Virus record (IMG/VR): IMGVR_UViG_3300001598_000053
Location: 1,029 to 65,028 of that record
Length of the DNA stretch: 64,000 nt
Reading direction: 5' to 3' (one strand)
DNA from: a virus
Shown one piece after another: positions 1 to 64,000 of this stretch; within the stretch, counting starts at the first letter, position 1; every line of letters begins with the position of its first letter. The translations under genes were made by a program, and so were the position numbers. The notes under the pieces were generated by a model, which saw only the letters and a program-made list of their open reading frames with translations, did not search any database and was not told the origin of the DNA.

Positions 1-325
1 ATAGGAGAGTTAAACGAAATCTAGCTGTTTTCAGATCTGCATCTGTGTGCTAACACAGCCGCGCTCGCGCGGAACCAATACTCTTTTCTGGCTAACAATT
101 TTTTCGATTAACAAGATCTATATACAAGATCTATCTCTAAGATCCTATACTTAAAGCCTATATCCTATAGGTCTAGATCCTAGGGACTCATACCTAGGGA
201 CTCGGGTACTAGGGGGATAGGTACTAGGGACCCATATATATAACTCCCTACGCCTAGGCGCGCCCGCGTACGCACGCGTAGGGGAAGAGACCATAAACCG
301 AATCTGAAAATAAGGAGATTTCAAA

Positions 326-628
326 ATGAAGACATCTAGCATCAAGCCAATCATCAAGTGCCCACATTGCGGGTATGAGTATGCACCAAGCGAAGTATTC
401 CTGCCAGGGGAACTAATCGGAAGGTCAGACTCTGTAATCAAAGACGCATTAGGCAAAATACTATACATCGACTACGATGAAGGGGAAGAGCCAGAGCAAG
501 TAGAGCATTTCGAGTGCGAGGGCTGCGGCAAGCCTTTCATAGTAGAAGCTACTGTCACATACAAGACCAAGCCAGAGGAAGAGGAATTAGACTTCTCTGA
601 CACATCAGTCTCGCTATTAGACGACTAA
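326..628 (+). CDS. small zinc-ribbon protein (two CxxC pairs: CPHCG ... CEGCG)
   Basis: ORF with SD AAGGAGA 7 nt upstream of ATG; CxxC...CxxC motif pairs. Confidence 0.55.
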   Translation: MKTSSIKPIIKCPHCGYEYAPSEVFLPGELIGRSDSVIKDALGKILYIDYDEGEEPEQVEHFECEGCGKPFIVEATVTYKTKPEEEELDFSDTSVSLLDD

Positions 629-760
629 GCGCCGAAAATAGGGCGTTTTCGCCTGGGAGCCCGCCCCTACGGGTAGGCACGCGCGGAAATAGGGCGTTTT
701 CAATCCAAAACAGGTTGTTTTCGCCTTCATCTACCTATTTTCAAATCAAGGAGATTTCAA

Positions 761-2458
761 ATGATACATATTAGAGAGATATCGCCGCCAAGGAAGATCT
801 CTGGGCTGACAAGCTTCTTAGTGTCTTTCGACTACAATGAGAAGACCGTCAACACCATGAAGTCCTTGCCGACATACTACTACCATAAGAAAGATTACTC
901 TTGGGAGATTCCAGACAATGCGCTGAGCATGGCTCTGGATTCTTTAACTTTCCTAGACGACATCGACTTAACTATTCTGCCTACCGAAAACAGGGTATTT
1001 TCAGATGGGCTTACCGAAGAGGAGAAAGCCAAATTCAAGATGTCTCCATTCAAGCATCAGCTGGAAGCCATCAACTTCGGCATCGAGAAGAAGAAATGGC
1101 TTTTACTAGACTCCATGGGCCTAGGCAAGACCAACGAGATCATCTGGACTGCCGAGACTCTGAAGAGGAGAGGGTTGATCGACCACTGCCTGATAGTGTG
1201 CGGAGTAGATTCGCTGAGGCAGAACTGGAAGAAAGAGATCCAGAAGTTCTCTACTGAAGACTGCATCGTCTTAGGTGAGAAGGTCAGCAAGAAGGGGAGC
1301 ATCTCATACACGACTATCCCGGAGAGGGCGAAGCAGCTCAAAGAGCCTATAGAAGAATTCTTCATCATAGTAAACGCAGCGACTCTGAGGAGCGACAAGT
1401 TCATCGAAGCTTTCCAGAAGTCAGCTAACAGGATAGGGATGATCGCGGTAGACGAAGTCCACAAATTTGCGACTAAGACCTCTCAGCAGGGGTCGAATCT
1501 ACTAAAGCTCAAATCCGACTATAAGATCGCCGCGACAGGAACTCCAATCACAAATTCCCCAATTTCGATCTACGTGCCGTTGACCTGGACAGAGAACGAT
1601 TACTCGACTCTCACTACTTACAAATCACAATACTGCGAATTTGGAGGGTTCAACGACTCTCAGATCATAGGATACAAAAATTTGGATTTACTGAAAGAGG
1701 AGATCGACTCATGCTCGCTCAGAAGAACCTTAGATGAAGTCAGAGACGATATGCCAAGTAAAATGGTCACTACCGAGTTGGTGGAGATGTCGGACGATCA
1801 CAAGAAGTTCTATGAAGCGATCAAGAACGGCGTAAAGGAAGAAGCTGACAAGATCAACTTGAATTCTTCTAATTTACTAGCGCTCACGATCAGATTGAGA
1901 CAGGCGACATCCTGCCCTAGCATCCTCACAACCGAAGATATTACATCTAGTAAAGTTGAGCGTTGCGTAGAGCTTGTGGAAGAACTCTATTCCGCTGGGG
2001 AGAAAGTAGTCGTTATGTCATCTTTCAAAGAGCCAGTGTACATTCTAGCAAAATTGTTGGAGAAGTACAGCCCTCTTGTCTGCACAGGAGATATAGCCGA
2101 GACTCAGATCACAGACAATGTTACTAAATTCCAAAACGATCCAAATTCGAAAATCCTACTAGCGACTCATCAGAAGATGGGAACAGGACATACTCTCAAT
2201 GCTGCAAGCTACATGATTTGCTTAGACGAATTCTGGACTGCGGCTCAGAACAATCAGAGCTTCGACCGAATCTGGAGGGTAAACAATACTAGACCAGCAT
2301 TCATCACTGTCCTCATGTGTAAGGATACGATAGACGAGAGAGTTCACTACGTCGCTCAGAAGAAACAAGACCTTTCTGACTTCGTGATCGACGGGGTTGA
2401 GAACGAAGTGTCTGATTCGCTGAGAGCCGAAATGATGTCCGCGATCAGGGAGCTGTAG
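761..2458 (+). CDS. SNF2/DEAD-like superfamily-2 helicase
   Basis: Walker A LLLDSMGLGKT, motif II AVDEVHKF, C-terminal helicase domain (HQKMGTGHTLN); SD AAGGAGA. Confidence 0.85.
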   Translation: MIHIREISPPRKISGLTSFLVSFDYNEKTVNTMKSLPTYYYHKKDYSWEIPDNALSMALDSLTFLDDIDLTILPTENRVFSDGLTEEEKAKFKMSPFKHQLEAINFGIEKKKWLLLDSMGLGKTNEIIWTAETLKRRGLIDHCLIVCGVDSLRQNWKKEIQKFSTEDCIVLGEKVSKKGSISYTTIPERAKQLKEPIEEFFIIVNAATLRSDKFIEAFQKSANRIGMIAVDEVHKFATKTSQQGSNLLKLKSDYKIAATGTPITNSPISIYVPLTWTENDYSTLTTYKSQYCEFGGFNDSQIIGYKNLDLLKEEIDSCSLRRTLDEVRDDMPSKMVTTELVEMSDDHKKFYEAIKNGVKEEADKINLNSSNLLALTIRLRQATSCPSILTTEDITSSKVERCVELVEELYSAGEKVVVMSSFKEPVYILAKLLEKYSPLVCTGDIAETQITDNVTKFQNDPNSKILLATHQKMGTGHTLNAASYMICLDEFWTAAQNNQSFDRIWRVNNTRPAFITVLMCKDTIDERVHYVAQKKQDLSDFVIDGVENEVSDSLRAEMMSAIREL

Positions 2459-2459
2459 T

Positions 2460-2858
2460 ATGATACTGATCGGTAACATGCGGCTTCCAGATCTGGATTG
2501 CGTAGTTTACAGAGGATATACTTTGAATTTTTACTATGACCAAGCTGGGCAGATCTGCCTGGACCTAGGCGATAAGCATTACGAATTTGGGATGGACAAC
2601 GCCAATTACAGAGAAGATGCAAAGCTCATAGTAAACGAATTACTAGATACGATTGCGAGATTCCCAAATTTCCCAGGATCAAAGCTCGAATGGTTTGCCA
2701 ATGGGAATTTCAGGGATGTCAGGCTGATGTACAAAGGGAGAGTCGCAAAAGTGTATCTAGTAGGTATTCCACTAGAGAGCAAAAGCCTAAGCGATCTGTC
2801 AGAAGACGCAGTTAGAGTTCTGAAGCATATGGCGGAATCCGGCCAATATGACCAATAA
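2460..2858 (+). CDS. hypothetical protein
   Basis: ORF translationally coupled to upstream gene (TAGTATG), SD GGGAG. Confidence 0.5.
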   Translation: MILIGNMRLPDLDCVVYRGYTLNFYYDQAGQICLDLGDKHYEFGMDNANYREDAKLIVNELLDTIARFPNFPGSKLEWFANGNFRDVRLMYKGRVAKVYLVGIPLESKSLSDLSEDAVRVLKHMAESGQYDQ

Positions 2859-3035
2859 ATTAATAATTCAATAATTTAATAAATTAATAAGAATCTGTGC
2901 TGCGAAAATCGTATATTATTATGTGGCCAAACGAAAACAGAATATTTTCAAAATATTTTTTCGCAAAGCTATTTACAAAATATTGTAAGTGTGGTATAAT
3001 AATATCGTGCAAGAGCATAGAATCGAGGAAAATAT

Positions 3036-3464
3036 ATGAAAGTCAAATTTAATTTCAATTTTGAAGCTTGGTTAGACGGAGTCGAAGTAGAAGCAGACTC
3101 ATATGACGAAGCGGTAAACAAGCTTAATGGCATGAGCATGGAAGAAATGCTAGAGAGCGGATATATTAAACAAAGCGAAGTCACACAAGTAGACGGAACA
3201 GTAGTCGAACGCACGGTCAGAGCAGAAGCTTATAACATCAGCTACGACGTAACTGAATACGATGTTGACGTGACTGATGAAGACACTGACGAAGATGTTG
3301 AAAGAAAGATCAATGACGTGCTTTCTACTCTTCCAGACAAAGTCACTGTCGAAGTTGATGTGTCAGACGACGATGATTTAGAAGAAGCAATCGCAGACGA
3401 AATCACGAACAAAACAGATTGGTTAGTCAAAGATTTCAAATTCAGAATTATTGAAGAAAAATAA
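3036..3464 (+). CDS. acidic hypothetical protein
   Basis: ORF after TTTACA-N17-TGGTATAAT promoter; SD GAGGA; D/E-rich. Confidence 0.55.
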   Translation: MKVKFNFNFEAWLDGVEVEADSYDEAVNKLNGMSMEEMLESGYIKQSEVTQVDGTVVERTVRAEAYNISYDVTEYDVDVTDEDTDEDVERKINDVLSTLPDKVTVEVDVSDDDDLEEAIADEITNKTDWLVKDFKFRIIEEK

Positions 3465-3508
3465 TCATTTGTGTTTACAAATAGACAAAAACGTGGTATA
3501 ATATTACC

Positions 3509-4366
3509 ATGATGGAGGTAAGCATAGTGAAACCAATTATAAAATGGGTCGGAGGCAAAACGCAATTGCTTCCTGCCTTACGAAAATACTTTAATAAAGA
3601 AGATATGCGCGGACACACCCTCTATGAGCCTTTCATCGGAGGTGGAGCATTGACTCTTGACTTAGCACATGAGAGCACAGTCCTCAACGATTTGAACTCA
3701 GAGCTGATAAACATGTATGAAGTAGTCAGAGATTATCCAGATGAATTGATTCTGTTGTTAAAGCAATACAGAGATATGCACAGTGAGACTCTATATTATC
3801 ACTTGCGCAACCTAGACAGAGAAGAATCATTCAAAGATTTCTCAAAAGTCAGCAAAGCGGCAAGAACAATCTACCTCAACAAGACTTGCTTCAATGGATT
3901 ATACAGAGTAAATAGCAAAGGATACTTTAATTCCCCTATGGGAAAGACAGCGTCTGGAAAAACGCCTGAGATAGTCAATGAAGACCAAATTAAGGAGATT
4001 TCAAAATACCTTAAGACTGTGAGAATCGAAAACACCTCGTTTTCGGCTGCAGTCAAAGATGCAAAACAAGGCGATTTCGTCTTCTTCGACCCTCCGTATG
4101 ACCAAGATGAGGATATCAACTCAACTGGATTCGTAGGATATCAGAAGAACGGATGGACTAGAGACGATACCATCGCCCTTAAGAACCTTTGTGATGAACT
4201 TACTTCTAAAGGAGTTCATGTCGTACTGACGAATAACGACACTTCATATGTAAGAGAGCTTTTTGCTGATTATGAAATAGAAGCAGTAGACGTCAGACGT
4301 AACATAAACAGAAACGGTTCTGCGAGAAAAGGCAGAGAAGTCATCATTAGCAATAAGCTAAATTAA
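3509..4366 (+). CDS. dam: DNA adenine methyltransferase (Dam family)
   Basis: Motif I EPFIGGGA and motif IV FFDPPYD; probable true start GTG at 3526 (SD GGAGG 8 nt upstream). Confidence 0.85.
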   Translation: MMEVSIVKPIIKWVGGKTQLLPALRKYFNKEDMRGHTLYEPFIGGGALTLDLAHESTVLNDLNSELINMYEVVRDYPDELILLLKQYRDMHSETLYYHLRNLDREESFKDFSKVSKAARTIYLNKTCFNGLYRVNSKGYFNSPMGKTASGKTPEIVNEDQIKEISKYLKTVRIENTSFSAAVKDAKQGDFVFFDPPYDQDEDINSTGFVGYQKNGWTRDDTIALKNLCDELTSKGVHVVLTNNDTSYVRELFADYEIEAVDVRRNINRNGSARKGREVIISNKLN

Positions 4367-4489
4367 ACTGTATATTACTTTGGATGATATACACAATGCG
4401 CCTCAGATTGCGCATGTTGTTCATTTTAGTATATCGCACGCGAGACAGGAATCGTTTGCGGAATATCGAAAACTAACAGGAGAGCATAA

Positions 4490-4958
4490 AATGAAACACG
4501 TATTTTTATCAGAAAAACTAAACAAGTATTTCGAGTCTGAACTTGACTGCGTTAAAGCAGAGAAAGAACTCGAAGAAGCAGAAGCTAAGAAAAGAGAATT
4601 AGCCAATGCAAAGAAAGCCGAAGCAGCTAAAGTAGAAGATGCATTCAAGAAACTAAACGCTGCAAAGAAAAATTTAAATGAAGTAGCAGAAGCAGCTGGC
4701 AAAGCATATGTCGCTGCAGTTCGCGAAGCAAAGAAGATCTACGACGCCGCATTCGCAAATGCAAATAAGAGCAAAGAAGAGGCAGAAGCTGAATTCAACA
4801 AGCAATTAGAGATCTTCAACAAAGCACATCCAGAAGGATTCCATCTAACTCTCAGAGACGGCGATGTCGTTAAGACTTACTCAACCACTAGCAGAGTCGA
4901 TGCCTTCGAAGAGCTTAAGTCTTTAGAAGACAAACTCTGGAAAATGCTTTTGGGCTAA
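4490..4958 (+). CDS. K/A/E-rich coiled-coil hypothetical protein
   Basis: ORF; SD AGGAGA before ATG 4490 (longest ORF begins at 4380 without a ribosome-binding site). Confidence 0.5.
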
Positions 4959-5210
4959 AATAAAATAATTAAATTTTCTGAGGCAATTTAATTAAATTTA
5001 CAACCTATTTATTGTATAATATCTTAGGGAACAACAAAGCAGAATACATAAGCTTAGTTCTCCCGAATTCATAGTTCGTGGGAACTTCGCATATGTCCCA
5101 CACCTCCTTTCTGGAATACCGTGGTACGCATGATGTTAATCCTCCAGCATCCTGCGAGCAATGCCACGGTATTTTTTATTTAATGCGAGGAACTAAAGGA
5201 GAAATTTATT

Positions 5211-5636
5211 ATGGAAGAGAATCAAAATTTAAATAGAAGTCTAGATAATCTAGTAGAGTTAATGAAGACTGCTAATGAAGGAGAGCATGTAAGATTCCAT
5301 TTCATTAGAAACACGGCAGAGCTATCAGCAGTAAGACAGTTCAGAAGTAAGAATAAGAAAATTTCAAAAGCTTTTGGAAAGGTATTTAATACTGCACTAA
5401 AATCGTATAATGATATGGTGAAAGCTGGACGCGGACCAGTAGAAGATATAGTCGCAGTAAAGCAATTTGAGACCTGTAAGAACTATTATGCGGAAGAAGC
5501 CAGAATTTTAGATGATATGGTTGATGAGTACATGAATTATGTTCACAAAGGACACTTGATCGCCACCATCCTTAACATCTATCGCCCAGAAGAAGACCTA
5601 GTAGATTACAGAGATGGAGGATGGATCATATGGTAG
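5211..5636 (+). CDS. hypothetical protein
   Basis: ORF; SD AAAGGAGA. Confidence 0.55.
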   Translation: MEENQNLNRSLDNLVELMKTANEGEHVRFHFIRNTAELSAVRQFRSKNKKISKAFGKVFNTALKSYNDMVKAGRGPVEDIVAVKQFETCKNYYAEEARILDDMVDEYMNYVHKGHLIATILNIYRPEEDLVDYRDGGWIIW

Positions 5637-5872
5637 AGCCTAAAACCGAAAACGCCCTATCTTCATTGCTGACTCTTTACTCAGAGATGGATAAGCCACC
5701 GATCATAGAGCTGCAGAACATAGATCATAACCCAGTTGCGGCACTATACTTGGAGAGAATCAGAGGAGAGAAGATAGTAATCAGCGAAACAAACAACCAA
5801 GAACGATTCTACCTATATGTAAATGGCGTAGGAATCTACTTTTCTTTCTATAAGAAGATCAACCAGAAGTAG
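5621..5872 (+). CDS. hypothetical protein
   Basis: ORF overlapping upstream stop; SD GGAGG inside upstream gene. Confidence 0.4.
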   Translation: MDHMVEPKTENALSSLLTLYSEMDKPPIIELQNIDHNPVAALYLERIRGEKIVISETNNQERFYLYVNGVGIYFSFYKKINQK

Positions 5873-6025
5873 TTCCGAAAACTACCTATTTTCAAATGCA
5901 GAATATTGGCCGATCACAGGCCTTTTATACATTAAAAAATGCTAAATTAATTACCTACAAGCATAATAACTTTGTGGGAATAAACAGAGAGAATAACAGA
6001 TAACTGACTCTCGGAAGGAACACAT

Positions 6026-8218
6026 ATGAAAGTAATTAAACGCGACGGAACATCAGTCAGTTTTGACAGTTCCAAAATCAATTCAGCCATCTCAAAAGCC
6101 AACACTAGAAGCAATGAGATGACACCAGATGATATCGACCATATCGTTGATATCGTAGAAGCAAGATGCAATAGAAACACAGATAATCTATCAGTAGAGA
6201 TTATCCAAGACCTGGTTGAAAGAGCCTTACTCGCAAGTAAGTTCAAAGCAACCGCAAAACAGTATATCCTTTACAGAGACCAAAGAACTAGAATCAGACA
6301 GTCGAAGACGAAGATGATGCAAGAGATTCTAGAAATGGTAGAAGGAAATTCTGACTACTGGAACAATGAGAATTCAAACAAAGATGCAAAGGTAGTAACG
6401 ACACAGAGAGATTATTTAGCTGGAATTACTTCCACAGAGATCGCAGAGATGTCGCTGTTGCCATCGGATGTAGTAAGAGCTCACAAAGAAGGAATCATCC
6501 ACTTCCATGATATGGACTATTTCGCTCAAGCTGCACTTCACAATTGTGATTTGATTAACTTAGAAGATATGCTTCAGAATGGGACAATGATCAACGGAAT
6601 CAAGATCGATCGCCCACATTGGCTTAGTAAAGCAGCAACTATTTCTACTCAGATCATTACAGCCGTAGCTTCTTCACAGTACGGTGGTTGTACAATCACA
6701 TTAACTCACTTAGCGCCTTTTGTAAGAGACAGTTACAATAAGTATCTGGCAAAATACAAAAGAAGAGGATGCACAGAAGAAGATGTAGTAAAATTTGCTA
6801 AAGAGGATTTAGCCACAGAATTAGAGTCAGCTGTACAGACTTTCAATTACCAAATCAACTCAATGTCAACTACTAACGGTCAAGCACCATTCATCACAGT
6901 CGGTATGTACGTTGGCGAATCAGAAGAATATAAAGAAGAAACTGCTTTACTAATCGAGGAATTCTTGAAACAGAGAATCATCGGCATGAAGAATGAGAAA
7001 GGCGTTTACATTACGCCAGCATTCCCTAAGTTAGTTTATGTATTGGAAGAAGATAATATTAAACCTGATTCAAAATATTACTATTTGACAGAACTCGCTG
7101 CAAAATGCACCGCTAAGAGAATGGTTCCAGATTACGTTTCTGAGAAAGTCATGAAACAGTTGAAGTTCAATGCTGACGGAACATCTTCTTGCTATCCTCC
7201 AATGGGATGCAGATCATTCCTGACTCCTGACAGATTCTCAGATTTACTAGGAAACGTATCTAACGCAAAGGATTTCGTCCCTGGCAAACCAAAGTTCTAC
7301 GGAAGATTCAATCAAGGAGTCGTAACGATCAGCTTACCTGATGCTGCGTTATCTTCTGGTGGAGACTTTACTAAATTCTGGAAGATCATGGATGAGAGAT
7401 TAGAGCTTTGCCACAAAGCTTTGAGATGCAGACATGAAAGATTGCTAGGAAAATTCTCAGACATGGCACCAATCCTATGGCAGGACGGCGCGCTAGCAAG
7501 ATTAGATAAGCACGAGAAGATCGATAAGCTTCTGTACGGTGGATATTCTACTATTTCACTAGGATACGGCGGACTATATGAGTGCGTTAAATTTATGACA
7601 GGTCATTCTCATACAGATGGAGCAGAAGGAGAGAAGTTCGGACTTGAAGTAATGCAAAAGCTGAATGATGCTTGTGCAAAATGGAAGTCAGAAGAGAACA
7701 TCGACTACTCTGTCTATGGAACTCCGATGGAATCTACTACTTATAAATTTGCAAAGTGCTTGAAGAAGAGATTTGGAGTAATTGAGGGAATTACAGACAG
7801 AGATTACATCACAAACTCATATCACATTCCAGTATTCGAGGAAATTGACGCATTTTCAAAATTAGCGATCGAGTCTAAATTCCAAAAGCTTTCTCCAGGA
7901 GGAGCAATCAGCTACATCGAGACTTCTGACCTTACTGGAAATATCCCAGCAGTCATGTCAGTGATCCAATTCATCTACGATAATATCATGTATGCTGAGT
8001 TGAATACTAAATCAGACTACTGTCAAGCTTGTGGTTATGACGGAGAGATTCTAATTGACGATCATATGAATTGGTACTGCCCAAATTGCGGTTGTAAAGA
8101 TCATTCTTTACTAAATGTCGCTAGAAGAACTTGTGGTTACATCGGATCAAAGTTCTGGAACTACGGAAGAACCGAAGAGATCAAAGAGAGAGTTATCCAT
8201 CTTGGAGATGAGCAGTAA
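6026..8218 (+). CDS. nrdD: anaerobic ribonucleoside-triphosphate reductase (class III)
   Basis: N-terminal ATP-cone (VIKRDG), C-terminal zinc ribbon CQACG...CPNCG and glycyl-radical motif RRTCGYIG. Confidence 0.9.
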   Translation: MKVIKRDGTSVSFDSSKINSAISKANTRSNEMTPDDIDHIVDIVEARCNRNTDNLSVEIIQDLVERALLASKFKATAKQYILYRDQRTRIRQSKTKMMQEILEMVEGNSDYWNNENSNKDAKVVTTQRDYLAGITSTEIAEMSLLPSDVVRAHKEGIIHFHDMDYFAQAALHNCDLINLEDMLQNGTMINGIKIDRPHWLSKAATISTQIITAVASSQYGGCTITLTHLAPFVRDSYNKYLAKYKRRGCTEEDVVKFAKEDLATELESAVQTFNYQINSMSTTNGQAPFITVGMYVGESEEYKEETALLIEEFLKQRIIGMKNEKGVYITPAFPKLVYVLEEDNIKPDSKYYYLTELAAKCTAKRMVPDYVSEKVMKQLKFNADGTSSCYPPMGCRSFLTPDRFSDLLGNVSNAKDFVPGKPKFYGRFNQGVVTISLPDAALSSGGDFTKFWKIMDERLELCHKALRCRHERLLGKFSDMAPILWQDGALARLDKHEKIDKLLYGGYSTISLGYGGLYECVKFMTGHSHTDGAEGEKFGLEVMQKLNDACAKWKSEENIDYSVYGTPMESTTYKFAKCLKKRFGVIEGITDRDYITNSYHIPVFEEIDAFSKLAIESKFQKLSPGGAISYIETSDLTGNIPAVMSVIQFIYDNIMYAELNTKSDYCQACGYDGEILIDDHMNWYCPNCGCKDHSLLNVARRTCGYIGSKFWNYGRTEEIKERVIHLGDEQ

Positions 8219-8760
8219 TGAATTACTTAAAATTATATAAGAACACAGTAGCCGACGGTCCTGGCGTTAGAGTTTCGCTCTACGTCAGCGGCTGTAGGAA
8301 TCACTGTCCTGGATGTCACAACCCAGATTCATGGGATTTCTCCTCTGGATCTGAGATGACAGTTTCAGTAGTGAATGAATTACTAGAATCCATGGACAAA
8401 ACATGGATCGCAGGATTAACAATCTGCGGTGGTGAACCGATGGAACCTGAGAACCAAGAGTTCTTGGTAAATTTAGTAAAGTTGGTTCACACTAAATTCC
8501 CAACAAAGACGATCTGGTGTTACACAGGATACGAATTTGAAGATTTACTAGAAGGCGGCAGAAAACATACAGAATTTACAAACGACCTCCTAAGTCACAT
8601 AGATGTTGCAGTAGTAGGAAGATTCATACTAGAAAAAAGAAATATAACAGACGGTAACAGATGGAGAGGTTCTACGAATCAGAGAGTGATAGATGTTCAA
8701 GCTTCACTAAATTCTGGTAAAACAGTTCTGCTCGCTGAAATTCCAAATAACGAGATCTAA
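8218..8760 (+). CDS. nrdG: anaerobic RNR activating protein (radical SAM)
   Basis: GCRNHCPGCHN (CxxxCxxC) cluster; ATGA overlap with nrdD stop; 180 aa. Confidence 0.85.
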   Translation: MNYLKLYKNTVADGPGVRVSLYVSGCRNHCPGCHNPDSWDFSSGSEMTVSVVNELLESMDKTWIAGLTICGGEPMEPENQEFLVNLVKLVHTKFPTKTIWCYTGYEFEDLLEGGRKHTEFTNDLLSHIDVAVVGRFILEKRNITDGNRWRGSTNQRVIDVQASLNSGKTVLLAEIPNNEI

Positions 8761-8953
8761 GTTTAACGACTTAGATCTTTTTTTTATTCCACTGTGCCGA
8801 TTTACCCTATTATATATAATAATGATACACGTGCGCGTGTACGGGAGGTACTGCGGTACTAGAAAATATTTTTAAATTTTTTTATCAAAACAGTTTGCAA
8901 ACCATTTCTTATATGATATAATATTCTTGTAAGGTTAAGGAGGAATATAACCT

Positions 8954-9727
8954 ATGAAAAAGATTTTTGCAAAACAATTAGACTGTGAGTGCTTTGATTA
9001 TCGCGCTTATTATGACGAAGATATGGCCGTGGAAGATCAAGTATACATCGGAGGCAACAGAAACTTCTGTGGATTCAACGAAGACCTTCGCGCTAGTGTA
9101 GTTAAAGCATTTGAAGAATGTAGATATGATCTTGAGACAGTTGACAGTGATGTTGATGACGGAGAGATGACTGACGAAGAAGGAAACGCTCAAAGATTAG
9201 ATTTATGTAAGAATTACTTTGAAGGATTGAAAGGCAAAGAAGTAAAATTTTCTGATGAACAATACTTTAAGCTTGGAAGTCTAAGCCGCGAATTCTGGAC
9301 TTGCCGCTCATCTGATGAAAATGATTTAGTCTGTGAAGCACTTTCTATACTTCATAATAAAGAATTCGTGAACGGAACGATCAGAGGATGCTGTCAAGGC
9401 GACTGGAACAAGTATATTTGTCCTAAAGAAAGACAAGACTTCGTGACTGGATATGTCAAAGCGGTTTACTTTGCTACCGGTACTGAATTCCAAATCACTT
9501 GTGAACCTATCGAAGTTGATAGTGACGATGTAGATGAGATCGAGTCTAAATTCGAGGAGGCAGAAGTCTACTGTGATTATACTGACTTATGGAAAGACGA
9601 CGATATTAAAGAATGGATCGCAAAGAATTCTTCTTACGGCGACAAGCAATATACTAAAGACGATGTCGCTTTGATCACAATCAAAAGTTCGAGAATGGTG
9701 AAAGTCAATTCTTATGAATTAAAATAA
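8954..9727 (+). CDS. Cys-rich hypothetical protein
   Basis: ORF; SD AAGGAGG; first gene after early promoter 8895-8930. Confidence 0.6.
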   Translation: MKKIFAKQLDCECFDYRAYYDEDMAVEDQVYIGGNRNFCGFNEDLRASVVKAFEECRYDLETVDSDVDDGEMTDEEGNAQRLDLCKNYFEGLKGKEVKFSDEQYFKLGSLSREFWTCRSSDENDLVCEALSILHNKEFVNGTIRGCCQGDWNKYICPKERQDFVTGYVKAVYFATGTEFQITCEPIEVDSDDVDEIESKFEEAEVYCDYTDLWKDDDIKEWIAKNSSYGDKQYTKDDVALITIKSSRMVKVNSYELK

Positions 9728-9741
9728 AAAAAAATTCAAAA

Positions 9742-9776
9742 AGGCTATTTACAATGTAGCCTTTTTATGATATAAT
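9742..9776 (+). promoter_or_regulatory. fused terminator-promoter unit: hairpin AGGCTA-[TTTACAATG]-TAGCCT + T5, -35 TTTACA in the hairpin loop, extended -10 TGATATAAT
   Basis: 6-bp stem, loop contains -35, U-tract runs into -10; 17-nt spacer. Confidence 0.7.
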
Positions 9777-9806
9777 AATATTGTAAGTTAAGGAGGAAAC
9801 AAACTT

Positions 9807-10154
9807 ATGGAAAATTATGAAATTATCAGAGACGAACGCGAAGGCGTTTCAATCAAATCTAAATTAACTCATTTTGAATATGATCTTTTAGAAGGTAAAA
9901 GTCTTAATGGAAAGACAACTTCGGATATTTGTTTTATTATGATTAGCATCGCCGGCGTTGGCTATATCGGAGTGCTCAATTATTATTTTGGTGTAGACGA
10001 TGTAGAATCAGCTTTATATTACATTGAAGCATTTGAGAACAAAAAAGCTGGAGTCTTAGACAAACTAATGAGTCGCGAAGACTTTGATTTGAGCTCATTC
10101 GGCGACGAGCTTGAAGAAGCAATCAAGAAAGACCTAGAGAAATATTCTTGGTAA
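9807..10154 (+). CDS. hypothetical early protein
   Basis: SD AAGGAGG; early promoter unit 9742-9776 upstream. Confidence 0.6.
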   Translation: MENYEIIRDEREGVSIKSKLTHFEYDLLEGKSLNGKTTSDICFIMISIAGVGYIGVLNYYFGVDDVESALYYIEAFENKKAGVLDKLMSREDFDLSSFGDELEEAIKKDLEKYSW

Positions 10155-10171
10155 GAAAGGAAAATACATAT

Positions 10172-10483
10172 ATGAGATATTACATTCATCAATTACCTAT
10201 TAGTAATAACAACATTTTCAGAGACTATGATGAAGTTAGATTCGAATTTAATGATTACGTTCCAGTATGGACAGGCGAAGTAGAAACTATCGAAGTTTTG
10301 GATAATCCAGAAAAAGTGTTAGAAGAAATATTTGAAGAATTCAATATGCGTCATCCAGAGAATTATGCAGGACACTCATTGTCTACTAGCGACGTTGTCG
10401 AATTTGTAGATCTAGATATGAGAAAGAGAGTCAGTATGTATTACTGCGATTCATTCGGTTGGAAGAAAGTTGAGGCAAAATAG
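10172..10483 (+). CDS. hypothetical early protein
   Basis: ORF; SD AAAGGAAAA before ATG 10172 (longest ORF from 10148). Confidence 0.5.
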   Translation: MRYYIHQLPISNNNIFRDYDEVRFEFNDYVPVWTGEVETIEVLDNPEKVLEEIFEEFNMRHPENYAGHSLSTSDVVEFVDLDMRKRVSMYYCDSFGWKKVEAK

Positions 10484-10484
10484 T

Positions 10485-10664
10485 ATGACAAAAGAACAAT
10501 TAGTCGAAAGAATTTTAGCTGAATTAGAGACAGATGCAGAATGCGATAATGTCGACAGTATCTATGATTTATGCATAGAACTTGTCAAAGAAGCAAAAGT
10601 CAAAACGCTGAAGCGATTAGTAAAAGAATATTGCATCGAAGACGAAGATGAAGAGGAAGAATAG
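10485..10664 (+). CDS. hypothetical small protein
   Basis: TAGTATG stop-start coupling; ORF. Confidence 0.45.
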   Translation: MTKEQLVERILAELETDAECDNVDSIYDLCIELVKEAKVKTLKRLVKEYCIEDEDEEEE

Positions 10665-10665
10665 T

Positions 10666-10947
10666 ATGAGCACTTGGGCAAGAACATATGAATGGTGTTT
10701 TAATGACAATGATCAAGAGATGATTCAGAATGTATCATTCGCTTTATCAGAAGAAGAATGGCAAATTCTAGTAGAAGAGATCAAGTCACAGACCTGTCTT
10801 ACTTCTATCTACAGTGACTTAGCGGCTACAGAAGAGAAGGTAGATATAAACGAGTTCAATGACTCAATCAATATCTGTCTGAAAATCTTCGAGAAAAAAT
10901 ATGAAGAAATTTCTAAAAAAGATATTTACAAATCATTGAAAGCCTGA
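10666..10947 (+). CDS. hypothetical small protein
   Basis: TAGTATG stop-start coupling; ends with TGA. Confidence 0.45.
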   Translation: MSTWARTYEWCFNDNDQEMIQNVSFALSEEEWQILVEEIKSQTCLTSIYSDLAATEEKVDINEFNDSINICLKIFEKKYEEISKKDIYKSLKA

Positions 10948-10976
10948 TATAATATAACCATAAGGAGATAAGAGTT

Positions 10977-11186
10977 ATGAAAAAGACAAAAGAAGATTTC
11001 GAATATTTGGTTGGCAAGACAATCAGAATCATTGAATTGGCAGATCCATACGATAAGTATCGCGGAAGAGTTGGAACAGTTCTAGGCGTTGGAGAAGATG
11101 CTTGGCACGATGTCTATCTCAGCGGAACTTGGGGCGGAGTGAACGTCTATCCAGAAGTAGACACTTATGAAATCATAGAAGATTAA
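10977..11186 (+). CDS. hypothetical small protein
   Basis: SD AAGGAGA; ORF. Confidence 0.55.
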   Translation: MKKTKEDFEYLVGKTIRIIELADPYDKYRGRVGTVLGVGEDAWHDVYLSGTWGGVNVYPEVDTYEIIED

Positions 11187-11201
11187 TAGGAGGAAATTAA
11201 C

Positions 11202-11456
11202 ATGAATAAGAAAGCAAGAGTTGAAATGGTCAGAGCGATGGACACTATCGCTAGAAGCTGCAATGACGAAGAAGTACTTATGTATTGGCTTTCGCTAGGA
11301 GTTGCTGACGGCGACTGTGAAGGACCAGATGAAGATTTAGAGACTTACTTCGAAGATGATGAAGATTTCTCTGAATTGATGGGAACTTTCTTGAAGCTGA
11401 TGTCTTCTGCTAAGAAGTCTGGCGGATTATACTGTGACAGAGTTTGCAGCAAATAA
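11202..11456 (+). CDS. hypothetical acidic protein
   Basis: SD AGGAGG; ORF. Confidence 0.55.
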   Translation: MNKKARVEMVRAMDTIARSCNDEEVLMYWLSLGVADGDCEGPDEDLETYFEDDEDFSELMGTFLKLMSSAKKSGGLYCDRVCSK

Positions 11457-11538
11457 AATAAAAATATTTTCAAAAAGCCGTTTACAAAAGACGGCTTTTA
11501 TGTTATAATATAAATGTAAGATAAATGGAGGAAAAACT

Positions 11539-11871
11539 ATGAAATATTTATTATTACAATCAAGAGCTTCGCACGAAGGCGAAGAAAATCATGTAGAGTT
11601 AGAAGTGGTTAACTGCAATATTTTTAACACAATTTCAGAAATCAGAGAAGCAGTCGAAGAAGAGTTTGAGCAAGAGCGTGAATATTATTACGGCGACGAT
11701 GAAGAAGCCTTTGAGAGAGTGGCAAAGAATTTTAATCTTAATAGTCATATCAGCTCAAATAGCTTTGAAGGCAAGAGAATTGGAATCGAATATGAAATCG
11801 CTTCTTTCAAAGACGAAAGCTATGACTATCAAACAAATATCATTTGGACAGTAGTCAAGATTGGAGACTAA
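11539..11871 (+). CDS. hypothetical early protein
   Basis: promoter/terminator unit 11476-11512; SD GGAGG. Confidence 0.6.
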   Translation: MKYLLLQSRASHEGEENHVELEVVNCNIFNTISEIREAVEEEFEQEREYYYGDDEEAFERVAKNFNLNSHISSNSFEGKRIGIEYEIASFKDESYDYQTNIIWTVVKIGD

Positions 11872-11873
11872 TC

Positions 11874-12206
11874 ATGAAGACTTGGGATTCTAAGATCGTA
11901 GACTTTCTAGCAAACTACAATACTGTGCGCATTAAAGGAAAGTACGAATTCTGCCAGCTTGAGAAGATCATGAACTCTGTAGGACTTACATTGACAAGCA
12001 GAGAGACTTTCGAAGCTCGCTGTGCTTCTACTAAGAGATACTATGCAGAACACGGACAGAAATATGAATTAGCAGATGATGAGCTTATCTTAGAGTATGC
12101 TAATCACAAAGGAGTATGCGTTGGCTGGAGAAGTGCAGAAGAATCTAGAAATTGGTATGGAGTTGAGCCATTATCAGTTTATGATTTGATTTCTGATTTA
12201 AATTAA
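11874..12206 (+). CDS. hypothetical early protein
   Basis: ORF, SD GGAGA, start ATG 11874. Confidence 0.5.
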   Translation: MKTWDSKIVDFLANYNTVRIKGKYEFCQLEKIMNSVGLTLTSRETFEARCASTKRYYAEHGQKYELADDELILEYANHKGVCVGWRSAEESRNWYGVEPLSVYDLISDLN

Positions 12207-12287
12207 AATATTTTCAAAAAGAGGGTTTACAAAGCTCTCTTTTTCTGATATAATAAATATGTAAGTAAATGGAGGAACAAATTATTT

Positions 12288-12638
12288 ATGGAAACAATAC
12301 AAATCAACATGGATGAATTATGTAAGACTATAAGCTCAAGTACAGCTACTTTATTTGAGATGAAAGATGTCGGAGTCAAAGCTACTTTTTATTGGGATGC
12401 GCACGGTAAAAAGATCCCATGGGAACACAATGGAAAAAAGTCATTCAGCAGATACTTTAAGAATGTTAAGCTCACTTCTACTAAAAAGCAAGTCAAATGG
12501 AAATATATTGACAATGTGATAGAAGAAGAATACTGGCGTCTTGAAGCTGACGGCAATCGCATCGATTTAGGAGAAATTACTTCTTACAGCATCAATGGAA
12601 ACGAGATTAGACTCAAATGCTGTGTCGGAGCCGGTTAA
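12288..12638 (+). CDS. hypothetical early protein
   Basis: promoter unit upstream; SD GGAGG. Confidence 0.6.
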   Translation: METIQINMDELCKTISSSTATLFEMKDVGVKATFYWDAHGKKIPWEHNGKKSFSRYFKNVKLTSTKKQVKWKYIDNVIEEEYWRLEADGNRIDLGEITSYSINGNEIRLKCCVGAG

Positions 12639-12724
12639 AAATATTTTTAAAAAGTTTATCAAAACGGTTTACAAAATAAAAATAATATGATATAATAATA
12701 TTGTAAATGATGGAGGAAATAATC

Positions 12725-13156
12725 ATGAATAAAAAACAATTAGCAAGCGAAATAAAGAAAGCAGTCAGCTGGCTTAAAAAAGAAGACTGCGGATGCTCTA
12801 CAATCAAGTTAGATGACAAGTTGGCAGTATGTGTCGGTTGGTTAGATGGATATGATGAAGACGATTCAACTTGTGTTCACAGTAAGTCTGAGCCATCTTG
12901 GTGTATCAACGTCGGAATCAAAGTCCACATCTCTGACTCTATGAGAACAGACTACGAGTATATCAACGCACCTTATTTTGACAGTGGAGATGTCTGGTCT
13001 ACAGATGTGTCTATCTCTAAGAAAGAACGCTATATGGAATTGGCTAGTTATTTACTTGCTGAATATGAAGCGATGAAGAAATGTGTAATCGAGGATGACG
13101 GAAGAATTGACAACTTTCGTTCTCCAGAAGACTACTGCAGCGGACTAGCAGATTAA
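12725..13156 (+). CDS. hypothetical early protein
   Basis: SD GGAGG 8 nt before ATG 12725. Confidence 0.55.
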   Translation: MNKKQLASEIKKAVSWLKKEDCGCSTIKLDDKLAVCVGWLDGYDEDDSTCVHSKSEPSWCINVGIKVHISDSMRTDYEYINAPYFDSGDVWSTDVSISKKERYMELASYLLAEYEAMKKCVIEDDGRIDNFRSPEDYCSGLAD

Positions 13157-13172
13157 TTAGGAGGATACAGAT

Positions 13173-13577
13173 ATGCTTGGAAAAAAGACTACAGCAAATG
13201 CATTTGGCAGAAATGCACAAGGCAAATTAGCAAGAGACATCGATAAGTTCCTTACGAAGCATGAGCTTTGGGGAGATTGCTACATCTACGTCAACGGCAA
13301 GCGATTCACTAGAGAATACCATTGGGATGCAGACTACAAAATAAAGTTCGGCAAGATCGTAATGGAAGAAGACATGAATCCTAGAGACTATTTCGAGTTC
13401 GTTGGAGACAAGTTCCTTTGCATGAGCTTCGAAGGCGGTTTGTATGATGTGCTAAATCTTGGCTGGGAATTCTCTGGATACGAGAAGCTCGAGCAAGAGT
13501 TCTCTGATATACTAGAAAAGCATGGAAAGTATTACGAGCTTGGAAATGCTTGGAATCTAGCAGTTCACAACATTTAA
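13173..13577 (+). CDS. hypothetical early protein
   Basis: SD AGGAGG; ORF. Confidence 0.6.
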   Translation: MLGKKTTANAFGRNAQGKLARDIDKFLTKHELWGDCYIYVNGKRFTREYHWDADYKIKFGKIVMEEDMNPRDYFEFVGDKFLCMSFEGGLYDVLNLGWEFSGYEKLEQEFSDILEKHGKYYELGNAWNLAVHNI

Positions 13578-13674
13578 AAAAGTTTCAAAAAGCTATTTAC
13601 AAATTATTAATTGTGTGATATAATATATATATGTAAATAAAGAAAGAAGGTAATTTATTATAAAAAAAATTAGA

Positions 13675-13875
13675 GTGGCAGATGTAGAATACAATGACGA
13701 TGACGGCTATGACTGTCATGTGCTAATGGCAATAGACAACAATACAGATGAAGATGAATTGGTCAATCACTTATATGATGACTGCGGTTATGTATCTGTC
13801 TATGTCAATGAATTCACAACTGTAGAGTCTGATTTCGATTACGACAAGTTTGATGTAGTAGAAGTCTTAGACTAA
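13675..13875 (+). CDS. hypothetical acidic small protein
   Basis: ORF after promoter 13596-13630; start uncertain (no close SD). Confidence 0.35.
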   Translation: MADVEYNDDDGYDCHVLMAIDNNTDEDELVNHLYDDCGYVSVYVNEFTTVESDFDYDKFDVVEVLD

Positions 13876-13963
13876 AAAAAATTAAAATAATTTCAAAAAA
13901 CTATTTACAAATAATAAAATATATGTTATAATATATATGTAAATAAGTTAAGGAGGAAAACTT

Positions 13964-14407
13964 ATGGAAAACAAAACTTATAAACACCACAATGCTGAAG
14001 CAGTTCTTGAAAAACTTGACTTCTATATCGAGCGCGGATGCTCTATTCCAATGAGACAGGTCTACGACGATCTCTCAATCTTCGACTGGTGGACAGAAAC
14101 ACTCTCAGTATCTAAGATGAAGCAAATGAAGTCATTTATCGAAAACGCAATCCGTTTAGGCTATAAAGGCTATGTCTGTTTCAAGGTCGGTGCTTCTGGT
14201 TGTGCTAACGGAATGTGGGCAAGCACAGAAGAGTCAAAAGATGGATGCTCTCCAGACAATGGAAACACTCTTTACCGCTCATTCTCTCCAGACTACACTT
14301 ACTGGTCTGCTAATGTGAATGGCAAATGGTTTCCAGAAAACTCTAACCAAGCATACAATTCTTGTAAGACAATCAAGCAACTTGAAGAGTTAATTTCAAA
14401 AAATTAA
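13964..14407 (+). CDS. hypothetical early protein
   Basis: promoter unit; SD AAGGAGG. Confidence 0.6.
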   Translation: MENKTYKHHNAEAVLEKLDFYIERGCSIPMRQVYDDLSIFDWWTETLSVSKMKQMKSFIENAIRLGYKGYVCFKVGASGCANGMWASTEESKDGCSPDNGNTLYRSFSPDYTYWSANVNGKWFPENSNQAYNSCKTIKQLEELISKN

Positions 14408-14487
14408 AAAAAAATTATGCAAAAGGGTTTACAAAAGCCCCTTAGCATGATATAATATAATTGTAAAGATAAACGGAGGAAATTCAA

Positions 14488-14808
14488 ATGTCAGCTTTAT
14501 ATGGAACAGTTTACGGTATGTCCGACACCGCAGCTACGAGACGTGGCTCAAAGAATTCGGGAATCAAGGTAGCAGCTCAATCTTATGATGGTTCTGTTAT
14601 CGTCAGCTTAGACTATTTAGGCGATGATCAACTTCCAACAGTCACAGTCGGAACTAGCAAGAGTTCTTCGACTTGCTCAGATTGGTCTAGCCAAGACTTC
14701 AGAGGTTCAATTGAGGAATTCAATGAACTATTAAAGTTAGCGAATGACATCAAGACAGGCAAAGTCTCTGTCGTCCGCCATAGAACTCCTAGAGGAATCA
14801 AATCGTAA
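14488..14808 (+). CDS. hypothetical early protein
   Basis: promoter unit; SD GGAGG. Confidence 0.6.
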   Translation: MSALYGTVYGMSDTAATRRGSKNSGIKVAAQSYDGSVIVSLDYLGDDQLPTVTVGTSKSSSTCSDWSSQDFRGSIEEFNELLKLANDIKTGKVSVVRHRTPRGIKS

Positions 14809-14925
14809 AAGCTGGCGTAAATGCCAGTCTTTTGTGTAAAATTTCTCTAAAGGGTTAAAAATTACAAAGAATCTCATTGTATAATAATATGAGATAGTAG
14901 CAAAACTACAAAAGGAGAAAATTTT

Positions 14926-15165
14926 ATGAAATACATTGTAAAGGTAAATAAAGCAGTTCAAATTGACCAAAATAAATTTGTTGCTGAAATTGTTGGAGAA
15001 GAAATTCCAAAGCTTTATGTTTCTTATAGCCCAACTGACTATGTAGCAGACTGGTATGGACCAACACTCAATACGTCTAGCGATTACGTCGAAAGTCTTC
15101 TTAACAATAGAGATCTAATCGAAGCAATCAATGAAGCAATCAGTTCATTCAGCAGAGGTTATTAA
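14926..15165 (+). CDS. hypothetical early protein
   Basis: SD AAGGAGA; ORF. Confidence 0.55.
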   Translation: MKYIVKVNKAVQIDQNKFVAEIVGEEIPKLYVSYSPTDYVADWYGPTLNTSSDYVESLLNNRDLIEAINEAISSFSRGY

Positions 15166-15167
15166 TC

Positions 15168-15497
15168 ATGGAAGAAGTAATCACAATAGAAGAAAAAGAT
15201 TTGTGCCTAGATGAATTGGATGATTTTGATTTAGAAACGCCAGTTTATCAAGTCTGGGCATTAGGATACGACGAGAATGACTGCATTACTGACTTCAGCA
15301 AATTATTTGGAACGTTCAAAGATCCAGATACCGCGGTTAAGTATGCAGAGAACTTGAATCCTACTATTCCAACTGCGATCGCTTACGTTAGCTTAGAAGT
15401 AGAGACAGTAGTAGATGAGGACGGAGAAGAAGAGAATGTTGGCTCTATCTACAGAAGAATCATCATAAACAAAAATTATGATAAATTTGCAAATTAG
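15168..15497 (+). CDS. hypothetical acidic protein
   Basis: ORF coupled to upstream gene. Confidence 0.5.
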   Translation: MEEVITIEEKDLCLDELDDFDLETPVYQVWALGYDENDCITDFSKLFGTFKDPDTAVKYAENLNPTIPTAIAYVSLEVETVVDEDGEEENVGSIYRRIIINKNYDKFAN

Positions 15498-15563
15498 GGG
15501 TTTACAAACTCTGATTTGCATGATATAATATCTATGTAAGATAAATAAAGGAGAAAAACTATT

Positions 15564-15845
15564 ATGAGAAAATCAAAATTCGTTGGTAAAACATTTGACA
15601 ATGGCTGGACTTGCACAGGTTGCAACTTAGCAGCAAACTATGGACATGGAACTAGTCACAACCGCTATTGGTATGCATTCGAAAGAACTACATCCGACGG
15701 TCGCTGCGATAAGTGGATTCGTGTTGAAGGAGTCGAAGCAACTAAGATTTACAGAGGTTTAATTACTGTTGAATCTATCTGCTTAGCTCGCGAAGCAAAG
15801 AAACACAATAAGCAATATCACAGCATCAACTACAATTTCAAATAA
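15564..15845 (+). CDS. hypothetical early protein
   Basis: promoter unit; SD AAGGAGA. Confidence 0.6.
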   Translation: MRKSKFVGKTFDNGWTCTGCNLAANYGHGTSHNRYWYAFERTTSDGRCDKWIRVEGVEATKIYRGLITVESICLAREAKKHNKQYHSINYNFK

Positions 15846-15919
15846 TTATAAAAAAATATTTACAAAGGGCTTGCAAAAGCCCTATAATATTATCATGACG
15901 TTTAATGGAGGAATAAACT

Positions 15920-16804
15920 ATGAACTATATACAAGAAAGTTTTGAATTACAGGCTAAAAAAGTGCCTGATTATCAAAGAAATGTCAGAAACTCTGCACAA
16001 ATCACAGCTTGGGCTAACAAATACTGTGAATTAGTAGATGCATTGGCTTCTGACACTAATAATTATGAACTAGTCGAGCAAAGAGATTCTTACATCGCTG
16101 CTTTGATGCTTAAATTCTGGGATAAGATTAAGTATCTTTACGACAGCACTAGAACTATCGGAACTTATGAGTATGATGACTTCATCTCTGTTCTTTATGA
16201 TAGAATCAACTATGCTTGCAAATATCGTGCATGGCAAAAAGAAGGTTCTAAGACTAACGCTCAAGCCTGTATCAACCAAGCAATCAACACTGAAGTCCAA
16301 AATATGTTCTATGCAGCAAACTTAGACAAGAATAAGTGCAATGTTGCTTGCAACACCATCAGCTTAGATACTCCATTTGGAGATGACGAAGAATCTGGAA
16401 CTCTTGCTGACACTTTAGGCGAAGAAGTCGACCATTCTGGCCACGATACTGAATTTGCTATTCAATCTTTCATCAACAGCAACAAAGTTATCGAAGCAAT
16501 CATCTTCGATGTCATCGCTTTTAATGACTGCATGAAATACACTAAGGAAACTGTCAATGCAATCGACTCTGACGGTAATCCTTACAAGTATACAAAGAAT
16601 CATTCTGAATTCTGGCCATACAGATGCGTCCAAATCTTAAGCAAGTTGCCAGAAGACTACGGAAAATACTTCGCTCGCAAGTATAGAATCGCCAATGAGC
16701 CATTAGAAGCTTGTTTAGCGAAGATTCGCAGCTCAAACAACCAAAAGCTTTATAAGTATTTGGACGCGGCTAGAAATGACCTAAAATCATATCTAGCAGG
16801 TTAA
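15920..16804 (+). CDS. putative sigma-70-family sigma factor (phage-encoded)
   Basis: ISLDTPFGDDEESGTLADTLGEE matches the sigma-70 region-3 linker signature (SLDxPxGDDEDSxLxD); region-2-like FISVLYDRINYACKY; SD GGAGG. Confidence 0.45.
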   Translation: MNYIQESFELQAKKVPDYQRNVRNSAQITAWANKYCELVDALASDTNNYELVEQRDSYIAALMLKFWDKIKYLYDSTRTIGTYEYDDFISVLYDRINYACKYRAWQKEGSKTNAQACINQAINTEVQNMFYAANLDKNKCNVACNTISLDTPFGDDEESGTLADTLGEEVDHSGHDTEFAIQSFINSNKVIEAIIFDVIAFNDCMKYTKETVNAIDSDGNPYKYTKNHSEFWPYRCVQILSKLPEDYGKYFARKYRIANEPLEACLAKIRSSNNQKLYKYLDAARNDLKSYLAG

Positions 16805-16816
16805 TAGGAGGCAAAA

Positions 16817-17620
16817 ATGTATTTAGATATTCTAAGTCAAAGCAATTTCGTTTCTGTCAATAAAAAGCTAATCAAGACCGTTGGACTCAAGTCCGCGGTC
16901 TATTTAGCTGTATTGATGGATGTGTTGAAGCAAGTGCAGAAGAAAAAGAAATTCGATGCAGCAACTGGGTTTTTTACTTTAGACAGAAAGTACATGGAAG
17001 AAGAGACAGATCTTGATTTAGAGGATCAAGCCGCATGCGATATTATACTAAAGAAAGCAGGAGTCTTGGATACGGATGATTCCGATCCATATAAGCTTCG
17101 AGTATGTGCTGAGAAAGTAGTCGCGCTGATCACAGAGTCAGATCCAAAGCTATTAGCTGACATCGCTAAGAACTGCAAACTTACTAAAGAAGAAGCAGAA
17201 GCGATCAAGCGTAAGGTTAAGGAATCTGCTCCAGCCAAAAAGAAGAAAGAGCTTACTCCAGAAGAGAAAGCGGCGAAGCAGGCAGGATTAAGAACCGGAA
17301 TGAAGAACTTATGCGCCAATATAGTAGGAATTCCAGAGCTTATCGATGGATACGACCGTTGGGTTGATTCAATCTACGACATTCCTAGTGGAACAAAAGC
17401 AAAGAACTTCTTAACGAAAGCTGTGATCGAGAATTTCCATGCCACAATCTACTCGTTTACTAAAGACTTGAGAGTGTACAAGAAGATTCTTGAGATCGCT
17501 GCAATCCGTGGATACTCTGACCATCCTGAATGGGCGATTGATCAGTATAAGAGAAATCCACTACCGACGGTATCAGACCAGAAGGTAGCAGTTGAAGTCA
17601 GAGCGTTCAACGCAAATTAA
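16817..17620 (+). CDS. hypothetical lysine-rich protein
   Basis: SD AGGAGG; ORF. Confidence 0.55.
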   Translation: MYLDILSQSNFVSVNKKLIKTVGLKSAVYLAVLMDVLKQVQKKKKFDAATGFFTLDRKYMEEETDLDLEDQAACDIILKKAGVLDTDDSDPYKLRVCAEKVVALITESDPKLLADIAKNCKLTKEEAEAIKRKVKESAPAKKKKELTPEEKAAKQAGLRTGMKNLCANIVGIPELIDGYDRWVDSIYDIPSGTKAKNFLTKAVIENFHATIYSFTKDLRVYKKILEIAAIRGYSDHPEWAIDQYKRNPLPTVSDQKVAVEVRAFNAN

Positions 17621-17711
17621 AAAAAGTTGAAATATTTTCAAAAAAGCTATTTACAAAACAATATTTATATGATATAATTATCTTGTAAATGAATAAAGGA
17701 GAAATTAAACT

Positions 17712-18119
17712 ATGTCAAAAACATTTTACACAAAAAGATTCGGAAAAGTTGAATTAATCGCTCTTTTCGCCAAGGAAGCAGAAGGAACTGTCACAGCAGT
17801 CATCAAATACAAAACTGTTGAGCCTGATTTCATGATTACGACTTCTGGCCAAAAGTATCAAGTTGGAAGTTACAAGGTTGAACACACTGAAAAGCTTACA
17901 GCTCAGTTAGTCGGCGAAGACGAATTCGATAAATACGTTGGAGTTGCGTTAGCATTAACAAAACTTGACTTCGCTTCTAAGAATTCGTTCAGAAAAGCAA
18001 ATCACGTCAACAAATACATCACTTCTGAAGCAGCTGCATTACTTATGTCTTACGAAGGCTTCGGCAGCGAAAAAGAATTCATTGAATACGTTGATAAGAA
18101 CCTTGTTATCGTAAAATAA
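17712..18119 (+). CDS. hypothetical early protein
   Basis: promoter unit; SD AAGGAGA. Confidence 0.6.
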   Translation: MSKTFYTKRFGKVELIALFAKEAEGTVTAVIKYKTVEPDFMITTSGQKYQVGSYKVEHTEKLTAQLVGEDEFDKYVGVALALTKLDFASKNSFRKANHVNKYITSEAAALLMSYEGFGSEKEFIEYVDKNLVIVK

Positions 18120-18194
18120 TATATTTTCAAAATAGGTGTTTACAAAGCCCCTATTTTCTGATATAATATAACTATAAGATACGGAGGAAAAAAT

Positions 18195-18590
18195 ATGTAT
18201 TTTGATTACAAAGACGTTGACAGAGCAAACAAGGAACGCTGTCCATATTGGACTGGAGTCAAACAGCATGGAAGCAGAATGTCTTTCAGCATAACTGATA
18301 AGACAGCAGATGAGATTGCTAATAAGTATGCAGGAAGCAATCCATACAGCGACGGAACTACTGTGTGCATCTTCGAAGACGGAGCAATCATTATGATGAC
18401 TATGCACTACGATTACTACCATGAAGATTGGGTCGAAGAAGAAGACTTAGAATTCTTAGGAAAAGGAAAAGACCTAATTGTAGAAGCAATCAATGCTTGC
18501 TTGAAATACGCACCAGTTGCAGATTATGACAAATTACGTTTAAAAAGCGTAGATGATGTGATAGAATATTTAAAGAAAGGAAACTTCTAA
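18195..18590 (+). CDS. hypothetical early protein
   Basis: promoter unit; SD GGAGG. Confidence 0.6.
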   Translation: MYFDYKDVDRANKERCPYWTGVKQHGSRMSFSITDKTADEIANKYAGSNPYSDGTTVCIFEDGAIIMMTMHYDYYHEDWVEEEDLEFLGKGKDLIVEAINACLKYAPVADYDKLRLKSVDDVIEYLKKGNF

Positions 18591-18592
18591 TA

Positions 18593-18901
18593 ATGGAAAA
18601 ATTAAGACACAGAAAAGGATACTACAAAGGTTGTTATACCGACATCGAATCAAAGTCTTGGTCTTGCGGAGAGACAATGGTTTTAAAAGACGCACTAGAT
18701 TTATGGTGGAACTCTGTGAGAGTCAGAACTGAAGATGGAGTCGTGCTTTGCTATAAGAATGCTTATACTTGCGATGAACCTTACACAATAGGAGATCTTC
18801 CAAAGTCCGCATTAGCTAAATTAGTAAAGTTAGATGACTCATGGGACGAAGACGCAGACGGTTATCCAATTGTCTATGCTGAGTTCGTCTCTGAAAAATA
18901 A
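18593..18901 (+). CDS. hypothetical protein
   Basis: ORF coupled (TAATAATG). Confidence 0.5.
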   Translation: MEKLRHRKGYYKGCYTDIESKSWSCGETMVLKDALDLWWNSVRVRTEDGVVLCYKNAYTCDEPYTIGDLPKSALAKLVKLDDSWDEDADGYPIVYAEFVSEK

Positions 18902-18984
18902 TCAAAAAACTTTATCAAAAAGGTTTACAAAGTCTAAATTATATGATATAATATCTATGTAAATAAAAAAAGGAGAATTCAATC

Positions 18985-19200
18985 ATGAATGACAAAGAAT
19001 TATTTGAAGAAGTATTAGAGAGAGTTGCTGACTGGCACAAAATCGAAGTCAAGAGACCTTACGGTGATTGCTATGTCGAATTAGTCGATCGCAATGGCAA
19101 CAACTTAGGCGGTTTCAATTACTCTGGCCACAACTTATCCTACAACATCTGTCGCTTAGGAACACTTCTCGGCGAAAATGCCTCTGAACTTTATCGATAA
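18985..19200 (+). CDS. hypothetical small protein
   Basis: promoter unit; SD AAGGAGA. Confidence 0.55.
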   Translation: MNDKELFEEVLERVADWHKIEVKRPYGDCYVELVDRNGNNLGGFNYSGHNLSYNICRLGTLLGENASELYR

Positions 19201-19289
19201 TAAAAAAATCGAAAAAAGTTCATTTTAGGGGTTTACAACGATTCGAGTTTGCGTTATAATATTCTTGTAAATGAAAAGAGGTAAAAATT

Positions 19290-19496
19290 ATGAAAGTCAA
19301 ACTTAGAATCGTTGATAAAATATCAAAGAAAGGTCGCAGCACTCCTGGCGGTGTCGTGACCGTCATCGAGAAAGAATCTCGCAACCTTGAGCACTTTGAG
19401 GCTCAAAAGAAATTCCGTGCTCATATTTTCATAGACAGAAAGAAAAGAGCAAAGAATGGTTATCGCAAATATAAAAAGCCATTAGGCGAAGAATAA
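19290..19496 (+). CDS. hypothetical basic small protein
   Basis: promoter unit; SD AGAGGT. Confidence 0.5.
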   Translation: MKVKLRIVDKISKKGRSTPGGVVTVIEKESRNLEHFEAQKKFRAHIFIDRKKRAKNGYRKYKKPLGEE

Positions 19497-19510
19497 AGGA
19501 GAATATGTAT

Positions 19511-19801
19511 ATGGGAATTATTTTTTCTAACAAAGCAAACAAGACAACTGTCGGAGAAATGCTAAATAAAGGAAACTTTGGCAGAATGATCTTAGGAAGA
19601 CTTCAAGCTGGTCGAGTAGTCGACAATGGAGTCAACCGCCCTTACAGACTTAATGCTGAAGAACTTGAAAAGTTCAAAGACGAAGTCATCTTCTATGAAG
19701 CAAACGATGAAGGCATTTACTATGCCCACTTCGAAAAGCCAGTCAATGAAATCAGAGAAATCTTAGGACTTGCACCACAGAACCCATTTGATATTTTTTA
19801 A
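19511..19801 (+). CDS. hypothetical protein
   Basis: SD AAGGAGA 8 nt before ATG 19511. Confidence 0.5.
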   Translation: MGIIFSNKANKTTVGEMLNKGNFGRMILGRLQAGRVVDNGVNRPYRLNAEELEKFKDEVIFYEANDEGIYYAHFEKPVNEIREILGLAPQNPFDIF

Positions 19802-19891
19802 AAAAAATTAAAAAATATTTCATCAAAAGTGTTTACAAACCATGATTTGCATGGTATAATATATATGTAATTAAAAGGAGGAACCAAAACA

Positions 19892-20191
19892 ATGAAAAAA
19901 ATTAATTACATCGAATACAAACATTCAGTCGCACATGCCATCGAACCAAAGATGAAAGCACTCTGCTACAATGCTTTCATCGCTAAGAAGCCAATCAATT
20001 ACTGTTTTGCAATCGTCAAGAACGCAATCAACTCCAACGATGTCCGCTTCACTGAAAAAGAGCAATTAATCTACGATAACTTCAAAACAATCTCTGAACC
20101 TGCTCACTTGTATGCTTATGCGAAAGCAATCATCAGCAAAGCAGCTGAGACAGAAGTTTATGTTGATGATGACGGCGAATTAATCGCTTAG
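19892..20191 (+). CDS. hypothetical early protein
   Basis: promoter unit; SD AAGGAGG. Confidence 0.6.
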   Translation: MKKINYIEYKHSVAHAIEPKMKALCYNAFIAKKPINYCFAIVKNAINSNDVRFTEKEQLIYDNFKTISEPAHLYAYAKAIISKAAETEVYVDDDGELIA

Positions 20192-21049
20192 CATAGACAA
20201 TGGTTGGTAAACCAAGTCAAGCCGAGGGTTATGAGAAACTAACTTAGAGGCATTGCTAAAGCTTCCCTCCTTTCTGAATTAAATAATCTTACAGTGAGCA
20301 CAACGTAAAAGCGCTAACATACAAAGGCGGAACCGCACCTAGTCGACGAGGTATAGAAAGCGGGGCAACGCAACACCGGAACCTAAAGCTGACGATTGTC
20401 GCAACAAGTCGTTCGAACCGACGCTAATCATGGAATAGGCGAGTTGTGCCTGGTGTAAGGTTATTTAGTTAACCTGTTAACATTTTTCTTTACCTCCCTT
20501 TCTGAAAAGACCTCAACTTCAAGTTGGGGCCTTTTTATTTTCCATTGGAACTACAAACCAAAATCCTTCGCTGATCTTCGGTTCTGTCAGGATTACAATT
20601 CTAGTAAATTTTTACTGAGAAGAACAGAATCCAATGTACATGCACGATGTGCACGATCTGTACATTAACCCGCATGTGTAGTACATTTTTTCTAAATTTC
20701 TAATTGTGGATCAAAATTTAATATCTCACACTGTATTATATACTGTGAGTGCTCGAAGAGAGTATCCACCAGACGATACACTTTTCTCCTTTCGTCTGAA
20801 GAATCACAGGAACTCCTTTATTGCCGTTTGACTACGGCTGTAGACTCATGTTGAGTCTAATGACTCAAGTTTTCCTCCTTGCAAAAATACACTTAATAGA
20901 TTGTTTTTCATAATAACTGTGATTCAATTTGGGCATGACCATTTGGTTGTGCCTTTTTCTATTTTCTAAAATAATTTTATCAAAAGGATTTACAAAGGTA
21001 AGATTATATGATATAATATATATATGTAAAGATAAAGGAGATTACTAAT

Positions 21050-21292
21050 ATGTTTATTAAAGGCGATGTATTGAAAGTTAGACCTGAATGGTTAAGTGAA
21101 GAAGAAAAGAAAGATCCAAAATATGCCGAGATGGAATACTGTGTGAGAGACTGCTGGGACGGAAAAGTCGAAGTCATCTGTCAATCAAACACTTTCATCG
21201 GATACTCAATCTACACTTGGCCAGAATACACTATGTATAAAGTTGGTCATATCAGCCAAGAAGAGATTGAGAAAAGAATTTTCAAAAAATAA
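21050..21292 (+). CDS. hypothetical small protein
   Basis: promoter 20987-21020; SD AAGGAGA. Confidence 0.55.
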   Translation: MFIKGDVLKVRPEWLSEEEKKDPKYAEMEYCVRDCWDGKVEVICQSNTFIGYSIYTWPEYTMYKVGHISQEEIEKRIFKK

Positions 21293-21362
21293 TGCAAAAT
21301 GGTTTACAAACCGCAAAAAGCATGATATAATATACTTGTAAGAAGAAAAGAGGTAAATAAAT

Positions 21363-21611
21363 ATGGAAAACATGATTAAATCTTTAAATGAATTAGGAAT
21401 TAATGTGACTAACACTATCACAAACAATGAAGAATTTATGTTAGTCTGCAGAACTAAGAACGACAACATGATCGTCGTCGCTCACCAATTAGTAGACGAA
21501 TTCGAAGATGCTGGAATGCTATACACTCTCGATGTCTATAACGCAAATACCCTTAATTGTTTTGGTGAAGCAGAGCAATTGCTCGAAGCAGTCAAGAACT
21601 ATATTAAATAG
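21363..21611 (+). CDS. hypothetical small protein
   Basis: promoter; SD AGAGGT. Confidence 0.55.
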   Translation: MENMIKSLNELGINVTNTITNNEEFMLVCRTKNDNMIVVAHQLVDEFEDAGMLYTLDVYNANTLNCFGEAEQLLEAVKNYIK

Positions 21612-21625
21612 TGGAGGAAAGAAAG

Positions 21626-21973
21626 ATGAAGAAATATTTATTAATCGCAAATTATGCAGAAGCAGATTTTGACAATTATGATTTAGGAAACAACACAATT
21701 GTCATCGGAGACTTCGACACTGTTGCAGAAGTGGTAGAAGCAAGCAAAGCTGACTACACTTCAGCAATTGAAGAAGAAGCAGACTGTCGATTCGATGAAG
21801 ATGACACTGACGGTAGAAATGATTTCTTAGACGAACAGCTTAATTTGCTAACTGTCATTCCAGCAGAAGAAGACAAGATCGAAGTCGGCAAGAAAGAGAC
21901 TATCGCAAATGCTTACTACTGCGGCTACAGCAGAAAGACAGACACAGCTTACATGCTGATAAGAATTTTTTAA
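21626..21973 (+). CDS. hypothetical acidic protein
   Basis: SD GGAGGAAAG before ATG 21626. Confidence 0.55.
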   Translation: MKKYLLIANYAEADFDNYDLGNNTIVIGDFDTVAEVVEASKADYTSAIEEEADCRFDEDDTDGRNDFLDEQLNLLTVIPAEEDKIEVGKKETIANAYYCGYSRKTDTAYMLIRIF

Positions 21974-22051
21974 AAAAATTCATGTTGGCTATTTGCAAAC
22001 TTAAAAATGTGTGGTATAATATACCTGTAAAAATAAAGGAGAACAAAAATT

Positions 22052-22273
22052 ATGAAACTTAATGAAGTCAAATCATCTAATATCAAATCAGTTGGCTGGG
22101 AAAACAACACTCTCTATGTCCAATACAACAACGGCTTAACTTATTCTTACGCCGAAGTTAATGAAGAAACTTACAACAACTTGATGAATGCAGAATCTAA
22201 AGGTCGTTTCATCAACAGCGAAATCAAAGGCAAACACGCCTTCACTCGCTTACCGGAAATGAAGGGAGAATAA
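22052..22273 (+). CDS. hypothetical small protein
   Basis: promoter; SD AAGGAGA. Confidence 0.55.
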   Translation: MKLNEVKSSNIKSVGWENNTLYVQYNNGLTYSYAEVNEETYNNLMNAESKGRFINSEIKGKHAFTRLPEMKGE

Positions 22274-22275
22274 CC

Positions 22276-22551
22276 ATGGATGAAAAATTAAACAGACTTG
22301 CCGAAGTCATTTTCAATAAAATCAAAAACCAAAAGAAAAAAGCAGAACTCGAAAGCAAATTAGACAAAATCCGTGCTAAGATCTCGTTGCTAAACAAAGC
22401 TCAAGAAATAGTCAATGGCAGAGAGGCAGAAGACGGAATTGCCGAAGCTTGGTATAGACTTTCTTTAGAGGAAGTCAAGCTTCGCATCGAGCTAGCTAAT
22501 TTGAATTTAACAATCGCTAAAGAAGATTTAGCAGAATTGGAGGCAGAGTAA
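22276..22551 (+). CDS. hypothetical coiled-coil protein
   Basis: ORF coupled; SD GGGAGA. Confidence 0.5.
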   Translation: MDEKLNRLAEVIFNKIKNQKKKAELESKLDKIRAKISLLNKAQEIVNGREAEDGIAEAWYRLSLEEVKLRIELANLNLTIAKEDLAELEAE

Positions 22552-22553
22552 TC

Positions 22554-22862
22554 ATGACAGAAAGAAGAGCAGCAGAACTTGTTAATAAAATCAAATTCGT
22601 AAAGAACTTAGGAACTACTTTAGGTCAGTTTGACACTATCTGCGTTTCAGACTTGGATTATGAAGTCTTCTTGGGCGAAGGCAATGAAGTCGAAGCTGAA
22701 TACTTAGTGGTCACTTACAAAGGTGGAGCTATAGCAGCTAGATGCTGCAACGGCAATTCACTTTCAGCTATTTTCGACGAAGTTGCAAGATTATTCAACG
22801 GCGGTTATTATGATGAAGTCGATGAGTTAATCAGCTTCAGAAATAATTTCAAAAAAATGTAA
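22554..22862 (+). CDS. hypothetical protein
   Basis: ORF coupled; SD GGAGG. Confidence 0.5.
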   Translation: MTERRAAELVNKIKFVKNLGTTLGQFDTICVSDLDYEVFLGEGNEVEAEYLVVTYKGGAIAARCCNGNSLSAIFDEVARLFNGGYYDEVDELISFRNNFKKM

Positions 22863-22865
22863 TTT

Positions 22866-22900
22866 AAGGGGTTTGCAAAAAACCCTTTTTATGTTATAAT
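22866..22900 (+). promoter_or_regulatory. fused terminator-promoter unit: GGGTTT-GCAAA-AAACCC + T5, -35 TTTGCA, -10 TGTTATAAT
   Basis: same architecture; identical copy at 23725-23757. Confidence 0.7.
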
Positions 22901-22929
22901 AAATATGTAAATAAATGGAGGAAACAAAA

Positions 22930-23124
22930 ATGAAAGACGAAATCAAAACTTGTTGCATCTGCGGATGTCAATTCAGAGGTTGGGGAAACAACCCAGACGG
23001 AGCAATGTGGTTAGACCCAGAGACCAAAGAACCAGTTGTTGGAGAATTCAACACAGAAGACAGATGCTGCGACGACTGCAATTCGAGATATGTAATTCCA
23101 GGCAGAATGTTCCAATTGAGTTAA
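22930..23124 (+). CDS. small zinc-ribbon protein (CCICGC ... CCDDCN)
   Basis: SD GGAGG 9 nt before ATG 22930; Cys pairs. Confidence 0.5.
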   Translation: MKDEIKTCCICGCQFRGWGNNPDGAMWLDPETKEPVVGEFNTEDRCCDDCNSRYVIPGRMFQLS

Positions 23125-23163
23125 CATCGAAAAGAACAAGAATAATAATCAATCATAGAACTC

Positions 23164-23205
23164 GTCTAGAGGCTCATAGAAGTCATCTAGACGAGTTTTT
23201 TATTA
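23164..23205 (+). terminator. intrinsic terminator TCGTCTAGA(GG..)TCTAGACGA + T6
   Basis: perfect 9-bp stem then TTTTTT, ends early gene block before ORF-free island. Confidence 0.65.
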
Positions 23206-23784
23206 TTCCTTGATAATTTATATTAAAGTCTCTTAAAAGCCGTTAGAACGCGAATTTTGGCATTGTGTATTTATATGAACACAAATGCCTTTATGTAGGG
23301 AAATCCAAATGTCTTACAGCACATTTTCCAACAATACGATCGTGGGAAATTTAGGAGGATTCATATTCTGCTTTTACTAAATTTCTGCGAAACGGTTGCG
23401 GATACAGGTCGGTCATCCCAGAGTTCTTACCGTGCACTGTACATGTAGGGAAATCCAGATGTATTTACTTTACTAGAATTCAGAGGGGCAGATTTTTGGT
23501 GGTCTAGGGTATAACCAAAAATCTGCCTTGGTCCTAGTAAAAATTTACTAGAGATGTTAATATGATCCTTCCCCTAAGGGGAAGGATCATATTAAAGTTT
23601 TGATTCGGGTAGACAGTGACAAACGGTTGAGAATTTTACTGAGAAGAATTCATGTACACCATACAGATCCCCACATGTGACTGTCTTGGGTTAGATGAAA
23701 AAAATAAAAAAGTTTTAATTTAGGGGTTTGCAAAAAACCCTTTTTATGTTATAATATACTTGTAAAGATAAAGGAGAATAAAAT

Positions 23785-24138
23785 ATGAAATCAATCAACT
23801 TCAAAATCAAAGAAACAAACGGAAAGTGCTACAATGTCAAAATGAGTTTGACGAGAGACTTCTCTAAGACAGAGGTCTTAAACAGCAGAGCGACTCTAAT
23901 CGCCGATGTCAAGAAAGACTTTCCTAAAGCAGACACAATCGATATGCTTGTTCCAATCACTCAAAAGCGTTTCACGAAGAAACAGTTAGAGCAAGTCGGC
24001 ACCGAAGAAGCATCGACATGGGGAGCAGAATACCTAGGCCACACTTGCTATGAAAACTTCGTAGAGTTCAAAGCGATTGAATGCGGCGACAGATTTGTGT
24101 TCGACATGACTTACGACGACATTGCAAAGTCAATTTAA
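23785..24138 (+). CDS. hypothetical protein
   Basis: promoter unit 23719-23757; SD AAGGAGA. Confidence 0.6.
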   Translation: MKSINFKIKETNGKCYNVKMSLTRDFSKTEVLNSRATLIADVKKDFPKADTIDMLVPITQKRFTKKQLEQVGTEEASTWGAEYLGHTCYENFVEFKAIECGDRFVFDMTYDDIAKSI

Positions 24139-24213
24139 AAAACTGAAAAAAGAGGTCCTCAAAAACCTCTTTTTATCTTATAATATTACCAGTCAAAAAC
24201 AGGAGATACCGAA

Positions 24214-24654
24214 ATGAAGCAGAAGTTGTTTAGTTCGAAGATAATACGGTTGGCAATAGAAGAAGCGAAGAAAGTCAGAGTTCAGTCAGATTACAAGTTC
24301 TTTCAGTTGGGCGCAGTACTATTCACCAATAAGAAGATTATAGTAAGCGCATGCAACTCCAATAAGACTTCTCCTTCGCAGGCGAAATACAATACTTTCA
24401 GATTCGACTTCGACGGCTCAAACTTCAAGCCGTGCAACCATGCAGAGATCGCCGCAATCAGAAAGTTCACTAGACTGAAGTCAAATATCCGATCTTCAGA
24501 TCTCTGCGTCCTCGTCTACCGCGAACATGCAGACGGAAGTAAAGCACTTGCGCGACCGTGCCCGGCGTGTGAGAAAGCATTGAGAGATTTGGGAATCAAA
24601 TATGTCTACTACACTGGCGAGCATAAGATGGTTTTTGAAGAATACGAAGACTGA
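24214..24654 (+). CDS. CDA-fold zinc deaminase (TadA/ComEB-like cytidine/deoxycytidylate deaminase family)
   Basis: CNHAEIAAI (H-A-E zinc/catalytic motif) and PCPAC (PCxxC) motifs; SD AGGAGA. Confidence 0.6.
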   Translation: MKQKLFSSKIIRLAIEEAKKVRVQSDYKFFQLGAVLFTNKKIIVSACNSNKTSPSQAKYNTFRFDFDGSNFKPCNHAEIAAIRKFTRLKSNIRSSDLCVLVYREHADGSKALARPCPACEKALRDLGIKYVYYTGEHKMVFEEYED

Positions 24655-24744
24655 AAAAATATCTCAATTATTTATCAAAAAGGCATTTACAAATGAACGG
24701 TTATGTGATATAATATATATGTAATAAGGAGAGGTTAAGAGACT

Positions 24745-24960
24745 ATGAAAAAAAATACTGTTACATATTTACAAACTCGTGCGTTCGTTGGAGACGATAT
24801 GGTCATCTGCGAAGATGATTTAGACGGAGCATATTTCGACGAATTGGTTTTATCTGGCGATTATGATCGTGTGGAACACGGAAAGTTTTCCTGCAAATAC
24901 GACAAGAACGGCATTGAAATAGACGACGAGTTTGATATTAAGAAACTTTGGGAAATCTAG
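24745..24960 (+). CDS. hypothetical small protein
   Basis: promoter; SD AAGGAGAGG. Confidence 0.55.
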   Translation: MKKNTVTYLQTRAFVGDDMVICEDDLDGAYFDELVLSGDYDRVEHGKFSCKYDKNGIEIDDEFDIKKLWEI

Positions 24961-25073
24961 ACGACTTCAATGATTGATGGACGATAATACTTCAAAAAAC
25001 AAAAAGGGCTATTTACAAATGGCCTTTTTTATGTTATAATATACGTGTAATCGAAAGAGAGGTAAAAAAGATT

Positions 25074-25337
25074 ATGGAAAAAAGAAAGTTTATGGTTGTT
25101 GTTAGAGAAGTTGTAGTTGATGGTTTTGGTGGTAATTTTGATATTGTGTTGAAGAAGTTTGATGATAAGAGTGATAGTTATAAGATTGTTGAGAGAAGTG
25201 AAGTGTTTGATAATATTGGTGATTGTTTGAGTGAATTGTATGAAGTTGAATATGGTTGGTATGAGAAGTATGGAATTAGAAATAATGGTGGAGATGAGTT
25301 TAGAATTAAGATGGATGTTAAAGTTTGTAGAATGTAA
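25074..25337 (+). CDS. hypothetical protein encoded by a cytosine-free ORF
   Basis: ORF with SD AGAGAGG; promoter/terminator unit upstream; coding strand 25053-25388 has zero C; product lacks P, H, Q, A, T. Confidence 0.5.
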   Translation: MEKRKFMVVVREVVVDGFGGNFDIVLKKFDDKSDSYKIVERSEVFDNIGDCLSELYEVEYGWYEKYGIRNNGGDEFRIKMDVKVCRM

Positions 25338-25454
25338 ATAATTATAATAATGAAATAGTTTAAAAATATTTATAATTATGTTTAAAAACTATTTACAAAG
25401 TCTGGCATCTATGGTATAATATTATTGTAAATAAAGAAAGGAAAAAATCTAATT

Positions 25455-25916
25455 ATGGAAAAGAAATCATTTAATTGGCATGGAAAGACTTATTACTTTT
25501 TAGGAAAGGACAAAGGCGGAATAAACTATTACCTTCAACAACCAAGTTGGGACTGCGGTTGGTATTGGGGTTTTGGATACATTAACTCATTCACGAACAA
25601 CTCTGCTCCATCTTGCTCGAGAGACATCAGTTCTCATCAGCACTTTGACTCATTGTTCTTAAGCGGAGATTTGGACAGTTTCAAAAACATGTTCGAAGAA
25701 ACTCCGTTGAGCAAAAACGAAGTTTGGACTCTTATGGAATTGATGCAGACATTCTATGATTTGAGAAGAAGTGCAGAACTCTTCGGAAGAGGCGGAACTC
25801 ATATCGCTAACAACCCTCTCAAAGAACAGTTGAGAGACTCAGACTTTGCTAAGCACATCAATGAAGATTTGATTCCGCAAGTCACCGCGAAAGTCATTGA
25901 ACTCTTAACGAAATAA
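25455..25916 (+). CDS. hypothetical protein
   Basis: promoter 25392-25425; ORF. Confidence 0.55.
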   Translation: MEKKSFNWHGKTYYFLGKDKGGINYYLQQPSWDCGWYWGFGYINSFTNNSAPSCSRDISSHQHFDSLFLSGDLDSFKNMFEETPLSKNEVWTLMELMQTFYDLRRSAELFGRGGTHIANNPLKEQLRDSDFAKHINEDLIPQVTAKVIELLTK

Positions 25917-25999
25917 AAAAACAAAACAAGACCTTCTTGATTGAAGGTCTTTTTATTTTCTGCTTCGGCAGTTTTATCCAACTGTGCCTAGGGGAGGAT

Positions 26000-26365
26000 T
26001 CGCATGATTGAATTTAGTAAATAGTAAATTTTCGTTGAGCGCACAGATCTGTGGAAGGATTCAGGATGGGGCTGTACAGAAGATGAAGTAAATTTAGTAA
26101 AGCCTGTCAGAACGATCTGAATCTGGGAAACGGTTCTGACAGACCCTGCTGAACCGCAAATTTAGTAAACTGTAATCCTGACCAAAGCCGGATACTGTAC
26201 ATGAGACTGTACAGGTCTGTCGCATGATGCTTCACAGAATTTAGTAAACTCAGCATCAACCTGGAAAGGAGTCATGGAAAATTTGGGATGGGCCTAGGCT
26301 GATCGATCCATCTTGGATTTCTAGTAAACGCTTACTATGATGACATCCAAGAATCCTCCTCCCCG
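26000..26365 (+). repeat. array of five ~75-bp units each ending in AATTTAGTAAA, bracketed by an 11-nt long-range inverted repeat (GGGGAGGATTC ... GAATCCTCCTCCCC)
   Basis: core motif at 26019, 26092, 26159, 26238, 26315 (degenerate); internal hairpins CTGTCAGAAC/GTTCTGACAG, CTGTACA/TGTACAG. Confidence 0.6.
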
Positions 26366-26491
26366 GATCTGAACAAAGGAGGAGTTCTAAAAAATATTTT
26401 AATTATTTTCATAAAAGGTATTTGCAGAACTTATAATATATGTTATAATAATATTGTAAGAAGGATAAAGAAAGAATAGAGGTAAACGAAT

Positions 26492-26917
26492 ATGAAAATT
26501 AAATATTATACATTAAGCTATAGAACAATGAGATTTGAAGGCAAAGGCGAACCAGCAGGATTTAGTTATGACACTTATGTAAAGTCTACAAATAAAGCTG
26601 ATTGCATGGCTCTTGTTAGAAAACACAGTTTAGAATTGGTCGATGAACATGATGCTTATGCTGATGGCTTCGTAATCGACACTCATGAGATTGAGTTAGA
26701 TATTGTCACAGGAGAAGACAGATTGGTAAGACATGCACAAGAAGACGCACGCAAGCGCGCTGAATACGAAGCTGCTAAGAAAGCTCGTGAAGAAAGAAAA
26801 GCCCGCGGCGAGTTCAATTTCTTCGACTCAGAATTCTGGACAGCTGAAAGAGTAGCTGAGGCTAATAAGGAACTTAGTGCATTTGGAATTCATATCGTCA
26901 ACTGCGGCGGAAAATAG
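26492..26917 (+). CDS. hypothetical protein
   Basis: promoter 26418-26452; SD AGAGGT. Confidence 0.55.
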   Translation: MKIKYYTLSYRTMRFEGKGEPAGFSYDTYVKSTNKADCMALVRKHSLELVDEHDAYADGFVIDTHEIELDIVTGEDRLVRHAQEDARKRAEYEAAKKAREERKARGEFNFFDSEFWTAERVAEANKELSAFGIHIVNCGGK

Positions 26918-26934
26918 GATGGAGGCAAAATAGT

Positions 26935-27246
26935 ATGAGCGAATTCGTTTATAAGAAAGTAGTTAGATTGAAATTATCTGACAGCATTGGAAATCATCTA
27001 GACAAGTATGACTATATAGATGAGTTAGAATCAAAGTGCAAAGACTTATTCGGTTGGGGTCAACCAGGCAAGTTCGTAGTCGGAGGAACCGATAAAGATA
27101 CATACTTAGACTATGTGATTGACTATATTTACGGAAGCGATCGCGGCGAGTGTGAAAGATGTCGTAAGTTAAGTCTAAATGAATCTGAGAAATACCGCAG
27201 ACTGTTTAAAGACATGTTCAGCAAGGCTGGGTCGCAGCAATCATAG
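26935..27246 (+). CDS. hypothetical protein
   Basis: SD GGAGG; TAGTATG start. Confidence 0.55.
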   Translation: MSEFVYKKVVRLKLSDSIGNHLDKYDYIDELESKCKDLFGWGQPGKFVVGGTDKDTYLDYVIDYIYGSDRGECERCRKLSLNESEKYRRLFKDMFSKAGSQQS

Positions 27247-27375
27247 GAGTGGCTAACATCATAAGCGTGTCGCTGAGCCTGCGAAAAAAATTCTGAATAA
27301 ATTTCAAAAAAGCTATTTACATCTGCATACTAATATGATATAATATAGTTGTAAATAAAACAAGGAGAAAAAATT

Positions 27376-27843
27376 ATGTCAAGAGAAAATCAAAAAGTCA
27401 CAATCAAAGTCAATGGAAGCTTCTATGTCGGAGACATCTGCTATTGCTTGAAGAGCGAAGTATACCATGGAGTTTGGGGCGACAAATACCACTTTGAAGA
27501 CGGAGCGTTCACAGACCCTGAGACCAGACTCCAATTCGCTATCATGTCTACTGCTTATGGAGACGGTTGCTACTATGATACTGACGGACATGAATTCCCT
27601 GTCGATGCTGGAAATATCGGCATTGTCGACATGGGACTTGCTAAACGCTCAGCTGAAGAATTAAATGACAACTGCGGAGTCGTATTCAACTATGACGGCG
27701 AAGTGTCTATCGAATATGACCACGGAACAATCACAGTCGAATTCGGCGATGATGCTCTTGTGATTGAGACCAGCGACACAGAAGACGACTGGTATGATAC
27801 TGATTGGGAAGAACCAGAAAGCGAGGAAGACGAAGATGAATAA
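27376..27843 (+). CDS. hypothetical acidic protein
   Basis: promoter; SD AAGGAGA. Confidence 0.6.
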   Translation: MSRENQKVTIKVNGSFYVGDICYCLKSEVYHGVWGDKYHFEDGAFTDPETRLQFAIMSTAYGDGCYYDTDGHEFPVDAGNIGIVDMGLAKRSAEELNDNCGVVFNYDGEVSIEYDHGTITVEFGDDALVIETSDTEDDWYDTDWEEPESEEDEDE

Positions 27844-28015
27844 TACAACGCTTAAGAAAGTCGGCGTAATCATCGCACTGGCAGCTTCTGCATTCTGCAT
27901 CCTGAATCTGATCGTCAAGGCAGTAGACGGAGAAACGCTTACTTGGTTCAACTGGCTTGCAGCTGTCACAGGCATGCTTAACTTCGTCTTAATCCCTATC
28001 AACTTAAGAAAATAA
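27834..28015 (+). CDS. small hydrophobic membrane protein
   Basis: ORF overlapping upstream gene end; TM segment VGVIIALAASAFCILNLIV. Confidence 0.4.
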
Positions 28016-28199
28016 TTTGCAGCGAGGCTGTTAAAAAATAGCAGTCTCTACTGTATAATATATTATAAGGTATAACTTTGAGCTTAATGAAAGCTCAGTC
28101 TGATAAGTTATTCTTATCATGAGTCCTCCGGCTTAGGACTTGATATGAGCCAGAACACAGGTCGATTTCTAATGACCCGAAATACAAGGAGAAATTTAT

Positions 28200-28493
28200 A
28201 TGACAAACAAAGACTTAGAAAACTTAAACCACATGGGAAAAGCTTGGTTCGTTCTTCGCTACTACGCAGAACACCTTGACCCAACTGAGAAGAGACATCT
28301 CAACTGCACTTCTGAATCCCTAGCATCACGCAGAGAAAACAGATTTGCTGAGACCTCAAATGTTCATGCAGAGCTTCTGTTAGAAGTAATTTCAACCAGA
28401 AACTTGAAAGGCATCAACAGCAATAAGTTAGGAGTCACATCCGACGAAGTCATTGACATGGCTAAGAAATCAGTTCTTGCCTTAGTCAGATAA
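28200..28493 (+). CDS. hypothetical protein
   Basis: SD AAGGAGA; ORF. Confidence 0.55.
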   Translation: MTNKDLENLNHMGKAWFVLRYYAEHLDPTEKRHLNCTSESLASRRENRFAETSNVHAELLLEVISTRNLKGINSNKLGVTSDEVIDMAKKSVLALVR

Positions 28494-28697
28494 TAAACAT
28501 TCAACCTTTCTAAAAAATTCAAAATTCAACCCCCTAAAACAAAACCAGGTATTTAATCAGACGATGCCTGGTTTTTATATTTTTCATAATGTATAATATA
28601 ATAAGAGAATGCGTCCTAGATTGCATTTCTTTTGTCAGGCATATATTTTATCGATGCAGAAGAGAAAGCGTCCTAGAGCGCGAGAATCAGACTCTAA

Positions 28698-28988
28698 ATG
28701 AAGAAAGGAAGGTTAAGCTTATTTATGAATGAACAAGATTATCTTGAAGAGCAGAAGCTCATATTGAAGGAGTTTAAAAGCCTTGCCAAAAAGGAACTTG
28801 CTTTGGAAATCAGCAACGCTCTGCGCGAGCTTATAGATGCCACTTATGTCAGTGCGCTTACTTACGACTTATCGATGAAGCAGATCGAAGTCATGAGACA
28901 GGCGTACCGAACAGCTATATCCACAGTTTCGAATATACTAAAGAAGCAGTTGGCAGAAGATGAAGGAGGAATTTCTCATGATGACTGA
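28698..28988 (+). CDS. hypothetical protein
   Basis: ORF (alternative start ATG 28725 after AAAGGAAGG). Confidence 0.45.
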   Translation: MKKGRLSLFMNEQDYLEEQKLILKEFKSLAKKELALEISNALRELIDATYVSALTYDLSMKQIEVMRQAYRTAISTVSNILKKQLAEDEGGISHDD

Positions 28989-29271
28989 TCAGGTCATGTA
29001 CATCTTCGGCCCTAGTAAATTGCTTAAGGAGAAGCTAGGCATCGATCTGGAGGAATTCCAAAGGTACATTTCCCCAGACGGCAAGTTCATAGTAATCTGC
29101 TATGGGCAGGAGATGAAGGTACTGTTCAGTGCAGACATAGCAGAGAAGAAGCCAGAGTTCCAACTACATGACTTCGATCCGGTCTTCGTCCATACTGACT
29201 ACTGGTTCGACTTAGAAGATTTCATAAATTTCAAGGAGGTTAATGCATATGCTATTCAGAAAGAAGATTAG
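28978..29271 (+). CDS. hypothetical protein
   Basis: SD GGAGG before ATG 28978; overlaps upstream stop. Confidence 0.5.
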   Translation: MMTDQVMYIFGPSKLLKEKLGIDLEEFQRYISPDGKFIVICYGQEMKVLFSADIAEKKPEFQLHDFDPVFVHTDYWFDLEDFINFKEVNAYAIQKED

Positions 29272-29605
29272 CAAAGAAGACAGAATCAGATCGAAAGCTA
29301 CTGCTATCCTGATCAAATCCCTTAGTAAAGTCGCCAACAGAGATCGATTTTCTGTGATCGTGGAGGATGTAGCTTATGACCCAGACGCAGAAGTAGAGTT
29401 CTATGAATACAAAGTCAGGATCATCTTCGACAACAGGCTTTATACTTACCGCGGATTCACTTACGGAGACGAAGCATTCGACCTAGGGTTCCATGTGTTC
29501 AATCAGTTCTTATTGGAGAACTTCGTGATAGCAGACCGCAAGCAAGATGTCAGACACTGCCGCTGCTACAGATACAAATCAGACTTAGAAGTCAAAGGAG
29601 AATAA
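29249..29605 (+). CDS. hypothetical protein
   Basis: SD GGAGG 9 nt before ATG 29249. Confidence 0.5.
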   Translation: MLFRKKISKEDRIRSKATAILIKSLSKVANRDRFSVIVEDVAYDPDAEVEFYEYKVRIIFDNRLYTYRGFTYGDEAFDLGFHVFNQFLLENFVIADRKQDVRHCRCYRYKSDLEVKGE

Positions 29606-29608
29606 TAT

Positions 29609-29836
29609 ATGACAGACAAGAAGACAGAGACTTTCTACACAGTCGATTACAAGACGAACTACTCTTCAGCAGACTATTCGGTTACGATCCCAGCAGGATC
29701 GATCGTGACTGCTGACATAGTGAATGCTTACTACGCAGACGTTAAGTACAGCTTGGATTCATCCTCACTGGAAGAATGCAGATGCTACTATGCAGTAGAA
29801 GGAAATCCAACATTCACAGTAGGCGGAGGTAACTAA
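29609..29836 (+). CDS. hypothetical small protein
   Basis: SD AAGGAGA. Confidence 0.5.
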   Translation: MTDKKTETFYTVDYKTNYSSADYSVTIPAGSIVTADIVNAYYADVKYSLDSSSLEECRCYYAVEGNPTFTVGGGN

Positions 29837-29838
29837 CC

Positions 29839-30114
29839 ATGCCAGACAAGATCATGCAGAACCATTACCGACTAACATTTACTAAGGACAACGAAGGGTA
29901 CATCCAGCGCTGTCTGGAAACTGGAAGAACTCCTGACAGAGCAGATGCATTTGAGATCGATCAGTCAGTCGCGCTTACTAGAATGTTCTCTCAGCTAGAG
30001 ATGTCTATGTTCAACATGGAGAGTAGCAAGATTGTGGAGTCAGACTTCGACTCTATGTGCGCTAAGCTCAAGAGCGACCTCATCGCAAAAGGCTTTATCC
30101 AAAAGATTTATTAA
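29839..30114 (+). CDS. hypothetical protein
   Basis: SD GGAGG. Confidence 0.5.
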   Translation: MPDKIMQNHYRLTFTKDNEGYIQRCLETGRTPDRADAFEIDQSVALTRMFSQLEMSMFNMESSKIVESDFDSMCAKLKSDLIAKGFIQKIY

Positions 30115-30186
30115 TTATTTCTGCCAAGGCTATTTACATTTCGATATCCTTATGGTATAATATAGGTAGATAAGGAGATTGATACT

Positions 30187-30636
30187 ATGAAGATTTATTT
30201 AGCCAGTTCATTCGCGTATGAGGACAGAGCCTTGACAGAGGCTAGAAAGAAGACAATGGCAGAAGCTCAAGCTATGCTAGAGGGAAAAGGCTTCGATGTC
30301 TACAACCCTTCTACCTTGAAGATTGAGAATGCTTGGGATTATTCTATGTGGGACTGGGGAGACTTGGTTTATCAGGAAGACAAGAAGAACGTTGACAGTT
30401 CAGATTTGGTCGTCATGCTGTCTTACGGAAAAGAGAACAACGCTGGTTCTGCTTGGGAATGTGGATATGCAGCTGGAATAAATAAAGCTGTGATACTAGT
30501 GAGCATGAACCCTTCTCAGCCAGAGAGCTTGATGCTGGTCCATTCCGCGCATGCGTGCTTAGACGGATTAGATGGCTTGAGAGAGTATGACTTCAGCAAT
30601 ATGCCTAAGATGAGAATAGACAGAATTGAGAGTTGA
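30187..30636 (+). CDS. nucleoside 2-deoxyribosyltransferase-family protein
   Basis: N-terminal KIYLASSF and DLVVMLSYG...ECGYAAGINKAVILV resemble the NDT fold (IYFGAGWF; ELGYAL..GK.V); SD AAGGAGA. Confidence 0.5.
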   Translation: MKIYLASSFAYEDRALTEARKKTMAEAQAMLEGKGFDVYNPSTLKIENAWDYSMWDWGDLVYQEDKKNVDSSDLVVMLSYGKENNAGSAWECGYAAGINKAVILVSMNPSQPESLMLVHSAHACLDGLDGLREYDFSNMPKMRIDRIES

Positions 30637-30638
30637 TA

Positions 30639-30660
30639 ACTATTGCTAAATTCAATGTAG
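30639..30660 (+). promoter_or_regulatory. variant of late motif (CTATTGCTAAATTCAATGTAGG)
   Basis: downstream of NDT-like gene, upstream of NADAR gene. Confidence 0.3.
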
Positions 30661-30815
30661 GCAGCAAACAGATTATTATACCACCTCCATTCATGCGCGT
30701 CTACAAATATAATATGAGCCTAAGAGAAATCTTGGGTTCTTTTTATTTACAGAAGAGATATCTAAATTAAATACTGTATATTATATTGAACGTTTAATTA
30801 TAAGGAGAGTAGATT

Positions 30816-31382
30816 ATGATTTATAACAGAGAAGACATCGTTGCATTCTGGCAGACTGACAATACTCCGAACGCTATTTATTCACAGTGGTATAAAGCGC
30901 CATTCACTTATGACGGAATAGAATTCAGCTGCTGTGAGCAATTCATGATGTATTGCAAAGCAAAGGCTTTCGGCGACGATGAAAAAGCAGAGGTTATTCT
31001 GCAAGACACTAACCCGCACTACATGAAGCACCATGGCAGAGAGGTCGTTAATTTCAAACAAGATGTTTGGGATAGCATTAAGTTCAGCATCGTAGCAAAC
31101 GGCAATAAGGCTAAGTTCTCTCAGAATGAAGAACTCAAGAAAGCATTGATTGCGACAGGAGACAAGGTTATAGTAGAGGCAAGCCCATTTGATACTATCT
31201 GGGGAATCGGAATGCTAGAGAATAGTCCAGACATCGTAGATGACTCTAAGTGGCAAGGCCAGAATCTTCTAGGCAAAGCGCTAATGCAAGTAAGAGCTGA
31301 GCTCATCAAAGAAGCTGAGGCAGAAGCAGCTGCTGCGCCTAAGAGAAAGACCAGAGCTAAAAAGACTGCTGTAGCAGAATAA
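30816..31382 (+). CDS. NADAR-domain (YbiA/DUF1768-like) protein with K-rich tail
   Basis: QWYKAPFTYDGIEFSCCEQFMMYCKAKAFGD matches the NADAR family signature; SD AAGGAGAG. Confidence 0.6.
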   Translation: MIYNREDIVAFWQTDNTPNAIYSQWYKAPFTYDGIEFSCCEQFMMYCKAKAFGDDEKAEVILQDTNPHYMKHHGREVVNFKQDVWDSIKFSIVANGNKAKFSQNEELKKALIATGDKVIVEASPFDTIWGIGMLENSPDIVDDSKWQGQNLLGKALMQVRAELIKEAEAEAAAAPKRKTRAKKTAVAE

Positions 31383-31441
31383 GACATGACAGGCGATTAT
31401 GACAGTAGTCGCCTTTTGTTTAATGAAAGGAAAACTATATT

Positions 31442-32041
31442 ATGGGAAGACTGAAATTCTATTATGGGACCATGGGATGTTCTAAGACGGCTAATGCGCT
31501 GATGACTAGATTCCAGTATCAAGACAGAGGGCAGATCGTCTGGCTGATCAAACCTGCTACTGATACTAGAGATGATACGGTAGATGCCAATGGAATCACT
31601 CATTCAATCATCAAGTCCAGAGTCGGCATCAAGGCAGAAGCTGATGTAGTTGCTGAGACAGATAATCTCATAGAGCTGTTCGGCAAGCGCAATATCTGGT
31701 GCAACGTTATAATCTGTGACGAAGCGCAGTTCCTCACTGAGAAGCAGGTTGAGCAGCTGAAGGACATAGCCACAGTCTATGACACAGACGTTATTTGCTA
31801 CGGGCTAAGAACAGACTTCAAGACCAAGCTGTTCCCTGGTTCTCAGAGACTGTTTGAGCTGGCTGATAAGATAGTAGAGCTAAACAATGTCTGCGATTGT
31901 GGAAAGCCAGCTATGGTCAACGCCAGAATCGACAGCTTGGGAAGAGTGCTCGTCAAAGGAAGTCAAGTAGACATTGGCGGAGATGAGAAATACAAGGCTC
32001 TGTGCTGGAGCTGCTATAAGAAAAAGATAAGAACGATGTAG
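31442..32041 (+). CDS. tdk: thymidine kinase (TK1 type)
   Basis: P-loop GTMGCSKT, VIICDEAQFL, C-terminal zinc motif CDCGKPAMVNARI...CWSCY. Confidence 0.85.
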   Translation: MGRLKFYYGTMGCSKTANALMTRFQYQDRGQIVWLIKPATDTRDDTVDANGITHSIIKSRVGIKAEADVVAETDNLIELFGKRNIWCNVIICDEAQFLTEKQVEQLKDIATVYDTDVICYGLRTDFKTKLFPGSQRLFELADKIVELNNVCDCGKPAMVNARIDSLGRVLVKGSQVDIGGDEKYKALCWSCYKKKIRTM

Positions 32042-32075
32042 CTCAACCGCTGCATCTTTTTTATTTGCCTGCAGT

Positions 32076-32098
32076 ATATTTGCTAAATTATTTGATAT
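32076..32098 (+). promoter_or_regulatory. putative late promoter motif ATATTTGCTAAATTATTTGAT
   Basis: conserved motif 20-45 nt upstream of the ribosome-binding site of gene 32118. Confidence 0.5.
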
Positions 32099-32117
32099 GA
32101 CGCAAAGGAGATCGTTT

Positions 32118-33269
32118 ATGGATTTTAACAGTGCAATAGAAGAACTAAATAAATGCTCGCTTACCGAAGCTGCTGCATATACCCCTGTCACTGGATTGAC
32201 AGATGCTGAGAAGGCTACGGCTAAAGACTTGTTCGACCAAGCGGTTAAAGCAGGTTATATAGATATAGAGAATTTCCACAAAGCTTTCGATGACGGCATC
32301 GTGGCTGATGGTTTAGTAGATGTGTTCGGAGCAGATGGATACTTGATTGGATCTTACATCTACCCTAAGGTAAGGGATGTCAAGACGCTATCTGGCAGAG
32401 CCTGCAAAAAGCTATGGGTATACCAATTTGCTAAAGACGCTTCTCAGAAGCTAGTCAAGAGCAAGGCTGAATTCGACAATATCAAAGCTAAGGAGCAGGC
32501 AAAGTTAGACGCTGAGAAGAAAGCTGCAGAAGAGAAGAAGCTAAGGCTCGCTAATGTCAAAGCCAAAGCCGAGAAAGCAAATAGATTGTTAGATAAGCTA
32601 GGTGATAACCCAGAGTATGAAGACTTGTTGGGAAGATATGAAGAGGCAGTTGGCTCAAAGGCTAAGATGAAAATAGATGTTGGCAACGTGCAAGAAGACA
32701 CAGTGTATGTTAACATAATAGACCCAAAAGCAAATGACGGAAGATGCATTCAAAGAGCGGTTACAATATCAGAGAATGATGACCCAATGGATATCATCGA
32801 TAGAGTAATGGATAGAGTAACAAGCGCGCTAGAGCAAGACATCATTACTGCTAAGCAAAGAGCTGAAGCAGAGCATGCAGCCGACGTCAAGAAAGAGAAA
32901 TTGGCTCAGCAGCATTTGGAATTCCTACTTAACTCTGAATTTAAATATGAATTAAAAGATATGTCAACTGGAAAATTAGTACCAGAATTAATGTGGAAAG
33001 ACGAGTGCTTAGATGAGAAGTATAAAATTATTGCTGCGTATAAGACTACATCAAGCACTGGACGCTGCTATTATGACTACAAAGGATATTATAGCATCAT
33101 AAGTGACCTCACAACTCTCGATGAGCTTAAGTTAGACCTTACTAAAAATGGTCCATTCGGATCTATAACAAAAGTAGTAGACCCAGACCCTTCTGACAAC
33201 AGATATGTTAACAAGCCTCCATTCGACTTATTTGTATTTGATGAAGACGAGTGCGACTCAGGCGACTAA
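32118..33269 (+). CDS. hypothetical lysine-rich protein
   Basis: SD AAAGGAGA before ATG 32118; preceded by late motif 32076-32098. Confidence 0.55.
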   Translation: MDFNSAIEELNKCSLTEAAAYTPVTGLTDAEKATAKDLFDQAVKAGYIDIENFHKAFDDGIVADGLVDVFGADGYLIGSYIYPKVRDVKTLSGRACKKLWVYQFAKDASQKLVKSKAEFDNIKAKEQAKLDAEKKAAEEKKLRLANVKAKAEKANRLLDKLGDNPEYEDLLGRYEEAVGSKAKMKIDVGNVQEDTVYVNIIDPKANDGRCIQRAVTISENDDPMDIIDRVMDRVTSALEQDIITAKQRAEAEHAADVKKEKLAQQHLEFLLNSEFKYELKDMSTGKLVPELMWKDECLDEKYKIIAAYKTTSSTGRCYYDYKGYYSIISDLTTLDELKLDLTKNGPFGSITKVVDPDPSDNRYVNKPPFDLFVFDEDECDSGD

Positions 33270-33361
33270 TTAAATATCAAAAAAACAAAGAGCACCTTTA
33301 AACGAGGTGCTTTTTTATTGTATTCTATAATAGACTCAATTTTATATTGGAGGTAAATATT

Positions 33362-33898
33362 ATGAACAAATACATTTTCTTAGACGTCGATGGCGTATTG
33401 AATAGTGAGGCTTGGCTATTGAACACAAGAGACGAATATGCAATCAATGACTATGATGACATAGACGATAATTGTTTGGCTATGCTTGCGTCTATTGTAG
33501 ACAGAAACCCAGGAACTAGAATCGTGCTGAGCTCCAGCTGGAGACATGACATAGAATTCGAAGACGGAGAAGCTAAATCTGAAGATGTCTCTACTAAGAT
33601 TCTTTTGGATAAGCTCGATAAGCTCGGACTCAAGCTGTATGATAAGACTCCTACGTTCTTCTCAAAGTTCGCCCGCTTAGGTGTCAAGTGCAAATGGACG
33701 AGAGACTATGAGATTCTGAGCTATGTCGGAAGCCATTTAGAAGACGGCGACTCATTTGTAATCTTTGACGACGAGAATATCGATACACATAAAGTGTTCA
33801 ATAAGAGATTCATAAGAACTAAGTTCAGCACTGGCTTGACTAGAGAAGACGCTGACTTAGCTTGCGAGATCCTCAATATCCATTGGGAAAGAGAATAA
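33362..33898 (+). CDS. HAD-superfamily hydrolase (putative nucleotidase/phosphatase)
   Basis: HAD motif I FLDVDGVLN; SD GGAGGT 8 nt before ATG 33362. Confidence 0.55.
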   Translation: MNKYIFLDVDGVLNSEAWLLNTRDEYAINDYDDIDDNCLAMLASIVDRNPGTRIVLSSSWRHDIEFEDGEAKSEDVSTKILLDKLDKLGLKLYDKTPTFFSKFARLGVKCKWTRDYEILSYVGSHLEDGDSFVIFDDENIDTHKVFNKRFIRTKFSTGLTREDADLACEILNIHWERE

Positions 33899-33899
33899 T

Positions 33900-34547
33900 A
33901 TGGCTAGGCATCTAAACACTCTAGTATCAGGAATATTGTCTGGTGTGCTGATCGCTATAGGCGGGACGGCATTCTTACTGACTAAGCAGTATAGCGTAGT
34001 AGTTGCGAGCTTCATGTTCTCTATAGGCTTGTTCGCCATCATAGCACTTAAGCTGAATCTCTACACCGGCAAGATTGGATATGCTTTTGCGAATAAGAAA
34101 TCATACATACTAGACTTATTGATTATCTATCTTGGCAATGCCATTGGAGTTTTCATGTGCGGGCTATTCGCATATTTGGCTAAATTGCCGTTTAGTGAAA
34201 TAGCCAATGAGGTCTGTGCCACAAAGCTGTCTGACGTATCTTATTTAGGATTGGCAGTGAAAAGCGTAGGATGCGGCATATTGATATTCTTAGCCGTTGA
34301 GCTGCAGAAGAGAGACCTAGATGCCATATGGAAACTGTTTGGCATAGTGGTTTGTATCATGGCTTTTATCCTATCTGGATTTGAGCATTGCATCGCCGAC
34401 ATGTTCTATCTATTTGCTGCAGGATGCTATTCGGCCAAAGCAGTTGTTTTCATTGCGGTAGTCACATTAGGCAATAGCATAGGGTCTATTATTTTTAGAC
34501 AGGCGCTCGACTTATTGTCTAAAACTAGCAAAAGCAATATTGTATAA
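33900..34547 (+). CDS. polytopic membrane protein (possible small-molecule/nucleoside transporter)
   Basis: 6-7 predicted hydrophobic helices; sits in nucleotide-salvage cluster. Confidence 0.45.
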   Translation: MARHLNTLVSGILSGVLIAIGGTAFLLTKQYSVVVASFMFSIGLFAIIALKLNLYTGKIGYAFANKKSYILDLLIIYLGNAIGVFMCGLFAYLAKLPFSEIANEVCATKLSDVSYLGLAVKSVGCGILIFLAVELQKRDLDAIWKLFGIVVCIMAFILSGFEHCIADMFYLFAAGCYSAKAVVFIAVVTLGNSIGSIIFRQALDLLSKTSKSNIV

Positions 34548-34585
34548 TATTATAGAATTATAATAGCAAGAAAGGATTTTTATAG

Positions 34586-34927
34586 ATGATGACAGAAGAA
34601 GAATTCAAAGCGCTTACTTTATCTCTTGAAGAAGAAAAGCAGAAGAGAGCTAAGGCACAAGCAATCAAAGATAACATAGAAGAATTGAAAGAGATATTAA
34701 TAAAAGACAATCCATTTGAATACATTGATTTCTCTACATTGATCGTCCACAGAACAGTGTGCATGGACAGCGCAGGAAAGAGAAGCAGAACTGAGAAGCA
34801 CGGTATTGAGTTTGATAAGGAAGATACTAGAAGACTCATTGCTTGGCAGATCGCGACATTGACAGTCAAGTTAGCAGAATTGGAAGGCGGAGACAGCGGT
34901 GAAAAAGATAGCGACGATAACAACTAA
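34586..34927 (+). CDS. hypothetical protein
   Basis: SD AAAGGA; ORF. Confidence 0.5.
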   Translation: MMTEEEFKALTLSLEEEKQKRAKAQAIKDNIEELKEILIKDNPFEYIDFSTLIVHRTVCMDSAGKRSRTEKHGIEFDKEDTRRLIAWQIATLTVKLAELEGGDSGEKDSDDNN

Positions 34928-35201
34928 GGTATTAGCAAAGAGCTATGACACAATCGATTTGCTGATAACGAGAACGCATGATACTTCGACATCGCTAATC
35001 AATTACCAACTCATTAAAAAATACATTGAGTGCTTCAGAGATTCTGCTCAGAGATATAACAGCGGAGATGAAGGCCTTCATACAGTAGAGGTGCTGCTTC
35101 ATTCTGCTACATGGATAACTCTTTACCAAGGTCCAAGCGATAATGTAGATTATGTCGGCTTAGTCAAGACAATGAAAGACTGGCTGAGCAGAAAGGAATA
35201 A
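34899..35201 (+). CDS. hypothetical protein
   Basis: overlapping ORF, start uncertain. Confidence 0.35.
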   Translation: MKKIATITTKVLAKSYDTIDLLITRTHDTSTSLINYQLIKKYIECFRDSAQRYNSGDEGLHTVEVLLHSATWITLYQGPSDNVDYVGLVKTMKDWLSRKE

Positions 35202-35205
35202 CCGC

Positions 35206-35802
35206 ATGGGAGTAATTATTGGAATATCAGTATTAGGCATCTTATTAGTCGCGGCAGTTATCTTTGCTTATTTCATATTATCAAAAGACAAGGCAAGAGC
35301 AAATAAAAAGAATGTCACCGCAAAGAGAACCATTGATACAAATGAAGAACACTTCGAGACATATAATTTTCTTGATGAGCCAGTGCTTACTTCAAATAAA
35401 AGCGAAACAATTAAAGAAGAAGACCAAGCACCAGTCATTGCAGTTGAGGTTGATTCAGCTGAAGACCTAATTAAATCTATTAACCTTGAAGAAATAGATA
35501 GAATAGTAAATGAAGTCATGTGCTCTTTAAAAGATCAGATAGATACTGAAGCGGCTAGGATAAAAAAAGAAATAGACGAAAACGAATATGTAGTAGTCAG
35601 AAACAAGCTTAAGGTATTGAGCCGCAATGCAGCAGTGGTCAATGGCATGACAAAACTATACTTGAGTGTGAAAGACGAATTCACAGGAAGAAGAGAAGAA
35701 GTCGAAGTGCCAGAAGATATCTACTGGTCATATGGAAAAGCTGGATATTATGAGTCTGATTTGTTCACTCATACAGCAGTTCAAAAGAAAAAAGCAAAAT
35801 AA
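35206..35802 (+). CDS. membrane-anchored hypothetical protein
   Basis: N-terminal TM GVIIGISVLGILLVAAVIFAYFIL; SD AAAGGAA. Confidence 0.55.
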   Translation: MGVIIGISVLGILLVAAVIFAYFILSKDKARANKKNVTAKRTIDTNEEHFETYNFLDEPVLTSNKSETIKEEDQAPVIAVEVDSAEDLIKSINLEEIDRIVNEVMCSLKDQIDTEAARIKKEIDENEYVVVRNKLKVLSRNAAVVNGMTKLYLSVKDEFTGRREEVEVPEDIYWSYGKAGYYESDLFTHTAVQKKKAK

Positions 35803-35843
35803 TACCAAATGCCTTCTAATTAAATGAAGGCTTTTATTTATTA

Positions 35844-35865
35844 TCATTTGCTAAATTATATGATA
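35844..35865 (+). promoter_or_regulatory. putative late promoter motif ATCATTTGCTAAATTATATGAT
   Basis: upstream of Gly-rich structural gene; follows terminator GCCTTC..GAAGGC. Confidence 0.5.
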
Positions 35866-35891
35866 ATTAAAAAAAATAGGAGGTAATCTCT

Positions 35892-37253
35892 ATGGCAACG
35901 GTTATTAATCCAAATGTAAGTACATCAGACGCCGGTGGCGGCGGCGGAAGTGCCTATAGCTCAGGCACAGGCTCACTCGTTTATACACCATCAAATTTTA
36001 AGTCAGGTTCTAAGGACTTAGCTGACATTGTTAGGCTTGTCGATGATTACAATAACATAAGCATTACTGATTCTAGCATTTTTAAAACATTAGAATCATA
36101 CAAATTAAGTTCTAATACAATCGATTATATAGTTAATACTGCAAGTACTAGTGGCGGAGGATATGCTTGGGGAAATGAGACTGTAAGCACAAATTATCGT
36201 TACGGTTCAGATGATCTGATCCCATTTGTGTCAAAAGCATCTACTCCTTGCATAAAGACTTCATCATATGCTCCTGGGTATGTTTACTGTGCAAAGTTAG
36301 AAGTAGGCAATAATTATTGGCTTAGATATGTACAGCCAACATCCACAGAGGAGTGCAAAATACAGTATTCAATAGTAAGCAGCACACCATCTTGGACAAC
36401 CGTGTCTACTGGTGCACATGGCGTATTTTTGTTGTTACAAGGCGCTGGTGGTGCTGGTGGCAGCGGCGATTTTGAGGGTGTAGTATTTGCAAATGGTCGT
36501 AACCAAGGAGGTGCAGGTGGCGGTGGAGGCGGATGTGTGCTAGCTTATATTAATTTAAAAAAATACTATGAAAATTGTTCAGACTCAGACCCATATGCAT
36601 ACATAAGCATCGGTGTTGGCGGCTCATACAATAGTAGCAAAAAAACACCAGGAAGCTATGGCGGAAGCACTTCTGTGACTATCGGCGACTCTATTGATAA
36701 TTATCACAAAATAGTAGCCACTGGCGGACGAGGCGGAGATTGTGGCTCTTATGGCCGTGGTACACGTGTTGATGCAACTGGCGGCTCAGGTGGCTATTCT
36801 TCTGAATCTGGCGCTGGCAATCTATTCTCTAATCCAATTAACAGATGCATGCATATTGTTGCTACTTGTGACGGCGAAAAAGGTGGAGACAGTGGGTATG
36901 TTTCACAAACTGGTAATAATTCTTCTAACGGTGACGCAAGTACTTCTGTTGATAGTCTAGCCCCAAAATATTTTAATGGTAGCATCGCTAAGAGCTATTA
37001 TCAGGTTGGCAGCTATTGTTATGGAAAAGGCACTTATGCTCTTAAGTATGGTTCTGACCCAACAGAATCTGGCGGCGGTGGAGGCGGTGCTTCTTTCTGT
37101 GGAGGCGCAATATTATCTGTATCAAGTGATCAAGCTTCACGAATAGGTTATGGAATGGGTGGCCAAGGCGCCAGAACTAATAGAGAAAAAATCGCATGCG
37201 CTGGCACAGCTGGCCAAAATGGTGTTTGCTATATTCTAAAAAATTATATATAA
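35892..37253 (+). CDS. glycine-rich (poly-G tracts) putative structural protein
   Basis: SD AGGAGGT; late motif 35844-35865 upstream; repeated GGGGG/GAGGAGG tracts. Confidence 0.55.
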   Translation: MATVINPNVSTSDAGGGGGSAYSSGTGSLVYTPSNFKSGSKDLADIVRLVDDYNNISITDSSIFKTLESYKLSSNTIDYIVNTASTSGGGYAWGNETVSTNYRYGSDDLIPFVSKASTPCIKTSSYAPGYVYCAKLEVGNNYWLRYVQPTSTEECKIQYSIVSSTPSWTTVSTGAHGVFLLLQGAGGAGGSGDFEGVVFANGRNQGGAGGGGGGCVLAYINLKKYYENCSDSDPYAYISIGVGGSYNSSKKTPGSYGGSTSVTIGDSIDNYHKIVATGGRGGDCGSYGRGTRVDATGGSGGYSSESGAGNLFSNPINRCMHIVATCDGEKGGDSGYVSQTGNNSSNGDASTSVDSLAPKYFNGSIAKSYYQVGSYCYGKGTYALKYGSDPTESGGGGGGASFCGGAILSVSSDQASRIGYGMGGQGARTNREKIACAGTAGQNGVCYILKNYI

Positions 37254-37270
37254 TTTTTACAATTATTAAT

Positions 37271-37311
37271 TTAGACCTGATTATTCAGGTCTTTTTTATT
37301 GTATAATATAT
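37271..37311 (+). promoter_or_regulatory. terminator (GACCTGATTATTCAGGTC + T6) followed by -35-less extended -10 TTATTGTATAATAT (second promoter class)
   Basis: TGTATAATAT recurs at 28051, 33317, 34538, 40040, 53687, 63296, 63813. Confidence 0.55.
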
Positions 37312-37332
37312 TAGACTATTTGGAGGTTTAAT

Positions 37333-38750
37333 ATGAATACTTTAATTAAATTCAGCAATTTCATCACAGCCATTTTTGCTTCTAATAGCAGATTATACAA
37401 AGAGGCAGTATTAAAAGAATATTCAAATGACAATGATATTAAGTATCTTCTTAATTTCTTATTGAATCCGTATATCACAACTGGCATCTCAGATAAAAAG
37501 TTCTTAAAAATGGAGCTTATGCCAAACAGAGAGATTCTTATTCCAGACGCGTCTTTATTCAATCTATTAGATTACATAAAGACTCATAATACTGGTGCTG
37601 ACAATTATTTAGAGACAGTTGCAAACTATTATCATAGACATGAATTAAATACTTCATTTCTATTGCCAATATTCAGAGGCTTGATAACGAAGAATCTGCC
37701 GTTAGGAATAGATGCTAAGACTGTCAATAAGATTATTCCTGGCCTAATTCCGACCTTCAATGTTCAGTTGGCCAATAAGTATTTCGATAATCCAAAAATC
37801 GTAGAAGGAAAGAAATTCGCATTGACGACGAAAATCGACGGCGGCAGAATCATAGCCATCAAGAAAAATGGCACAGCGAAATTCTATACAAGACAGGGCC
37901 AAGAATATGAAGGACTTGTAGATTTAAAAGAAGAGATGGAAAGATATATGCCAGATAATATTTGCTTAGATGGCGAAATAACTTTGCTAAATCCATACAT
38001 TCCAGCATTCGATTTTATAGCAGGAGTTGAGAGCACGAAAAAATTATCTTCAAAAGAACAATATAAAGAGACTATGAAGATAACTAGAAAAGACGGTGAA
38101 AAGCATGGCGTTAAAATGCTGGTGTTTGACTATATGACAGCAGATGAGTTTGAAGCCCAAACATGTGATAAGCCATACGGTCAACGCAGACAGATGCTTC
38201 AAGCTATTTGGGGAAAGCACTATGTTAAGCATAGAGCATTTCAATGTGGCGGACAGGATAAGCTAGTCAGCATGCAATTAGGCGCAATAGATGAAAGCAT
38301 CATGAAAACAGCATTTAATTTTTTGAGATTCTTCCTTTGCTTTATATAGGCGATGACACATCAGAGATTTTGAAATTATTAGATACTAATATCAAAGCCG
38401 GTGAAGAAGGCATAATGATCAACATTTTGGATGCGCCATATGAATTCAAGCGAACAAACAATCTATTGAAGGTCAAGAAAATGAATGATTTAGATTTAGA
38501 AGTAGTTGGATTCGAAGAAGGCTCAAATCGCCATTCTGGACGTCTAGGAGCACTTCTCGTAGACTATAAAGGAAATATTGTAAAAGTAGGTTCTGGTTTC
38601 TCAGACGAGCTCAGAGATGAAATCTGGAAGCATCAAGATGAATGGCTTGGAAGAACAATCGTAGTTCAATATTTCGAGGAAACCACGAATGACCAAGGCG
38701 GAATATCTCTTAGATTTCCTGTATATTTAGACTACAGAACAGATAAATAA
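37333..38750 (+). CDS. ATP-dependent DNA ligase, reading frame split at T6 homopolymer (38319-38324)
   Basis: Motif I KIDGGR in ORF 37333-38349; motif IV/V EGIMINIL, LLKVKK and OB domain in ORF 38337-38750; one extra T would fuse the frames. Confidence 0.7.
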
Positions 38751-38833
38751 TTAAAAAATTAACTAATATTAACGTATATTATAATGTGATTAATTAAACG
38801 AAAGGAATATTTAAATATGGATTATTAATTGCA

Positions 38834-39964
38834 ATGATTGTTATAGGCGTGCTTGCACTATTGGCTGGCGTAGGCATTGGAATCTATAACTTAGTTGAAA
38901 ATGAAACTGGCAAAGGTTTTGCCGCATGTGCTGGAGTCATTCTTGTTCCAGTCATGCTATTATTTGGAAGCTTCAGATCTGTTGGAGCAAATCAGGTTGG
39001 TATTGTCTATGACGACCGATATGGTATTGTTGATGCTACTTATGGAGAAGGTTTTGGCACAAAGTCAATCTTTGAGCATATCACTACAATCAGCACAACA
39101 AATAGAACTGCCACAGTTACTACCACAGGTCAAACAAACGACGGTCAATACGCTACATTTGATTTGTCTTTAATTTATAAGATTGAAAAAGAAAACGCCG
39201 GCAAATTCTATCGAGTTACAGGCGATAAAGATATTGGAAAAGAAGATTTGGATTCACTAGTTAAAAAGTGCTTACAATCTTCTACAATTAATTATGATAT
39301 CTTCGCTTTACTATCAGAAGGGTTAGAAACTGCTCGTCTTGATTTCTACGATGATTTAAAAGCAGATATCTATGATGGACATAGATCTGACTACGAAAAC
39401 CAAAGAACACCATTAGAAAATAAGTTGAATACAGATAAAACGTTAACTGTCGAAGATATTTCAGAAATTAATAAGCAAATTATTAATAAGCAAATTAAAG
39501 ATTTAGATAGTAAAATTGAAACTGCCTCTGGATATTATATTACACTAGTGTCTGTATCATTTGATGATGTAGACGGCGGTGAGAAAGTAGAAGCAATTTT
39601 ACAAGCAAAAGCTGAAGCTGAACAGAGAATTCAGATTGCACAAAAAGAAGCAGAAGCTGCGATGATTACCGCTCAAAATCAAGCAGAAATTCAAAAGTTA
39701 TTAGCTGACGCTGCCGCTTATGCGACAAGAGTAGAAGGTGAAGCTAACGGTGAAGCTGCTAGTGCTTATGTTGATAAGATTATGGCAATGATTGATGACT
39801 TATATACAAATATGTCTGGAACATTGACTTATGAACAATGTGCACAAATTGTATTATCAATTATCTTCTATGATACTTGGGACGGCAAGTTACCAGAAGT
39901 TATGACTGGCGATGCTTTTGAGGGCTTGATTGGCGGCTTAATTGCTGGCACTGGTTCTTCTTGA
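38834..39964 (+). CDS. SPFH/band-7 (HflK/stomatin-like) membrane protein
   Basis: N-terminal TM, then SFRSVGANQVGIVYD SPFH-like core and C-terminal AEAEQRIQIAQKEAEAA coiled-coil typical of HflK/C. Confidence 0.5.
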   Translation: MIVIGVLALLAGVGIGIYNLVENETGKGFAACAGVILVPVMLLFGSFRSVGANQVGIVYDDRYGIVDATYGEGFGTKSIFEHITTISTTNRTATVTTTGQTNDGQYATFDLSLIYKIEKENAGKFYRVTGDKDIGKEDLDSLVKKCLQSSTINYDIFALLSEGLETARLDFYDDLKADIYDGHRSDYENQRTPLENKLNTDKTLTVEDISEINKQIINKQIKDLDSKIETASGYYITLVSVSFDDVDGGEKVEAILQAKAEAEQRIQIAQKEAEAAMITAQNQAEIQKLLADAAAYATRVEGEANGEAASAYVDKIMAMIDDLYTNMSGTLTYEQCAQIVLSIIFYDTWDGKLPEVMTGDAFEGLIGGLIAGTGSS

Positions 39965-40079
39965 GATTCAGGCTCTGGCTCAGGCGACTAGTTAAAAAAT
40001 TACAAAAGATCTGCAAAAGCAGGTCTTTTTATTTTATCTTTATTGTATAATATAATATAAAACAAAGGAGATTTGTATT

Positions 40080-40388
40080 ATGATTAGATATGATTTAATT
40101 TATACAACAGTAGATCATGATGGCAGAGTTGTTGTAGTGGATTTCAATGTTACAAAAGTAAATGACCAATCGGAGAGCCAAGCTGAGATGTTAGATAGAA
40201 AAGCTTTAGATAAAGCTAATGGCATGTATAGACTTAAATATTATATTAGCAAAAATGAGTCTATTGCAACCACAGCAACAAGAGCATATAGACTTGTGAC
40301 AGACCATATGCTTTTTGGAGATATTGAGTCAGATATTAAATCGATATATGTAGATGATACAGATGTCGTTGAATGGAGAGCAAAATAA
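40080..40388 (+). CDS. hypothetical protein
   Basis: SD AAAGGAGA. Confidence 0.55.
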   Translation: MIRYDLIYTTVDHDGRVVVVDFNVTKVNDQSESQAEMLDRKALDKANGMYRLKYYISKNESIATTATRAYRLVTDHMLFGDIESDIKSIYVDDTDVVEWRAK

Positions 40389-40403
40389 TATAGGAGACAA
40401 TAA

Positions 40404-40739
40404 ATGAAATTATATAAGATTATTGATTGCAAAACATCTGTGCAGAATGAAAAAGTAACTGTCGTAAAGGTTACAATTTTAGATATGCGAGATAGCTATG
40501 AAACTTATGAAGCTGTCGGAAAAGCTTTTAAGCATCCAAACGATTCATTTAGTGATAAAGTTGGATATCGACTTGCTAGAGCGAGAGCAATTAGATCTGC
40601 CCTTAAGAAAATGCGCGCAGATTATAAATGGAGAGTAGCTAGAGCATATGAAGTGCTTGACTTGGCTAATGACTTAAATCGTCAAATTGCAGACCAAGAA
40701 GATTTCATCAACATTCTAGCTGACAGACAGGAGAAGTAG
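40404..40739 (+). CDS. hypothetical protein
   Basis: SD AGGAGA. Confidence 0.55.
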   Translation: MKLYKIIDCKTSVQNEKVTVVKVTILDMRDSYETYEAVGKAFKHPNDSFSDKVGYRLARARAIRSALKKMRADYKWRVARAYEVLDLANDLNRQIADQEDFINILADRQEK

Positions 40740-40848
40740 ACATGGATATAATTATCTTATCTATAATTAGCATTGTTCTAGCTTCTGCTTCTCTATGCTT
40801 GCTTGTTGCCAATGCTATTTTAAGAATGAAAATTGAGGGCAAAAAATA

Positions 40849-41079
40849 ATGGAATATCTTGAAATTGATGATAAAACAGTAGAAGAATTAAAAACCATTA
40901 TTAAAAAATCAGATGAATATTTACCTTTAACAAGCAGAGAAATAAGCATGTTATTTTTTTGGTCAAGAAACCGAGACAATCCTAGTTTGGAAGAAGTAAC
41001 CAATTTTGCCAATAAGTTAGAAAAATCACATAAGCAAAAAAGAAAATATTATTTTAGGAGAAAAAAGAATAGTGAGTGA
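40849..41079 (+). CDS. hypothetical protein
   Basis: SD GAGGG. Confidence 0.45.
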   Translation: MEYLEIDDKTVEELKTIIKKSDEYLPLTSREISMLFFWSRNRDNPSLEEVTNFANKLEKSHKQKRKYYFRRKKNSE

Positions 41080-41287
41080 AACAAAAGTAAAAGCTATAGC
41101 AGCATATTCTGCTAGCATAGTATTTACAATTCAAATTGCTTTTATTATTTTAAAATTAATCAATATCATAAACTGGGCATGGTATATTGTATTATTGCCA
41201 ACTATAATAGTTGGGTGCTTGGCATTATGCTTGTTTATACTTGCCATGTTTTGTGTAATGATTGCAGCTGGAAGGAGCGATAATTAA
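41072..41287 (+). CDS. small hydrophobic membrane protein
   Basis: GTG start overlapping upstream; two TM helices. Confidence 0.4.
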   Translation: MSETKVKAIAAYSASIVFTIQIAFIILKLINIINWAWYIVLLPTIIVGCLALCLFILAMFCVMIAAGRSDN

Positions 41288-41550
41288 TGGAAAACACAGA
41301 AGAAAAAAGAATTAAAAAACTAACACAGGATGCTTTAGATTATATTATTTCTAAGATCGATTCTTGTGCAGCGGACGATTCAAAATTAACAGAAGCATAC
41401 AATTTAGTTAAAGATGCTATTGATGCTTTACCTGAACCAAATCAGACTCTTGTAAAGATTTATATGCCTACAGACGTGTATGAATTGCCAGAGGTTAAAG
41501 AGGCATTCAACAATCTAAGTGAATCTCTTAATCGTGAGCCAGAGGAGTAG
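41287..41550 (+). CDS. hypothetical protein
   Basis: SD GGAAGGAG; ATGA-type overlap. Confidence 0.5.
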   Translation: MENTEEKRIKKLTQDALDYIISKIDSCAADDSKLTEAYNLVKDAIDALPEPNQTLVKIYMPTDVYELPEVKEAFNNLSESLNREPEE

Positions 41551-41555
41551 AATGC

Positions 41556-42026
41556 ATGAAAATTATTAAAGATGGAAAAGATTTTCGAACAGAGATAGTT
41601 AATAACTATAAGTTAGTCTGTGATAATTGTGATTGCGAGTTTGAGTTCACGCGCGCTGACGCTGAGTCTTTGTCTAAGATGATCAATGGAGGCTGAACTG
41701 TTCGATGCCCATATTGTGGCAAAATATTAGGATTTTCAAAAGCAAATGAGATCGGCACATCAGAAGAAAAAATTAAAATTCAAAAATTTACAAAAATAAA
41801 CTTACAATTGCAGCCTACTGTTGAGCCTTACACCTATCTTAACCCATATAAGAAAAATCATTGTACTGATTGTCCAAATAATCCAGCAAATGGTTCAAAT
41901 CATTTGACAATTGGAGATTCTCCATGTCAGTGGTGTCAATATGGAACGAGACCAACTTGCATAACAAATGAATCTAGCCAAACAGCATGCAATAATTTAT
42001 TAGATAAGTATGATTCAGAATTATAA
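41556..42026 (+). CDS. zinc-ribbon protein interrupted by in-frame TGA (41694-41696)
   Basis: SD AGAGGAG; CDNCDC before and CPYCGK after the TGA, in the same frame; no start/ribosome-binding site after the TGA. Confidence 0.45.
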
Positions 42027-42347
42027 TTGGAGATTTATGAAAATATGAAATTATATGAAGTTATTTTTCAAGACGAATACAATAATTTGTACCAATTAGG
42101 TTATTACAAATCTCTTTCTGACTCTATTAATGATATCAATAGCGAATTAGATTCTTATGGGGTAGCTATTAATGCAGACGATTTAGTGGAGTATCCAAGC
42201 ACATTTAACATGTGTTTTGATGCTTGCATTGGAGATTTAGTCGATGAAAAGATTTTAGACGAACATGAAGAAGTTTCTAGTTTGTATATTAGAGGATTTA
42301 TATTAGATTCTGACAGTTTATTAGAGGTTATTAATAATGGTAATTAA
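42027..42347 (+). CDS. hypothetical protein
   Basis: ORF (start possibly ATG 42045). Confidence 0.45.
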   Translation: MEIYENMKLYEVIFQDEYNNLYQLGYYKSLSDSINDINSELDSYGVAINADDLVEYPSTFNMCFDACIGDLVDEKILDEHEEVSSLYIRGFILDSDSLLEVINNGN

Positions 42348-42798
42348 TTGGGATGAATATTTTTTAGGCGTAGCGAAATTATCTGCGCTTAGGTCAAAGG
42401 ATCCTAATACACAAGTAGGAGCTTGTATCATAAATAATAGAAAGAAAATTGTTGGTGTTGGATATAATGGTTTTCCTACTGGCTGTGCAGACTCAATCTT
42501 TCCGTGGTCAAATCAGGGAGATAGAATCAATACAAAGTATCCGTACGTTGTCCATGCTGAAATGAATGCTATTCTAAATTCAACAACATCTCTAGAAAAT
42601 GGAACTATATATGTTACTTTATTTCCATGTTGCGAGTGTGCAAAAGCAATTATCCAAACAGGGATAAAAGAAGTAGTGTATTGCAGAAATTATAAAGATG
42701 ACGAGAGTAATTTTGCTTCTAAGAAGATGTTTGACGCAGCCGGAGTCAAATATAGAAAAATTAATGAAATCGAAATTGAGCTGCTAAAAAAAGAATAA
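42337..42798 (+). CDS. dCMP deaminase
   Basis: GYNGFPTG, HAEMNAI and PCCECAKAI zinc-binding motifs. Confidence 0.85.
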   Translation: MVINWDEYFLGVAKLSALRSKDPNTQVGACIINNRKKIVGVGYNGFPTGCADSIFPWSNQGDRINTKYPYVVHAEMNAILNSTTSLENGTIYVTLFPCCECAKAIIQTGIKEVVYCRNYKDDESNFASKKMFDAAGVKYRKINEIEIELLKKE

Positions 42799-42894
42799 AA
42801 ATAAGCTGAGAAATCAGCTTTTTATTTTACTAGTTTTATATATTAAAACTGTATATTATAATAGAACCACTACTTATTTAGGAGGAATGTTATT

Positions 42895-43134
42895 ATGATG
42901 TCTTTGGATACTCTTGTCAATTCAATCAGGGCACAAGAAAAAATTGAATTTAATGGAAAAGAATACGTGCTAAAAAATGTTATCGTTGCATCTGACTCAA
43001 ACGTTTTGCGTGCAAATTTGCATTTAAGCTCATGCGAATTTCCAAATGTTGACATGTATGTTGAGATTGTTTCGGTAGTCAGAGAGAACACAAATTTTCA
43101 TTTAGATCAAATTTCTTGCAGAGTGGAGAAATAA
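42895..43134 (+). CDS. hypothetical protein
   Basis: SD AGGAGG. Confidence 0.55.
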   Translation: MMSLDTLVNSIRAQEKIEFNGKEYVLKNVIVASDSNVLRANLHLSSCEFPNVDMYVEIVSVVRENTNFHLDQISCRVEK

Positions 43135-43137
43135 ATT

Positions 43138-43374
43138 ATGTATGGATTAGATATAAAAATTTCGCTTGCAGCTAGGAAGTTAGAAGAATTAGCAGATAAA
43201 GTGCTATCACTTGAGGAGTTAAAAAAAGAAAACAAATTAGATTCTGAAGGTGAAAAAATGCTCATCTCTTTGAAGGAAGAAAAAGAAGCTGTAAGCAAGG
43301 AATTTGATTATTATTATAAGCTTATGGCTGAGGAAGCAGATTTTATTGCGGCTGCTGCCGATTGTTTTGAATAA
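43138..43374 (+). CDS. hypothetical coiled-coil protein
   Basis: SD GGAGA; coupled. Confidence 0.5.
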   Translation: MYGLDIKISLAARKLEELADKVLSLEELKKENKLDSEGEKMLISLKEEKEAVSKEFDYYYKLMAEEADFIAAAADCFE

Positions 43375-43639
43375 TTTATTTAAAATATATAAAAAAATAT
43401 AAATTATATCGTATATTAATAATGTGAGGCGATAACACATAACACCAAATAGAGAACCTAGACTTATTTCTTCATACAAATAATAGGAAATTAATTATCA
43501 ATTTGTCCTTCACCGCAGTTGAGCAAATTGAATGAAACTAGTTAGGTCGATTATGTCATTTAGCGTTAGCGGTTCGTAAAAGCACTAAATGATTATAATC
43601 CATCAGTCTCTAAGTTGATTAAAGAAGGAGAATCAATTT

Positions 43640-45583
43640 ATGACAAATTTAGTAAACATTTTAACAGCAAGACACTATGTAGTTAATGGAAAGCAAGCAG
43701 ATAAGACAACTGCTGCCTATTTTAATGCATATCTTTTATCTAACTTTGGTATTGTTTTAGACAAGCCAGATTATGCTGACCACAAGGTTGTTGAAGCAAT
43801 TGCTAAGACTTATAATCTTACTGTTCCAGCATCATTTTATAAAAACCCACAAGATACAAAATATTTCACAAAGAGTGAACTTTTTGTTGAGCAATTAGTT
43901 TCTTATTTTGTCTATGAAATGGGAAATTATGATGTTGCAAGACTCGAGGTCTTTAAGAAAGATTTACCAGAATACACAAAAGGCAATGAACTTGTTTTAC
44001 GTGAATTCAAGGTATTAACATCCGATGAAGAGATTTCTACAGTATTAAAAGACATAGTTTCTGCTTATTGCGCTTACACTAGACCTTTTGGTTTAGATGA
44101 GTTAGAAGAATTTACATATTTATATGATAATGGTTTCTATTCTGATGAATATGTTGCATGTAAAGATAATGCTATTTCTATGCTTGACAAAAGTGTTAAA
44201 TTTGCAAGATTCTTAGACAAGAAGGACCTTGTTAAGCTGTCTGTTAAGTCTTTTGGTGAAAGAAAAGAATTAGATTCTTTTGTTGCGGCAGACAAGAAGA
44301 GCTTAGCTTTAATCAAAGCTTGCATGCCACTTGTAAAAGACTGTGCTATGTCTAAAAAGCAAGCAAAGTACTACAACAAGTTAGCTGCTATGTGTAGATA
44401 TGATGTTAAGAAAGCAACAAATGTTGAGTCTCCTTATAGATTAGCTAAGATTGCTTTAGATAATGGAAATATTCTTGAAGCGGCTAAAATCTATGCTGAT
44501 AATGGTTCTTTATTAGAAAGAAACATCAAAATGCTTTTATCAAGAGCTAATCCATTTGAAGCTGTTGAGATTTTAAATATGCTTCCAGCAAAAAATCCAA
44601 TTGCATTATATCAAATGGTTTCTGCTTTATCTGAAGATGATGGCTCAGCTAGAACTTTTACATTCACAAAGAATAATAAAGTTAAAAAGCATGTTGAGAC
44701 TGAATTTGAGGCTAAGTATAGAAAGTCTAATTTAAATGACTCTACAAGAAAGTTTTTACATGATACTTGTTTTGACAAGATTGATAGCTACTATTCTTCA
44801 TTAGAGTCATTAGGTAAGATTTATTTATCTGAAGACTTCTATAACTTAGGCGTTCCAACAAACACATCTGCTGGTGGAAAAGGAATTGATACTTTGCCTA
44901 CTGGTTCAAGAATCAAATGTCCATTTAAAAATATCAGATCTTTCGTTTATTGGAAAAACGTTTTCGATATAGATGCATCATTGACATTGGTTTATGCAAA
45001 TGGAAGAACTGAAATTGTTTATTTTGGTAACTATGCTCATAGCATGTCAAATGCTATCAGATTCTCTGGCGATGACCGCAGGTCATCTGGAGCAGAATAT
45101 TATGATTTAAACTTAGACCTTCTTGAAAAAGCTGGTATTAAGCAAGTATTATTCCACTTCAATGGCTTTGGCGGAAAGTTAAACCAAGGTGAAATCTACT
45201 GTGGTTATCAAAATAAAGCAGACTTAGATACAGAAGCTTGGGATCCAAAGAATATTGCTATGCAAATTCACGTTAAAGGTGATTCTCGCGCAGCTTTAGG
45301 TTTTGCAGTTGACTTAGCAACACGCGAAGTCGTTGTAATTAATCAAATGCTCGAATCTGGTGGTAGAGTTATGAATCCTGCAGACATTGATGTAGTTAAG
45401 AAAGTAATGTCTAGCTCATTCTTAGAATTGAACATGGGCAGAATCTTAGCTCACCGCGGCGAACTTGTTTCTTCTCCTGAAGAAGCAGATATCGTCTTTG
45501 ACGATTCTTATAAGCCAACTGAAGGCCAAAGTGTTGTAAGAACTTACGAGCTTGAAAAACTCGTAAGCTTCACAAATGCTTAA
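43640..45583 (+). CDS. large hypothetical protein (647 aa)
   Basis: SD AAGGAGA; no motif recognised. Confidence 0.6.
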   Translation: MTNLVNILTARHYVVNGKQADKTTAAYFNAYLLSNFGIVLDKPDYADHKVVEAIAKTYNLTVPASFYKNPQDTKYFTKSELFVEQLVSYFVYEMGNYDVARLEVFKKDLPEYTKGNELVLREFKVLTSDEEISTVLKDIVSAYCAYTRPFGLDELEEFTYLYDNGFYSDEYVACKDNAISMLDKSVKFARFLDKKDLVKLSVKSFGERKELDSFVAADKKSLALIKACMPLVKDCAMSKKQAKYYNKLAAMCRYDVKKATNVESPYRLAKIALDNGNILEAAKIYADNGSLLERNIKMLLSRANPFEAVEILNMLPAKNPIALYQMVSALSEDDGSARTFTFTKNNKVKKHVETEFEAKYRKSNLNDSTRKFLHDTCFDKIDSYYSSLESLGKIYLSEDFYNLGVPTNTSAGGKGIDTLPTGSRIKCPFKNIRSFVYWKNVFDIDASLTLVYANGRTEIVYFGNYAHSMSNAIRFSGDDRRSSGAEYYDLNLDLLEKAGIKQVLFHFNGFGGKLNQGEIYCGYQNKADLDTEAWDPKNIAMQIHVKGDSRAALGFAVDLATREVVVINQMLESGGRVMNPADIDVVKKVMSSSFLELNMGRILAHRGELVSSPEEADIVFDDSYKPTEGQSVVRTYELEKLVSFTNA

Positions 45584-45592
45584 GGTGATCGT

Positions 45593-45760
45593 ATGAGCGA
45601 AGCAGTAGAAACATTAATTCTTCTAAATAGAAGAGTTGAAAGATTGAACGAAGAGTATCTAACTGATGCTCCAAGTATAGTTAAGGAATTAGAGCTTAAA
45701 CTCATCATAGATGAATGTGAAAAGCTCTTAAATAGATTGCAAAAATCTAAAAATAAGTAA
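45593..45760 (+). CDS. small hypothetical protein (55 aa)
   Basis: ORF below track threshold; SD AAGGTGA. Confidence 0.35.
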   Translation: MSEAVETLILLNRRVERLNEEYLTDAPSIVKELELKLIIDECEKLLNRLQKSKNK

Positions 45761-45780
45761 TTTAAAAAGGGAGAAAACAG

Positions 45781-46137
45781 ATGTTTAAATTAGTTAGAGA
45801 CAACATTCCAGAAATCATGGCAAAAGAAGGCCAAGTCTGTGACGTAGCAGTTGCTCAATCAGACGAATTTTTCTTAAAATTATTAAATGGCAAATTAGTT
45901 GAAGAAGTAAATGAATATTTCTCTTCTCTTGCTGACGCTGACAAAGCATTAAATGAGTTAGTTGATATCATGACTGTCATTGGTGCATTAGCTGTAGCAA
46001 CTGGCCACACTCAAGAAGAATTCCAAGAAGCATATGCTGCAAAAATGAAAGAACGCGGCGGTTTCTCAAAGCGTTTAATCGGTTTCTTCCCTGACCAAGC
46101 ACCAGCTAAACAAGCTCAATCAGAACAAGAAAATTAA
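45781..46137 (+). CDS. MazG-like nucleotide pyrophosphohydrolase
   Basis: MFKLVRDNIPEI N-terminus and all-alpha EExxE-type region typical of the MazG/HisE family; SD GGGAGA. Confidence 0.6.
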   Translation: MFKLVRDNIPEIMAKEGQVCDVAVAQSDEFFLKLLNGKLVEEVNEYFSSLADADKALNELVDIMTVIGALAVATGHTQEEFQEAYAAKMKERGGFSKRLIGFFPDQAPAKQAQSEQEN

Positions 46138-46190
46138 TTACAATAGATAGACAAAACTGACGCCTAATAAGGCGTCTTTTTTACTATATA

Positions 46191-47183
46191 GTGGATACAG
46201 ATGGATTAAAAGAATCTTTAGACACTATTGTAGATGAGCTTGGCGGTGAATCGCCAGCACTTCCATCAAGAGATAGACTAAAGGATTATTTAGATGTAAT
46301 TATTGAGTGTCTTCAGCACGGCGGTGGTGGAGGAGAAGGAACCGTTGTTATTGCAAACCCAACTCTAGATGGTAGCGAAGACAGCCTAATTGGAATTAAG
46401 ATTGCTGGAACAAAATATAAAGTATCAGCTTCTCAACCTATTCCAACAAATTTGGTAACAACTGATTCTGTGCAAGAAATAACCGCAGAAAAAACATTTT
46501 CAGCTGGTGCAAAAACAAATGAGTTATTAGCCGGTGATTATTATATCAGTGGGAATGATCTTGCAGTAAAACGTCCTAATTCTGATGAGTTCGATGTCAT
46601 TATTAATGATATATCAGAGACAGAGCAAACAACTTTTGGACACATGTTTAACGACACCACAAATACAGCTTATATTGGTGGTGATACTGAAAATCCAAAA
46701 TATGTAACTCAAGAAGGTGAAGAAACAAAAATATATGATATCGCGTTAAAATCAGATTTACCAGACGTGTCTACTTTTGTAACAAAAGATACGGATAGCC
46801 TAACAAATTATACTAAAACTATTGACCTATCAATAGTCGCAACATCTGGCTCATACAATGATTTAGCTGACAAGCCAACAATCCCATCGATTGAAGGTCT
46901 TGCGACAGAAACATATGTAAATGAATATCATGACGGCACAAAACAGGATATTATTGATGCAGCTCACAAATTAGATTATTCTTTGCTTTCTAATACTCCA
47001 ACGATTACAGCTGTTGAGGCAAATCCAACTGCTGAAGCTACAGCTGAGTTAAGTAAATTAAAGGTTGGTGACAGCGTTTATAGACTCTCAGGCGGCGGCC
47101 AAACAGACATTGGGTTATCTATTGTCGACGGCTTAATATGCTGTACATATGAAGAAGCCTCAGAAGAAGGAGGTAATGAATAA
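46191..47183 (+). CDS. putative tail fibre/structural protein
   Basis: ORF (GTG start); GGGGGEG tract; adjacent to collagen-like fibre genes. Confidence 0.45.
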   Translation: MDTDGLKESLDTIVDELGGESPALPSRDRLKDYLDVIIECLQHGGGGGEGTVVIANPTLDGSEDSLIGIKIAGTKYKVSASQPIPTNLVTTDSVQEITAEKTFSAGAKTNELLAGDYYISGNDLAVKRPNSDEFDVIINDISETEQTTFGHMFNDTTNTAYIGGDTENPKYVTQEGEETKIYDIALKSDLPDVSTFVTKDTDSLTNYTKTIDLSIVATSGSYNDLADKPTIPSIEGLATETYVNEYHDGTKQDIIDAAHKLDYSLLSNTPTITAVEANPTAEATAELSKLKVGDSVYRLSGGGQTDIGLSIVDGLICCTYEEASEEGGNE

Positions 47184-47788
47184 TGGCACAAGTAACAAAA
47201 CCAATTTTATTAAATGAAACTGGTATCTCAATTAAAGAACAATTAGAAGCGCCTGTTCAAAAAGCCATTGTTCTTAGAGGTCCAAAAGGTGATACTGGAA
47301 CAAGTATCACAAAAATAGAAAAAACATCCACAGAAGGATTAATAGACACATATACAATAACCTTTTCGGACAATACAACAACCACTTTTACGGTTGCAAA
47401 TGGCGAAAAAGGCGACAAAGGTGACACTGGAGATAAAGGCGAAACTGGTGAAACAGGTCCTCAAGGTCCAGTGCCACTTGCTATTTATCGTAATTTCATT
47501 GACACACGTGAAATAGGCGCGACCGTAACAATTTCATTAAATACATTTAATAGAACTCCTATTATTGGAGATATGGCAATGAATGTTGATGGCAGTGGAA
47601 ATTTCTGCACATGGCTAGTTATTGATGTAACAGCAACTAATGCTACTATAGAATTAAAAGCAATGATTAGTATTAAGGGTCCAAAAGGCGATAAAGGTGA
47701 TCCAGGTATGACAAAAGCAGAAATAGAGTCTTATATTGGTGCTTATATTTCTACCCACTATGAAGATGCAGATAAAGGAGCTTATTAA
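47183..47788 (+). CDS. collagen-like repeat (G-X-Y) tail fibre protein
   Basis: GEKGDKGDTGDKGETGETGPQGP and GPKGDKGDPG repeats; SD AGGAGGT. Confidence 0.6.
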   Translation: MAQVTKPILLNETGISIKEQLEAPVQKAIVLRGPKGDTGTSITKIEKTSTEGLIDTYTITFSDNTTTTFTVANGEKGDKGDTGDKGETGETGPQGPVPLAIYRNFIDTREIGATVTISLNTFNRTPIIGDMAMNVDGSGNFCTWLVIDVTATNATIELKAMISIKGPKGDKGDPGMTKAEIESYIGAYISTHYEDADKGAY

Positions 47789-47790
47789 TT

Positions 47791-49557
47791 ATGAAAGACA
47801 AAGCATTTATTAGCACTTCACACTTAGTTTTAATCGGAGACGCAATTAGACTAAAGGAACAGTCAACTGAAGCTGTGCCAGTTTCTGAAATGGCTGATAG
47901 AATAAAGAATATAAAGACCGCAGCTGGCTTACAAATCATAATGAATGATCACATAGACGAAGATGGCAAATGGCAAAAACCTGCTGATTGGGATGATATT
48001 GAGAGCATGGACCTTACTGGTCAAAATGTCTGTTATATTTTATGCGGCACTAAATTGCTGGCCAACTCATATGCAGAATTTTATACTGATTACGAAGGAA
48101 CTTGCAAGGGTTCTTATGGACACATATCTGATGGAGTATTTACAATTTATCCCGGCACAGAAGAAACAGTGATCAATAGCTCAACAAAGAGATATGGCGT
48201 AGACCTTGAGACATTGCAGCCAACAGACGACTATATTGTTGTAAAAATTGAAAGCACTGGTGCACTAAAACAGGTCAAAACTTCAAATTCAACAGAATTA
48301 TCAGGCAGTAAGCCATACACTACCGCGAACACATGCTGTGTATTGATGAGATACGCAAGATTTACAAAAGCAAACAACTTATGTTTTAATAGCTATTTCC
48401 TAGAAAGTGATAGACTTGTTGATTGTGGTATAGATATTAGAGATACAACAAATGTTATAACAATGTCTGGAATGTACCAAAACAACTATCATTTACAGCG
48501 TATTGATTGGGGCGATTTTAACCCAGCTAGACATAAAATAACATCATTTAATTATATGTTTGCAAGTTGTTATCACCTTACTGATGTTCCAGACCCACTA
48601 AATATGACGGGCTGGGTAACATCGAACTGTACAAAATTAGATTCAATGTTCCAGAACTGCTTCTGTTTAAAATCAGAACTAATTGTTAAGAACTGGGATG
48701 TTACAAAAGTTACAAGTATGCAATCTTTTTTAAATAACGCTAGAAGCGTTTCTAAATTAACTGGTTTTGATACTTGGACTACAGCTCCAGTCTGCACAAC
48801 AATTGCAAACTTCGCAACCAATGCATACAGCATATCCGGAATACTAGATTTTTCAAAATTAGCGTTTACAGATAAGTTATCTTGCTCATTAGCAAGTGCA
48901 TTCGTATACACTTACAGATTGGATAAGATTATCTTTAATAAATGTAATTTTTCTAATATTACAAGTATGGGAAGCGTATTCCAATATTCAGGAGTAAAAG
49001 AAGTAGTTTGGGATACAGACTTTATTGCCCCTGGTGCAAAATGCGCAACATTTGGAACAATGTTCGCTTCGTGCACTTGAATAAAAGAAGTTATATTTGA
49101 CGGATGGAACTTCTCTTATGCAACAGGCAGTAGAACATTAGGCAATATGGTCAGCGGTGCACATAGTATGGATAAGATAGTATTCAAAAATAATATTTAT
49201 CCTACCGCTTATAAAGATGATGGAGCCAATGCTAGCCCATTATATCAATGTACAACAATGATATATGCTGATTTTTCAGAATTTGATATGAACACTTGCA
49301 CAACAAAAACAAATATGCATCTATCTCTTGTTGATAGCTGCACAATGTTGCAAGAATTTTATCCACCACAGCATTTAAGCAAAAGCATAAAATTAAGTGC
49401 ATCAACAATGTTATCACATGATTCTCTAATTAGGGTAATAAACAATCTCGATACTGTTACGACTGCCACAACATTAACATTAGGAGCAATAAATCTTGCT
49501 AAACTTACAGATGAAGAAAAAGCAATGGCAACAACGAAAGGATGGACGTTAGCATAA
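47791..49557 (+). CDS. repeat-containing (LRR/BspA-like) tail protein with in-frame TGA at 49078-49080
   Basis: ORFs 47791-49080 and 49147-49557 share one frame; the periodic MFxxC...W repeat continues across the TGA; no ribosome-binding site for the downstream part. Confidence 0.5.
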
Positions 49558-49765
49558 TATGAAAACACGTGAAACAAAATACTTTATAGAGTTGTCGCCA
49601 GCTGTTGGCATGAGACTTACAAATAAAGAAAAAACAGAGGTATATGAATCAAATATATATATATCTACCAAAAAACGCGGCTTTATATACAAATATAGAT
49701 AGTTATATAGAGATTACAGAAGAAGAAGCACAGCAAATTATTGCTACTATTGAAGGAGAGTAACT

Positions 49766-52700
49766 ATGGCACAGATAACAAAACCAATAATGCTCGATGA
49801 AACCGGAAAAGATATAGTTGAGCAATTAGAACAATTGAACAACGTAGCCGTAGGAGTAAAAGGTGACAAGGGCGATAAAGGAGATGCCGGCGCTGATGGC
49901 AAGTCTCCACATATAGATGAGTCTACAGGCCACTGGTTTATTGGAACTGAAGACACTGGAGTAGTTGCAAAAGGTGAAAAAGGTGATAAGGGTGACAATG
50001 GCTCTGAAGTGTCAGCTAGCGATACAGGCACAAGTACAACAGTTGCAAAATATATAACAATTGATGATACAGAATATAAATTAGGTGGAAGTGGTGAGAT
50101 GTCAAAATCTGACATGGAAGCTAAAGGTATGGTATCATCAGTAAATGGTATTAATCCAGTTAGTGGCAATGTGACTATTGAAGTATCTAGCGGAGGAATA
50201 TCCGATGCAAAGAAAAAAGCTGAGCTATCTTATTACCGTTATATGGAAAACACAGCTGGTGATACAGTTAAGCCATATATGAAAGCATTGAGAAATGCGA
50301 CATTAGATATGGATGAATTTAAAAAATTAGGCTCTGGTCTATTTATTCACTGGGGTGTTTATTCAGTGCCAGCTGGAACATATACGGGTCCAAAAGTTGA
50401 AACTGCAACAACGACCACGACAAAAATGACAAGAAACTGCGAATGGGCGTTGAGAGACATGGGAATTCCTCTAGATACATATAGAAATTTTCAAGATCAA
50501 TTTACAGGAACTGAATTTGACCCAGAAGAAATAACTCAAATGGCAGTTGACTGTGGTATGAAATATATCATTATTACTGCAAAACACCATGAAGGATTCT
50601 CACTATATCCAACAAATTATGGACAGTGGGATATTAGAGAATCAGCCTGTAGAACAACAATTTTAGATGAATTAAAAGCTGCTTGCGATGCAAGAGGCCT
50701 AAAATTTGGTGTTTATTATTCACAATATTGGGACTGGGAGGCTGTCGGTGGATATGGATTAAATCATGGTGGCAAATGGACGACAACCGATCCATACACA
50801 TCTGCTCAACACTCAAAATTTATAGCAGACGTTGCTAATCAGGTTGAAGAAATCGTTGAGAAATATGATCCATATATCTTATGGTGGGATCCAGGAACGA
50901 AGTATACTGATGGATGCCAAGAAACTTTGAGAGCCGCTGAAAATGCAAGATGGCCTCAAGTTATCACTAACGATCGTTTAGATTATAATAGAGACTATGG
51001 CGACTATGGAACGGGTGAAAGAACCATTTATTTAAAAGATAGTGGAACTAGACAATTAGATTAGGGCGAATCTTGCTTTACGTTAAATAATACTTGGGGC
51101 TATTCACAAAATAACGAAACAGAGTCTTGGTATTATACACCAGAAAAAATATTTAAAGAATTCTGGCTATACACTATTTCAAATGGCCAAAACTGTTTAA
51201 TGAATATTGGACCTAAACCAGATGGTTCTATTCCTGATTTAACTAAAACAAGATGAAATCAAATGAAAACATTCATTCAAAATTATAGTAGTGGTAGCTT
51301 CTATAATTATAAGAAAATGTTCAAAACTACTCGTCCAACTTGGGGATATGCAGTAGGTTTCCCAAATAACAGCGTATATTGTTATGTTATCTCTACTAAC
51401 AATACATTAAGTGCTGAGACAATAATTGACGGTGTTGATACGACTGGACTAAAAACAACAAATCCAATTGAGATTTTAACTCCAGGAACAAATGCATCAT
51501 ACGAGATATTAGATAATTATAGAATCAAAATTACAAATCTAGCTCTTGATACAACAACTAAAATTGGTGTGGTCAAGTTAAACTATGCGGCTGACCCACT
51601 ATTAGTAGATGCTGTAGCCATGACTGATTCATATAGAATCCCAATGTCAGTATTTATTCCAAATTATTCATTCAAAGATTCATATACTGTAGCAAGCAAA
51701 CAGTATTCTTTAGGAAAAGGAAAGACGTTATCAAGCAATCCTGAAATTATTTTGGTAGACGACGATATGTATTGCAGTGCTAGACTTGATATTAACTATA
51801 GTGCAAATCAAACTGGCTCATATATTACTGAAATAACAATTACTGATAAAGCAGATTCTACAAATACAAGCACATTAACAATAAATTGTCCATCTAAAAC
51901 AGCTATTGTAAAAGAAAGTACTGATGTATTCCATTTTGAAAATGGACATAGATATAGTATTACTTATAAAACTTCTTCGTCAAGTACTGATACGACAGCA
52001 GCTACACACATGGCATTTACATTCTTCAAGAATGAAGACGCAGCAGTAACAGGTGTAACGCTTGCTCCAGACACAGCAGAAATGAACCCTGGAGATGAAG
52101 GTGTTATTTATACAGCAACAGTAGCGCCAGCAAACGCAGCCAATAAAAACGTAACATTCTCTTGTGAAAATGCAAATGTAACGTTAACACCTATTGGCCA
52201 AAATCAAGTAAAAGCGGTTGGAACAGGATATCAACAAATTAATACTACTATAAAAGTTACTACAGAAGATGGTGGATTTGAAGCAACATCTGCATTTAGC
52301 TACAATGTAACATTAGCAGAAACAGTTACGGTATCCCCAAATGGATTAACATTACCAATTAATTCAGCCGATGCCGCTACATTGACAGCCACAGTTGCTC
52401 CCGAAACAGCATCATTCAAAGAAGTTAATTGGTCAACAAGCAATGCGGCTGTAGCTACAGTAAATAATGGCGTAATCAACACATTAGCTGAAGGAACGGC
52501 TACTATCACAGCAACATCAAAAGACGGAGCTGCTAGCGGAACAGCCAATATAGCAGTTCAAGATATTCAAGTCATTCCAGTCGATAGCGTATCATTAGAT
52601 GTAAATACATTAGATTTAATGGAATGTGAATTAGCAACACTAAATGCAACTGTATTACCAGCTAATGCAACATTTAAAGCATTGACTTGGGAATCTAATA

Positions 52701-53620
52701 ATGATAATGTAAAGGTAATTGTAGACCCTGATGATGATACAAAAGCACAACTTGTCGTATTAGAAGGTGCGCCTACTGGAACAGCTACTATTACTGTAAA
52801 GACGACTCATCATGAAGAGGGCGAGGCAGCTAAACAAGCAACTTGCTCAATAAATGTAGAAGCCGAAGTTGTTAATAAATTATATGCAGCAAGCACTTTA
52901 AGTGGTTTGAAAGATGATGATAGCATTGAAGAACCATCATTATATCCATTTAGTGATGATGAACTTAACTGGACGATATTCGCTTGGGCATTTGGTTCAG
53001 CTAACCCAGCCACAGCGAGTGGCGTAGAAACAGGCACTGCAGGTCCTAATGATACAAACGCGACATTATTCCAATGTGTTAAGAATGCTTCAAGCTGGAA
53101 CGGATTTAGAGTCGACGCTGATACAAATACTGTAAAGCCTAGTACTACAAATCCATCAGGCTTGAGACCTAGATGGAATGCCTCAACTAATTTATATATG
53201 AACCCGCAGACAAAAGAGACTAGCACATCTTCTATAAATGTTAGTGGACCTACAAGTACGACTGTAGTGCATCCAATCTATTTGTCTAGAAAAACTGCAG
53301 ATGGTGCTGCTTGGAATCAATCAACATATTGGTGGTCTTGGGATGGTGTAAGCTGGAATCAATACAATGTAAGCACATCAACTTCTGGTGGAACAGGCGA
53401 ATTACGCAATATCAACGCGCCACTTACTGTATTCTATGACCTCCAAAGAAGCAGTGGACAGCTTACAAGCAACAAGTATCGTTTCTTAAAGACTGCTGGA
53501 TTACCAGACGAGCGTGCTTGTGTTGCATTCACTATACAAGCTCATTATAAGTTTGCAAAGCAATTGAAGACTTATGACAGAGAAGTAAAACAGGCTTATG
53601 ATACAGCTTTAAACAGCTAG
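49766..53620 (+). CDS. tail fibre: collagen-like N-terminus, GH29 alpha-L-fucosidase-like domain, Big_2 Ig-like repeats; in-frame TAG (51062) and TGA (51254)
   Basis: Single frame 49766-53620. GH29 motifs FIHWGVYSVPA, KYIIITAKHHEGFSLY, ILWWDPG, then after the TAG: WGYSQNNE ... NCLMNIGPKPDGSIP (GH29 C-terminal consensus). Big_2-like VTLAPDTAEMNPGDEGVIYTATVAPANAANKNVTFS repeats. Confidence 0.55.
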
Positions 53621-53716
53621 TTAAGTGTTAAAAACAATTATGCCGGCATAAAAAGTCGGCCTAATTGTATTTTTATTGAGATAAATATTGTATAATAGAA
53701 TAAAGGTGGTGAGATA

Positions 53717-53905
53717 GTGAAAATCGTTCGCAGAGAAAATGAATCAACTGAAGATTTATTAAGAAGATTTAAGACTTGGTATAAGAAATCAGGAATTAAA
53801 GAAGAATGTAGAAAACGCGAGTATTTCTTGAAAAAGTCTTTAAGATTAAAAGAAAAATCTAAGCAAGCAAGAATTAGAAACAAAAAGAAAAGCAGAGCTA
53901 ATTAG
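53717..53905 (+). CDS. rpsU: ribosomal protein bS21 homolog (phage-encoded)
   Basis: VKIVRRENESTEDLLRRFKTWYKKSGIKEECRKREYFLKKS...RIRNKKK matches the bS21 consensus (VRENE..D.ALRRFK....G.L.E.RRREFYEKP); GTG start after SD AAAGGTGG; own promoter TTGAGA-N17-TGTATAAT. Confidence 0.65.
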   Translation: MKIVRRENESTEDLLRRFKTWYKKSGIKEECRKREYFLKKSLRLKEKSKQARIRNKKKSRAN

Positions 53906-53952
53906 GCCCTGCTTTTTTAATAGATTTAATAAATAAAAATATTATTCTACTA

Positions 53953-53973
53953 TTATTTGCTAAATTAATTGAT
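53953..53973 (+). promoter_or_regulatory. putative late promoter motif TTATTTGCTAAATTAATTGAT
   Basis: upstream of tail fibre gene 54011. Confidence 0.5.
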
Positions 53974-54010
53974 TAAAATTAAAATTTAATGCAAAGGAGA
54001 TTATGATAGT

Positions 54011-56041
54011 ATGGCAAGTAACTATAAATTAAAATTTTCTGGCGCACAAGTTGATGCTAGATTAACGCAAGTAAGCACCAACTCCGAGAATTTAGCAAAA
54101 TTAGAAACAAAGGTAAATTCAAATAAAACAGAACTTAGTGACAATATTAGTAATGCACTACAATCAGCAAAAAACTATACAGATGAAGAAATAAATAATC
54201 TAGATGCCACACGAAGTCAAGATGCTTCAAGTGATAACGGATACTTACAACTATCTATTACTGAAGTCGATGGCAAGGTCACTAGTATTTCTGGAAGTAT
54301 CAGTCACACAGAAGCAGTGCAGTCAGCGAAAGACTATGCAGACGCTAAAATTGCTGATTTAGACACAACACAGAACCAAGACGCTTCAGACGATAACGGA
54401 CATTTACAGTTATCTATTACTGAAGAAGATGGCAAAATTACTAGCATTTCTGGTAGTGTAAGTCATACGGAGGCGATAGAGTCAGCAAAAACTTATGCAG
54501 ATACAAAATCAACTCAAGCTCAGAATGCAGCAATTTATAATGCACATACATACACAGATGATGCAGTAAAAGGGCATAAGATAGTGCTTACAAGACATGA
54601 GCCAACTAGTTATGCAGAACTTGATCAAACTACTATTGGCGATAAGAATGCTATATTCACAGAAGAAGGAACATACAAAATAAGTATTGATTGCCTTAAG
54701 CAATTTGCATTGGCATTAGCTTTACCGAAGTTTAAAGGACCAACGTATGATCTATATTTCAGAGTTCAATGTCCTATCAGCGATACACTTGATATCTTAA
54801 TATTTGGTCTAGCCGTAGAGAACGGAGATATATATTCAATTTATGTAGAATCAGACCACCAAGGAACAATTTATGAGTGGAATTGTGGAACTACTTATAG
54901 TGATGAACTTTCAAACTATATTATTACTAACACCAGTTCAAGTATATCTAATTATGACTTCAGGTTTTATGATAACGGCGAGTATTTCACTGATATTATA
55001 AATGATTCTTCTGATCCAGATGAAAGAGCAAAGACTTTTATAAAAGTTTGCCCATTCTATAAGGTTATAGGAGTTCAAGCAATACCAAATGAAAATAATA
55101 TCCTACATTTAAATAAATCATATTTAGAAAGTCCAGATAATTATATAGATGCGGCACATTTATCAAAAACACATTGTAATAACGATTCTCATGTAGCTAT
55201 TGGCGAGTACAATAGACCATTATTAAATAATGACCAAGCGATTAGTGATGAGCGTCAGCTTTTAACTGTTGGTAACGGTAGCTCTGACTCAAATGTTAGC
55301 AATATTCTTGATGTAACGACAGATAGAGTGTGTATCGGCCCTACTTCTGATAACAATTATTTATTCACTGTGGCAAAACAAGGCGAAAAAGATAGTGAAA
55401 CACTTCTTGGCGTCAATAAAAATGAAGAGTATGTATTTGCTAAGAGATTAACTATTGACAGATCTGCATCAACAGGAGAAGAAAATGAAGTAGCAACGCA
55501 TGGAGATATTCACAGCATCATTGATGATAAAATTTCTTCTTTAGATGCTACAAAATCACAAACAGCTTCTAGCTCAAACGGATACTTAGCTTTATCTGTA
55601 GCTGAAACTGATGGCAAAATCACTAGTATCTCAGGTTCTGTAGACTCATCTAAATATCAATCAAAATTAGTAAGCGGAACTAATATTAAAACAGTCAATG
55701 GAAATAGCATTTTAGGCACTGGTAATATAGAAGTTTCAGGTGGTTCAGGTGGATTGTACATACATTATGTACAGTTTAAGCAAACAAATGGTATCTTGAC
55801 TAGAACATATTTTTATTGTAGTAAAGATACACCTTTTACGAATATTGACGAATTAAAAGGATATATTTTTGAGAAAAATCCTACATATAGTTATGTTACA
55901 CTTGCTTGTTCGGGTCTTAACCAAAACGGTCTATCTATTAGTCATATAACTGTTTCTACTAGTGATGTATCTATTACTTATAATAGTGCAGATACATTCA
56001 TTGTAACCTCAATATATTCTAGTGCTTGTTACAAAGTATAA
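54011..56041 (+). CDS. tail fibre protein with ~50-aa internal repeats
   Basis: Repeats DATRSQDASSDNGYLQLSITEVDGKVTSISGS(I/V)SHTEA x3; late motif 53953-53973; strong terminator 56161-56203. Confidence 0.6.
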   Translation: MASNYKLKFSGAQVDARLTQVSTNSENLAKLETKVNSNKTELSDNISNALQSAKNYTDEEINNLDATRSQDASSDNGYLQLSITEVDGKVTSISGSISHTEAVQSAKDYADAKIADLDTTQNQDASDDNGHLQLSITEEDGKITSISGSVSHTEAIESAKTYADTKSTQAQNAAIYNAHTYTDDAVKGHKIVLTRHEPTSYAELDQTTIGDKNAIFTEEGTYKISIDCLKQFALALALPKFKGPTYDLYFRVQCPISDTLDILIFGLAVENGDIYSIYVESDHQGTIYEWNCGTTYSDELSNYIITNTSSSISNYDFRFYDNGEYFTDIINDSSDPDERAKTFIKVCPFYKVIGVQAIPNENNILHLNKSYLESPDNYIDAAHLSKTHCNNDSHVAIGEYNRPLLNNDQAISDERQLLTVGNGSSDSNVSNILDVTTDRVCIGPTSDNNYLFTVAKQGEKDSETLLGVNKNEEYVFAKRLTIDRSASTGEENEVATHGDIHSIIDDKISSLDATKSQTASSSNGYLALSVAETDGKITSISGSVDSSKYQSKLVSGTNIKTVNGNSILGTGNIEVSGGSGGLYIHYVQFKQTNGILTRTYFYCSKDTPFTNIDELKGYIFEKNPTYSYVTLACSGLNQNGLSISHITVSTSDVSITYNSADTFIVTSIYSSACYKV

Positions 56042-56160
56042 CATTCTCGCATTCACTCGTTGCCTATTGCCTAGGTGGAAATCGCACTAGCAAAGTGCCA
56101 TCTCGGACAAGAGTTGATTACTCCATACAAGTAATTGAGTGAATCTTGAATATAAATGAA

Positions 56161-56203
56161 AACACACTCTCGACCATATAGGTCATATGAGAGTGTGTTT
56201 TCT
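56161..56203 (+). terminator. intrinsic terminator: 11-bp perfect stem AACACACTCTC / GAGAGTGTGTT + T-tract
   Basis: follows tail fibre gene stop (56041). Confidence 0.7.
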
Positions 56204-56232
56204 TGTGCTAAAAGGTAATAAGGAAATGACAA

Positions 56233-56264
56233 GCCGAAGAGTAAAGGAGGGAAACCTCTTCGGC
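56233..56264 (-). terminator. hairpin GCCGAAGAG / CTCTTCGGC, terminator for minus-strand ORF 56269-56964 (bidirectional pair with 56161-56203)
   Basis: 9-bp stem immediately after the minus-strand ORF stop. Confidence 0.55.
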
Positions 56265-56268
56265 AATA

Positions 56269-56964
56269 TTATTTTAACATATCGATGAGCATTGTTACAA
56301 TAGTAGCCGTTTCTTGCCGGTCGAAATTGCAAGAGCCTTGGAAGAACATAGTCAATAAATCACGATACTCCACAGATTGTTTATACGATTGAATGATTAG
56401 CTTATTATGTCGGTCATTGACATACAATTGTAATCTATTAGGGTCGAAGAGACCATCGTACTTTTCAATCCATACTCGATAGTCCTCTTTGTGCATCTTG
56501 TCCCAATAAATCCAAAATGACAGGGTGATGTCATTGTAGCCTAGTCGATACCAAAGATGAGTTTGTCTTGGTTTCTCGATGATTTCATATCTGTCTTTTG
56601 TGAGTACCTTGTTGTTGTAGTGATACTCTGCATATGTTGTGCCTTGTGTCCACCGATAGAGAGGTGTTTCTTCTTCCAGTTTTAGCAACTCTTCTTTGGT
56701 TGGGCATTTCTCGACATACAAGCCTCGATTTCTGTCTATGTATGACTTCTCAAACTCTGGAATGTTGAAATAGGTGATGTATGGCATAAACAAGTCGAGA
56801 TTATTGGACAAGAGGAACAACTTGTAATCCTTCCTAGTTCGTGTGATCGTTGAGACCAACTCCAAGAGATGATGTGGTTCATCCTTGAGGTAGTGCTTAT
56901 TCGAACCTCTCATCAAGCCGACTTCATCATAGATGATGTATTGGTCTCGAACGTAAAAAAGCAA
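56269..56964 (-). CDS. hypothetical protein (only sizeable minus-strand ORF); Walker-B-like IIYDEVG, possible truncated P-loop ATPase
   Basis: ORF bounded by bidirectional hairpin terminators; no Walker A found upstream (in-frame stop 8 codons before start). Confidence 0.4.
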   Translation of the reverse strand: MLFYVRDQYIIYDEVGLMRGSNKHYLKDEPHHLLELVSTITRTRKDYKLFLLSNNLDLFMPYITYFNIPEFEKSYIDRNRGLYVEKCPTKEELLKLEEETPLYRWTQGTTYAEYHYNNKVLTKDRYEIIEKPRQTHLWYRLGYNDITLSFWIYWDKMHKEDYRVWIEKYDGLFDPNRLQLYVNDRHNKLIIQSYKQSVEYRDLLTMFFQGSCNFDRQETATIVTMLIDMLK

Positions 56965-56975
56965 GCGGTTGGGTA

Positions 56976-57584
56976 ATGCCTGGCAATCCTATTGGAGGTA
57001 GTTTTGATCATGATGGAAATTTAGCACCTCTGATTGCACTTACGCATGACGACAGTGAAAAATATAATGGCTATGAGAAATGGGCTGTATATAGAGAACT
57101 AACAACCTCGCAGCGCGTTCACCAAATAGGTAGTGAAATTTTAAGTTCCTTTAGAGATTTTGCTATATATATAGACGTTCCGGCAATTTTATATAATACT
57201 ACAAATAAAGATAAAATACCAAGCGGCTATGAATTTACTCTAACTTATAAGTCAAACTTTTCATACGATAAGGGTCTTGGAGAAGGCCAATTCACTTATA
57301 TGGATCATGACGCACTAAGGTCAGAGTCTGCCTATGCTCAAACTATTGATTATACGGCACAGCCAGATTTTACTGGTCATGTATCTGCTAGAAAATCCAT
57401 TCATTCGCAAACGCAAAATGGATATATTGGGCACAATGCTAAAGAAAGATTTAGATTTGCCTTATATAAAAAAGTATATACATCAGAAAATTCTGCTAAA
57501 TTAATTAGAATATCTGAATATTCAGCAGAATTATGTATAGAGATGATTAGAAAAGGAAGTTATAAAGCTTCGGTAAAACGTTAA
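56976..57584 (+). CDS. hypothetical protein
   Basis: ORF, weak ribosome-binding site. Confidence 0.4.
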   Translation: MPGNPIGGSFDHDGNLAPLIALTHDDSEKYNGYEKWAVYRELTTSQRVHQIGSEILSSFRDFAIYIDVPAILYNTTNKDKIPSGYEFTLTYKSNFSYDKGLGEGQFTYMDHDALRSESAYAQTIDYTAQPDFTGHVSARKSIHSQTQNGYIGHNAKERFRFALYKKVYTSENSAKLIRISEYSAELCIEMIRKGSYKASVKR

Positions 57585-57752
57585 TATATAATAATTTGTT
57601 TCTTTTGCCCCAGTAATTTCGTTGCCATTAGACGCGATATGTAATTTACTTGAGACTACTCGGTATATTTATTGCCTTAGAAGCTATTCGAGGCATGTGG
57701 GAGTTTTATATTTATACTAAAAATGCAGTCAGTTTAGGCTGCTTTTTTATTA

Positions 57753-57773
57753 CTATTTGCTAAATTAATTGAT
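57753..57773 (+). promoter_or_regulatory. putative late promoter motif CTATTTGCTAAATTAATTGAT
   Basis: upstream of phoH; identical 19/21 to the 53953 copy. Confidence 0.5.
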
Positions 57774-57818
57774 AGAATTTATCTATCTAGATTGAAAAAT
57801 AGGAGATATATTATAGTG

Positions 57819-58748
57819 ATTGATCAAACAACTTACACTGGTTGGAGAAAATGGACTCCAACGTCAGACGAGTGGGTTCAGTTCTACACTGACGGACTAC
57901 CACCATTTGAAATGTATGAAAACGAATACCTCATGGTATTAGCAGACGGAGGAAGCACTTCTTATTACTGCTTTGAGAATGGCAAACTCAGAAAATTTAG
58001 TGGAGGATCAATAAAAACTACAGTAGAAAATAGCTCTGAAGAAGAGCCTATTGAGTCTGGTGATGAAAAATATCGCAATAAGTCAAAGAGCCCAAAAGCT
58101 TCAAAAAAGAAATTTGCAAAAGGCAAATCAGTCGTAATCAACCCTAGAAACGATGAGCAGACTTGTGCATTTGACTTAATCAAAGATTCTGATAAGACAA
58201 TCAAAGTTATAACTGGAACTTGGGGAACAGGAAAGACAATGATACTTGTTTCAGCGGCTCTAGAAGCTTTAAAACATGGTAGATTCGAAAGAATCATTTG
58301 GATTAGAAACAATGTCGATGTTAAAGATACAAAAGATTTAGGAGCACTTCCTGGCGATGTAATTGAGAAATTATTGCCATATCTTGGCCCATTTAGAGAC
58401 CATGCTGGAGACCATAGCGTAAAGACAATGATTGAAAAAGGAACACTTGTTGTCGAGCCTTTGCAGTCTCTTAGAGGAAGAAATTTTGAAAATTCAATTA
58501 TCATGTGCTCTGAGTGCGAGAATTTGACAAAAGAACATTTACAGTTAATTATAGCACGTGCTGCTGAGGGGTCAGAAGTATGGCTAGATGGCGATACTAG
58601 ACAAAGAGACAGAGCAGCATTTGAGAGATCAAAAGGCATTGAAACTCTGATTGATAGATTTAAAGGCAAGCCTTTATTTGGCTATGTGCATTTAACAAAG
58701 TCAGAGCGCTCCAACACTGCTGCGATGGCAGATTTATTAAACGACTAA
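57819..58748 (+). CDS. phoH: PhoH-like ATPase
   Basis: Walker A GTWGTGKT; GTG start after SD TAGGAGA; Walker B region degenerate (IIMCSECEN instead of hhhhDEAQN). Confidence 0.75.
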   Translation: MDQTTYTGWRKWTPTSDEWVQFYTDGLPPFEMYENEYLMVLADGGSTSYYCFENGKLRKFSGGSIKTTVENSSEEEPIESGDEKYRNKSKSPKASKKKFAKGKSVVINPRNDEQTCAFDLIKDSDKTIKVITGTWGTGKTMILVSAALEALKHGRFERIIWIRNNVDVKDTKDLGALPGDVIEKLLPYLGPFRDHAGDHSVKTMIEKGTLVVEPLQSLRGRNFENSIIMCSECENLTKEHLQLIIARAAEGSEVWLDGDTRQRDRAAFERSKGIETLIDRFKGKPLFGYVHLTKSERSNTAAMADLLND

Positions 58749-58818
58749 TTGTAAAAATTTTTATGATAAAACTGTATATTAAAATATGAAAAATAAAAGG
58801 ATAAGGAACAGATAAAAT

Positions 58819-59511
58819 ATGTCATTAGTTATAGCTATTAAAGATAAAGATAGAGTCGTATTTGGCTCTGATAAGCAAAGTTCAGTGATGGGAAGCAAAG
58901 ACCACACATCAACAAAGATTTGGGAATTATCTGACTTACCTGGTGCAATTATGGGAAGTGTTGGTCATTCGCGCGCATCTCAAATAATTCAGTATTCAGG
59001 CATAATTGATAAGAATGAAATTGGAAGCGATATTGATACTGAATTTATAGTCAGATCATTGGCTCCAACGTTAGCTACTGCATTGAAAGCTAACGGAATG
59101 AAATTAGAGGACGAAGATTCAAGATGTCTTATGATGCCAAACGATTTCCTGTTCGCTTATGGCGATAAAGCTTGGATGATTTGGCGTGACTTAAGCGTAT
59201 CAGAGATTGATAACTATCTAGTTATTGGCTCTGGCTCAGAAGTAGCAAGAGGCGTATTATTTGCGACAGAGGATAAAAATCCTTTTGAAAGAATTGTTAC
59301 TTGTATTGATGCTGCTGCAGAATCTACATTATACGTTGATGACGGTGTAGATATTCTTGCTACTAGCTATCGTGAGTTAGACAAAAAGTTAATTGCAAAA
59401 GTCTTAGGTTTTGAAATTGAAGAACCAAAACAAACTGAGGAAGTAAAACCTTCTGAAGAAAAACCAAAGAAGAAAGCAAAAAAGACTGAAAAAAACTCTG
59501 AAAATAAATAA
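58819..59511 (+). CDS. proteasome beta/HslV-like Ntn-hydrolase family protein with K-rich C-terminal tail
   Basis: N-terminal SLVIAIKDKDRVVFGSDKQSS resembles TTIVGVKFKDGVVLAADTRAT; GSGSEVARG resembles GSGSxYAYG. Confidence 0.55.
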   Translation: MSLVIAIKDKDRVVFGSDKQSSVMGSKDHTSTKIWELSDLPGAIMGSVGHSRASQIIQYSGIIDKNEIGSDIDTEFIVRSLAPTLATALKANGMKLEDEDSRCLMMPNDFLFAYGDKAWMIWRDLSVSEIDNYLVIGSGSEVARGVLFATEDKNPFERIVTCIDAAAESTLYVDDGVDILATSYRELDKKLIAKVLGFEIEEPKQTEEVKPSEEKPKKKAKKTEKNSENK

Positions 59512-59678
59512 TCTTAGAAATATAGCCCTCTTCCAATGAGGGCTTTTATTTTTAATAAATATAGATGAATTAAATAATTAAATGCTAAATTATTAACATA
59601 GATGATTGCATAAATATTATAAAATTTTAAAATATAAACTGTATATTATCTTGTAAGCAAAACCTTGCTTATACTCTT

Positions 59679-59754
59679 GGGAGCTTAGCTCAGCTGGGAG
59701 AGCGCCACCCTTACAAGGTGGATGTCACAGGTTCGAGCCCTGTAGTTCCCACCA
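59679..59754 (+). tRNA. tRNA-Val (anticodon UAC)
   Basis: Cloverleaf: acceptor GGGAGCT/AGTTCCC, D-arm GCTCAGCTGGGAGAGC, anticodon loop CTTACAA, T-loop GGTTCGAGCC, CCA encoded. Confidence 0.85.
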
Positions 59755-59870
59755 TTCATCTTATATTTAGGTGATAATAGAGTAGATACCTCCATAAGGT
59801 TGAGATGCCTTATACCGACTGCAGCGCGTAAAGTCCACTTAGGTACGGAGTGAAGACATCGTACAAACTT

Positions 59871-59946
59871 GCCGCCTTAGCTCAATTGGCAGAGCAACGC
59901 ACTTGTAATGCGTAGGTTAATGGTTCGATTCCGTTAGGCGGCACCA
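59871..59946 (+). tRNA. tRNA-Thr (anticodon UGU)
   Basis: acceptor GCCGCCT/AGGCGGC, anticodon stem ACGCA/TGCGT loop CTTGTAA, T-loop GGTTCGATTCC, CCA. Confidence 0.85.
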
Positions 59947-60090
59947 TTCCAATGATTGCCGCTTGTTAGCGTGGAAACAGGAAAGTAGAGATAATAGCAA
60001 TCTTACCTAAATGCTAGGAAAATAGAGCTTATACTTATTTCTTAACAACTGACAAAATGAATAAAATTAGTTAAGCCAAGCATTCAATTT

Positions 60091-60166
60091 ACACCCGTAG
60101 CTCAGTAGGTTAGAGCAGGCTCCTTATAAGGGCAAGGTCGTTGGTTCAAATCCAACCAGGTGTACC
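60091..60166 (+). tRNA. tRNA, anticodon loop CTTATAA (UAU, Ile-AUA reading; assignment tentative)
   Basis: D-arm TAGCTCAGTAGGTTAGAGC, T-arm GTTGGTTCAAATCCAAC, acceptor ACACCCG/CAGGTGT, CCA. Confidence 0.65.
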
Positions 60167-60262
60167 AGTCGACAAGTATGAAGGTCGTTAAACACATACA
60201 CTAGAGCCTATACTTATTTCATTTTTATAGGAAAAAGCAAAAAATCAGTTAGGCCAATTTAT

Positions 60263-60338
60263 TGGGGTGTAGCCAAGTGGTAAGGCAACAGACTTTGACT
60301 CTGTCATTTCGCTGGTTCGATCCCAGCCACCCCAGCCA
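60263..60338 (+). tRNA. tRNA-Gln (anticodon UUG)
   Basis: acceptor TGGGGTG/CACCCCA, anticodon stem ACAGA/TCTGT loop CTTTGAC, T-arm GCTGGTTCGATCCCAGC, CCA. Confidence 0.8.
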
Positions 60339-60770
60339 TTGGAAGGAAAACCAATCAAACCAGTAAAGTTAAGGTGCTACAATAACTATTAGGCTTGACC
60401 AAGTGGTAGTTAAATGAAGTAAAAAGTTAACAGCCTTAGCTTAAATATCTTCTGAATAACACCTTAGCAAGTGGAACTAGATGTGGTATGATGCTGACCA
60501 ACCTCCTATATAAGAACCTTATAAGGCATTAGGACGACCACTACTGAAATTGACGCGAGATAAAACTGAGATGGTGTCTCGGGGTAAGAAGCAAAAACAG
60601 AAGGGAACTGTAAACCTGGTGATTCTCAGCCATATAAATGTGGAAGCTTTAGAATTAGGCAGTACTAGATAACACCATTAAGTTAGTAGCGACAAGGAAC
60701 CGTCGTGAAACCAATATAGGAACCTTGTAGAGGTCGAGAAGGCAAGTAAAATAAGACTTGGCCCTCAAAT

Positions 60771-61088
60771 GCGGGACTGGCGAAATAGGTAGACGCAAGG
60801 GACTTTATTCCAAAATTTTCAAAAAAGAGTGCCAGAAGAGAAATCTTCTGAGTAGAATCTGGCTAACTCGGTTAACATCCTAATCGGAATACATTAGGAC
60901 AATCCCGAACTAAATCAGCAACATGCTGTAAATGCGTAGAGAGCATAGACCAGACGCCTAAATCTAATTTGACATGGCGATAATGTGCTCCAGACTACAA
61001 CATCTTAGATGGCTATAGCAATATAGAGTAGTAGGAAACTCCCTCGGGCGATGAGCCCGTGCCGGTTCGAGTCCGGCGTCCCGCACCA
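60771..61088 (+). tRNA. tRNA-Leu (anticodon UAA) interrupted by ~230-nt intron (60806-61035) between anticodon positions 34 and 35
   Basis: 5' half GCGGGAC-TG-GCGAAATAGGTAGACGC-A-AGGGA-CTT; 3' half AAAC-TCCCT + long variable arm CGGGCGATGAGCCCG + T-arm GCCGGTTCGAGTCCGGC + GTCCCGC-A-CCA; acceptor and anticodon stems pair perfectly across the two halves. Confidence 0.75.
60806..61035 (+). ncRNA. candidate group I intron in tRNA-Leu(UAA) anticodon loop
   Basis: Follows U34 of 5' exon, ends with G before A35; no ORF; contains CAGACTA (P7/R-like); size like known tRNA-Leu(UAA) group I introns. Confidence 0.5.
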
Positions 61089-61294
61089 GCTGCCATGAAA
61101 GTAAGCACCTACACAATTAATTCTAGACGAAAGTGAAAGGCTGAAATCTGAAATAAACCAAATCAGTGCTATTTGGCCACGATTATTAGACGTGGATAGG
61201 ATACGTAGTGGATACCCTAGAATCAAGTTGCAACTTGACTAATATTAAAATACAAATATGCCGATAAGGCATATTTTTTAATTAGAGGCTATAT

Positions 61295-61678
61295 ATGCGA
61301 TATGTATGTTTTACTCTGCATAATAAACAATACGCAAATTGTCTTAAAGCAGTAGTTGACATGTTCTATAAAATATGTCCAAAAGGTTTATTCACAAATA
61401 CATATTTAACTAATGACTTCCTAAAAAACAGCAAGCAAATGTTCTGCGATTTATTATATGATATTATATATCTGCAGTATGAAATGTTTATGTTACATGC
61501 CAACAGCTTAGAGCTTGACTATGCTAATAGTAGCATAAGCAATTTAAAAACCTATATAGATAATAATTTTGATATGTTTTTAACTGATTGGTTTTGTGTT
61601 AAACCAGCAGGAAATAGCATATATTTAGATTTAGAAACTATTTGCTTTACTGGAAATCCTGTAATATATCTAGCTTAA
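61295..61678 (+). CDS. hypothetical protein
   Basis: ORF after tRNA cluster; SD AGAGG. Confidence 0.45.
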   Translation: MRYVCFTLHNKQYANCLKAVVDMFYKICPKGLFTNTYLTNDFLKNSKQMFCDLLYDIIYLQYEMFMLHANSLELDYANSSISNLKTYIDNNFDMFLTDWFCVKPAGNSIYLDLETICFTGNPVIYLA

Positions 61679-61886
61679 TTGTAGCACCACTTGATTGTGG
61701 TGCTTTTTATTTATCTGTATTGCACAAATTATTTGTATAGTTTGCACAAAAAATAAACAAACTAAAAAATTAAATTATAAAAATATTTTTTATATGTTCA
61801 AGCTAAAGTATTGTGAGTGGCGGATAAATCATACGCATGCTAGCTGCGATGTATTTGTTTGACTGCTTATTATATATATTTAAGGA

Positions 61887-62412
61887 GATTAAAATTATGG
61901 TTATTGATGGACACAATGTAGCTGGAAATGGCACAACCGCGCTTGGCATTATTGGAACTGTTTTAGGTGGAGCTGCACTCGCTATGAATGGAACAAACGG
62001 AGTATTAAATCTTACTGGAAGCCAAAATAAATCAGCAACCAGTTTTGAAAACACACCAACATGCATGCATGATTTAGATGTTGCAAGAGAGCTTGCTGAG
62101 AAAGACGCCAAGATTGCTAAGCTAGAATCAGATATGCATACTGATGCTGCAAAAGCTTCAATGAAAGACTATACAGACAGAGCAGTAATAGACGTGTATA
62201 GAGAACTTAAAGCAGACATCAATGGAATCAAATCTGATAACGCTGCAACTACAGCGGCACAAGCCGTTGTAAATGCAAATTTATCTGGTGCTATTACAAC
62301 TTTACAGGGACAAGTAACATCAACAGCGAGCTTGGTAGCAGGTATAACAAAGACAGCTGTTCCAAAATCAGCTATCTGCAATTTTGGCTGTAGCGGATGT
62401 GGAAATGACTAA
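61887..62412 (+). CDS. hypothetical protein (G/A/T-rich, C-terminal Cys cluster)
   Basis: SD AAGGAGA before ATG 61887. Confidence 0.55.
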
Positions 62413-62445
62413 TACTGATCATTGCTAAGAAAGAGTGGTCGTATT

Positions 62446-62883
62446 ATGAAATTTGCACAATATACTAATAGTTCAGTAGCAGCAACCGCTGCAAACCTAG
62501 CGCGGCCAATAGGAATATTGACACAGAAATGTATGTTTGATGGATGTAGCTATGCAACAATCACTTCTGGAACTTCTGGAGCAAACACAATAAGTATAAA
62601 TGAAGCGGGTAAGTATAGAATAACTTATGTTGCATCATTAGCAGCATCAGCTGCTGGCAATGTAGCCGTTTCCCTTAATGTGAATGGAAATACCGCCATG
62701 ACTTATTCTGACACTTCAGCAGCAATAGATGATTTTGTCACAGTAGTTATTGATTATGTTATTAGAGTGAGTGATAATTGCAGCTCAATCAGCAACAATC
62801 TACCTGCAAATATACAATTTGTCCTTGGGGCAGTCGGCGTTAATTCAGGCATATCAAATTTAATAATTGAAAAGATAGGATAA
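62446..62883 (+). CDS. hypothetical protein
   Basis: ORF, start ATG 62446. Confidence 0.5.
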   Translation: MKFAQYTNSSVAATAANLARPIGILTQKCMFDGCSYATITSGTSGANTISINEAGKYRITYVASLAASAAGNVAVSLNVNGNTAMTYSDTSAAIDDFVTVVIDYVIRVSDNCSSISNNLPANIQFVLGAVGVNSGISNLIIEKIG

Positions 62884-62896
62884 AAGGTTATAGCGT

Positions 62897-63226
62897 ATGA
62901 TAGCAACAATAGAACAAGTTCAGCGAGGAGTAAGTGCATTTGTAGAAAATGAAATAGGTAGACGTTCAATAGGCCTTATGAAATTCAGTGTCTATTTTAT
63001 GCTACCAGCGTTACCTAAGATAATACTAAATAAACTGCAGTCGTTATTAACTCTTCCTGGTTTTGATGATATTTTCGATAGTGCTGGTAATGTTCAATTA
63101 GACGCGGCCTATGCACGAGCAAAAGAAGCCATGAATAAAATAGGAAAATTAGAGCTATCTCAATATCATATTACAATGGAATCTGCAGATTTAGATACAC
63201 TTTACAATTATATAAAAAATGCATAA
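62897..63226 (+). CDS. hypothetical protein
   Basis: SD AAAAGG; ORF. Confidence 0.5.
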   Translation: MIATIEQVQRGVSAFVENEIGRRSIGLMKFSVYFMLPALPKIILNKLQSLLTLPGFDDIFDSAGNVQLDAAYARAKEAMNKIGKLELSQYHITMESADLDTLYNYIKNA

Positions 63227-63364
63227 ATACATTTCTGGGACAGATAATGTCCCAGTTTTTATTTTTCATGAAATATATTAAAAAAATTATTTTTATATTG
63301 TATAATATATTAGTTGATGAGTTAAAAATCAATAAATTATTAATTTATCAATAATTAGCAAAAA

Positions 63365-63385
63365 TTATTTGCTAAATTTAATAAG
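63365..63385 (+). promoter_or_regulatory. putative late promoter motif TTATTTGCTAAATTTAATAAG
   Basis: upstream of ORF 63427. Confidence 0.45.
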
Positions 63386-63426
63386 CACGCACGAGTGCAG
63401 TATTACTTAACAAAGGAGACGCTATT

Positions 63427-63612
63427 ATGGCTAAGTTTAACAGAATTAATTCACTTAATATGTCAGCAAACTACGATAATGCCGGTCGTGGATGTTTTAG
63501 TCATGCAGCAGAACCTAAATGGGAAGACGGCATTTCATATAGAAGAGATACATTCTCGCTCGAGACTGTTAGAATTTGTGATGAGAAGTTAGATCCAGAT
63601 ATATGTGGATAA
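63427..63612 (+). CDS. hypothetical small protein
   Basis: SD AAAGGAGA; late motif 63365-63385 upstream. Confidence 0.5.
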   Translation: MAKFNRINSLNMSANYDNAGRGCFSHAAEPKWEDGISYRRDTFSLETVRICDEKLDPDICG

Positions 63613-63688
63613 TCATACAATTATAACAATTTGATAACAGAACCGAGCGGAGATTGAAAAATCTTCGCTTTTATTTTTGTAACCGATT

Positions 63689-63762
63689 ACAGGCGTAGTT
63701 CAATGGCAGAACGCCACCTTGCCAAGGTGGTCATGCGAGTTCGATTCTCGTCGCCTGCTCCA
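63689..63762 (+). tRNA. tRNA-Gly (anticodon GCC)
   Basis: D-stem GTTC/GAAC, anticodon stem CCACC/GGTGG loop TTGCCAA, T-arm GCGAGTTCGATTCTCGT, acceptor (A)CAGGCG/CGCCTG(C), disc U, CCA. Confidence 0.75.
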
Positions 63763-63830
63763 TGGAAAATAAAAATTTTCCAAAAAAAATATTTACAATG
63801 CAAAAAACGCACTGTATAATATATAGTTGT

Positions 63831-63906
63831 GGAGCGTTGGTGTAGCGGTAAACATGCTTGCCTGTCACGCAAGAGATCACAGGTTCGAATCCCGTACGCT
63901 CCGCCA
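63831..63906 (+). tRNA. tRNA-Asp (anticodon GUC)
   Basis: acceptor GGAGCGT/ACGCTCC, anticodon stem CTTGC/GCAAG loop CTGTCAC, T-loop GGTTCGAATCC, CCA; own TTTACA-N17-TGTATAAT promoter 63793-63821. Confidence 0.85.
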
Positions 63907-63907
63907 C

Positions 63908-63957
63908 TTTGGGCCAGTAGCTCAACTGGGAGAGCGCGAATATAGCTAGTCCATTTG
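63908..63957 (+). other. tRNA-like 5' fragment (acceptor + D-arm identical to tRNA-Val D-arm) closing into a short helix; possibly another split/intron-containing tRNA truncated by window end
   Basis: GGGCCAG-TA-GCTCAACTGGGAGAGC then no T-arm before TTGGCCC. Confidence 0.25.
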
Positions 63958-64000
63958 GCCCCGTCGACAAGCGGTTAAGTCACCGCCCTTTCACGGCGGG

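Follow-up and report, generated by a model that had tools for sequence, protein, structure and literature searches.

What is encoded by an 858-bp island in the early region of a large phage genome that is free of substantial ORFs, and in which sequences resembling the anti-Shine-Dalgarno (anti-SD) tail of 16S rRNA are clustered? The island lies at positions 20192-21049 of the window, the whole stretch of 64 000 nt of viral DNA that was analysed. We find it to be a composite. It begins with a structured RNA, which we call ncRNA-A (20192-20545); this is followed by a spacer (20546-20724) and by what is probably a second RNA, sRNA-B (~20746-20965). As a best explanation of the whole we propose a cluster of ncRNA genes, all on the plus strand, within the early region of a phage whose host is Firmicute-like; the RNAs would pair with SD sequences. 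We consider this explanation, host included, to stand at about an even chance of being correct.

The phage and its early region

The source of the window is a large uncultivated phage, and every substantial ORF of the window reads in the plus direction. NrdD, an SNF2 helicase, and proteins with Big_2 and fucosidase domains are among the products that can be recognised, and the nearest protein relatives, at ~35% identity, are found in phages of Bacillus, Clostridium and Streptococcus. No GenBank phage similar to the window at the DNA level was found, and the island itself had no match, near or distant, in BLAST searches against 50 697 phage records. A search of IMG/VR with the proteins flanking the island returned no relatives, and the proteins neighbouring it have no Pfam or PHROG matches; one SRA assembly contains an identical 9-kb contig. 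The relatives discussed here are designated by lineage number (L003 to L030). The phage lineage includes relatives of jumbo size as well as relatives that read TGA as sense.

Small ORFan genes succeed one another from 8 to 30 kb, each placed behind a near-identical strong promoter with the pattern TTTACA/TTTGCA-17-TGnTATAAT, then ATATATGTAA, then the SD sequence. The early promoter and SD sequence of the gene at 21050-21292, immediately following the island, belong to this repeated early-promoter family (D1). ARAGORN identified only six tRNAs in the window, at 59.7-63.9 kb, and no tRNA- or tmRNA-like element in the island; the same number of tRNAs was all that the whole window yielded against Rfam 15 at the gathering threshold. 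Families thus covered include csRNA, RsaE, 6S, tmRNA, RNase P, SRP, Y RNA/YrlA, group I/II introns, ROOL/GOLLD and SSU rRNA.

The island was first described in an earlier note as ORF-free, relatively GC-rich and marked by three anti-SD-like motifs. It indeed contains no ORF of at least 60 aa, the largest inside it being 41 aa, and in the window only two further stretches of at least 350 nt likewise lack a 50-aa ORF on either strand. The elevated GC content is a property of the first half (0.44 for 20100-20550) but not of the second (0.34-0.39), the flanks being at about 0.32-0.38. All three motifs are present, TTCCCTCCTTTCTGAA at 20263-20278, ACCTCCCTTTCTGAA at 20492-20506 and TTCTCCTTTCGTCTGAA at 20784-20800, and to these can be added ACTCCTTTA at 20812 and TTTCCTCCTTG at 20871. 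On the minus strand AAGGAG occurs nine times in the 64-kb window. Four of the nine lie inside the island, where ~0.12 would be expected (Poisson P ~1e-5), and this clustering is far beyond chance. A fifth is located in another sRNA-like cassette, at 5104. The features of the island are collected in Table 1.

Table 1. Features assigned in and around the island, in window coordinates (a point marks a feature without assigned strand)
Feature	Position	Strand	Basis
Upstream 99-aa early gene, function unassigned; SD AAAGGAGG, promoter 19832-19860	19892-20191	+	
ncRNA-A, structured RNA of ~350 nt, from the stop codon of the 99-aa gene to the intrinsic terminator	20192-20545	+	homologs, covariation
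5′ domain of ncRNA-A: P1 20201-20214 (GGUU-GGUA-AACC); P2 20218-20223 with 20249-20255	20201-20255	+	
5′ domain, P3, loop UGAGAAAC	20226-20231 with 20240-20245	+	
First anti-SD-like motif UUCCCUCCUUUCUGAA, window copy only	20263-20278	+	
Long closing helix of ncRNA-A	5′ strand 20285-20304 with 3′ strand 20443-20462	+	covariation
Conserved anti-SD motif ACCUCCCUUUCU, similar to the 16S 3′ tail	20492-20503	+	three homologs
Intrinsic terminator of ncRNA-A: A-tract, hairpin 20511-20529, T-run TTTTTATTTT	20509-20543	+	terminator scan
Spacer with palindromes and short repeats, function unassigned	20546-20724	.	repeat/motif comparison
Spacer motif GTCAGGATTAC	20586		
Spacer motif TTCTAGTAAA	20599-20608		
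Spacer motif TTTTACTGAGAAGAA	20610-20624		
Spacer motif TGTACA	20635, 20659		
Spacer motif TGCACGAT, twice	20641, 20650		
Dyad CTCACACTGTAT/ATACTGTGAG overlapping extended -10-like TGTATTATAT (20731-20740)	20725-20750	+	direct reading
Candidate sRNA-B, ~220 nt, with three anti-SD-like motifs	20746-20965	+	terminator scan, fold, accessibility
sRNA-B motif UUCUCCUUUC, hairpin loop	20784-20793	+	
sRNA-B motif ACUCCUUUA	20812-20820	+	
sRNA-B motif UUUCCUCCUUG	20871-20881	+	
sRNA-B terminator, T-run TTTTTCTATTTT	20931-20954	+	terminator scan
Promoter (TTTACA-17-TGATATAAT) and SD of the next early gene, 21050-21292	20989-21049	+	promoter scan, repeat family D1

ncRNA-A is a structured RNA conserved in three phage lineages

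Homology and covariation show that the segment 20192-20545 specifies a structured RNA, and that this RNA is conserved in no fewer than three phage lineages. The suggestion of a structured ncRNA made in the earlier note is thereby borne out for this part of the island, which has homologs in two other lineages, covarying helices, and a motif resembling the 16S tail ahead of its terminator. An origin of replication had been suggested too, and finds no support in this first half, which reads as an RNA gene.

The homologs were reached through neighbouring genes. Among 5.8 billion proteins the 99-aa protein encoded immediately upstream has only two other clusters. In one (P0002, 79% identity, lineage L011-L017) a homolog of ncRNA-A comes after the gene, and in the other (P0003, 56% identity, lineage L018) a plain terminator only, without ncRNA-A. 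The L011 homolog occupies 10301-10760 (~460 nt) and is followed at once by the promoter of the next gene. The third copy, at 15962-16410 of L019, is on a contig retrieved via the downstream 80-aa gene. It has no 99-aa gene beside it, its neighbours being unrelated genes, and it is preceded by an extended -10 promoter of its own (TGGTATAAT); ncRNA-A is thus a self-contained cassette that moves within mosaic early regions.

All three RNAs share the same order of elements. A three-helix 5′ domain is followed by an optional hairpin or insertion, then by a long helix closing a multibranch core of 135-165 nt, a linker with the sequence ACCUCC(C)UUUCU, and the terminator. In the 5′ domain the column identity is ~85% over the three lineages, including that between the window and L019, the remainder of which is unalignable apart from the inner 7 bp of the closing helix, where direct reading gives GAGCAUA/UAUGUUC. 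All 17 of the base pairs of this domain are kept in all sequences, three of them by compensatory change, one in each helix, and P3 contains two to three G-U pairs that are compatible with the plus strand only. The 18 pairs of the closing helix are likewise all kept, with four double compensatory changes and two changes from G-C to G-U. Over the complete alignment of the window and L011, 12 of the 89 predicted pairs exhibit compensatory double changes, compared with 4.0±1.5 in shuffled controls (none of 500 reaching 12) and 0-3 when the partners are slid; the structure was derived from the same sequences that were tested, and with three lineages overall and effectively two for the core these statistics rest on few independent events. 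A T-loop-like hairpin, GUCG-UUCGAAC-CGAC, was seen by eye only in the core of ncRNA-A.

The RNA ends in an intrinsic terminator, the hairpin sequence of which differs in each homolog, with hairpin and U-run both kept in the equivalents in L011 and L019. The hairpin and T-run had been recognised earlier, at a slightly displaced position; the stem spans 20511-20529 and the T-run 20532-20543. It had also been taken to be bidirectional. This is not supported, because the scan scores the site at 20511-20543 on the plus strand only. The minus-strand tail reads CUUUUCAG in the window and is lacking in L019. Several helices of ncRNA-A contain G-U pairs, and the T-runs follow its hairpins on the plus strand only. 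Together with the promoter in L019, the G-U pairs and U-runs fix the RNA to the plus strand.

These observations bear upon a quite different reading, whereby the island holds small genes on the minus strand, encoding leader peptides or a type I toxin, that start from the SD-like sites and share a bidirectional terminator. The mini-ORFs that the earlier note had placed behind these sites do exist (MPLS, MLTG and a pair of 23 and 29 aa), and all four have strong SD sequences correctly spaced to their starts. In addition, 21030-21003 on the minus strand resembles a promoter, and the AT skew turns negative in the island. Yet the mini-ORFs are not conserved in the homologs, MLTG in the window being replaced by MLLIDI in L011 and by none in L019. 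The G-U pairs of the helices would be A-C on the minus strand, the terminators have no minus-strand T-run, wholly absent in L019, and what looks like a minus-strand promoter is the reflection of a palindromic, AT-rich one on the plus strand. The peptides lack both hydrophobicity and homologs, and we regard minus-strand genes as very unlikely. A type I toxin-antitoxin locus was rejected on the same grounds, as the minus-strand peptides (4, 4, 23, 25 and 29 aa) are not hydrophobic and not conserved.

Could the island instead be a degraded or recoded protein gene, or a functionless fragment captured from a host rRNA operon? The related phages L019 and L024 read in-frame TGA as sense, and reading TGA in this way opens a 117-codon frame on the minus strand (20612-20965). 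L024 moreover has ACACACCUCCUUUCU a short way ahead of tRNA genes, an arrangement like that where a 16S gene ends. The 117-codon frame, however, requires five TGA codons and is not protein-like, and the window uses all three stop codons, TGA among them. A six-frame Pfam and PHROG search with stop-to-stop pieces of at least 45 codons, covering the island and that at 23.2-23.8 kb, gave nothing at E≤1, and no protein-like frame appeared in the island when TGA, TAG or TAA was read as sense. With six-frame searches and alternative genetic codes both empty, the degraded gene was rejected, and conservation with covariation argues for function. The earlier note had named six-frame protein homology or a lack of conservation as findings that would speak against its interpretation, and neither was encountered. 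As to an rRNA fragment, Rfam gives no rRNA match and the identity with 16S rRNA extends over 11-12 nt. Either origin is hardly credible for this island.

How widely is ncRNA-A distributed? Against Rfam at E≤10 the island gave three sub-threshold matches at chance level, with no rRNA among them, and the L011 and L019 homologs gave different and mutually inconsistent weak matches that define no family. A covariance model of the 5′ domain (R1) finds only the copies of the window, the L011 lineage and L019, and no further copies of ncRNA-A were found by nhmmer together with R1 over ~300 kb of relatives. Exact and degenerate pattern scans with the conserved RNA blocks against viral, metagenome and genome collections gave nothing besides one match to a Chlamydiota MAG, which was dismissed as chance (11.6 bits, with the helices broken).

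The anti-SD motif of ncRNA-A

Of the anti-SD-like motifs within ncRNA-A, only that at 20492 is conserved. Its counterpart is ACCUCCUUUCU in both L011 and L019, whereas the site of the 20263 motif is taken by an insertion of ~110 nt in L011 and by unrelated sequence in L019. The sequence ACCUCC(C)UUUCU is placed 5-6 nt before the terminator hairpin in all three homologs, in a neighbourhood that diverges. It is identical to the 3′ tail of 16S rRNA, and this identity is confined to 11-12 nt. In ncRNA-A the CCUCC has a predicted probability of 0.25-0.42 of being unpaired, and its partner is a different internal GAGG in each homolog.

Pairing of the 3′ CCUCC with the conserved 5′ GAGGG was rejected as the reason for the conservation, as it would comprise only 4 bp and is inconsistent between the homologs. 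In csRNAs an anti-start-codon shares an unpaired region with the anti-SD sequence between two stem-loops. Such a codon is not consistently present here; CAU or CAC occurs 9 nt upstream of the motif in two of the copies, those of the window and L011, but L019 lacks it. The SD sequences of the phage itself (mostly AAAGGAGA) are complementary to the motif over 7 nt, and a duplex scan against the translation-initiation regions of the phage revealed no selective target.

The second half of the island

Beyond the terminator of ncRNA-A, the segment 20546-20965 forms an unusually good predicted fold, with z-scores of -5.5 (plus strand) and -3.25 (minus strand). No homolog of either the spacer or sRNA-B was found among all the relatives retrieved. 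We infer that ~20746-20965 is a second sRNA, unique to the phage of the window, in which three anti-SD-like motifs would be exposed; the motifs are predicted to be 0.72-0.99 unpaired, against a mean of 0.46. Just upstream is the palindrome around TATTATATA described in the earlier note, which is real and lies at 20725-20750. With the -10-like element TGTATTATAT that it overlaps, this dyad is a candidate promoter and operator for sRNA-B. The same TGTATTATAT forms the -10 element of a syntenic sRNA gene in L003, and the site was missed by the consensus promoter scan because it has no -35 element.

The spacer is of a different character. A 15-mer, TTTTACTGAGAAGAA, had been noted as shared with a second island; the sharing is real, and the copies lie at 20610-20624 and 23634-23648, away from the coordinates given originally. 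Among the terminator, the dyad and this 15-mer, some of the original positions were displaced by 10-30 nt. The motif set of the spacer, including TGTACA/GTGCAC, is common to the ORF-free islands at 23214-23784 and 25917-26491, and T[TC]TAGTAAA has 17 sites in 64 kb, nine of them within the three ORF-free islands. The island at 25917-26491 contains five phased copies of AATTTAGTAAA at 26012-26319; that at 23214-23784 found no homolog among all the relatives retrieved. The motifs of the spacer could be protein-binding sites in DNA or modules of RNA.

One may ask if the DNA from 20546 to 20750, as distinct from the whole island, acts as such, as operators, an origin of replication or a partition site. 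The concentration of T[TC]TAGTAAA and the sharing of GTCAGGATTAC, TGTACA and TTTTACTGAGAAGAA between islands would be in keeping with this, as would the palindromes, the repeated TGCACGAT and motifs of the TTCTAGTAAA type, the AT-rich stretch, and the overlap of the dyad with a -10-like element. Judged as an origin, the spacer has short repeats, palindromes and the AT-rich stretch, but only one or two copies of each motif. There is no switch of strand or skew, the cumulative GC skew continuing to rise with only a local dip, all genes are on the plus strand, and no replication protein was found nearby. The first half of the island is explained as RNA, and the motifs may equally be RNA hairpin modules. 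A role as regulatory or replicative DNA is improbable even for the spacer.

Anti-SD cassettes in related phages

Is the pairing of a 16S-tail motif with a terminator peculiar to ncRNA-A? The module CCUCCUUUCU, with a terminator only a few nucleotides behind it, is present in non-coding cassettes of every related lineage retrieved. Cassettes with an anti-SD motif and terminator are found in L024/L028, L029 and L030, in the IMG/VR relatives L003/L007/L008/L010, and in the window at ~5025-5185. A count over 255 kb of non-redundant related DNA gives 17 CCTCC(C)TT sites on the plus strand; 15 of them are in non-coding cassettes and 11-12 precede a hairpin and T-run.

The cassette at 4959-5210 of the window carries at 5101 the motif CACCUCCUUUCU, identical to the 16S tail, and is syntenic with sRNA genes of ~70 nt in L003, L008 and L010 that lie between homologs of the window genes 4380-4958 and 5211-5636. 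In these sRNAs the single-stranded ACAAGUUUCCUCCUUUGUU and the UUCCUCC of the terminator loop are invariant, while the 5′ hairpin and the terminator stem covary. The anti-SD motifs of the small cassette RNAs are predicted to be 0.7-0.99 unpaired, and the small cassettes of the relatives are independent units running from promoter to terminator. As read from these cassettes, the logic of a 16S tail joined to a terminator has been kept among phages that share only 25-50% identity in their proteins.

The cassettes help in weighing two further interpretations of ncRNA-A. In Staphylococcus aureus the long 3′UTR of icaR carries an anti-SD sequence just before the terminator that pairs with the SD sequence (PMC3868564). 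By this precedent ncRNA-A would be a cis-acting 3′UTR, its anti-SD motif folding onto the SD of the 99-aa mRNA and causing repression or cleavage by RNase III. By its position the RNA of the window and of L011 is indeed a 3′UTR, a 3′ extension read through from the 99-aa gene, which it directly follows with no terminator between them, and AAAGGAGG, the SD sequence of that gene in the window, pairs over 8 bp with the first motif. In L011 GGAGGU pairs over 6 bp with ACCUCC. In contrast to icaR, however, the motif of ncRNA-A is not specific to its own mRNA, and any strong SD would pair equally. L019 has the RNA behind its own promoter without the gene, L018 has the gene without the RNA, and the small cassettes of the relatives are units in their own right. 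We therefore think an icaR-type mechanism unlikely.

In the second interpretation the motif is a decoy of the 16S tail that captures a protein able to recognise that tail, with the folded body as a platform; the protein might be a defence toxin that cleaves rRNA, a maturation nuclease, or a protein of initiation or of the ribosome. The match to a 16S tail of the Firmicute type reaches beyond the CCUCC core to 11-12 nt (ACCUCCUUUCU, and CACCUCCUUUCU at 5101), and simple base pairing leaves the large conserved structured domains unexplained. Against this, no hairpin like helix 45 is found upstream of the motif, no candidate partner was found among the neighbouring proteins, and the short sRNAs of the relatives bear the motif with almost no other structure. 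A protein decoy seems to us a rather doubtful proposition. The folded body of 350-450 nt is in itself larger than a base-pairing sRNA needs.

Comparison with known regulatory RNAs

In Gram-positive bacteria RNAIII and RsaE pair with SD regions and block binding of the 30S subunit. RsaE/RoxS, the 3′ hairpins of RNAIII, and LhrC carry pyrimidine-rich anti-SD seeds in hairpin loops or single-stranded linkers, and a single RNA frequently has more than one. In this respect sRNA-B and the terminator-loop motifs of the sRNA2-type cassettes are similar, but the seed here is the full 16S tail (ACCUCCUUUCU) and not a short run of C, and there is no similarity of sequence or in Rfam.

The csRNAs of streptococci end in an intrinsic terminator and contain an unpaired SD-complementary stretch, proposed or shown to block the initiation of translation (PMC3091779). 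The ~70-nt sRNAs of L003, L008 and L010 have this same plan, a 5′ hairpin, an unpaired anti-SD sequence and a terminator, and both ncRNA-A and the candidate sRNA-B carry anti-SD motifs and end in an intrinsic terminator. Unlike the csRNAs, ncRNA-A has a large conserved folded body and at 350-450 nt is 3-5 times larger, and it has no conserved anti-start-codon (CAU). The promoters of the RNAs described here are early phage promoters of the sigma-A (TTTACA-17-TGnTATAAT) or extended -10 type and are not CiaR-dependent; the RNAs belong to a large phage genome of lytic type and not to a bacterial chromosome, and they have no match in Rfam.

Among RNAs of phages and prophages, P1/P7 c4, DicF, SprY and AsxR act by base pairing, some of them at ribosome-binding sites, each with one specific mRNA or sRNA target recognised through a unique seed (PMC12197685). 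None of the phage sRNAs described there has a generic 16S tail or forms part of a multi-gene set in a large phage of virulent type, and our search of the literature on phage RNAs with a 16S tail or anti-SD sequence found nothing directly relevant. A weak Rfam alignment to mmgR/suhB (alpha-r8, RF00519; 20.9 bits, E=0.16, against a gathering score of 41) reflects a CCUCCC motif followed by a terminator hairpin. This resemblance is generic; the 5′ hairpin is unmatched and the family is alphaproteobacterial. ncRNA-A thus falls into no described family, since it fails to match Rfam, has neither a CiaR promoter nor a conserved anti-AUG, and exceeds the csRNAs in size.

Possible function

By analogy with the streptococcal csRNAs, the likeliest mechanism would be occlusion of SD sequences in trans. 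ncRNA-A and sRNA-B would pair with the SD regions of mRNAs, of the host, the phage or both, and this would block binding of the 30S subunit and so inhibit translation initiation. The folded body of ncRNA-A would confer stability, provide a platform for protein binding, or control the exposure of the motif. With a copy of the mRNA-docking sequence of 16S rRNA beside a terminator, the phage may therefore use such RNAs to interfere with the sites at which translation starts. Pairing with mRNA, and with it the sponge suggested in the earlier note and any part that anti-SD RNAs might play in host shutoff, we infer.

A bolder version holds that the lineage deploys a whole battery of RNAs copying the 16S tail, ncRNA-A being the largest, and in this way reprograms translation initiation globally in the course of infection. 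Such a battery could compete with ribosomes for the strong SD sequences of the host, or act as a decoy for a factor that acts on the anti-SD tail. We rate this generalisation as unlikely too.

The ncRNAs of phages are poorly catalogued, above all those of virulent phages of Gram-positive-type hosts. At the level of sequence, what is solidly new here is a family of ncRNA together with a motif signature that extends throughout the lineage. ncRNA-A provides a concrete family absent from Rfam, with support from covariation, defined ends and a functional motif that can be tested, and the 16S-tail motif with its terminator offers a simple signature by which sRNA genes may be recognised in phage genomes from metagenomes. 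If occlusion of SD sequences, or the decoying of a ribosome-directed factor, is indeed what these RNAs bring about, they would constitute a new layer in the takeover of translation. Should the lineage indeed deploy a battery of them, it would represent an RNA-based strategy of host shutoff or anti-defence not yet described for phages.

Further RNA-like cassettes and ORF-free islands

The stretch at 4959-5210 is a further sRNA-like cassette with its own promoter, in which a hairpin is followed by a 12-nt identity to the 3′ tail of 16S rRNA, the anti-Shine-Dalgarno (anti-SD) region. The cassette is syntenic with the ~70-nt anti-SD sRNA genes of three IMG/VR relatives (L003, L008 and L010).

Positions of sequence features in the window
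Locus	Feature	Position	Details
Cassette 4959-5210	Promoter	~4998-5023	
Cassette 4959-5210	Hairpin GTGGGAC..GTCCCAC		Followed by CACACCUCCUUUCU, the 12-nt identity
Cassette 4959-5210	Second anti-SD-like copy, AAUCCUCCAG	Within 5120-5185 (terminator hairpin)	In loop of terminator hairpin
Island 20192-21049	Promoter-like site TTTACA-16-TATAAT	21030-21003	Near-consensus; minus strand, directed into island
Island 23214-23784	Strong terminator	~23161-23205	Belongs to gene upstream of island
Island 23214-23784	23-nt direct repeat, ATGTAGGGAAATCCA[AG]ATGT	23293, 23443	Inside island
Island 23214-23784	Perfect hairpin	23557-23595	19 bp
Island 25917-26491	AATTTAGTAAA/TTCTAGTAAA	26012, 26092, 26160, 26239, 26319	Five phased direct copies, spacing 68-80 nt
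Island 25917-26491	Hairpin CCUCCUCC/GGAGGAG	26355-26385	

Two more ORF-free islands exist besides the first (20192-21049), where the promoter-like site on the minus strand probably just mirrors the AT-rich promoter of the plus strand. The second, at 23214-23784, additionally contains several palindromes (TTTACTAGA/CTAGTAAA); it gave no match to Rfam, no protein homology and no homolog among the relatives. The third, at 25917-26491, carries a phased repeat, each of the five copies being followed by a different hairpin, and CAGGAUG-like GGA motifs are also present. Candidate identities for this island are an array of iterons, an origin, and an RNA made up of several modules. A GC-richer tract of ~650 nt lies between tRNA genes at 60339-61000, with no assignment as tRNA, Rfam family or long ORF.

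Within the structured RNA ncRNA-A, the loop of the P3 helix (20226-20245, and its equivalents in the related phage contigs L011 and L019) carries a conserved AUG-ARA-AAY-stop (MRN* or MKN*), with GAGGG placed just 2-3 nt upstream. This may be a motif conserved at the RNA level; a start-stop mini-ORF is the other candidate.

Coding and gene organization in the relatives

TGA appears to be read as sense in relatives (L019 7500-8400; L024 5026-5940 and 13050-13135). The GIY-YIG endonuclease gene reads through in-frame TGA at tryptophan-like positions (KYG[TGA]DAF, EQY[TGA]INYY), as does the metallophosphatase gene, and L024 encodes a tRNA with anticodon UCA. For the window phage, TGA is the stop codon in 9 of 85 long ORFs.

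At 12995-13215, L024 also has ACACACCUCCUUUCUAAAAAC directly before two tRNA genes, a layout like that of an rRNA operon where spacer tRNAs come after the 16S gene's end. This likeness hints that the anti-SD motif may have come from captured rRNA-operon ends.

The early regions (8-30 kb of the window, and those of L011, L019 and a further related phage, L021) are extreme mosaics, in which small ORFan genes and RNA cassettes common to different phages occur in differing order, each preceded by a copy of one ~70-nt promoter and SD module. Together, the mosaicism and the repeated module suggest that cassette shuffling is mediated by the promoter copies.

Follow-up and report, generated by a model that had tools for sequence, protein, structure and literature searches.

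Non-random, ORF-free islands with a common motif family in the early region of a large phage and its relatives

Background

Among the early genes of the phage genome analysed here lies a stretch of DNA that carries long perfect palindromes and repeated short motifs, and two further stretches of the same kind lie in the same 6 kb. The question raised by this locus is what such DNA is for: whether it is read as DNA by a protein, is transcribed into RNA, or has no function for the phage at all. A preliminary description, made from the letters of this DNA, had proposed binding sites for one phage-encoded or host protein, of an origin or partition-like kind, or else a family of small RNAs. Here we report that these non-coding islands are non-random in their motif content and that analogous islands recur in a family of related phages, and we weigh the possible readings of them against one another.

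Results and Discussion

Three islands in an early region

The window (the whole 64-kb stretch of viral DNA that was analysed) belongs to a novel large phage, probably of a Firmicutes host. Its relatives come from rumen-type metagenomes and rumen MAGs, contigs identical to it occur in run SRR1221442, and the best matches of its proteins among cultured phages, at 34-38% identity, are to phages of Bacillus, Clostridium and Streptococcus. The window is uniform in strand, with almost every ORF on the + strand, and has a G+C content of 37%. Its products include a helicase, NrdD/NrdG, a D12 adenine methyltransferase, a dCMP deaminase, a thymidine kinase, a ligase, structural proteins with Ig domains and two tRNA clusters, the tRNAs being confined to 59.6-63.9 kb.

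Between 19.8 and 26.5 kb lies an early region of typical make-up: small orphan genes, every one of them behind a near-consensus TTTACA/TTTGCA-17-TGnTATAAT promoter and many followed by an intrinsic terminator. Three islands interrupt it:

20192-21049: island 1, without a + strand ORF of 50 aa or more
23214-23784: island 2, likewise without a + strand ORF of 50 aa or more, in agreement with the earlier description of this stretch as ORF-free
25917-26491: island 3, again without a + strand ORF of 50 aa or more

Together the islands leave about 3% of this compact phage window free of ORFs. The G+C content of the islands (0.37-0.46) is coding-like, as against 0.2-0.3 in the ordinary intergenic DNA of the window. 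Several ways in which coding capacity might have escaped notice were considered and rejected. Six-frame tblastn searches for a decayed gene returned similarities to promoter regions only, and no convincing ORF appeared in the window when TGA, TAG or TAA was read as sense. Mini-ORFs with a strong Shine-Dalgarno sequence (MIEFSK, MGLYRR, MLTG) are present in islands 1 and 3 only and, since island 2 has none, are not a common principle of the islands. The SPO1-type late promoter box CGTTAGA occurs at chance level, and island 2 has no blastn match among cultured phages.

Anatomy of island 2

Island 2 carries repeated copies of a 12-base motif, hereafter M1, whose best form is (G)AAWTYTAGTAAA. From left to right, the island and its boundaries comprise:

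23159-23201, + strand: intrinsic terminator of the gene for a 64-aa zinc-ribbon protein, with 12-bp perfect arms (AACTCGTCTAGA/TCTAGACGAGTT) followed by a T-run; left boundary of the island
23259-23289: hairpin GGCATTGTGT..ACACAAATGCC, directly 5' of the first 20-mer copy and present in the minimum-free-energy folds of both strands
23293-23312, + strand: direct repeat copy 1, ATGTAGGGAAATCCAAATGT, containing the word GGAAATCC
23373-23384, - strand: M1 half-site, reading AAATTTAGTAAA on the - strand
23443-23462, + strand: direct repeat copy 2, ATGTAGGGAAATCCAGATGT, with TGTACA just before it (23438-23443)
23469-23481, - strand: M1 half-site, reading GAATTCTAGTAAA on the - strand
23487-23500 / 23514-23527: perfect hairpin GGCAGATTTTTGG, its arms 14 bp long and its 13-nt loop including CTAGG
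23533-23553: M1 dyad CCTAGTAAAAATTTACTAGAG, two M1 half-sites arranged tail to tail
23557-23575 / 23577-23595: perfect palindrome with the core ATGATCCTTCCCC..GGGGAAGGATCAT, 19-bp arms and two GATC sites
23618-23686, + strand: segment paralogous to 20606-20680 of island 1, carrying AAACGGTT, TTTTACTGAGAAGAA, TGTACA, ACAGATC and CACATGTG
23722-23756, + strand: right boundary, a terminator-like hairpin with the -35 element of the next gene in its loop, followed by an extended -10

All of the island 2 elements listed in the preliminary description are present, with small errors of coordinate. The 20-mer ATGTAGGGAAATCCARATGT does occur twice, where 0.02 copies would be expected by chance, although its second copy starts at 23443 and not at 23448. 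The hairpin given as having 13-bp arms at 23483-23523 has 14-bp arms and spans 23487-23527. The palindrome placed at 23561-23589 is indeed perfect but larger, extending over 23557-23595; it is the longest perfect inverted repeat in the 64-kb window, the hairpin being the second longest, and a weak T-run follows it on the + strand. The inverted TAGTAAA/TTTACTA pair corresponds to the dyad at 23533-23553, and the 15-mer TTTTACTGAGAAGAA (23634-23648) is shared exactly with island 1, at 20610-20624 instead of 20590.

Two of these elements tie island 2 to island 1 over longer stretches. The dyad region, aligned over 23536-23557, is 91% identical, in inverted orientation, to 20595-20616, and the segment at 23618-23686 aligns locally with island 1 at z = 3.3; of the five copies of AAACGGTT in the window, three are inside islands. 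The right boundary is itself a repeat: 23722-23756 is a 35-nt perfect direct copy of 22867-22901, which is sited before the zinc-ribbon gene at 22930-23121, so that this gene and island 2 are together bracketed by a direct repeat. The 35-nt copies sit within 85-nt repeats of 80% identity, and Logan contigs end exactly at the copy at 23722-23756.

A motif family and a module common to the three islands

In the shuffling test proposed in the preliminary description, TAGTAAA/TTTACTA was found 11 times in the three islands against 0.35 expected from 300 shuffles that preserve the islands' dinucleotides (at most 2 in any of them), a contrast to be read with the caveat that bare TAGTAAA is about twofold above expectation in coding DNA too. 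The longer word TYTAGTAAA occurs 17 times in the window (2.7 expected), with 9 of the 17 within 2.1 kb of islands. TGTACA is present 7 times in the 1.7 kb of islands, where dinucleotide shuffles predict 0.43, and 12 times in the other 62 kb. GATC is likewise concentrated, with 12 sites in 1.7 kb (7 per kb) against 2.6 per kb elsewhere in the window (P about 0.003, a Poisson estimate from the counts). For the general class of short palindromes without a spacer, islands 1 and 2 show no enrichment.

The TAGTAAA-type core recurs at 25.9-26.5 kb, as had been noted earlier, in the form of six M1 copies in island 3. The M1 sites of the other two islands are arranged as follows:

20597-20624, + strand: island 1 dyad AATTCTAGTAAATTTTTACTGAGAAGAA, preceded by an AATCCT..AGGATT hairpin (20560-20596)
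26010, 26022, 26090, 26158, 26237 and 26317, + strand: M1 array of island 3, its units 68-80 nt apart
26320-26340: island 3 dyad, formed with the last M1 and followed by a AATCCTCCTCC..GGAGGAG hairpin

M1 is found singly as a half-site, in neighbouring direct pairs (26015/26022) and in dyads of either arrangement; half-sites keep one orientation per island and the dyad occurs once per island. The three islands are weak paralogues of one another (local alignment z of 3.3-4.3 against shuffles), the island 3 array being homologous to 23483-23595 of island 2 (z = 3.9). What they share is a module of three parts, namely a hairpin with CTAGG in its loop, a dyad of the form TYCTAGTAAA-N3-TTTACTAG, and a hairpin whose arms start with ATCCTYC and end with GGARGAT. 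Islands 2 and 3 carry this module on the + strand, island 1 in inverted orientation. Further words common to the islands are TGTACA, GGAGGATTC/GGGAAATCC and AAACGGTT. Motif counts and local alignments therefore bear out the earlier view that the three islands hold one non-random motif family and are mutually related.

Analogous islands in related phages

Blastn aligned none of the islands with any of 88 related loci, even where the flanking proteins are 55-70% identical. Many relatives nevertheless carry analogous ORF-free islands, each 3' of a terminator and 5' of the next early promoter, and in at least nine of them these islands contain runs of a variant core (YTAGTRRA). The variant is the same throughout one genome and differs from genome to genome:

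L212: TTTTAGTGGAATTT / TTTTAGTGGRATTT, 4 copies about 125 nt apart
L143: YACTAGAA, 8 copies in one orientation
L151: TCTACTAG, 16 copies over four islands, in both orientations
L124: TTCTAGACAT / TTCTAGACATYTATGA, 3 copies
L204: TTTTAGTG, 3 copies
L130, L134, L139 and L188: sites of the TAGTGAA / TTAGTGG type, dyads among them

Such genome-uniform variants are the pattern expected if each site co-evolves with its own binding protein. When the islands of 28 loci (18 kb in all) were compared with the remaining DNA of these loci, the most enriched words were hexamers with GATC in them, GGATTC, CCGGAT, CTAGTG and GTACAG, and across the family GATC reaches 5.8 per kb in islands against 2.3 per kb.

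A few apparent parallels did not hold. The homologous island pair L172/L183 is actually a gene when TGA is read as Trp, and the pair L178/L180 is a different kind of region. Scanning a viral collection for ATTTAGTAAA pairs returned mostly chance matches in AT-rich genomes; the TTTACTAAAATTTAGTAAA palindromes of one locus from that scan, L033, are probably unrelated operators.

The genes around island 2 differ in their distribution. The downstream 117-aa protein has two homologues only. The zinc-ribbon protein has many, of which the closest among the relatives read is that of L212 (70% identity). The zinc-ribbon gene is absent among 50,697 phage records. Because this gene adjoins an island in six genomes (the window, L212, L130, L139, L151 and L143), its product is a candidate partner of the islands; its structural model is confident (pLDDT 90.5), yet it has no sequence or fold match in the PDB. 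Gene order around island 2 is shuffled relative to L124. The distance from the anchor gene to a contig end is 8.5-11 kb in five of nine large related contigs, which may hint at a place within a long terminal repeat, in the DNA entering the cell first.

Sites on DNA, or an RNA?

We consider it most reasonable, with a probability of roughly 40%, to view islands 1-3 as cis-acting DNA in which a phage-specific protein recognises arrayed double-stranded sites, set among palindromes and Dam-type GATC sites. The earlier proposal of protein-binding sites fits in so far as the evidence leans toward DNA, with its symmetric words, its half-sites and dyads, its Watson-Crick palindromes and the lack of a strand signal in G-U pairs. 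The first argument is that the motif is far above chance and concentrated in the islands, and the second is its grammar of half-sites, direct pairs and dyads, which is typical of operators or iterons. The words are also strand-symmetric: in the 18 kb of islands from 28 loci, CTAGT is found 25 times on one strand and 26 on the other, GGATTC 17 and 13 times and GTACA 26 and 21 times, and the coding-strand skew in base composition is lost. A single genome contains the module in both orientations, and the relatives carry genome-uniform variants of the core in island DNA that cannot be aligned. The GATC enrichment, together with a phage-encoded D12 N6-adenine methyltransferase (gene at 3509-4363), argues in the same direction, as does the resemblance to the three ORF-free repeat regions among the pre-early genes of T5 (10.1101/866236).

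It is possible, though doubtful, that the islands instead encode one or more non-coding RNAs. Each would be a string of hairpins with a conserved, single-stranded and AU-rich motif (UUUAGUAAA or its complement) between them, and might serve as a precursor processed into several units or as a sponge taking up an RNA-binding protein or nuclease. The coding-level G+C of the islands suits a structured RNA and is not the AT-richness usual in phage site clusters and origins. A terminator precedes each island and the next promoter follows it, the position expected of an independent unit, and the units are 68-125 nt long with a single orientation per island in the window, L212, L143 and L204. Inside islands 1 and 2 and at their edges, terminator-like hairpins (20511-20540, 20931-20960, 23557-23605 and 23722-23750, all on the + strand) point to some transcription across these islands, and two of them, the palindrome with its weak T-run at 23557-23605 and the hairpin with its T-run at 23722-23750, could end + strand transcripts.

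The folding of the islands is where the two readings can best be compared. Island 2 folds well beyond its shuffles (z = -4.75), yet the opposite strand does so at z = -6.66, the signal coming from perfect palindromes whose long stems are Watson-Crick paired on both strands. Island 3 gives -2.45 and, on the opposite strand, -2.41, and island 1a only -1.2. Taken over all islands, stems requiring G-U pairs are not biased to either strand (20 on the + strand, 25 on the - strand), and the motif and the module occur in both orientations. No promoter scoring at least 10/12 was found inside the islands on either strand; that no sigma-A-type promoter opens any island, in a region whose early promoters are near consensus, argues for sites on DNA. 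Rfam 15 gave no match in the window, at the gathering threshold or at E values up to 10, nor in nine relatives at the gathering threshold, and the lack of alignable homologues among the 88 loci leaves no covariation to be demonstrated. The family of small RNAs proposed earlier gained no positive support. Two further points count against DNA sites: the neighbouring early proteins have no recognisable DNA-binding domain, and a site spacing of 50-130 nt without helical phasing is unusual for iterons or operators.

If the islands are arrays of protein sites, the asymmetric 12-16-bp sites (G)AAWTYTAGTAAA would be recognised by a phage-encoded, genome-specific DNA-binding protein that might bind half-sites as a monomer and dyads as a dimer. 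A nucleoprotein complex would then assemble over each island and act on early-region DNA, perhaps in DNA entry or end processing, in the start of replication or packaging, or in silencing of the neighbouring early promoters. The perfect palindromes among the sites would be prone to cruciform formation, and the D12-class methyltransferase of the phage could mark the GATC sites of the islands. The motif counts, the anatomy, the paralogy, the recurrence across the family and the lack of coding and RNA-family signals are observed; that a protein binds, which one it is and what the complex does are inferred.

Less likely readings: selfish DNA, origins and decoys

That the islands are selfish or by-product DNA, either MITE-like repeats or scars of cassette shuffling, homogenised by gene conversion and functionless for the phage, seems to us unlikely. 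Their very fast turnover beside 55-70% identical flanking proteins and their paralogy within the genome in either orientation would suit such an origin. So would the 35-nt promoter/hairpin direct repeat that brackets island 2 and the zinc-ribbon gene, much as in PeSL cassettes (PMC2839356, PMC4122927), the shuffled gene order relative to L124, and the likeness of some motif pairs to short terminal inverted repeats (e.g. TTCTAGTGAAG..CTTCACTAGAA in L130). However, functionless DNA does not readily account for a compact window in which some 3% stays ORF-free, for analogous arrays with the same core that persist in very divergent relatives, or for their consistent placement between terminator and promoter; nor was an adjacent transposase or homing-endonuclease gene, or a target-site duplication, seen.

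An iteron-type replication origin, unwound at the AT-rich promoter region that lies downstream and activated by neighbouring transcription, is very unlikely in our estimation. At 26390-26460 the direct repeats do adjoin a stretch of 20% G+C and a strong promoter, and GATC clustering beside a phage Dam-class enzyme recalls the Dam-dependent origins, such as E. coli oriC and P1 oriR. Against this, the islands number three within 6 kb here and four or more in L130 and L151, and their repeats are 12 nt long and 50-130 nt apart (68-96 nt for the core in the window), where an iteron origin would have a single array per replicon, made of tandem 17-22-bp direct repeats in helical phase beside an initiator gene. 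DnaA boxes (TTWTNCACA) number 8 in the window, where 8.8 are expected, and none is in an island; no initiator gene is recognisable, and the cumulative GC skew does not turn at islands 2 or 3. The origin or partition-like role proposed in the preliminary description is therefore not specifically supported, no ParB-like gene being recognisable nearby either.

Least probable is that the motif copies are decoys mimicking a host CRISPR repeat (an RNA anti-CRISPR or solitary unit) or a type III antitoxin RNA. Island 3, L212 and L143 do have directional arrays in which a short repeat alternates with variable spacers that differ little in length. The core, however, is 12-15 nt long as against 23-55 nt for CRISPR repeats and 34-45 nt for whole ToxI-type repeats, no Rfam CRISPR-DR match was obtained in the islands even at E values up to 10, and the motif also forms dyads and runs in either orientation. 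It may loosely resemble parts of some Firmicutes CRISPR repeats and of ToxI (CTAGAAATTC). Possible resemblances to the RTP Ter half-site of B. subtilis, the TrpR operator, the TACTA sites of Rok, the Cas12a repeat and the CTA/TTA start sites of Firmicutes DnaG are no more than leads.

Comparison with known repeat regions

Arrays of sites read by an element's own protein are familiar from P1 incC/incA, F sopC and the R sites of lambda cosB, and Dam-dependent GATC clusters from P1 pac and P1 oriR. The islands resemble these iteron and centromere arrays in having many replicon-specific sites, both direct and inverted, and GATC clusters beside a Dam-class enzyme; they differ in that their sites are shorter, far more widely spaced and dispersed over three or more islands, with no cognate gene recognised. 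At the DNA ends of T7, arrays of the short repeat CCTAAAG, spaced 10-30 nt apart, and a palindrome flank the terminal repeat. Common to both cases are an ORF-free stretch 5' of early promoters, an irregular array of a 7-8-nt motif in one orientation and a perfect GC-rich palindrome, but the T7 arrays lie at the physical ends of the genome with their 10-30 nt spacing, whereas here the spacing is 50-130 nt and three islands are involved.

The boundaries of island 2 recall the PeSL (promoter-early stem-loop) elements of T4-type phages, in that a 35-nt repeat of terminator hairpin and early promoter flanks a variable small gene and the island (PMC2839356, PMC4122927). A PeSL-like boundary fits the shuffled gene order relative to L124. 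It explains where the island begins and ends but not what the island contains, as M1, TGTACA and the GGATTC words are found in no PeSL.

The closest architectural parallel is provided by the untranslated regions of the T5 terminal repeat. The left terminal repeat of T5 has three untranslated repeat regions (629, 188 and approximately 1200 bp) among its small pre-early genes, with dense direct repeats and palindromes and with inverted repeats common between regions; the regions are presumed to be cis-acting, one of them is the proposed injection stop signal, and their function is still hypothetical (10.1101/866236). The window, too, has several ORF-free repeat regions among early genes that share inverted repeats (20.2-26.5 kb). 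Unlike the T5 regions, in which DnaA boxes come in pairs and whose order and sequence are well conserved across T5-like phages, the islands of the window have no DnaA boxes and, as judged from the 88 loci, no such conservation. For these two reasons we do not assign island 2 to the T5 regions; by analogy, its mode of action may be comparable.

A bolder reading, to which we would give little weight at present, is that the islands represent an undescribed class of phage-specific recognition arrays in a large group of uncultured rumen phages, serving as staged signals for DNA entry or end processing or, alternatively, being transcribed into multi-unit RNAs that are cut or bound at the motif and work as decoys against host defence. 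On that reading, each genome would have its own YTAGTRRA variant in one-orientation runs, and the islands would be the counterpart, in phages of Gram-positive hosts, of the T5 injection stop signal.

Conclusions

Large virulent phages rarely keep non-coding DNA, and the T5 repeat regions and the T7 end repeats are not understood mechanistically. The islands described here add a second, unrelated group of phages that keeps several such regions. Their site grammar, which varies by genome, offers a natural specificity series for finding the binding partner and for probing the role of the islands. If the islands control DNA entry, end processing or the switch from early to middle expression, they would provide a new handle on how rumen phages take over their hosts.

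Repeats and untranslated sequence around the islands

The 64-aa zinc-ribbon gene and the ORF-free stretch directly downstream of it (island 2) are together flanked by the two copies of a direct repeat:

22867-22901 and 23722-23756: perfect direct repeat of 35 nt, AGGGGTTTGCAAAAAACCCTTTTTATGTTATAATA

Each copy combines a terminator-like hairpin, whose loop holds a -35 hexamer, with an extended -10 downstream of it, and the repeat resembles the promoter-early stem-loop (PeSL) cassettes of T4-type phages. In contigs assembled independently from this sample, breaks also fall at both copies. The left part of the first ORF-free island (island 1a) has the following features:

20192-20540: untranslated stretch of 350 nt that begins at the stop codon of ORF 19892-20191 and ends at a strong terminator
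20266 and 20493: two CCYCCYTTTCTGAA boxes

Here the G+C content reaches 51%, and the fold of island 1a is no better than that of its shuffles (z = -1.2). Read on the minus strand, the boxes provide very strong Shine-Dalgarno sequences, followed by four-codon mini-ORFs (MLTG and MPLS).

Methyltransferase gene and word densities

The window carries a predicted adenine methyltransferase gene:

3509-4363: D12-class N6-adenine DNA methyltransferase (Pfam E = 1.3e-57)

The islands have a 2.7-fold higher density of GATC than the rest of the window, and across the related loci GATC is 2.5-fold enriched in islands. Across the whole window, the words GTAC and CCGG show a strong deficit outside the islands, at 0.96 and 0.42 per kb respectively, but their frequency within the islands is close to expectation. 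TGTACA is approximately 21-fold denser in the islands.

Non-coding elements in other contigs

Relatives contain a further type of conserved non-coding element, and intergenic palindromes occur in a viral, apparently unrelated IMG/VR contig (L033) picked up by the pattern scan:

L130 7850-8030 and L143 5810-6010: G/C-rich runs, AAAAAATTTTCG..CGCGCG, with GAGTAGCAAA/GTGTAGCAA occurring two or three times immediately before an early promoter
L033 8790-9000, minus strand: three copies of the palindrome TTTACTAAAATTTAGTAAA and a related ATTACTAAAATTAGTAAT

No G/C-rich element of the L130/L143 type was seen in the window. The L033 palindromes look like operator sites.

Putative minus-strand packaging gene and genetic code

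The sole clear minus-strand gene of the window matches a DNA-encapsidation ATPase:

56269-56964, minus strand: phi29 gp16 (PF05894, E = 1.7e-17)
56158-56202, plus strand: perfect 14-bp hairpin, just upstream of this gene in the plus-strand direction

The match is to the C-terminal two thirds of gp16, from position 113 to 323 of the 331-position profile. Another stretch, found in two relatives, appears to be ORF-free:

L172 3406-3800 and L183 3190-3560: 77% identical to each other

With TGA read as Trp, it becomes a single membrane protein of ~130 codons with an HxLDDYxLQ motif. By binning, one related contig is included in a sheep-rumen 'Bacilli bacterium' MAG. Genetic code 4 seems to be in use among some members of this wider phage group.

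Follow-up and report, generated by a model that had tools for sequence, protein, structure and literature searches.

We found that an 87-codon phage gene, together with its ribosome-binding site and its 3' trailer, is written on its sense strand without a single cytosine. It lies in a 64,000-nt stretch of viral DNA (IMGVR_UViG_3300001598_000053:1029-65028), which was analyzed as a whole and is called the window below. Diverged orthologues of the gene share the property, and unrelated phages carry C-free cassettes of their own. According to one paper, natural DNA and RNA contain practically no long stretches that lack one nucleotide (PMC6526412), and our full-text literature searches found no published description of natural C-free genes. 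We thus regard the natural, complete and gene-specific exclusion of one nucleotide as a real, general and new phenomenon.

Base and Codon Statistics of the C-Free Run

The + strand from 25053 to 25388 (336 nt) contains 126 A, 122 T, 88 G and no C, as the preliminary description of this DNA had claimed. That description had proposed a comparison with the rest of the 64 kb, in which the run proved to be the longest C-free run, followed by runs of 78, 63 and 62 nt. No run lacking A, G or T exceeds 58 nt anywhere in the window. The C fraction of the open reading frame (ORF) at 25074–25337 is 0.000, compared with 0.10–0.24 in the 97 other ORFs of the window. T is raised in the gene (0.37 versus about 0.25), and G, which amounts to 30%, is up by 0.085.

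Codon usage across the window itself (14,076 codons) served as the background for the codon statistics. C-free codons make up 53.4% of the codons in the other genes, and the probability that 86 codons are all C-free is 3.5 × 10−24. The statistics also agree with the earlier claim that the ORF uses C-free codons only and encodes no P, H, Q, A or T. The absence of these five residues from an 87-codon ORF has a probability of 2.8 × 10−9, and the probability that every synonymous choice is C-free, given the protein, is 1 × 10−15. All NNY codons of the gene (35/35) end in T, whereas 52–75% of those in neighboring window genes end in C. Because a random C-free sequence of equal composition stays open for 87 codons only with a probability of 1.2 × 10−5, we regard 25074–25337 as a genuine ORF. 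Chance is ruled out by these values (10−15 to 10−24) and by a control set from other phage loci (541 kb), in which not one of 1475 ORFs of at least 60 codons had two or fewer of any base.

The Logan assembly of run SRR1221442 is identical to the window over 11,611 nt. This assembly and the JGI contig may share one source sample, so it is orthologues from other studies that provide the independent confirmation.

Anatomy of the Transcription Unit

The stretch 25009–25394 is a self-contained early unit whose sense strand is kept C-free by selection, and the C-free run is the body of one transcription unit with a sigma-A-type promoter. The upstream promoter motif CTATTTACAAA is located at 25009–25019 on the + strand and includes the −35 hexamer TTTACA (25012–25017; 11/12 in the sigma-70 scan, 17-nt spacer). 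The extended −10 element TGtTATAAT is at 25032–25040, with its hexamer at 25035–25040, and is supported by both the promoter scan and the alignment of orthologue promoters. The motif CTATTTACAAA occurs 16 times in the window, against 3.3 occurrences expected. Its copy at 25009–25019 also lies in the loop and 3' arm of a weak hairpin downstream of the upstream gene. The consensus predicts a transcription start near 25047, and the transcript would then contain one C (25052) at about position +6. The C-free run starts 12 nt past the −10 hexamer and stops one base short of the next promoter motif, and the C that ends it is the first base of that motif (25389). It is these two limits that identify the run as the body of one transcription unit.

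The non-template strand of the run has no C, and hence the template strand has no G. The Shine-Dalgarno sequence GAGAGG (25057–25062) is 11 nt 5' of the ATG, and its AAAGAGAGG box is also found in the orthologues. It is followed by the 87-codon gene (25074–25337, stop codon TAA), which uses 15 amino acids and is backed by the ORF statistics, its protein family and a structure model, and then by a C-free 3' trailer of 51 nt (25338–25388). An A/U-rich imperfect hairpin is formed at 25353–25394 by two 17-nt arms (25353–25369 and 25378–25394) that are 82% complementary, and its 3' arm extends beyond the end of the C-free run into the following promoter motif. Read-through past this hairpin is likely because it has no U-tract; the promoter and terminator scan gave no canonical terminator there. 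In the orthologous locus L061, a clearer arrangement of A-tract, hairpin and U-tract is found at the corresponding place. The promoter of the next gene, again CTATTTACAAA followed by TATAAT, occupies 25389–25420 according to the motif count and the promoter scan.

Three consecutive promoter-like sites, at 24686, 25012 and 25392, each have the form TTTACA-17-TATAAT with an upstream TG, score 11/12 and lie within CTATTTACAAA. Among the genes of these three promoters, only the middle one is C-free, and both neighbors have a normal C content. As the two neighbors have equally good promoters but are not C-free, a mutation bias caused by transcription strength is ruled out.

Orthologues Share the Avoidance of C

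A word-indexed search with the 87-codon product returned only the self-match. When 1.84 billion representatives were searched in full with HMMER, homologues emerged, and a profile search led to 23 clusters. These approximately 23 protein clusters are 40–55% identical to the window protein and come from many rumen and gut metagenomes. Nearly all of the homologues are 81–83 amino acids long, and P, H, Q, A and T are almost never present in them. The family was not found in the IMG/VR and GTDB genomes, and a scan of JGI metagenomes gave one locus.

The DNA of the orthologues was taken from 15 loci in ENA, JGI, NCBI and Logan assemblies, mostly of rumen or gut samples. The C counts given here are per gene of about 250 nt, in contigs with backgrounds of 11–16% C. 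There is no C in the genes of L055, L061/L062, L066–L068 and L069, one C in those of L054, L056, L063 and L071, two in L065 and three in L064. In the 11 strict members (0–3 C each), NNY codons end in T 421 times and in C three times, and C ends only 1 of 156 GTN/GGN codons. In the flanking genes of the orthologues, 20–45% of NNY codons end in C, and P, H, Q, A and T together make up 16–25% of residues. The codons have diverged between orthologues wherever more than one C-free codon is available, and in each longer locus the C-free family gene is the extreme low-C outlier.

The Cs that remain in the nearly C-free genes are found at codon positions 1–2, where the amino acid demands them. They are tolerated in GCU, GCG, ACA, ACU and UCG contexts. 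The commonest of them belongs to a His codon in UUUACAUGA, which makes UACAU/ACA and is present in L060, L064 and L065 (twice). L070 represents a relaxed lineage whose gene has 14 Cs, and ten of these occupy third positions. The distant homologue L057, from a phage with 45% GC, has 39 Cs (35% identity; tblastn E = 1 × 10−8 in a local database). Since L070 and L057 carry C, the protein itself does not require C-lessness. The purge is a lineage-specific property of the nucleic acid that is kept by selection. The preliminary description had placed the constraint on the nucleic acid and not on the protein alone, and the synonymous purge, which persists at 40–55% identity, upholds this view. The comparison of orthologues that it had called for gave the same answer in all strict members, with L070 and L057 as the exceptions.

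We also examined where the C-free runs of the orthologues begin and end. Their 5' limit lies either in the promoter spacer or no more than a few nucleotides from the predicted start, and their 3' limit is the next promoter or terminator. In at least five lineages (L055, L061, L063, L066 and L069), the run starts 5' of the −10 element and the whole predicted transcript is C-free. L064, like the window gene, would have one C at about +4 to +6 if transcription starts at the consensus position. In several orthologues a C is found only 8 nt past the stop codon, Cs 5' of the Shine-Dalgarno sequence are tolerated in three to four lineages, and Cs occur in the discriminator region of three promoters. 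No RNA families or tRNAs were found adjoining the orthologues, and no deaminase genes were called within 10–20 kb of the orthologues in L061, L063 and L064.

C-Free Cassettes in Unrelated Phages

In L069, an adjoining unrelated gene is likewise wholly C-free, and in L061 and L060 the adjacent gene for a 67-amino acid protein is C-depleted. To look beyond the family, IMG/VR was scanned with patterns anchored on promoter or Shine-Dalgarno words plus 170 non-C positions. Such anchored scans capture only part of the phenomenon, and the first pattern tried gave no matches. The cassettes found with this approach reach 2.3 kb with one C (L083, at least five genes, 18% C background). Others are 1493 nt without C (L084, three genes), 1.09 kb with one C (L085, four genes), and C-free runs of 853 nt (L079), 537 nt (L086) and 420 nt (L087, in a 49% GC contig), and L081 has three C-free runs of 118–506 nt. 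L073 consists of three units with 5, 1 and 0 Cs, in which the other Cs are only in −35 hexamers and a CCCCCC...GGGGGG terminator stands at the end. Five genes with 0–4 Cs were found in L075/L076, and two genes without C in L074. A second protein family, L076b, keeps its restricted amino acid set in homologues that are 64–93% identical, and L077 (20% C background) carries this family as a gene pair with 4 and 0 Cs. Bacterial and archaeal genomes totalling 596 Gb gave only one borderline case with the IMG/VR pattern. Three candidates were set aside as unconvincing: the giant-virus MAGs L080 and L088, which are of low complexity or have very little C, and L078, where the gene encodes a membrane protein and the contig has 23% GC.

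The proteins of the cassettes are mutually unrelated and mostly very acidic (pI about 4.1). A contig end is at most 2 kb away in 6 of the 12 independent cassettes, against 1.26 expected (P = 4 × 10−4), where contig ends are not proven physical genome ends. The window gene, L061 and L077 are 25–53 kb from contig ends. In L073, the C-poor module is 5' of the terminase gene and of late genes with normal C, and the C content climbs along the early module in both L073 and L076. The intergenic spacers of multi-gene cassettes are C-free, and their −35 elements read TTGATA or TTGATT inside the cassette versus TTGACT just outside. The C of the −35 element is retained in cassettes with one promoter per gene. 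Several cassettes are apparently leaderless, with runs that start 5' of the −10 element and predicted transcripts wholly free of C, and base-paired Cs in terminator stems are tolerated. The C-free gene of the window belongs to a wider class of C-less early phage genes and cassettes, and the trait is conserved in at least two protein families.

Possible Causes of C-Lessness

Because C is removed in any context and at any codon position, even from the −35 elements between the genes of long cassettes, its cost must be counted per cytidine of the transcript or, equivalently, per G of the template. This cost is per residue, context-free and multiplicative. We tentatively favor the explanation that the unit is made by the host RNA polymerase without incorporation of C and is therefore independent of the CTP pool. 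If CTP were scarce, the synthesis of a C-free unit would not slow, and chain terminators derived from CTP (viperin-type ddhCTP) could not halt it. The protein of the C-free gene would thus be made first and reliably, ahead of the C-containing phage messages. We infer, with the same reserve, that C is costly at the level of nucleotide supply rather than of RNA or DNA, and likewise the source of the CTP problem.

Several observations are consistent with transcription independent of CTP, which two of them fit best. A step at the substrate level is naturally context-free, as is the purge, given the variety of contexts in which single Cs are tolerated. The C-free spacers and −35 boxes of long cassettes fit read-through transcription that never meets C. 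An early character is suggested by the strong sigma-A-type promoters, by the apparently leaderless cassettes, by the cassettes near contig ends and by the rise of C along the early modules of L073 and L076. That the transcript is the unit is suggested by runs bounded by the start and by the next promoter or terminator, which in L073 extend up to the CCCCCC...GGGGGG element. However, a C is predicted at about +4 to +6 in the window gene and L064, and with a C 8 nt past the stop, as in several orthologues, a stalled polymerase would mask the stop codon from the ribosome. Moreover, all other phage genes, including the neighbors with the same promoter, need CTP, so the benefit would be one of timing or yield and not all-or-none.

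To our knowledge, no defence or phage function that depletes CTP has been described. The known dCTP-deaminase defence leaves CTP, CDP and CMP unaffected (bioRxiv 10.1101/2021.04.26.441389). Viperins convert CTP into the chain terminator ddhCTP, and their products have been tested mainly against T7, which has its own RNA polymerase, while a lower exposure is presumed for phages transcribed by the host enzyme (bioRxiv 10.1101/2023.09.13.557418). The host-type promoters of the C-free units speak against a role of ddhCTP for this reason. The choice of nucleotide itself may have a simple explanation. As far as we know, C is the sole base that a translatable bacterial message can lose, since A, U and G are all required for the AUG, the ribosome-binding site of Shine-Dalgarno type and the stop codons, and C-lessness may simply be the only available way of dropping a nucleotide.

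Transcription without CTP had already been suggested in the preliminary description, with the phage's own deaminases as the cause. The suggestion stands as the best candidate, but its proposed cause finds no support, because the two deaminases of the window resemble ordinary dCMP-deaminase-type enzymes, none is found near the orthologues in L061, L063 and L064, and the other phage genes need CTP. The two deaminase genes that it listed (24214 and 42337) are themselves real CDA-fold genes.

The same pattern could be caused by immunity of the message to a C-dependent endoribonuclease or an RNA-modifying effector that acts early in infection, although we consider this rather doubtful. Such an effector could be a host toxin, an abortive-infection effector or the phage's own shut-off enzyme, with the protein possibly as an antidote. 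The context-free purge of each C and the transcript boundaries fit this explanation equally well, and Cs are tolerated where cuts would be harmless to translation (5' of the Shine-Dalgarno sequence, just after the stop codon and in terminator stems), a tolerance for which this explanation accounts better. There is also an engineered precedent, in which ACA-less messages are translated in MazF-expressing cells (PMC5408214; PMC9102682). However, a specificity for single Cs would be required, and the known toxin RNases need motifs of 3–7 nt (PMC5408214). Cuts between cistrons should be harmless, yet the spacers and −35 elements of the long cassettes are purged, and an RNase that recognizes single-stranded C would be expected to clip the CCA ends of tRNAs too. 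We know of no bacterial RNase that recognizes a lone C. Avoidance of MazF/EndoA sites (ACA/UACAU), another early suggestion, is disfavored, since UUUACAUGA makes UACAU/ACA in L060, L064 and L065. The motifs are trivially absent from the window gene, and their avoidance would need no removal of every C, whereas all other contexts are purged. Protection at the DNA level seems improbable. Here the non-template strand would offer no C to a single-stranded DNA cytosine deaminase acting with a uracil glycosylase, or the template would offer no G; the G variant, in which DarT1-type ADP-ribosylation or a modified G that slows the polymerase is avoided, seems just as improbable. The constraint is indeed strand-specific over the whole transcribed stretch, spacers included, and a NADAR gene at 30816–31382 hints that G-directed attack on DNA matters to the window phage, as NADAR enzymes reverse guanine ADP-ribosylation. 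However, the neighbors with equal promoters (all 11/12 with TG) are not C-depleted, and three promoters have Cs in the discriminator, which is single-stranded in the open complex. The G-rich non-template strand (30% G) would be more, not less, exposed to G-directed single-stranded DNA enzymes, and a scan of about 40 window proteins showed no genes for 7-deazaguanine or other G modifications. As deamination at a third position leaves the amino acid unchanged, selection for coding fidelity would not purge these Cs, and only damage or mutation pressure would. The immunity to deaminases proposed in the preliminary description is still live, but it leaves the normal neighbors with identical promoters unexplained. 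An APOBEC-like footprint or a transcription-linked bias was rejected, as the equally promoted neighbors are normal, G is raised and five amino acids are excluded.

Palindromes that include a G or a C are impossible on a strand without C, as are most Type I/III sites, and universal avoidance of restriction sites in the first-entering DNA, before anti-restriction proteins are made, would profit from this. One in two of the independent cassettes is found no more than 2 kb from a contig end, and most cassette proteins are as acidic as DNA-mimic anti-restriction proteins. We nevertheless hold this explanation to be very improbable. A/T-only palindromes such as AATT, TTAA, TTTAAA, AATATT and ATTAAT showed no depletion across 12.65 kb of cassettes, with observed/expected ratios of 0.99 (4-mers) and 1.06 (6-mers), and specific sites could be avoided without banning five amino acids. 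The boundaries track promoters and terminators, not simply gene ends, and the window gene lies at least 25 kb from either contig end, has GGCC (25022–25025) in its own promoter and is flanked by ordinary genes on both sides. No greater weight can be given to a structure-free or Rho-proof message, in which no G-C pairs hide the ribosome-binding site or build hairpins for pausing and termination, or Rho cannot load. The predicted RNA folding of the C-free gene is the weakest among 18 genes (−0.099 versus −0.15 to −0.26 kcal/nt), and shuffling its sequence gives RNA with about as much structure (z = −0.9). Rho binds YC-rich RNA, and by the criterion for Rho resistance (low but not necessarily zero C and high G in windows of about 80 nt) the gene has 0% C and 30% G, while the flanking genes are also C-poor and G-rich. 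These effects, however, should saturate well before zero C, as RNA with 11–17% C and 20–30% G would already be a poor Rho substrate. One added C would barely alter folding, and the last synonymous Cs would need no purge; moreover, G is raised and not lowered, and G-U pairs are still possible. The purge reaches the last synonymous C, which argues against saturating explanations (Rho and structure) as well as word-specific ones (restriction sites). To the idea that the pattern has no function and reflects chance, an artefact, C-to-T hypermutation or a strand-specific mutation bias, we give practically no credit. T is raised as C-to-T conversion predicts, but G is up as well, the pattern is conserved, and the ORF is unbroken, whereas such conversion would have turned Gln and CGA codons into stops. 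A sequencing or assembly artefact (bisulfite-like or mis-assembly) is contradicted by the identical second assembly and by orthologues from many studies, and a mutation bias of highly transcribed genes by the normal neighbors with the same promoter. Recent transfer from a C-poor phage was rejected because the gene is an extreme outlier even in phages with 11–12% C, and a constraint on the protein only because of the synonymous purge and the normal-C homologue L057. In our ranking, transcription independent of CTP comes first as a tentative preference, attack on RNA follows as a less probable cause and attack on DNA as a clearly weaker one, and the rest is spread over the other rivals and over other mechanisms.

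Comparison with Known Systems and Implications

Sawadogo and Roeder reportedly used G-less and C-less cassettes in 1985 as engineered templates that are transcribed with one NTP omitted. As in the phage units, a stretch downstream of a promoter lacks one non-template nucleotide and can be transcribed without the matching NTP. The phage units differ in being natural, protein-coding and conserved by selection in diverged orthologues, with a ribosome-binding site and a trailer. The ACA-less messages of the MazF single-protein-production system, and natural sequences that avoid the motifs of toxin RNases, likewise owe their immunity to RNA attack, and hence their sole translation, to composition (PMC5408214; PMC9102682). 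There, a motif of 3–5 nt is removed, whereas here a whole nucleotide is gone and the Firmicute MazF site UACAU is tolerated in three orthologues. The first-step-transfer region of T5 and the leading end of T7 with ocr are early-entering DNA free of restriction sites. In these phages too, the first genes are protected by what their sequence lacks, and many C-less cassettes similarly lie near contig ends and encode small acidic proteins. However, the absence of C is strand-specific, total and bounded by the transcript, and A/T-only palindromes are not avoided. Among eukaryotic viruses, APOBEC3 leaves TC/CC footprints and ZAP drives the depletion of CpG, both being composition shifts caused by the host. 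Pressure on a base or dinucleotide likewise reshapes viral coding sequence there, synonymous sites included, but it is partial, context-dependent and genome-wide, whereas the C purge is complete, context-free and limited to particular early genes. Viperin, by way of ddhCTP, is the known antiviral agent whose action runs specifically through CTP, and it imposes a cost per C in RNA synthesis, which is the kind of cost suggested here (bioRxiv 10.1101/2023.09.13.557418). The C-free units, by contrast, have host-type promoters, and any link of viperin to these phages or their hosts is hypothetical.

The chances seem even that C-less early genes are the footprint of an unrecognized cytidine-based conflict between phage and host. 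The agent of this conflict would be depletion or poisoning of CTP, an effector that attacks RNA specifically at C, or a weapon of such a kind with which the phage shuts off its host. Phages would answer a conflict directed at cytidine by using a three-letter alphabet in their first-line genes. The occurrence of the trait in at least two families and in unrelated phages, over up to 2.3 kb, points to a strong common pressure on the earliest phage messages, and a pressure against cytidine is not named by current models of phage defence. This would be the first natural, selection-driven exclusion of a whole nucleotide from coding genes. If our reading is true, the absence of C from the sense strand could serve as a sequence-only signature of immediate-early counter-defence or take-over genes in uncultured phages, and would also point to the host factor that is neutralized. 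It raises the testable question of what makes the cytidine of a message costly in the infected cell. In addition, natural C-less units could be used as CTP-independent or nuclease-proof expression tools.

The Encoded Protein and Its Genome Context

The 87-codon product is mildly acidic (pI 5.0). An AlphaFold2 model based on 17 family sequences has a beta3-alpha-beta fold (pLDDT 87, pTM 0.76). A BFVD structure search gave no match reaching E = 0.001, and sequence searches of Pfam, PHROGs, NCBIfam and PDB gave no matches. Similarity in sequence or fold to Acr, Ocr/ArdA, Ugi, antitoxins or other described families was not found in these comparisons. The product is therefore an orphan, and its position, promoter, size and orphan status fit a protein that acts early in counter-defence or in the take-over of the host, which is its most probable role.

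A link to the neighboring 153-amino acid gene was also considered and rejected, because its 52 IMG/VR relatives have no long C-free run nearby. The window covers non-structural genes of a large phage whose host is anaerobic and Firmicute-like. In addition to the two CDA-fold deaminases, the NADAR protein and six tRNAs, its genes include those for an SNF2 helicase, a Dam-type methylase, NrdD/NrdG, a ligase, PhoH and thymidine kinase. Close relatives were not found among cultured phages, and the nearest cultured relatives of the helicase are from Bacillus, Clostridium and Streptococcus phages, with 34–38% identity.

C-Free Cassettes in Unrelated Phages

Genes without cytosine on the sense strand also occur in unrelated phages. 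They form multi-gene cassettes of up to 2.3 kb with 0–1 C per gene and sharp boundaries, and their proteins are for the most part very acidic orphans. The cassettes lie at L083:5528–7832, L084:1156–2648, L085:969–2055 (reverse strand), L079:855–1707, L081:7632–9115, L086:3271–3807, L087:12420–12839, L073:5965–7387, L076:7473–8791, L077:9648–10277, and L074:1–409; for half of them, a contig end is at most 2 kb away. A 63-aa membrane-protein gene at L078:4975–5225 also has 0 C, on a contig of 23% GC that is binned as a Bacilli MAG. This case was graded as borderline because the entire contig is C-poor.

Judged from their sequence, the C-free genes at L076:7795–8480, L077:9620–10010, and L074:150–200 look leaderless: in each, TTGACA-17-TATAAT is followed after 6 nt by ATG, and a Shine-Dalgarno motif is absent. 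Some cassettes are bordered on both sides by repeated hairpin/repeat motifs such as AATAAGAATGATTCTTATT and TTTAGTAGTTTAAAGTGGTAAAGT (L079:830–860 and 1700–1740; L081:9100–9160; L083:5499–5530 and 7833–7950). Candidate roles for these motifs are those of terminators, operators, or injection-stop-like signals.

Neighbors of the 87-Codon Gene

The gene downstream of the family member in L069, one of the contigs that carry an orthologue of the 87-codon gene of the window, contains 0 C at L069:422–737 (MKLENLKRIMELGRK...). It is at least 87 codons long, its reading frame continuing past the contig end, and the single C that separates it from the family gene is in the −35 element TTTACA. This gene is a second C-less family within the same phage group.

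A C-depleted gene of 67 aa usually adjoins the family member (L061:10340–10543, with homologues in L060, L065, L066, and L070). Its C content is 3.4–6%, against a background of 11–12%. The depletion is weaker in the L070 lineage, whose main gene is relaxed as well. Directly upstream of the family gene, several phages share a non-coding element that is conserved and comparatively rich in GC (...GGTATCC.GATGA..CCGATTCCATGTTCCC...; L061:9713–10000, L064:9471–10000, and L069:1–110); tRNA and Rfam searches returned no matches for it.

Stop Codons and a Possible Fusion within the Family

Family codon 82 is TGG in L056 (591–593), whereas it is TGA in L054 (309–311) and L055 (1365–1367). At codon 17, L069 has an in-frame TAG (210–212), and the database protein call has Q at that site. 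Stop codons are almost never TGA in L061, L063, and L064. These observations may point to stop-codon recoding in a subset of these phages, or merely to truncated variants. The database protein P0025 (ENA contig, 152 aa) joins a MarR-type HTH domain to the family protein's C-terminal half; the fusion could be real or the product of a chimeric assembly.

Other Genes and Codon Usage of the Window

A NADAR-domain gene (30816–31382) is adjoined by genes for a nucleoside deoxyribosyltransferase (30187–30636) and a thymidine kinase (31442–32041). NADAR enzymes reverse the guanine ADP-ribosylation carried out by DarT1-type toxins; thus, this may be a counter-defence gene. Two genes encode CDA-fold deaminases (24214–24654 and 42337–42798), and the latter also clears the cutoff that Pfam sets for MafB19-like toxin deaminases (58.6 bits). 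Codon usage divides the window into two domains: 50–75% of NNY codons end in C in 1–35000, against 15–40% in 35000–64000.

Follow-up and report, generated by a model that had tools for sequence, protein, structure and literature searches.

The third of three non-coding islands in the 64,000-nucleotide stretch of DNA analysed here (the window) carries a cassette of ~370 bp, R3, which lies in the early region of a large, previously unseen singleton phage and, to judge from its sequence pattern, most likely represents an array of docking sites used by a DNA-binding protein, and less likely a folded RNA. We tentatively place R3 among the protein-binding DNA arrays of the iteron kind, i.e., cis elements acting at the level of DNA. 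The islands (R1, 20192-21049; R2, 23214-23784; R3, 25917-26491) share a set of words in both orientations, and the words and the two-part cassette ends are restricted to them. It is this sharing, together with a 16-bp palindrome present once per island and the two-part ends, which favours an array acting as DNA.

The array is built on the word AATTTAGTAAA, present in four exact + strand copies with start-to-start intervals of 80, 68, and 79 nt and followed after ~79 nt by a degenerate fifth copy, ATTTCTAGTAAA (Table 1). The whole window contains eight exact copies of AATTTAGTAAA, with 0.21 expected from shuffles, and ten occurrences of the 9-mer TTTAGTAAA, with 1.54 expected. The core of the word, TTTA-S-TAAA, is nearly palindromic. 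An initial reading of the letters alone (the sequence-only reading) had listed five cores, which holds for four exact copies and one degenerate copy, with coordinates that were off by up to ~14 nt: 26019 had been given for the first core and 26005 for the left arm of the bracketing repeat. Its tandem homologous units of ~75 bp were not recovered, as Tandem Repeats Finder returned a 7-nt doublet only and, in an alignment of the five units, invariant columns were confined to the core, the rest of the units having diverged to randomness. The units share a core of 11-13 nt and nothing else; traces of an old duplication of ~220 nt are left in the array, in which the words alone were kept exact. This lack of flanking similarity around four exact copies and one degenerate copy indicates strong selection on the 11-13 bp word only, as in protein sites. 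From one word site to the next, the helical phase shifts by about half a turn.

Table 1. Features of cassette R3 (25991-26364) and its surroundings, and of the sister islands R2 and R1, by position in the window.
Feature	Position	Strand	Remarks
Intrinsic terminator of upstream 153-aa gene	25928-25951	both strands	9-bp stem, T runs on both strands
CTGCTTCGGCAG hairpin with UUCG loop, then TTTTATCC	25960-25971	+	Second stop signal ahead of the cassette, from sequence
Left two-part element, GGGGAGGATTC-N13-TAGTAAA	25991-26021	+	Inward-facing; includes word copy 1
Word copy 1, AATTTAGTAAA	26011-26021	+	
Second TAGTAAA	26022-26028	+	Abuts word copy 1
12-bp palindrome CACAGATCTGTG	26042-26053		Unit 1
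Word copy 2, AATTTAGTAAA	26091-26101	+	
Unit 2 hairpin, CTGTCAGAAC...GTTCTGACAG	26104-26142		Sole unit hairpin beating shuffles
Word copy 3, AATTTAGTAAA, then TGTAATCCTGAC	26159-26169	+	TGTAATCCTGAC recurs inverted in island R1 (20586-20597)
CTGTACA-N6-TGTACAG hairpin	26195-26214		Contains two island-enriched TGTACA words
Word copy 4, AATTTAGTAAA	26238-26248	+	
Degenerate word copy 5, ATTTCTAGTAAA	26317-26328	+	
16-bp palindrome TAGTAAA-CG-CTTACTA	26322-26337		
Right two-part element	26332-26364	-	Inward-facing; - strand reads GGGGAGGAGGATTC-N13-TAGTAAG
CTCCTCC-N15-GGAGGAG hairpin	26356-26384	+	Competes for the C-rich arm; without proper U tail
Early sigma-70-type promoter TTTGCA-17-TATAAT with TG	26421-26449	+	Of downstream 141-aa gene (26492-26917)
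Sister cassette R2	23354-23585		Left two-part element at 23354 (+)
R2 word, opposite orientation	23373-23383		
R2 palindrome, perfect	23535-23550		16 bp
R2 right two-part element		-	G-rich half 23572-23564, GG before it at 23574-23573; TAGTAA half 23550-23545
R1 word cluster	20586-20664		GTCAGGATTACA, palindrome TAGTAAATTTTTACTG (20602-20617), TTTTACTGAGAAGAA, two TGTACA

The array is bracketed by a long-range inverted repeat, as the sequence-only reading had recognized. Its exact arms of 9 nt, GGAGGATTC at 25993-26001 and GAATCCTCC at 26351-26359, extend with one bulge to GGGGAGGATTC and GAATCCTCC-T-CCCC. The duplex energy was -22.7 kcal/mol, compared to -15.6 +/- 3.2 kcal/mol in shuffles, 13 of 500 of which were as good. 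By itself the repeat is modestly unusual; its significance comes from belonging to a two-part element with four occurrences. Its arms are the outer halves of this element, GGAGGATTC-N12/13-TA(C/G)TAA, of which the window contains exactly four copies and 2.25 Mb of other DNA none. The elements bracket, facing inward, both R3 (25993-26359) and a second cassette in R2 (23354-23572), where the right element overlaps an 18-bp terminator stem (23557-23595). The spacers between the two halves are fixed in length at 12-13 nt, and their sequences are unrelated and not complementary, the pattern expected for protein-binding DNA sites; if the ends were read as an RNA helix, an internal loop of 13x13 would remain. 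Closure of a 350-nt RNA domain by the arms, as proposed earlier, is thus not the best reading.

The palindrome TAGTAAA-NN-TTTACTA, with at most one mismatch, occurs exactly three times in the 64 kb, once per island (20602, 23535, and 26322). Only a handful of occurrences were found in 2.2 Mb of other DNA when the loci fetched for the word itself were set aside; as RNA the palindrome would form a hairpin with a 2-nt loop. TGTACA is similarly concentrated, with 7 of its 19 copies in the genome located in the islands, i.e., in ~2% of the sequence. Further words found repeatedly across the islands are ACAGATCTGT and GTCAGGATTACA, and many of the shared words are DNA palindromes, present in either orientation.

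R3 is transcriptionally insulated, as the terminator of the upstream gene and a second hairpin precede it, no sigma-70-type promoter lies inside it, and the next early promoter is directed away from it. The upstream terminator (z -2.84 for the - strand 3' end) is accordingly predicted to shield the cassette from early transcription, and no sigma-70-like site was found on the + strand between 25420 and 26408. The adjoining stretch at 26385-26470 has a GC content of 20-28%; the gene that follows has its UP element and promoter in this same stretch.

From these features, the cassette may be pictured as a multi-site platform for one candidate sequence-specific DNA-binding protein, which would probably be phage-encoded. 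The recognition unit would be the heptamer TAGTAAA, extended to RAATTTAGTAAA, in six direct + strand copies spaced by 7 and then by ~70-80 bp, and the 16-bp palindrome would suit a dimer. One heptamer copy would form the inner half of the two-part site GGAGGATTC-N13-TAGTAA, which faces inward at each cassette end. Protein bound along the cassette and bridging of both ends would then yield a nucleoprotein complex, analogous to those of initiators, which are monomeric when bound to iterons and dimeric on inverted repeats. We infer from this arrangement protein binding, oligomerization or DNA looping, and an origin-like role: R3 might be an origin-like or organizing site for a DNA transaction, such as replication initiation or its control, with iteron origins and the untranslated regions of the T5 terminal repeat as possible analogues. 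Against such an array stands that no DNA-binding protein was identified among the ~70 open reading frames of the window, in which Pfam or PHROGs gave no helix-turn-helix, winged-helix, Rep, or RTP-like match.

An unlikely alternative, which nevertheless has several observations on its side, is a structured non-coding RNA made from the + strand, ~370 nt long and accompanied in R2 by a sister RNA of ~210 nt. In such an RNA, the 5' sequence GGGGAGGAUUC would pair with the 3' sequence GAAUCCUCCUCCCC, in competition with a local CUCCUCC/GGAGGAG hairpin, and five AAUUUAGUAAA sites would bind either an RNA-binding protein or the complementary UUUACUAAAUUU of the R2 RNA, making it a sponge or hub RNA. 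The closing helix appeared in both the minimum-energy and the centroid fold and was better than 487 of 500 shuffles. R2 and R3 both carry a 3' module consisting of palindrome, purine run, and C-rich hairpin, in + orientation in each case. Copies 2 and 3 are perfectly complementary over 12 nt to the R2 word, and R1 contains a perfect complement of 12 nt lying next to copy 3. In addition, GGA occurs 15 times within 406 nt of the + strand, above any other such interval of the genome. Two further observations speak for an RNA and at the same time against the DNA array: three G-U pairs favour folding of the + strand, on which alone the unit 2 stem is lengthened by G-U pairs, and strong + strand terminators that no ORF precedes close R1b and R2, which suggests that non-coding transcripts may be made there.

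However, the folding analysis provided little common structure. Unit 2 forms a 10-bp hairpin that was significant on both strands (z -3.2 on + and -3.5 on -), unit 3 a 7-bp hairpin, and unit 1 contains a 12-nt palindrome, whereas unit 4 had nothing above shuffles. A hairpin of its own for each unit, as first supposed, is therefore true in part only. Four of the five units fold no better than shuffles. The fold of the whole region was weak (z -1.9), and duplex energies of whole-island RNAs were uninformative at these long sequence lengths. Rfam searches with the three islands gave no match at the gathering score and only terminator-driven noise at E values up to 10. The long-range pairing in R2 was not significant (72 of 500 shuffles were as good). 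Upstream of R3 there is no promoter but there are two stop hairpins, and its 3' hairpin lacks a U tail. Also, an RNA helix would not need the equal-length, non-complementary spacers at both ends, and the words are found in either orientation, whereas the genes all share one direction. The lack of unit-level RNA structure in common, and a unit 2 hairpin that beats shuffles equally on both strands, favour the DNA array.

A role in transcription initiation was considered, given that the word's reverse complement, TTTACTAAATT, is identical at 10 of 11 positions, including the hexamer TAAATT, to TTTGCTAAATT, the core of a late (or middle) promoter class of this phage (TTTGCTAAATTAWTTGAT). This core is found in five tight promoter-context sites in the window (32079, 35847, 53956, 57756, and 63368). 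The 18-mer of the late promoter was also found in more than 100 matching IMG/VR loci, jumbo phages included, and in most of them in promoter context. Two versions of a promoter function can be conceived, and taken together we consider them rather unlikely. In the first, the two-part sites would be inward-facing, phage-specific promoters with a GGAGGA box ~16-17 bp upstream of a TAAAT-type -10, comparable to the T4 MotA-box or SPO1 gp28 middle promoters, and the cassettes would be transcribed convergently. In the second, the - strand TTTACTAAATT copies would be -10-like copies of the late core that bind polymerase or a late factor, acting either as decoys or as starts of antisense transcription that stops at the bidirectional terminator. 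In their geometry the two-part elements fit a -35/-10 pair, site P1 matches the promoter at 57756 at 21 of 29 positions (by eye), and a good - strand terminator is present at 25951-25928.

Membership of the array in the late promoter class was rejected, as a weight matrix built from the five promoters scored these at 28-36 bits and the best array site at 7.5 bits (rank 18). All array copies have an A in place of the invariant G of the promoters, which removes the TG of what seems to be an extended -10; this G is kept in 151 of 155 core copies of relatives. The array copies also lack the downstream ATTGAT part and are directed against the orientation of all genes. No arrays of A-variant copies were found in 1.1 Mb of promoter-sharing relatives, and the few A-variant copies present in relatives sit outside promoter context. 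Furthermore, a GGAGGA box is missing upstream of the three inner words, a - strand terminator is missing from R2, and no gene for a sigma factor or an RNA polymerase was found in the window.

A combination of both ideas, in which R2 and R3, with R1 as a degenerate member, constitute a new class of phage cis-elements, is improbable in our view. The inward-facing two-part sites at the cassette ends would work as convergent phage-specific promoters and make interacting RNAs, the R3 + strand RNA sponging with its five AAUUUAGUAAA sites the UUUACUAAAUUU seed of the R2 RNA and a 12-nt seed of R1, and the DNA words, as near-copies of the late-promoter -10 core, would couple the circuit to the early-to-late switch. 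A type I toxin-antitoxin system with par-like convergent RNAs was rejected: R1-R3 contain no small toxin ORF or consistent leader peptide, and no small hydrophobic-peptide ORF with a ribosome-binding site was found on either strand.

We regard it as quite improbable that R3 is a mobile or invertible segment, either MITE-like or an inverton bounded by inverted repeats of 11-14 bp and flipped by a site-specific recombinase, which would turn the inner words around with respect to the early gene downstream. It would account for R2 (219 bp) and R3 (367 bp) being short segments bounded by inverted repeats, and for inner words that are oriented oppositely in the two. The outer ends begin with GGGG and one inner end is TAAG, which we take to be reminiscent of Tn3-family ends. 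However, the ends match in two short blocks only, unlike true terminal inverted repeats, the flanks of R3 show no target-site duplication (gccta left, ggatc right), and no recombinase or transposase was found among the window ORFs scanned. In Logan SRR1221442, the only additional assembly, the sequence is 100% identical and oriented the same way.

Equally improbable is that the array has no function today and is what decay has left of an old tandem duplication. The traces of duplication of ~220 nt would agree with it, and conservation in other genomes cannot be shown. However, four cores are 100% identical in units that are otherwise random, and two other islands repeat the same words and two-part ends, a selective sparing not expected of neutral decay.

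A processed array, ToxI-like or CRISPR-like, in which a precursor would be cut at each core into small hairpin RNAs, is largely refuted and hardly credible. It has in its favour a short one-orientation array of five cores with differing sequences between them, a phage-related context, and AA/AU within the core, which presumably resembles the ToxN cleavage context. However, ToxI consists of near-identical repeats of ~34-36 nt directly upstream of toxN, while the units here are not mutual repeats, share 11-13 nt at irregular spacing (80/68/79/~79), form inconsistent hairpins, have no upstream promoter, and are not accompanied by ToxN, AbiE, Cas, or another defence protein in the 10 neighbouring ORFs (Pfam, PHROG, and PADLOC), the downstream 141-aa protein among them showing no match to endoribonucleases of the ToxN/AbiQ/CptN type. 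The sequence-only reading had suggested a likeness to ToxI, which these results contradict, and had excluded a CRISPR array, which they confirm, the core being far shorter than the identical, regularly spaced repeats of at least 23 nt of such arrays and no cas gene being present among the ~70 window ORFs scanned.

Among known systems, the DNA array has its closest counterparts in iteron-array origins such as lambda ori, P1 oriR, pSC101, R6K, and T4 oriE. As in these, a non-coding stretch contains short exact direct repeats that all face the same way (four exact and one degenerate, + strand), an inverted-repeat version of the word is located nearby (26322-26337), the spacers are unconserved, and an AT-rich stretch adjoins, here overlapping the UP element and promoter of the 141-aa gene. 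In contrast, the word of 11-13 bp recurs every 68-80 bp and with half-turn phasing, whereas iterons of ~20 bp are phased at ~22 bp, and R3 is one of two or three related islands. No DnaA boxes (TTWTNCACA) were found in the islands (eight in the window, with 8.8 expected), nor was there an inflection of the GC skew, and both count against the array. An initiator (Rep) gene beside it was likewise not found in the window, the flanking proteins having no recognizable domain. The iteron likeness noted at the outset thus extends to the direct repeats, the palindromic version of the word, and the unconserved spacers, but not to spacing, DnaA boxes, or an adjacent initiator.

The left terminal repeat of phage T5 contains, in its pre-early part, three untranslated repeat regions which share direct and inverted repeats as well as palindromes, and which are a candidate injection stop signal; their function is unproven and assumed to be exerted at the DNA level (Davison, bioRxiv 10.1101/866236). 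Similarly, three untranslated islands with shared repeats and palindromes are located here amid early genes with very strong sigma-70-type promoters. The islands differ from the T5 regions in lacking the paired DnaA boxes that define these and lie in their inverted repeats, and the phage, whose host is Firmicute-type and not E. coli, has no sequence similarity to any INPHARED phage. The T5 regions sit in a terminal repeat, whereas the islands are known from a metagenomic contig alone.

A resemblance to the Ter sites of Bacillus subtilis, the targets of RTP, the replication terminator protein (consensus KMACTAANWNNWCTATGTACYAAATNTTC; PMC3317982), emerged post hoc from many candidate motifs. With the B-site core TGTACYAAAT, the - strand word agrees at 9 of 10 positions, site P1 matches WCTATGTACYAAAT at 13 of 14, TGTACA words are enriched, and the sites of R2 and R3 are opposed in orientation, as in a fork trap. 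An RTP/Ter barrier was rejected, as the full 29-nt consensus was matched at 17-18 of 25 specified positions, compared to a maximum of 19 elsewhere in the genome, so that random places do equally well. No member of the RTP family (PF02334) was matched among the window ORFs scanned, which belong to an incomplete genome, probably larger than 200 kb in full to judge from relatives of 220-230 kb.

The array was not found in any related genome by DNA, protein-anchored, or pattern searches, so that the DNA-array reading draws no support from conservation. A DNA search against the INPHARED phages gave no match, and scans of viral, metagenome, and genome collections for word pairs and word triples yielded nothing beyond tandem repeats of the ordinary kind or pairs due to chance. 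An everted palindrome of the same word in an unrelated phage (L066) was judged coincidental, and a literature search by sequence matched primers only. The adjacent 141-aa protein matches itself alone in IMG/VR and a set of 5.8 billion proteins, and its AlphaFold model was unusable (pLDDT 51); the 153-aa neighbour has its best match, at 57% identity, in non-syntenic phages.

To our knowledge, large lytic Firmicutes phages are poorly understood, and their replication origins, regulatory sites, and non-coding RNAs are mostly unmapped. The 11-bp word, the 16-bp palindrome, and the 29-bp two-part end together provide a compact handle for fishing out the putative DNA-binding protein in a phage lineage without a cultured member. 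The 18-nt late promoter, with its more than 100 loci in uncultured phages, may aid the annotation of such genomes. Should the cassette prove to be an origin or a control site, this group would gain a first cis-acting landmark, and the repeat regions of T5, themselves still unexplained, a useful counterpart.

The window comes from a new large phage with a Firmicute-type host. Its genes run on the + strand throughout apart from one convincing - strand gene, six tRNAs are present, and the encoded proteins include an anaerobic ribonucleotide reductase, two dCMP deaminases, a thymidine kinase, a split ATP-dependent ligase, PhoH and tail-fibre-like proteins. The best cultured matches of the helicase were to Bacillus, Clostridium and Streptococcus phages (34-38% identity). 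Near-consensus early promoters of the form TTTACAAA-N13-TGnTATAAT were found 27 times, all on the + strand (2972-30161), and as these span 2.9 to 30.1 kb the array lies in the middle of the early region. Many are preceded by A-rich tracts, and at 22866 and 23722 the -35 sits inside the loop of the preceding terminator hairpin. The array is insulated: a terminator and a CTGCTTCGGCAG hairpin with a T run lie upstream, no sigma-70-type promoter was found inside it, and the next early promoter points away. The early ORF at 25074-25337 (+, 87 aa) has its own consensus promoter and no family match; its region (25050-25350) lacks cytosine altogether on the coding strand for some 300 nt (GC skew +1.0).

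The array itself, five copies of the 11-mer AATTTAGTAAA (the word), lies in a non-coding stretch (25917-26491, island R3), with exact copies 80, 68 and 79 nt apart from start to start. The exact 11-mer occurs eight times in the window against 0.21 expected, and the 9-mer TTTAGTAAA ten times against 1.54. Three of the exact copies fall within coding sequence (7367, 8470 and 43646, in nrdD, in nrdG and at the beginning of ORF 43640). Their in-frame translation is N-L-V-K/N or F-T-K-F, and codon usage, not function, probably accounts for them. The sequence-only reading had described a tandem array of ~75-bp units, each with a hairpin. When the five units were aligned with MAFFT, invariant columns were confined to the core, and Tandem Repeats Finder reported only a 7-nt doublet; the units are not repeats of one another. 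TCGCATGAT, present twice 220 nt apart, and the pair ATTCAGGATGGGGCT / ATTTGGGATGGGCCT, 222 nt apart, point to an old, now barely visible duplication of about 220 nt, and the array probably grew by duplication with later divergence outside the words. The hairpins were recovered in part: that of unit 2 was the only one to beat shuffles, with z -3.2 on the + and -3.5 on the - strand, a 7-bp stem was seen in unit 3 and a 12-nt palindrome in unit 1, and unit 4 had no hairpin.

Positions of the array, the related islands and the promoter-type sites
Feature	Position	Strand	Remark
Island R1	20192-21049		long, non-coding
Island R2	23214-23784		long, non-coding
11-mer	23373		opposite orientation to array
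16-bp palindrome	20602, 23535, 26322		
Two-part element R2-left	23354	+	
Two-part element R2-right	23572	-	
Two-part element R3-left	25993	+	
Two-part element R3-right	26359	-	
Upstream neighbour gene	25455-25916	+	153 aa
Terminator upstream of array	25928-25951		scores on both strands
AATTTAGTAAA, exact	26011, 26091, 26159, 26238	+	
Extra TAGTAAA	26022		adjoins word copy 1
Fifth copy, ATTTCTAGTAAA	26317-26328		one base inserted
Next early promoter	26421-26449		fires away from array
Downstream neighbour gene	26492-26917	+	141 aa
TTTGCTAAATT, intergenic	32079, 35847, 53956, 57756, 63368	+	30-64 kb region
Late promoter-like, weaker	5938, 30642, 59581		
AAATATTTTACTC islands, contig L143	1-1347, 4806-5438, 11524-11973		

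Short words are common to R3 and the two further islands, R1 and R2, and TTCTAGTAAA-type variants are present among them. Of the 19 genome copies of TGTACA, 7 are inside the islands, which make up about 2% of the sequence; ACAGATC/GATCTGT is likewise enriched there, GTCAGGATTACA occurs in R1 on the + and in R3 on the - strand, TTTTACTGAGAAGAA..ATGTACA is common to R1 and R2, and TCTG(C/G)GAAACGGTT to R2 and R3. With up to one mismatch allowed, the window contains exactly three sites of the 16-bp palindrome TAGTAAA-NN-TTTACTA, one in each island; 2.2 Mb of other DNA, excluding loci selected for the word itself, held only a handful. R1a, a GC-richer non-coding part of R1 (20192-20545), ends in a good terminator (20511-20529); it shows a long-range stem in its predicted fold, a z of only -1.2 and no Rfam match.

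A two-part element, GGA(A/G)GGAT(T)C-N12-13-TA(C/G)TAA, was found four times in the window and not in 2.25 Mb of other loci. Its four-copy layout indicates that cassettes in R2 (219 bp) and R3 (367 bp) each have a copy facing inward at either end. Spacer length is kept while spacer sequence is free, the two spacers in R3 being identical at 2 of 13 positions and non-complementary in a base-by-base comparison. Constant spacing with free spacer sequence is typical of two-part protein-binding or promoter-type sites. The bracketing pair GGGGAGGATTC / GAATCCTCCTCCCC noted from the sequence is present, but rather as the outer halves of the two R3 elements, whose inner halves are word copy 1 and the right arm of the palindrome at 26322. 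A pair of inward-facing DNA sites explains this inverted repeat better than a closed RNA domain, as an RNA closing helix would not need a fixed spacer length and would hold a 13x13 internal loop.

We tentatively favour a DNA-level reading, in which the cassette is a docking array for a putative sequence-specific DNA-binding protein. Such a protein would recognise TAGTAAA in three settings: the direct repeats, the palindrome, and the inner half of the two-part ends. Once bound, it would build a bridged nucleoprotein complex on the cassette. Counting against this reading, no binding protein was found among about 70 window ORFs scanned, the spacing of the array is unlike that of classical iterons, the islands contain no DnaA boxes, and the GC skew shows no inflection.

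A structured RNA of the + strand is unlikely but was kept as the main rival, since R1b (part of R1) and R2 end in strong + strand terminators without an ORF ahead, the 3' module is oriented alike in R2 and R3, a few G-U pairs speak for the + strand, and GGA is unusually frequent on it (15 per 406 nt). The whole array region folded only slightly better than shuffles (z -1.9 on the + and -2.4 on the - strand). The long-range duplex of R3 beat 487 of 500 shuffles, its R2 equivalent was not significant, and no Rfam family matched the islands.

Less probable still are promoter-type elements, convergent or antisense. The word's reverse complement, TTTACTAAATT, is one base apart from TTTGCTAAATT, whose five intergenic sites each follow a terminator and lie 25-35 nt ahead of a ribosome-binding site. 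We read TTTGCTAAATT as a putative extended -10 (TGn TAAATT) with a conserved downstream ATTGAT, and the promoter-like class ahead of the 30-64 kb genes has the pattern T(T/A)TTTGCTAAATTA(W)(W)TGATA. The exact 18-mer TTTGCTAAATTAWTTGAT was found at at least 118 IMG/VR loci, with about 90 chance matches expected on a rough estimate; an estimated 70% or so of the matches listed (L145-L262) share the promoter context, and several 90-230 kb contigs among them carry two to four copies each. No paper presenting the 18-nt class as a promoter came up in a sequence-based literature search. As sequence, the likeness of the word to the late promoter core is genuine. As members of that class the array sites were rejected: the best of them scored 7.5 bits on a weight matrix versus 28-36 for the five members, relatives have the G that the array lacks in 151 of their 155 copies of the core, and none of the four A-variants there was in promoter context.

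That the segment is invertible or mobile, or is a functionless duplication remnant, is in either case quite improbable. A processed array of ToxI or CRISPR type is barely credible; the earlier ToxI comparison found no support, and no defence-system proteins are encoded in the array neighbourhood. A type I toxin-antitoxin system was also rejected, as no small hydrophobic ORF is present. The B. subtilis Ter consensus (PMC3317982) matches the word core at 9 of 10 positions and one site at 13 of 14; its full match was no better than at random places, and this candidate was rejected.

No INPHARED phage matched, and the single other assembly was identical. The 141-aa downstream protein had no relative among 5.8 billion proteins, and the best relative of the 153-aa upstream protein was 57% identical and not syntenic. 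Scans for word pairs and triples in viral, metagenome and genome collections returned regular tandem repeats only, and the parts examined of the promoter-sharing relatives held no comparable array. An unrelated phage (IMGVR_UViG_3300035698_012812, - strand 4190-4370, intergenic) carries three copies of a perfect 19-bp palindrome, TTTACTAAAATTTAGTAAA, 68-94 bp apart, with the word's half in everted arrangement; this trio looks like an operator set. A Logan contig (SRR21773858, L143), from a phage with early promoters similar to those of the window, holds eight copies of AAATATTTTACTC in one orientation and at irregular spacing in non-coding islands, which may be an analogous array of a different word.

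Some TTTGCTAAATTAWTTGAT loci share genes with the window, at up to 75% identity (ligase OB domain), and show its early promoter style; the window is therefore probably a jumbo phage fragment. Its ligase is split into two overlapping ORFs (adenylation domain 37333-38349, OB domain 38337-38750), unlike the single 422-aa ORF of the relative L153. The - strand gene (56269-56964, 231 aa) matches Podovirus_Gp16, the phi29-type DNA encapsidation ATPase family (E 1.7e-17), and has about 220 nt of structured non-coding DNA beside it (56042-56260); 56042-56975 may be an inserted mobile element or satellite-like module. A homologue of formate/nitrite transporters (E 2.4e-29) and a protein with an alpha-L-fucosidase domain (E 1.1e-42), encoded at 33900-34547 and 49766-51064, are possible auxiliary metabolic or host-glycan genes.

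Overall, the sequence-only description was right in part, and its iteron comparison is reasonable. The T5 terminal repeat has three untranslated repeat regions (bioRxiv 10.1101/866236). In a lineage without close relative, the array is a genuine, sharply defined cis element that is not random, and by analogy with iteron origins and the T5 terminal-repeat regions the role of the cassette would most likely be origin-like or the control of a DNA transaction.
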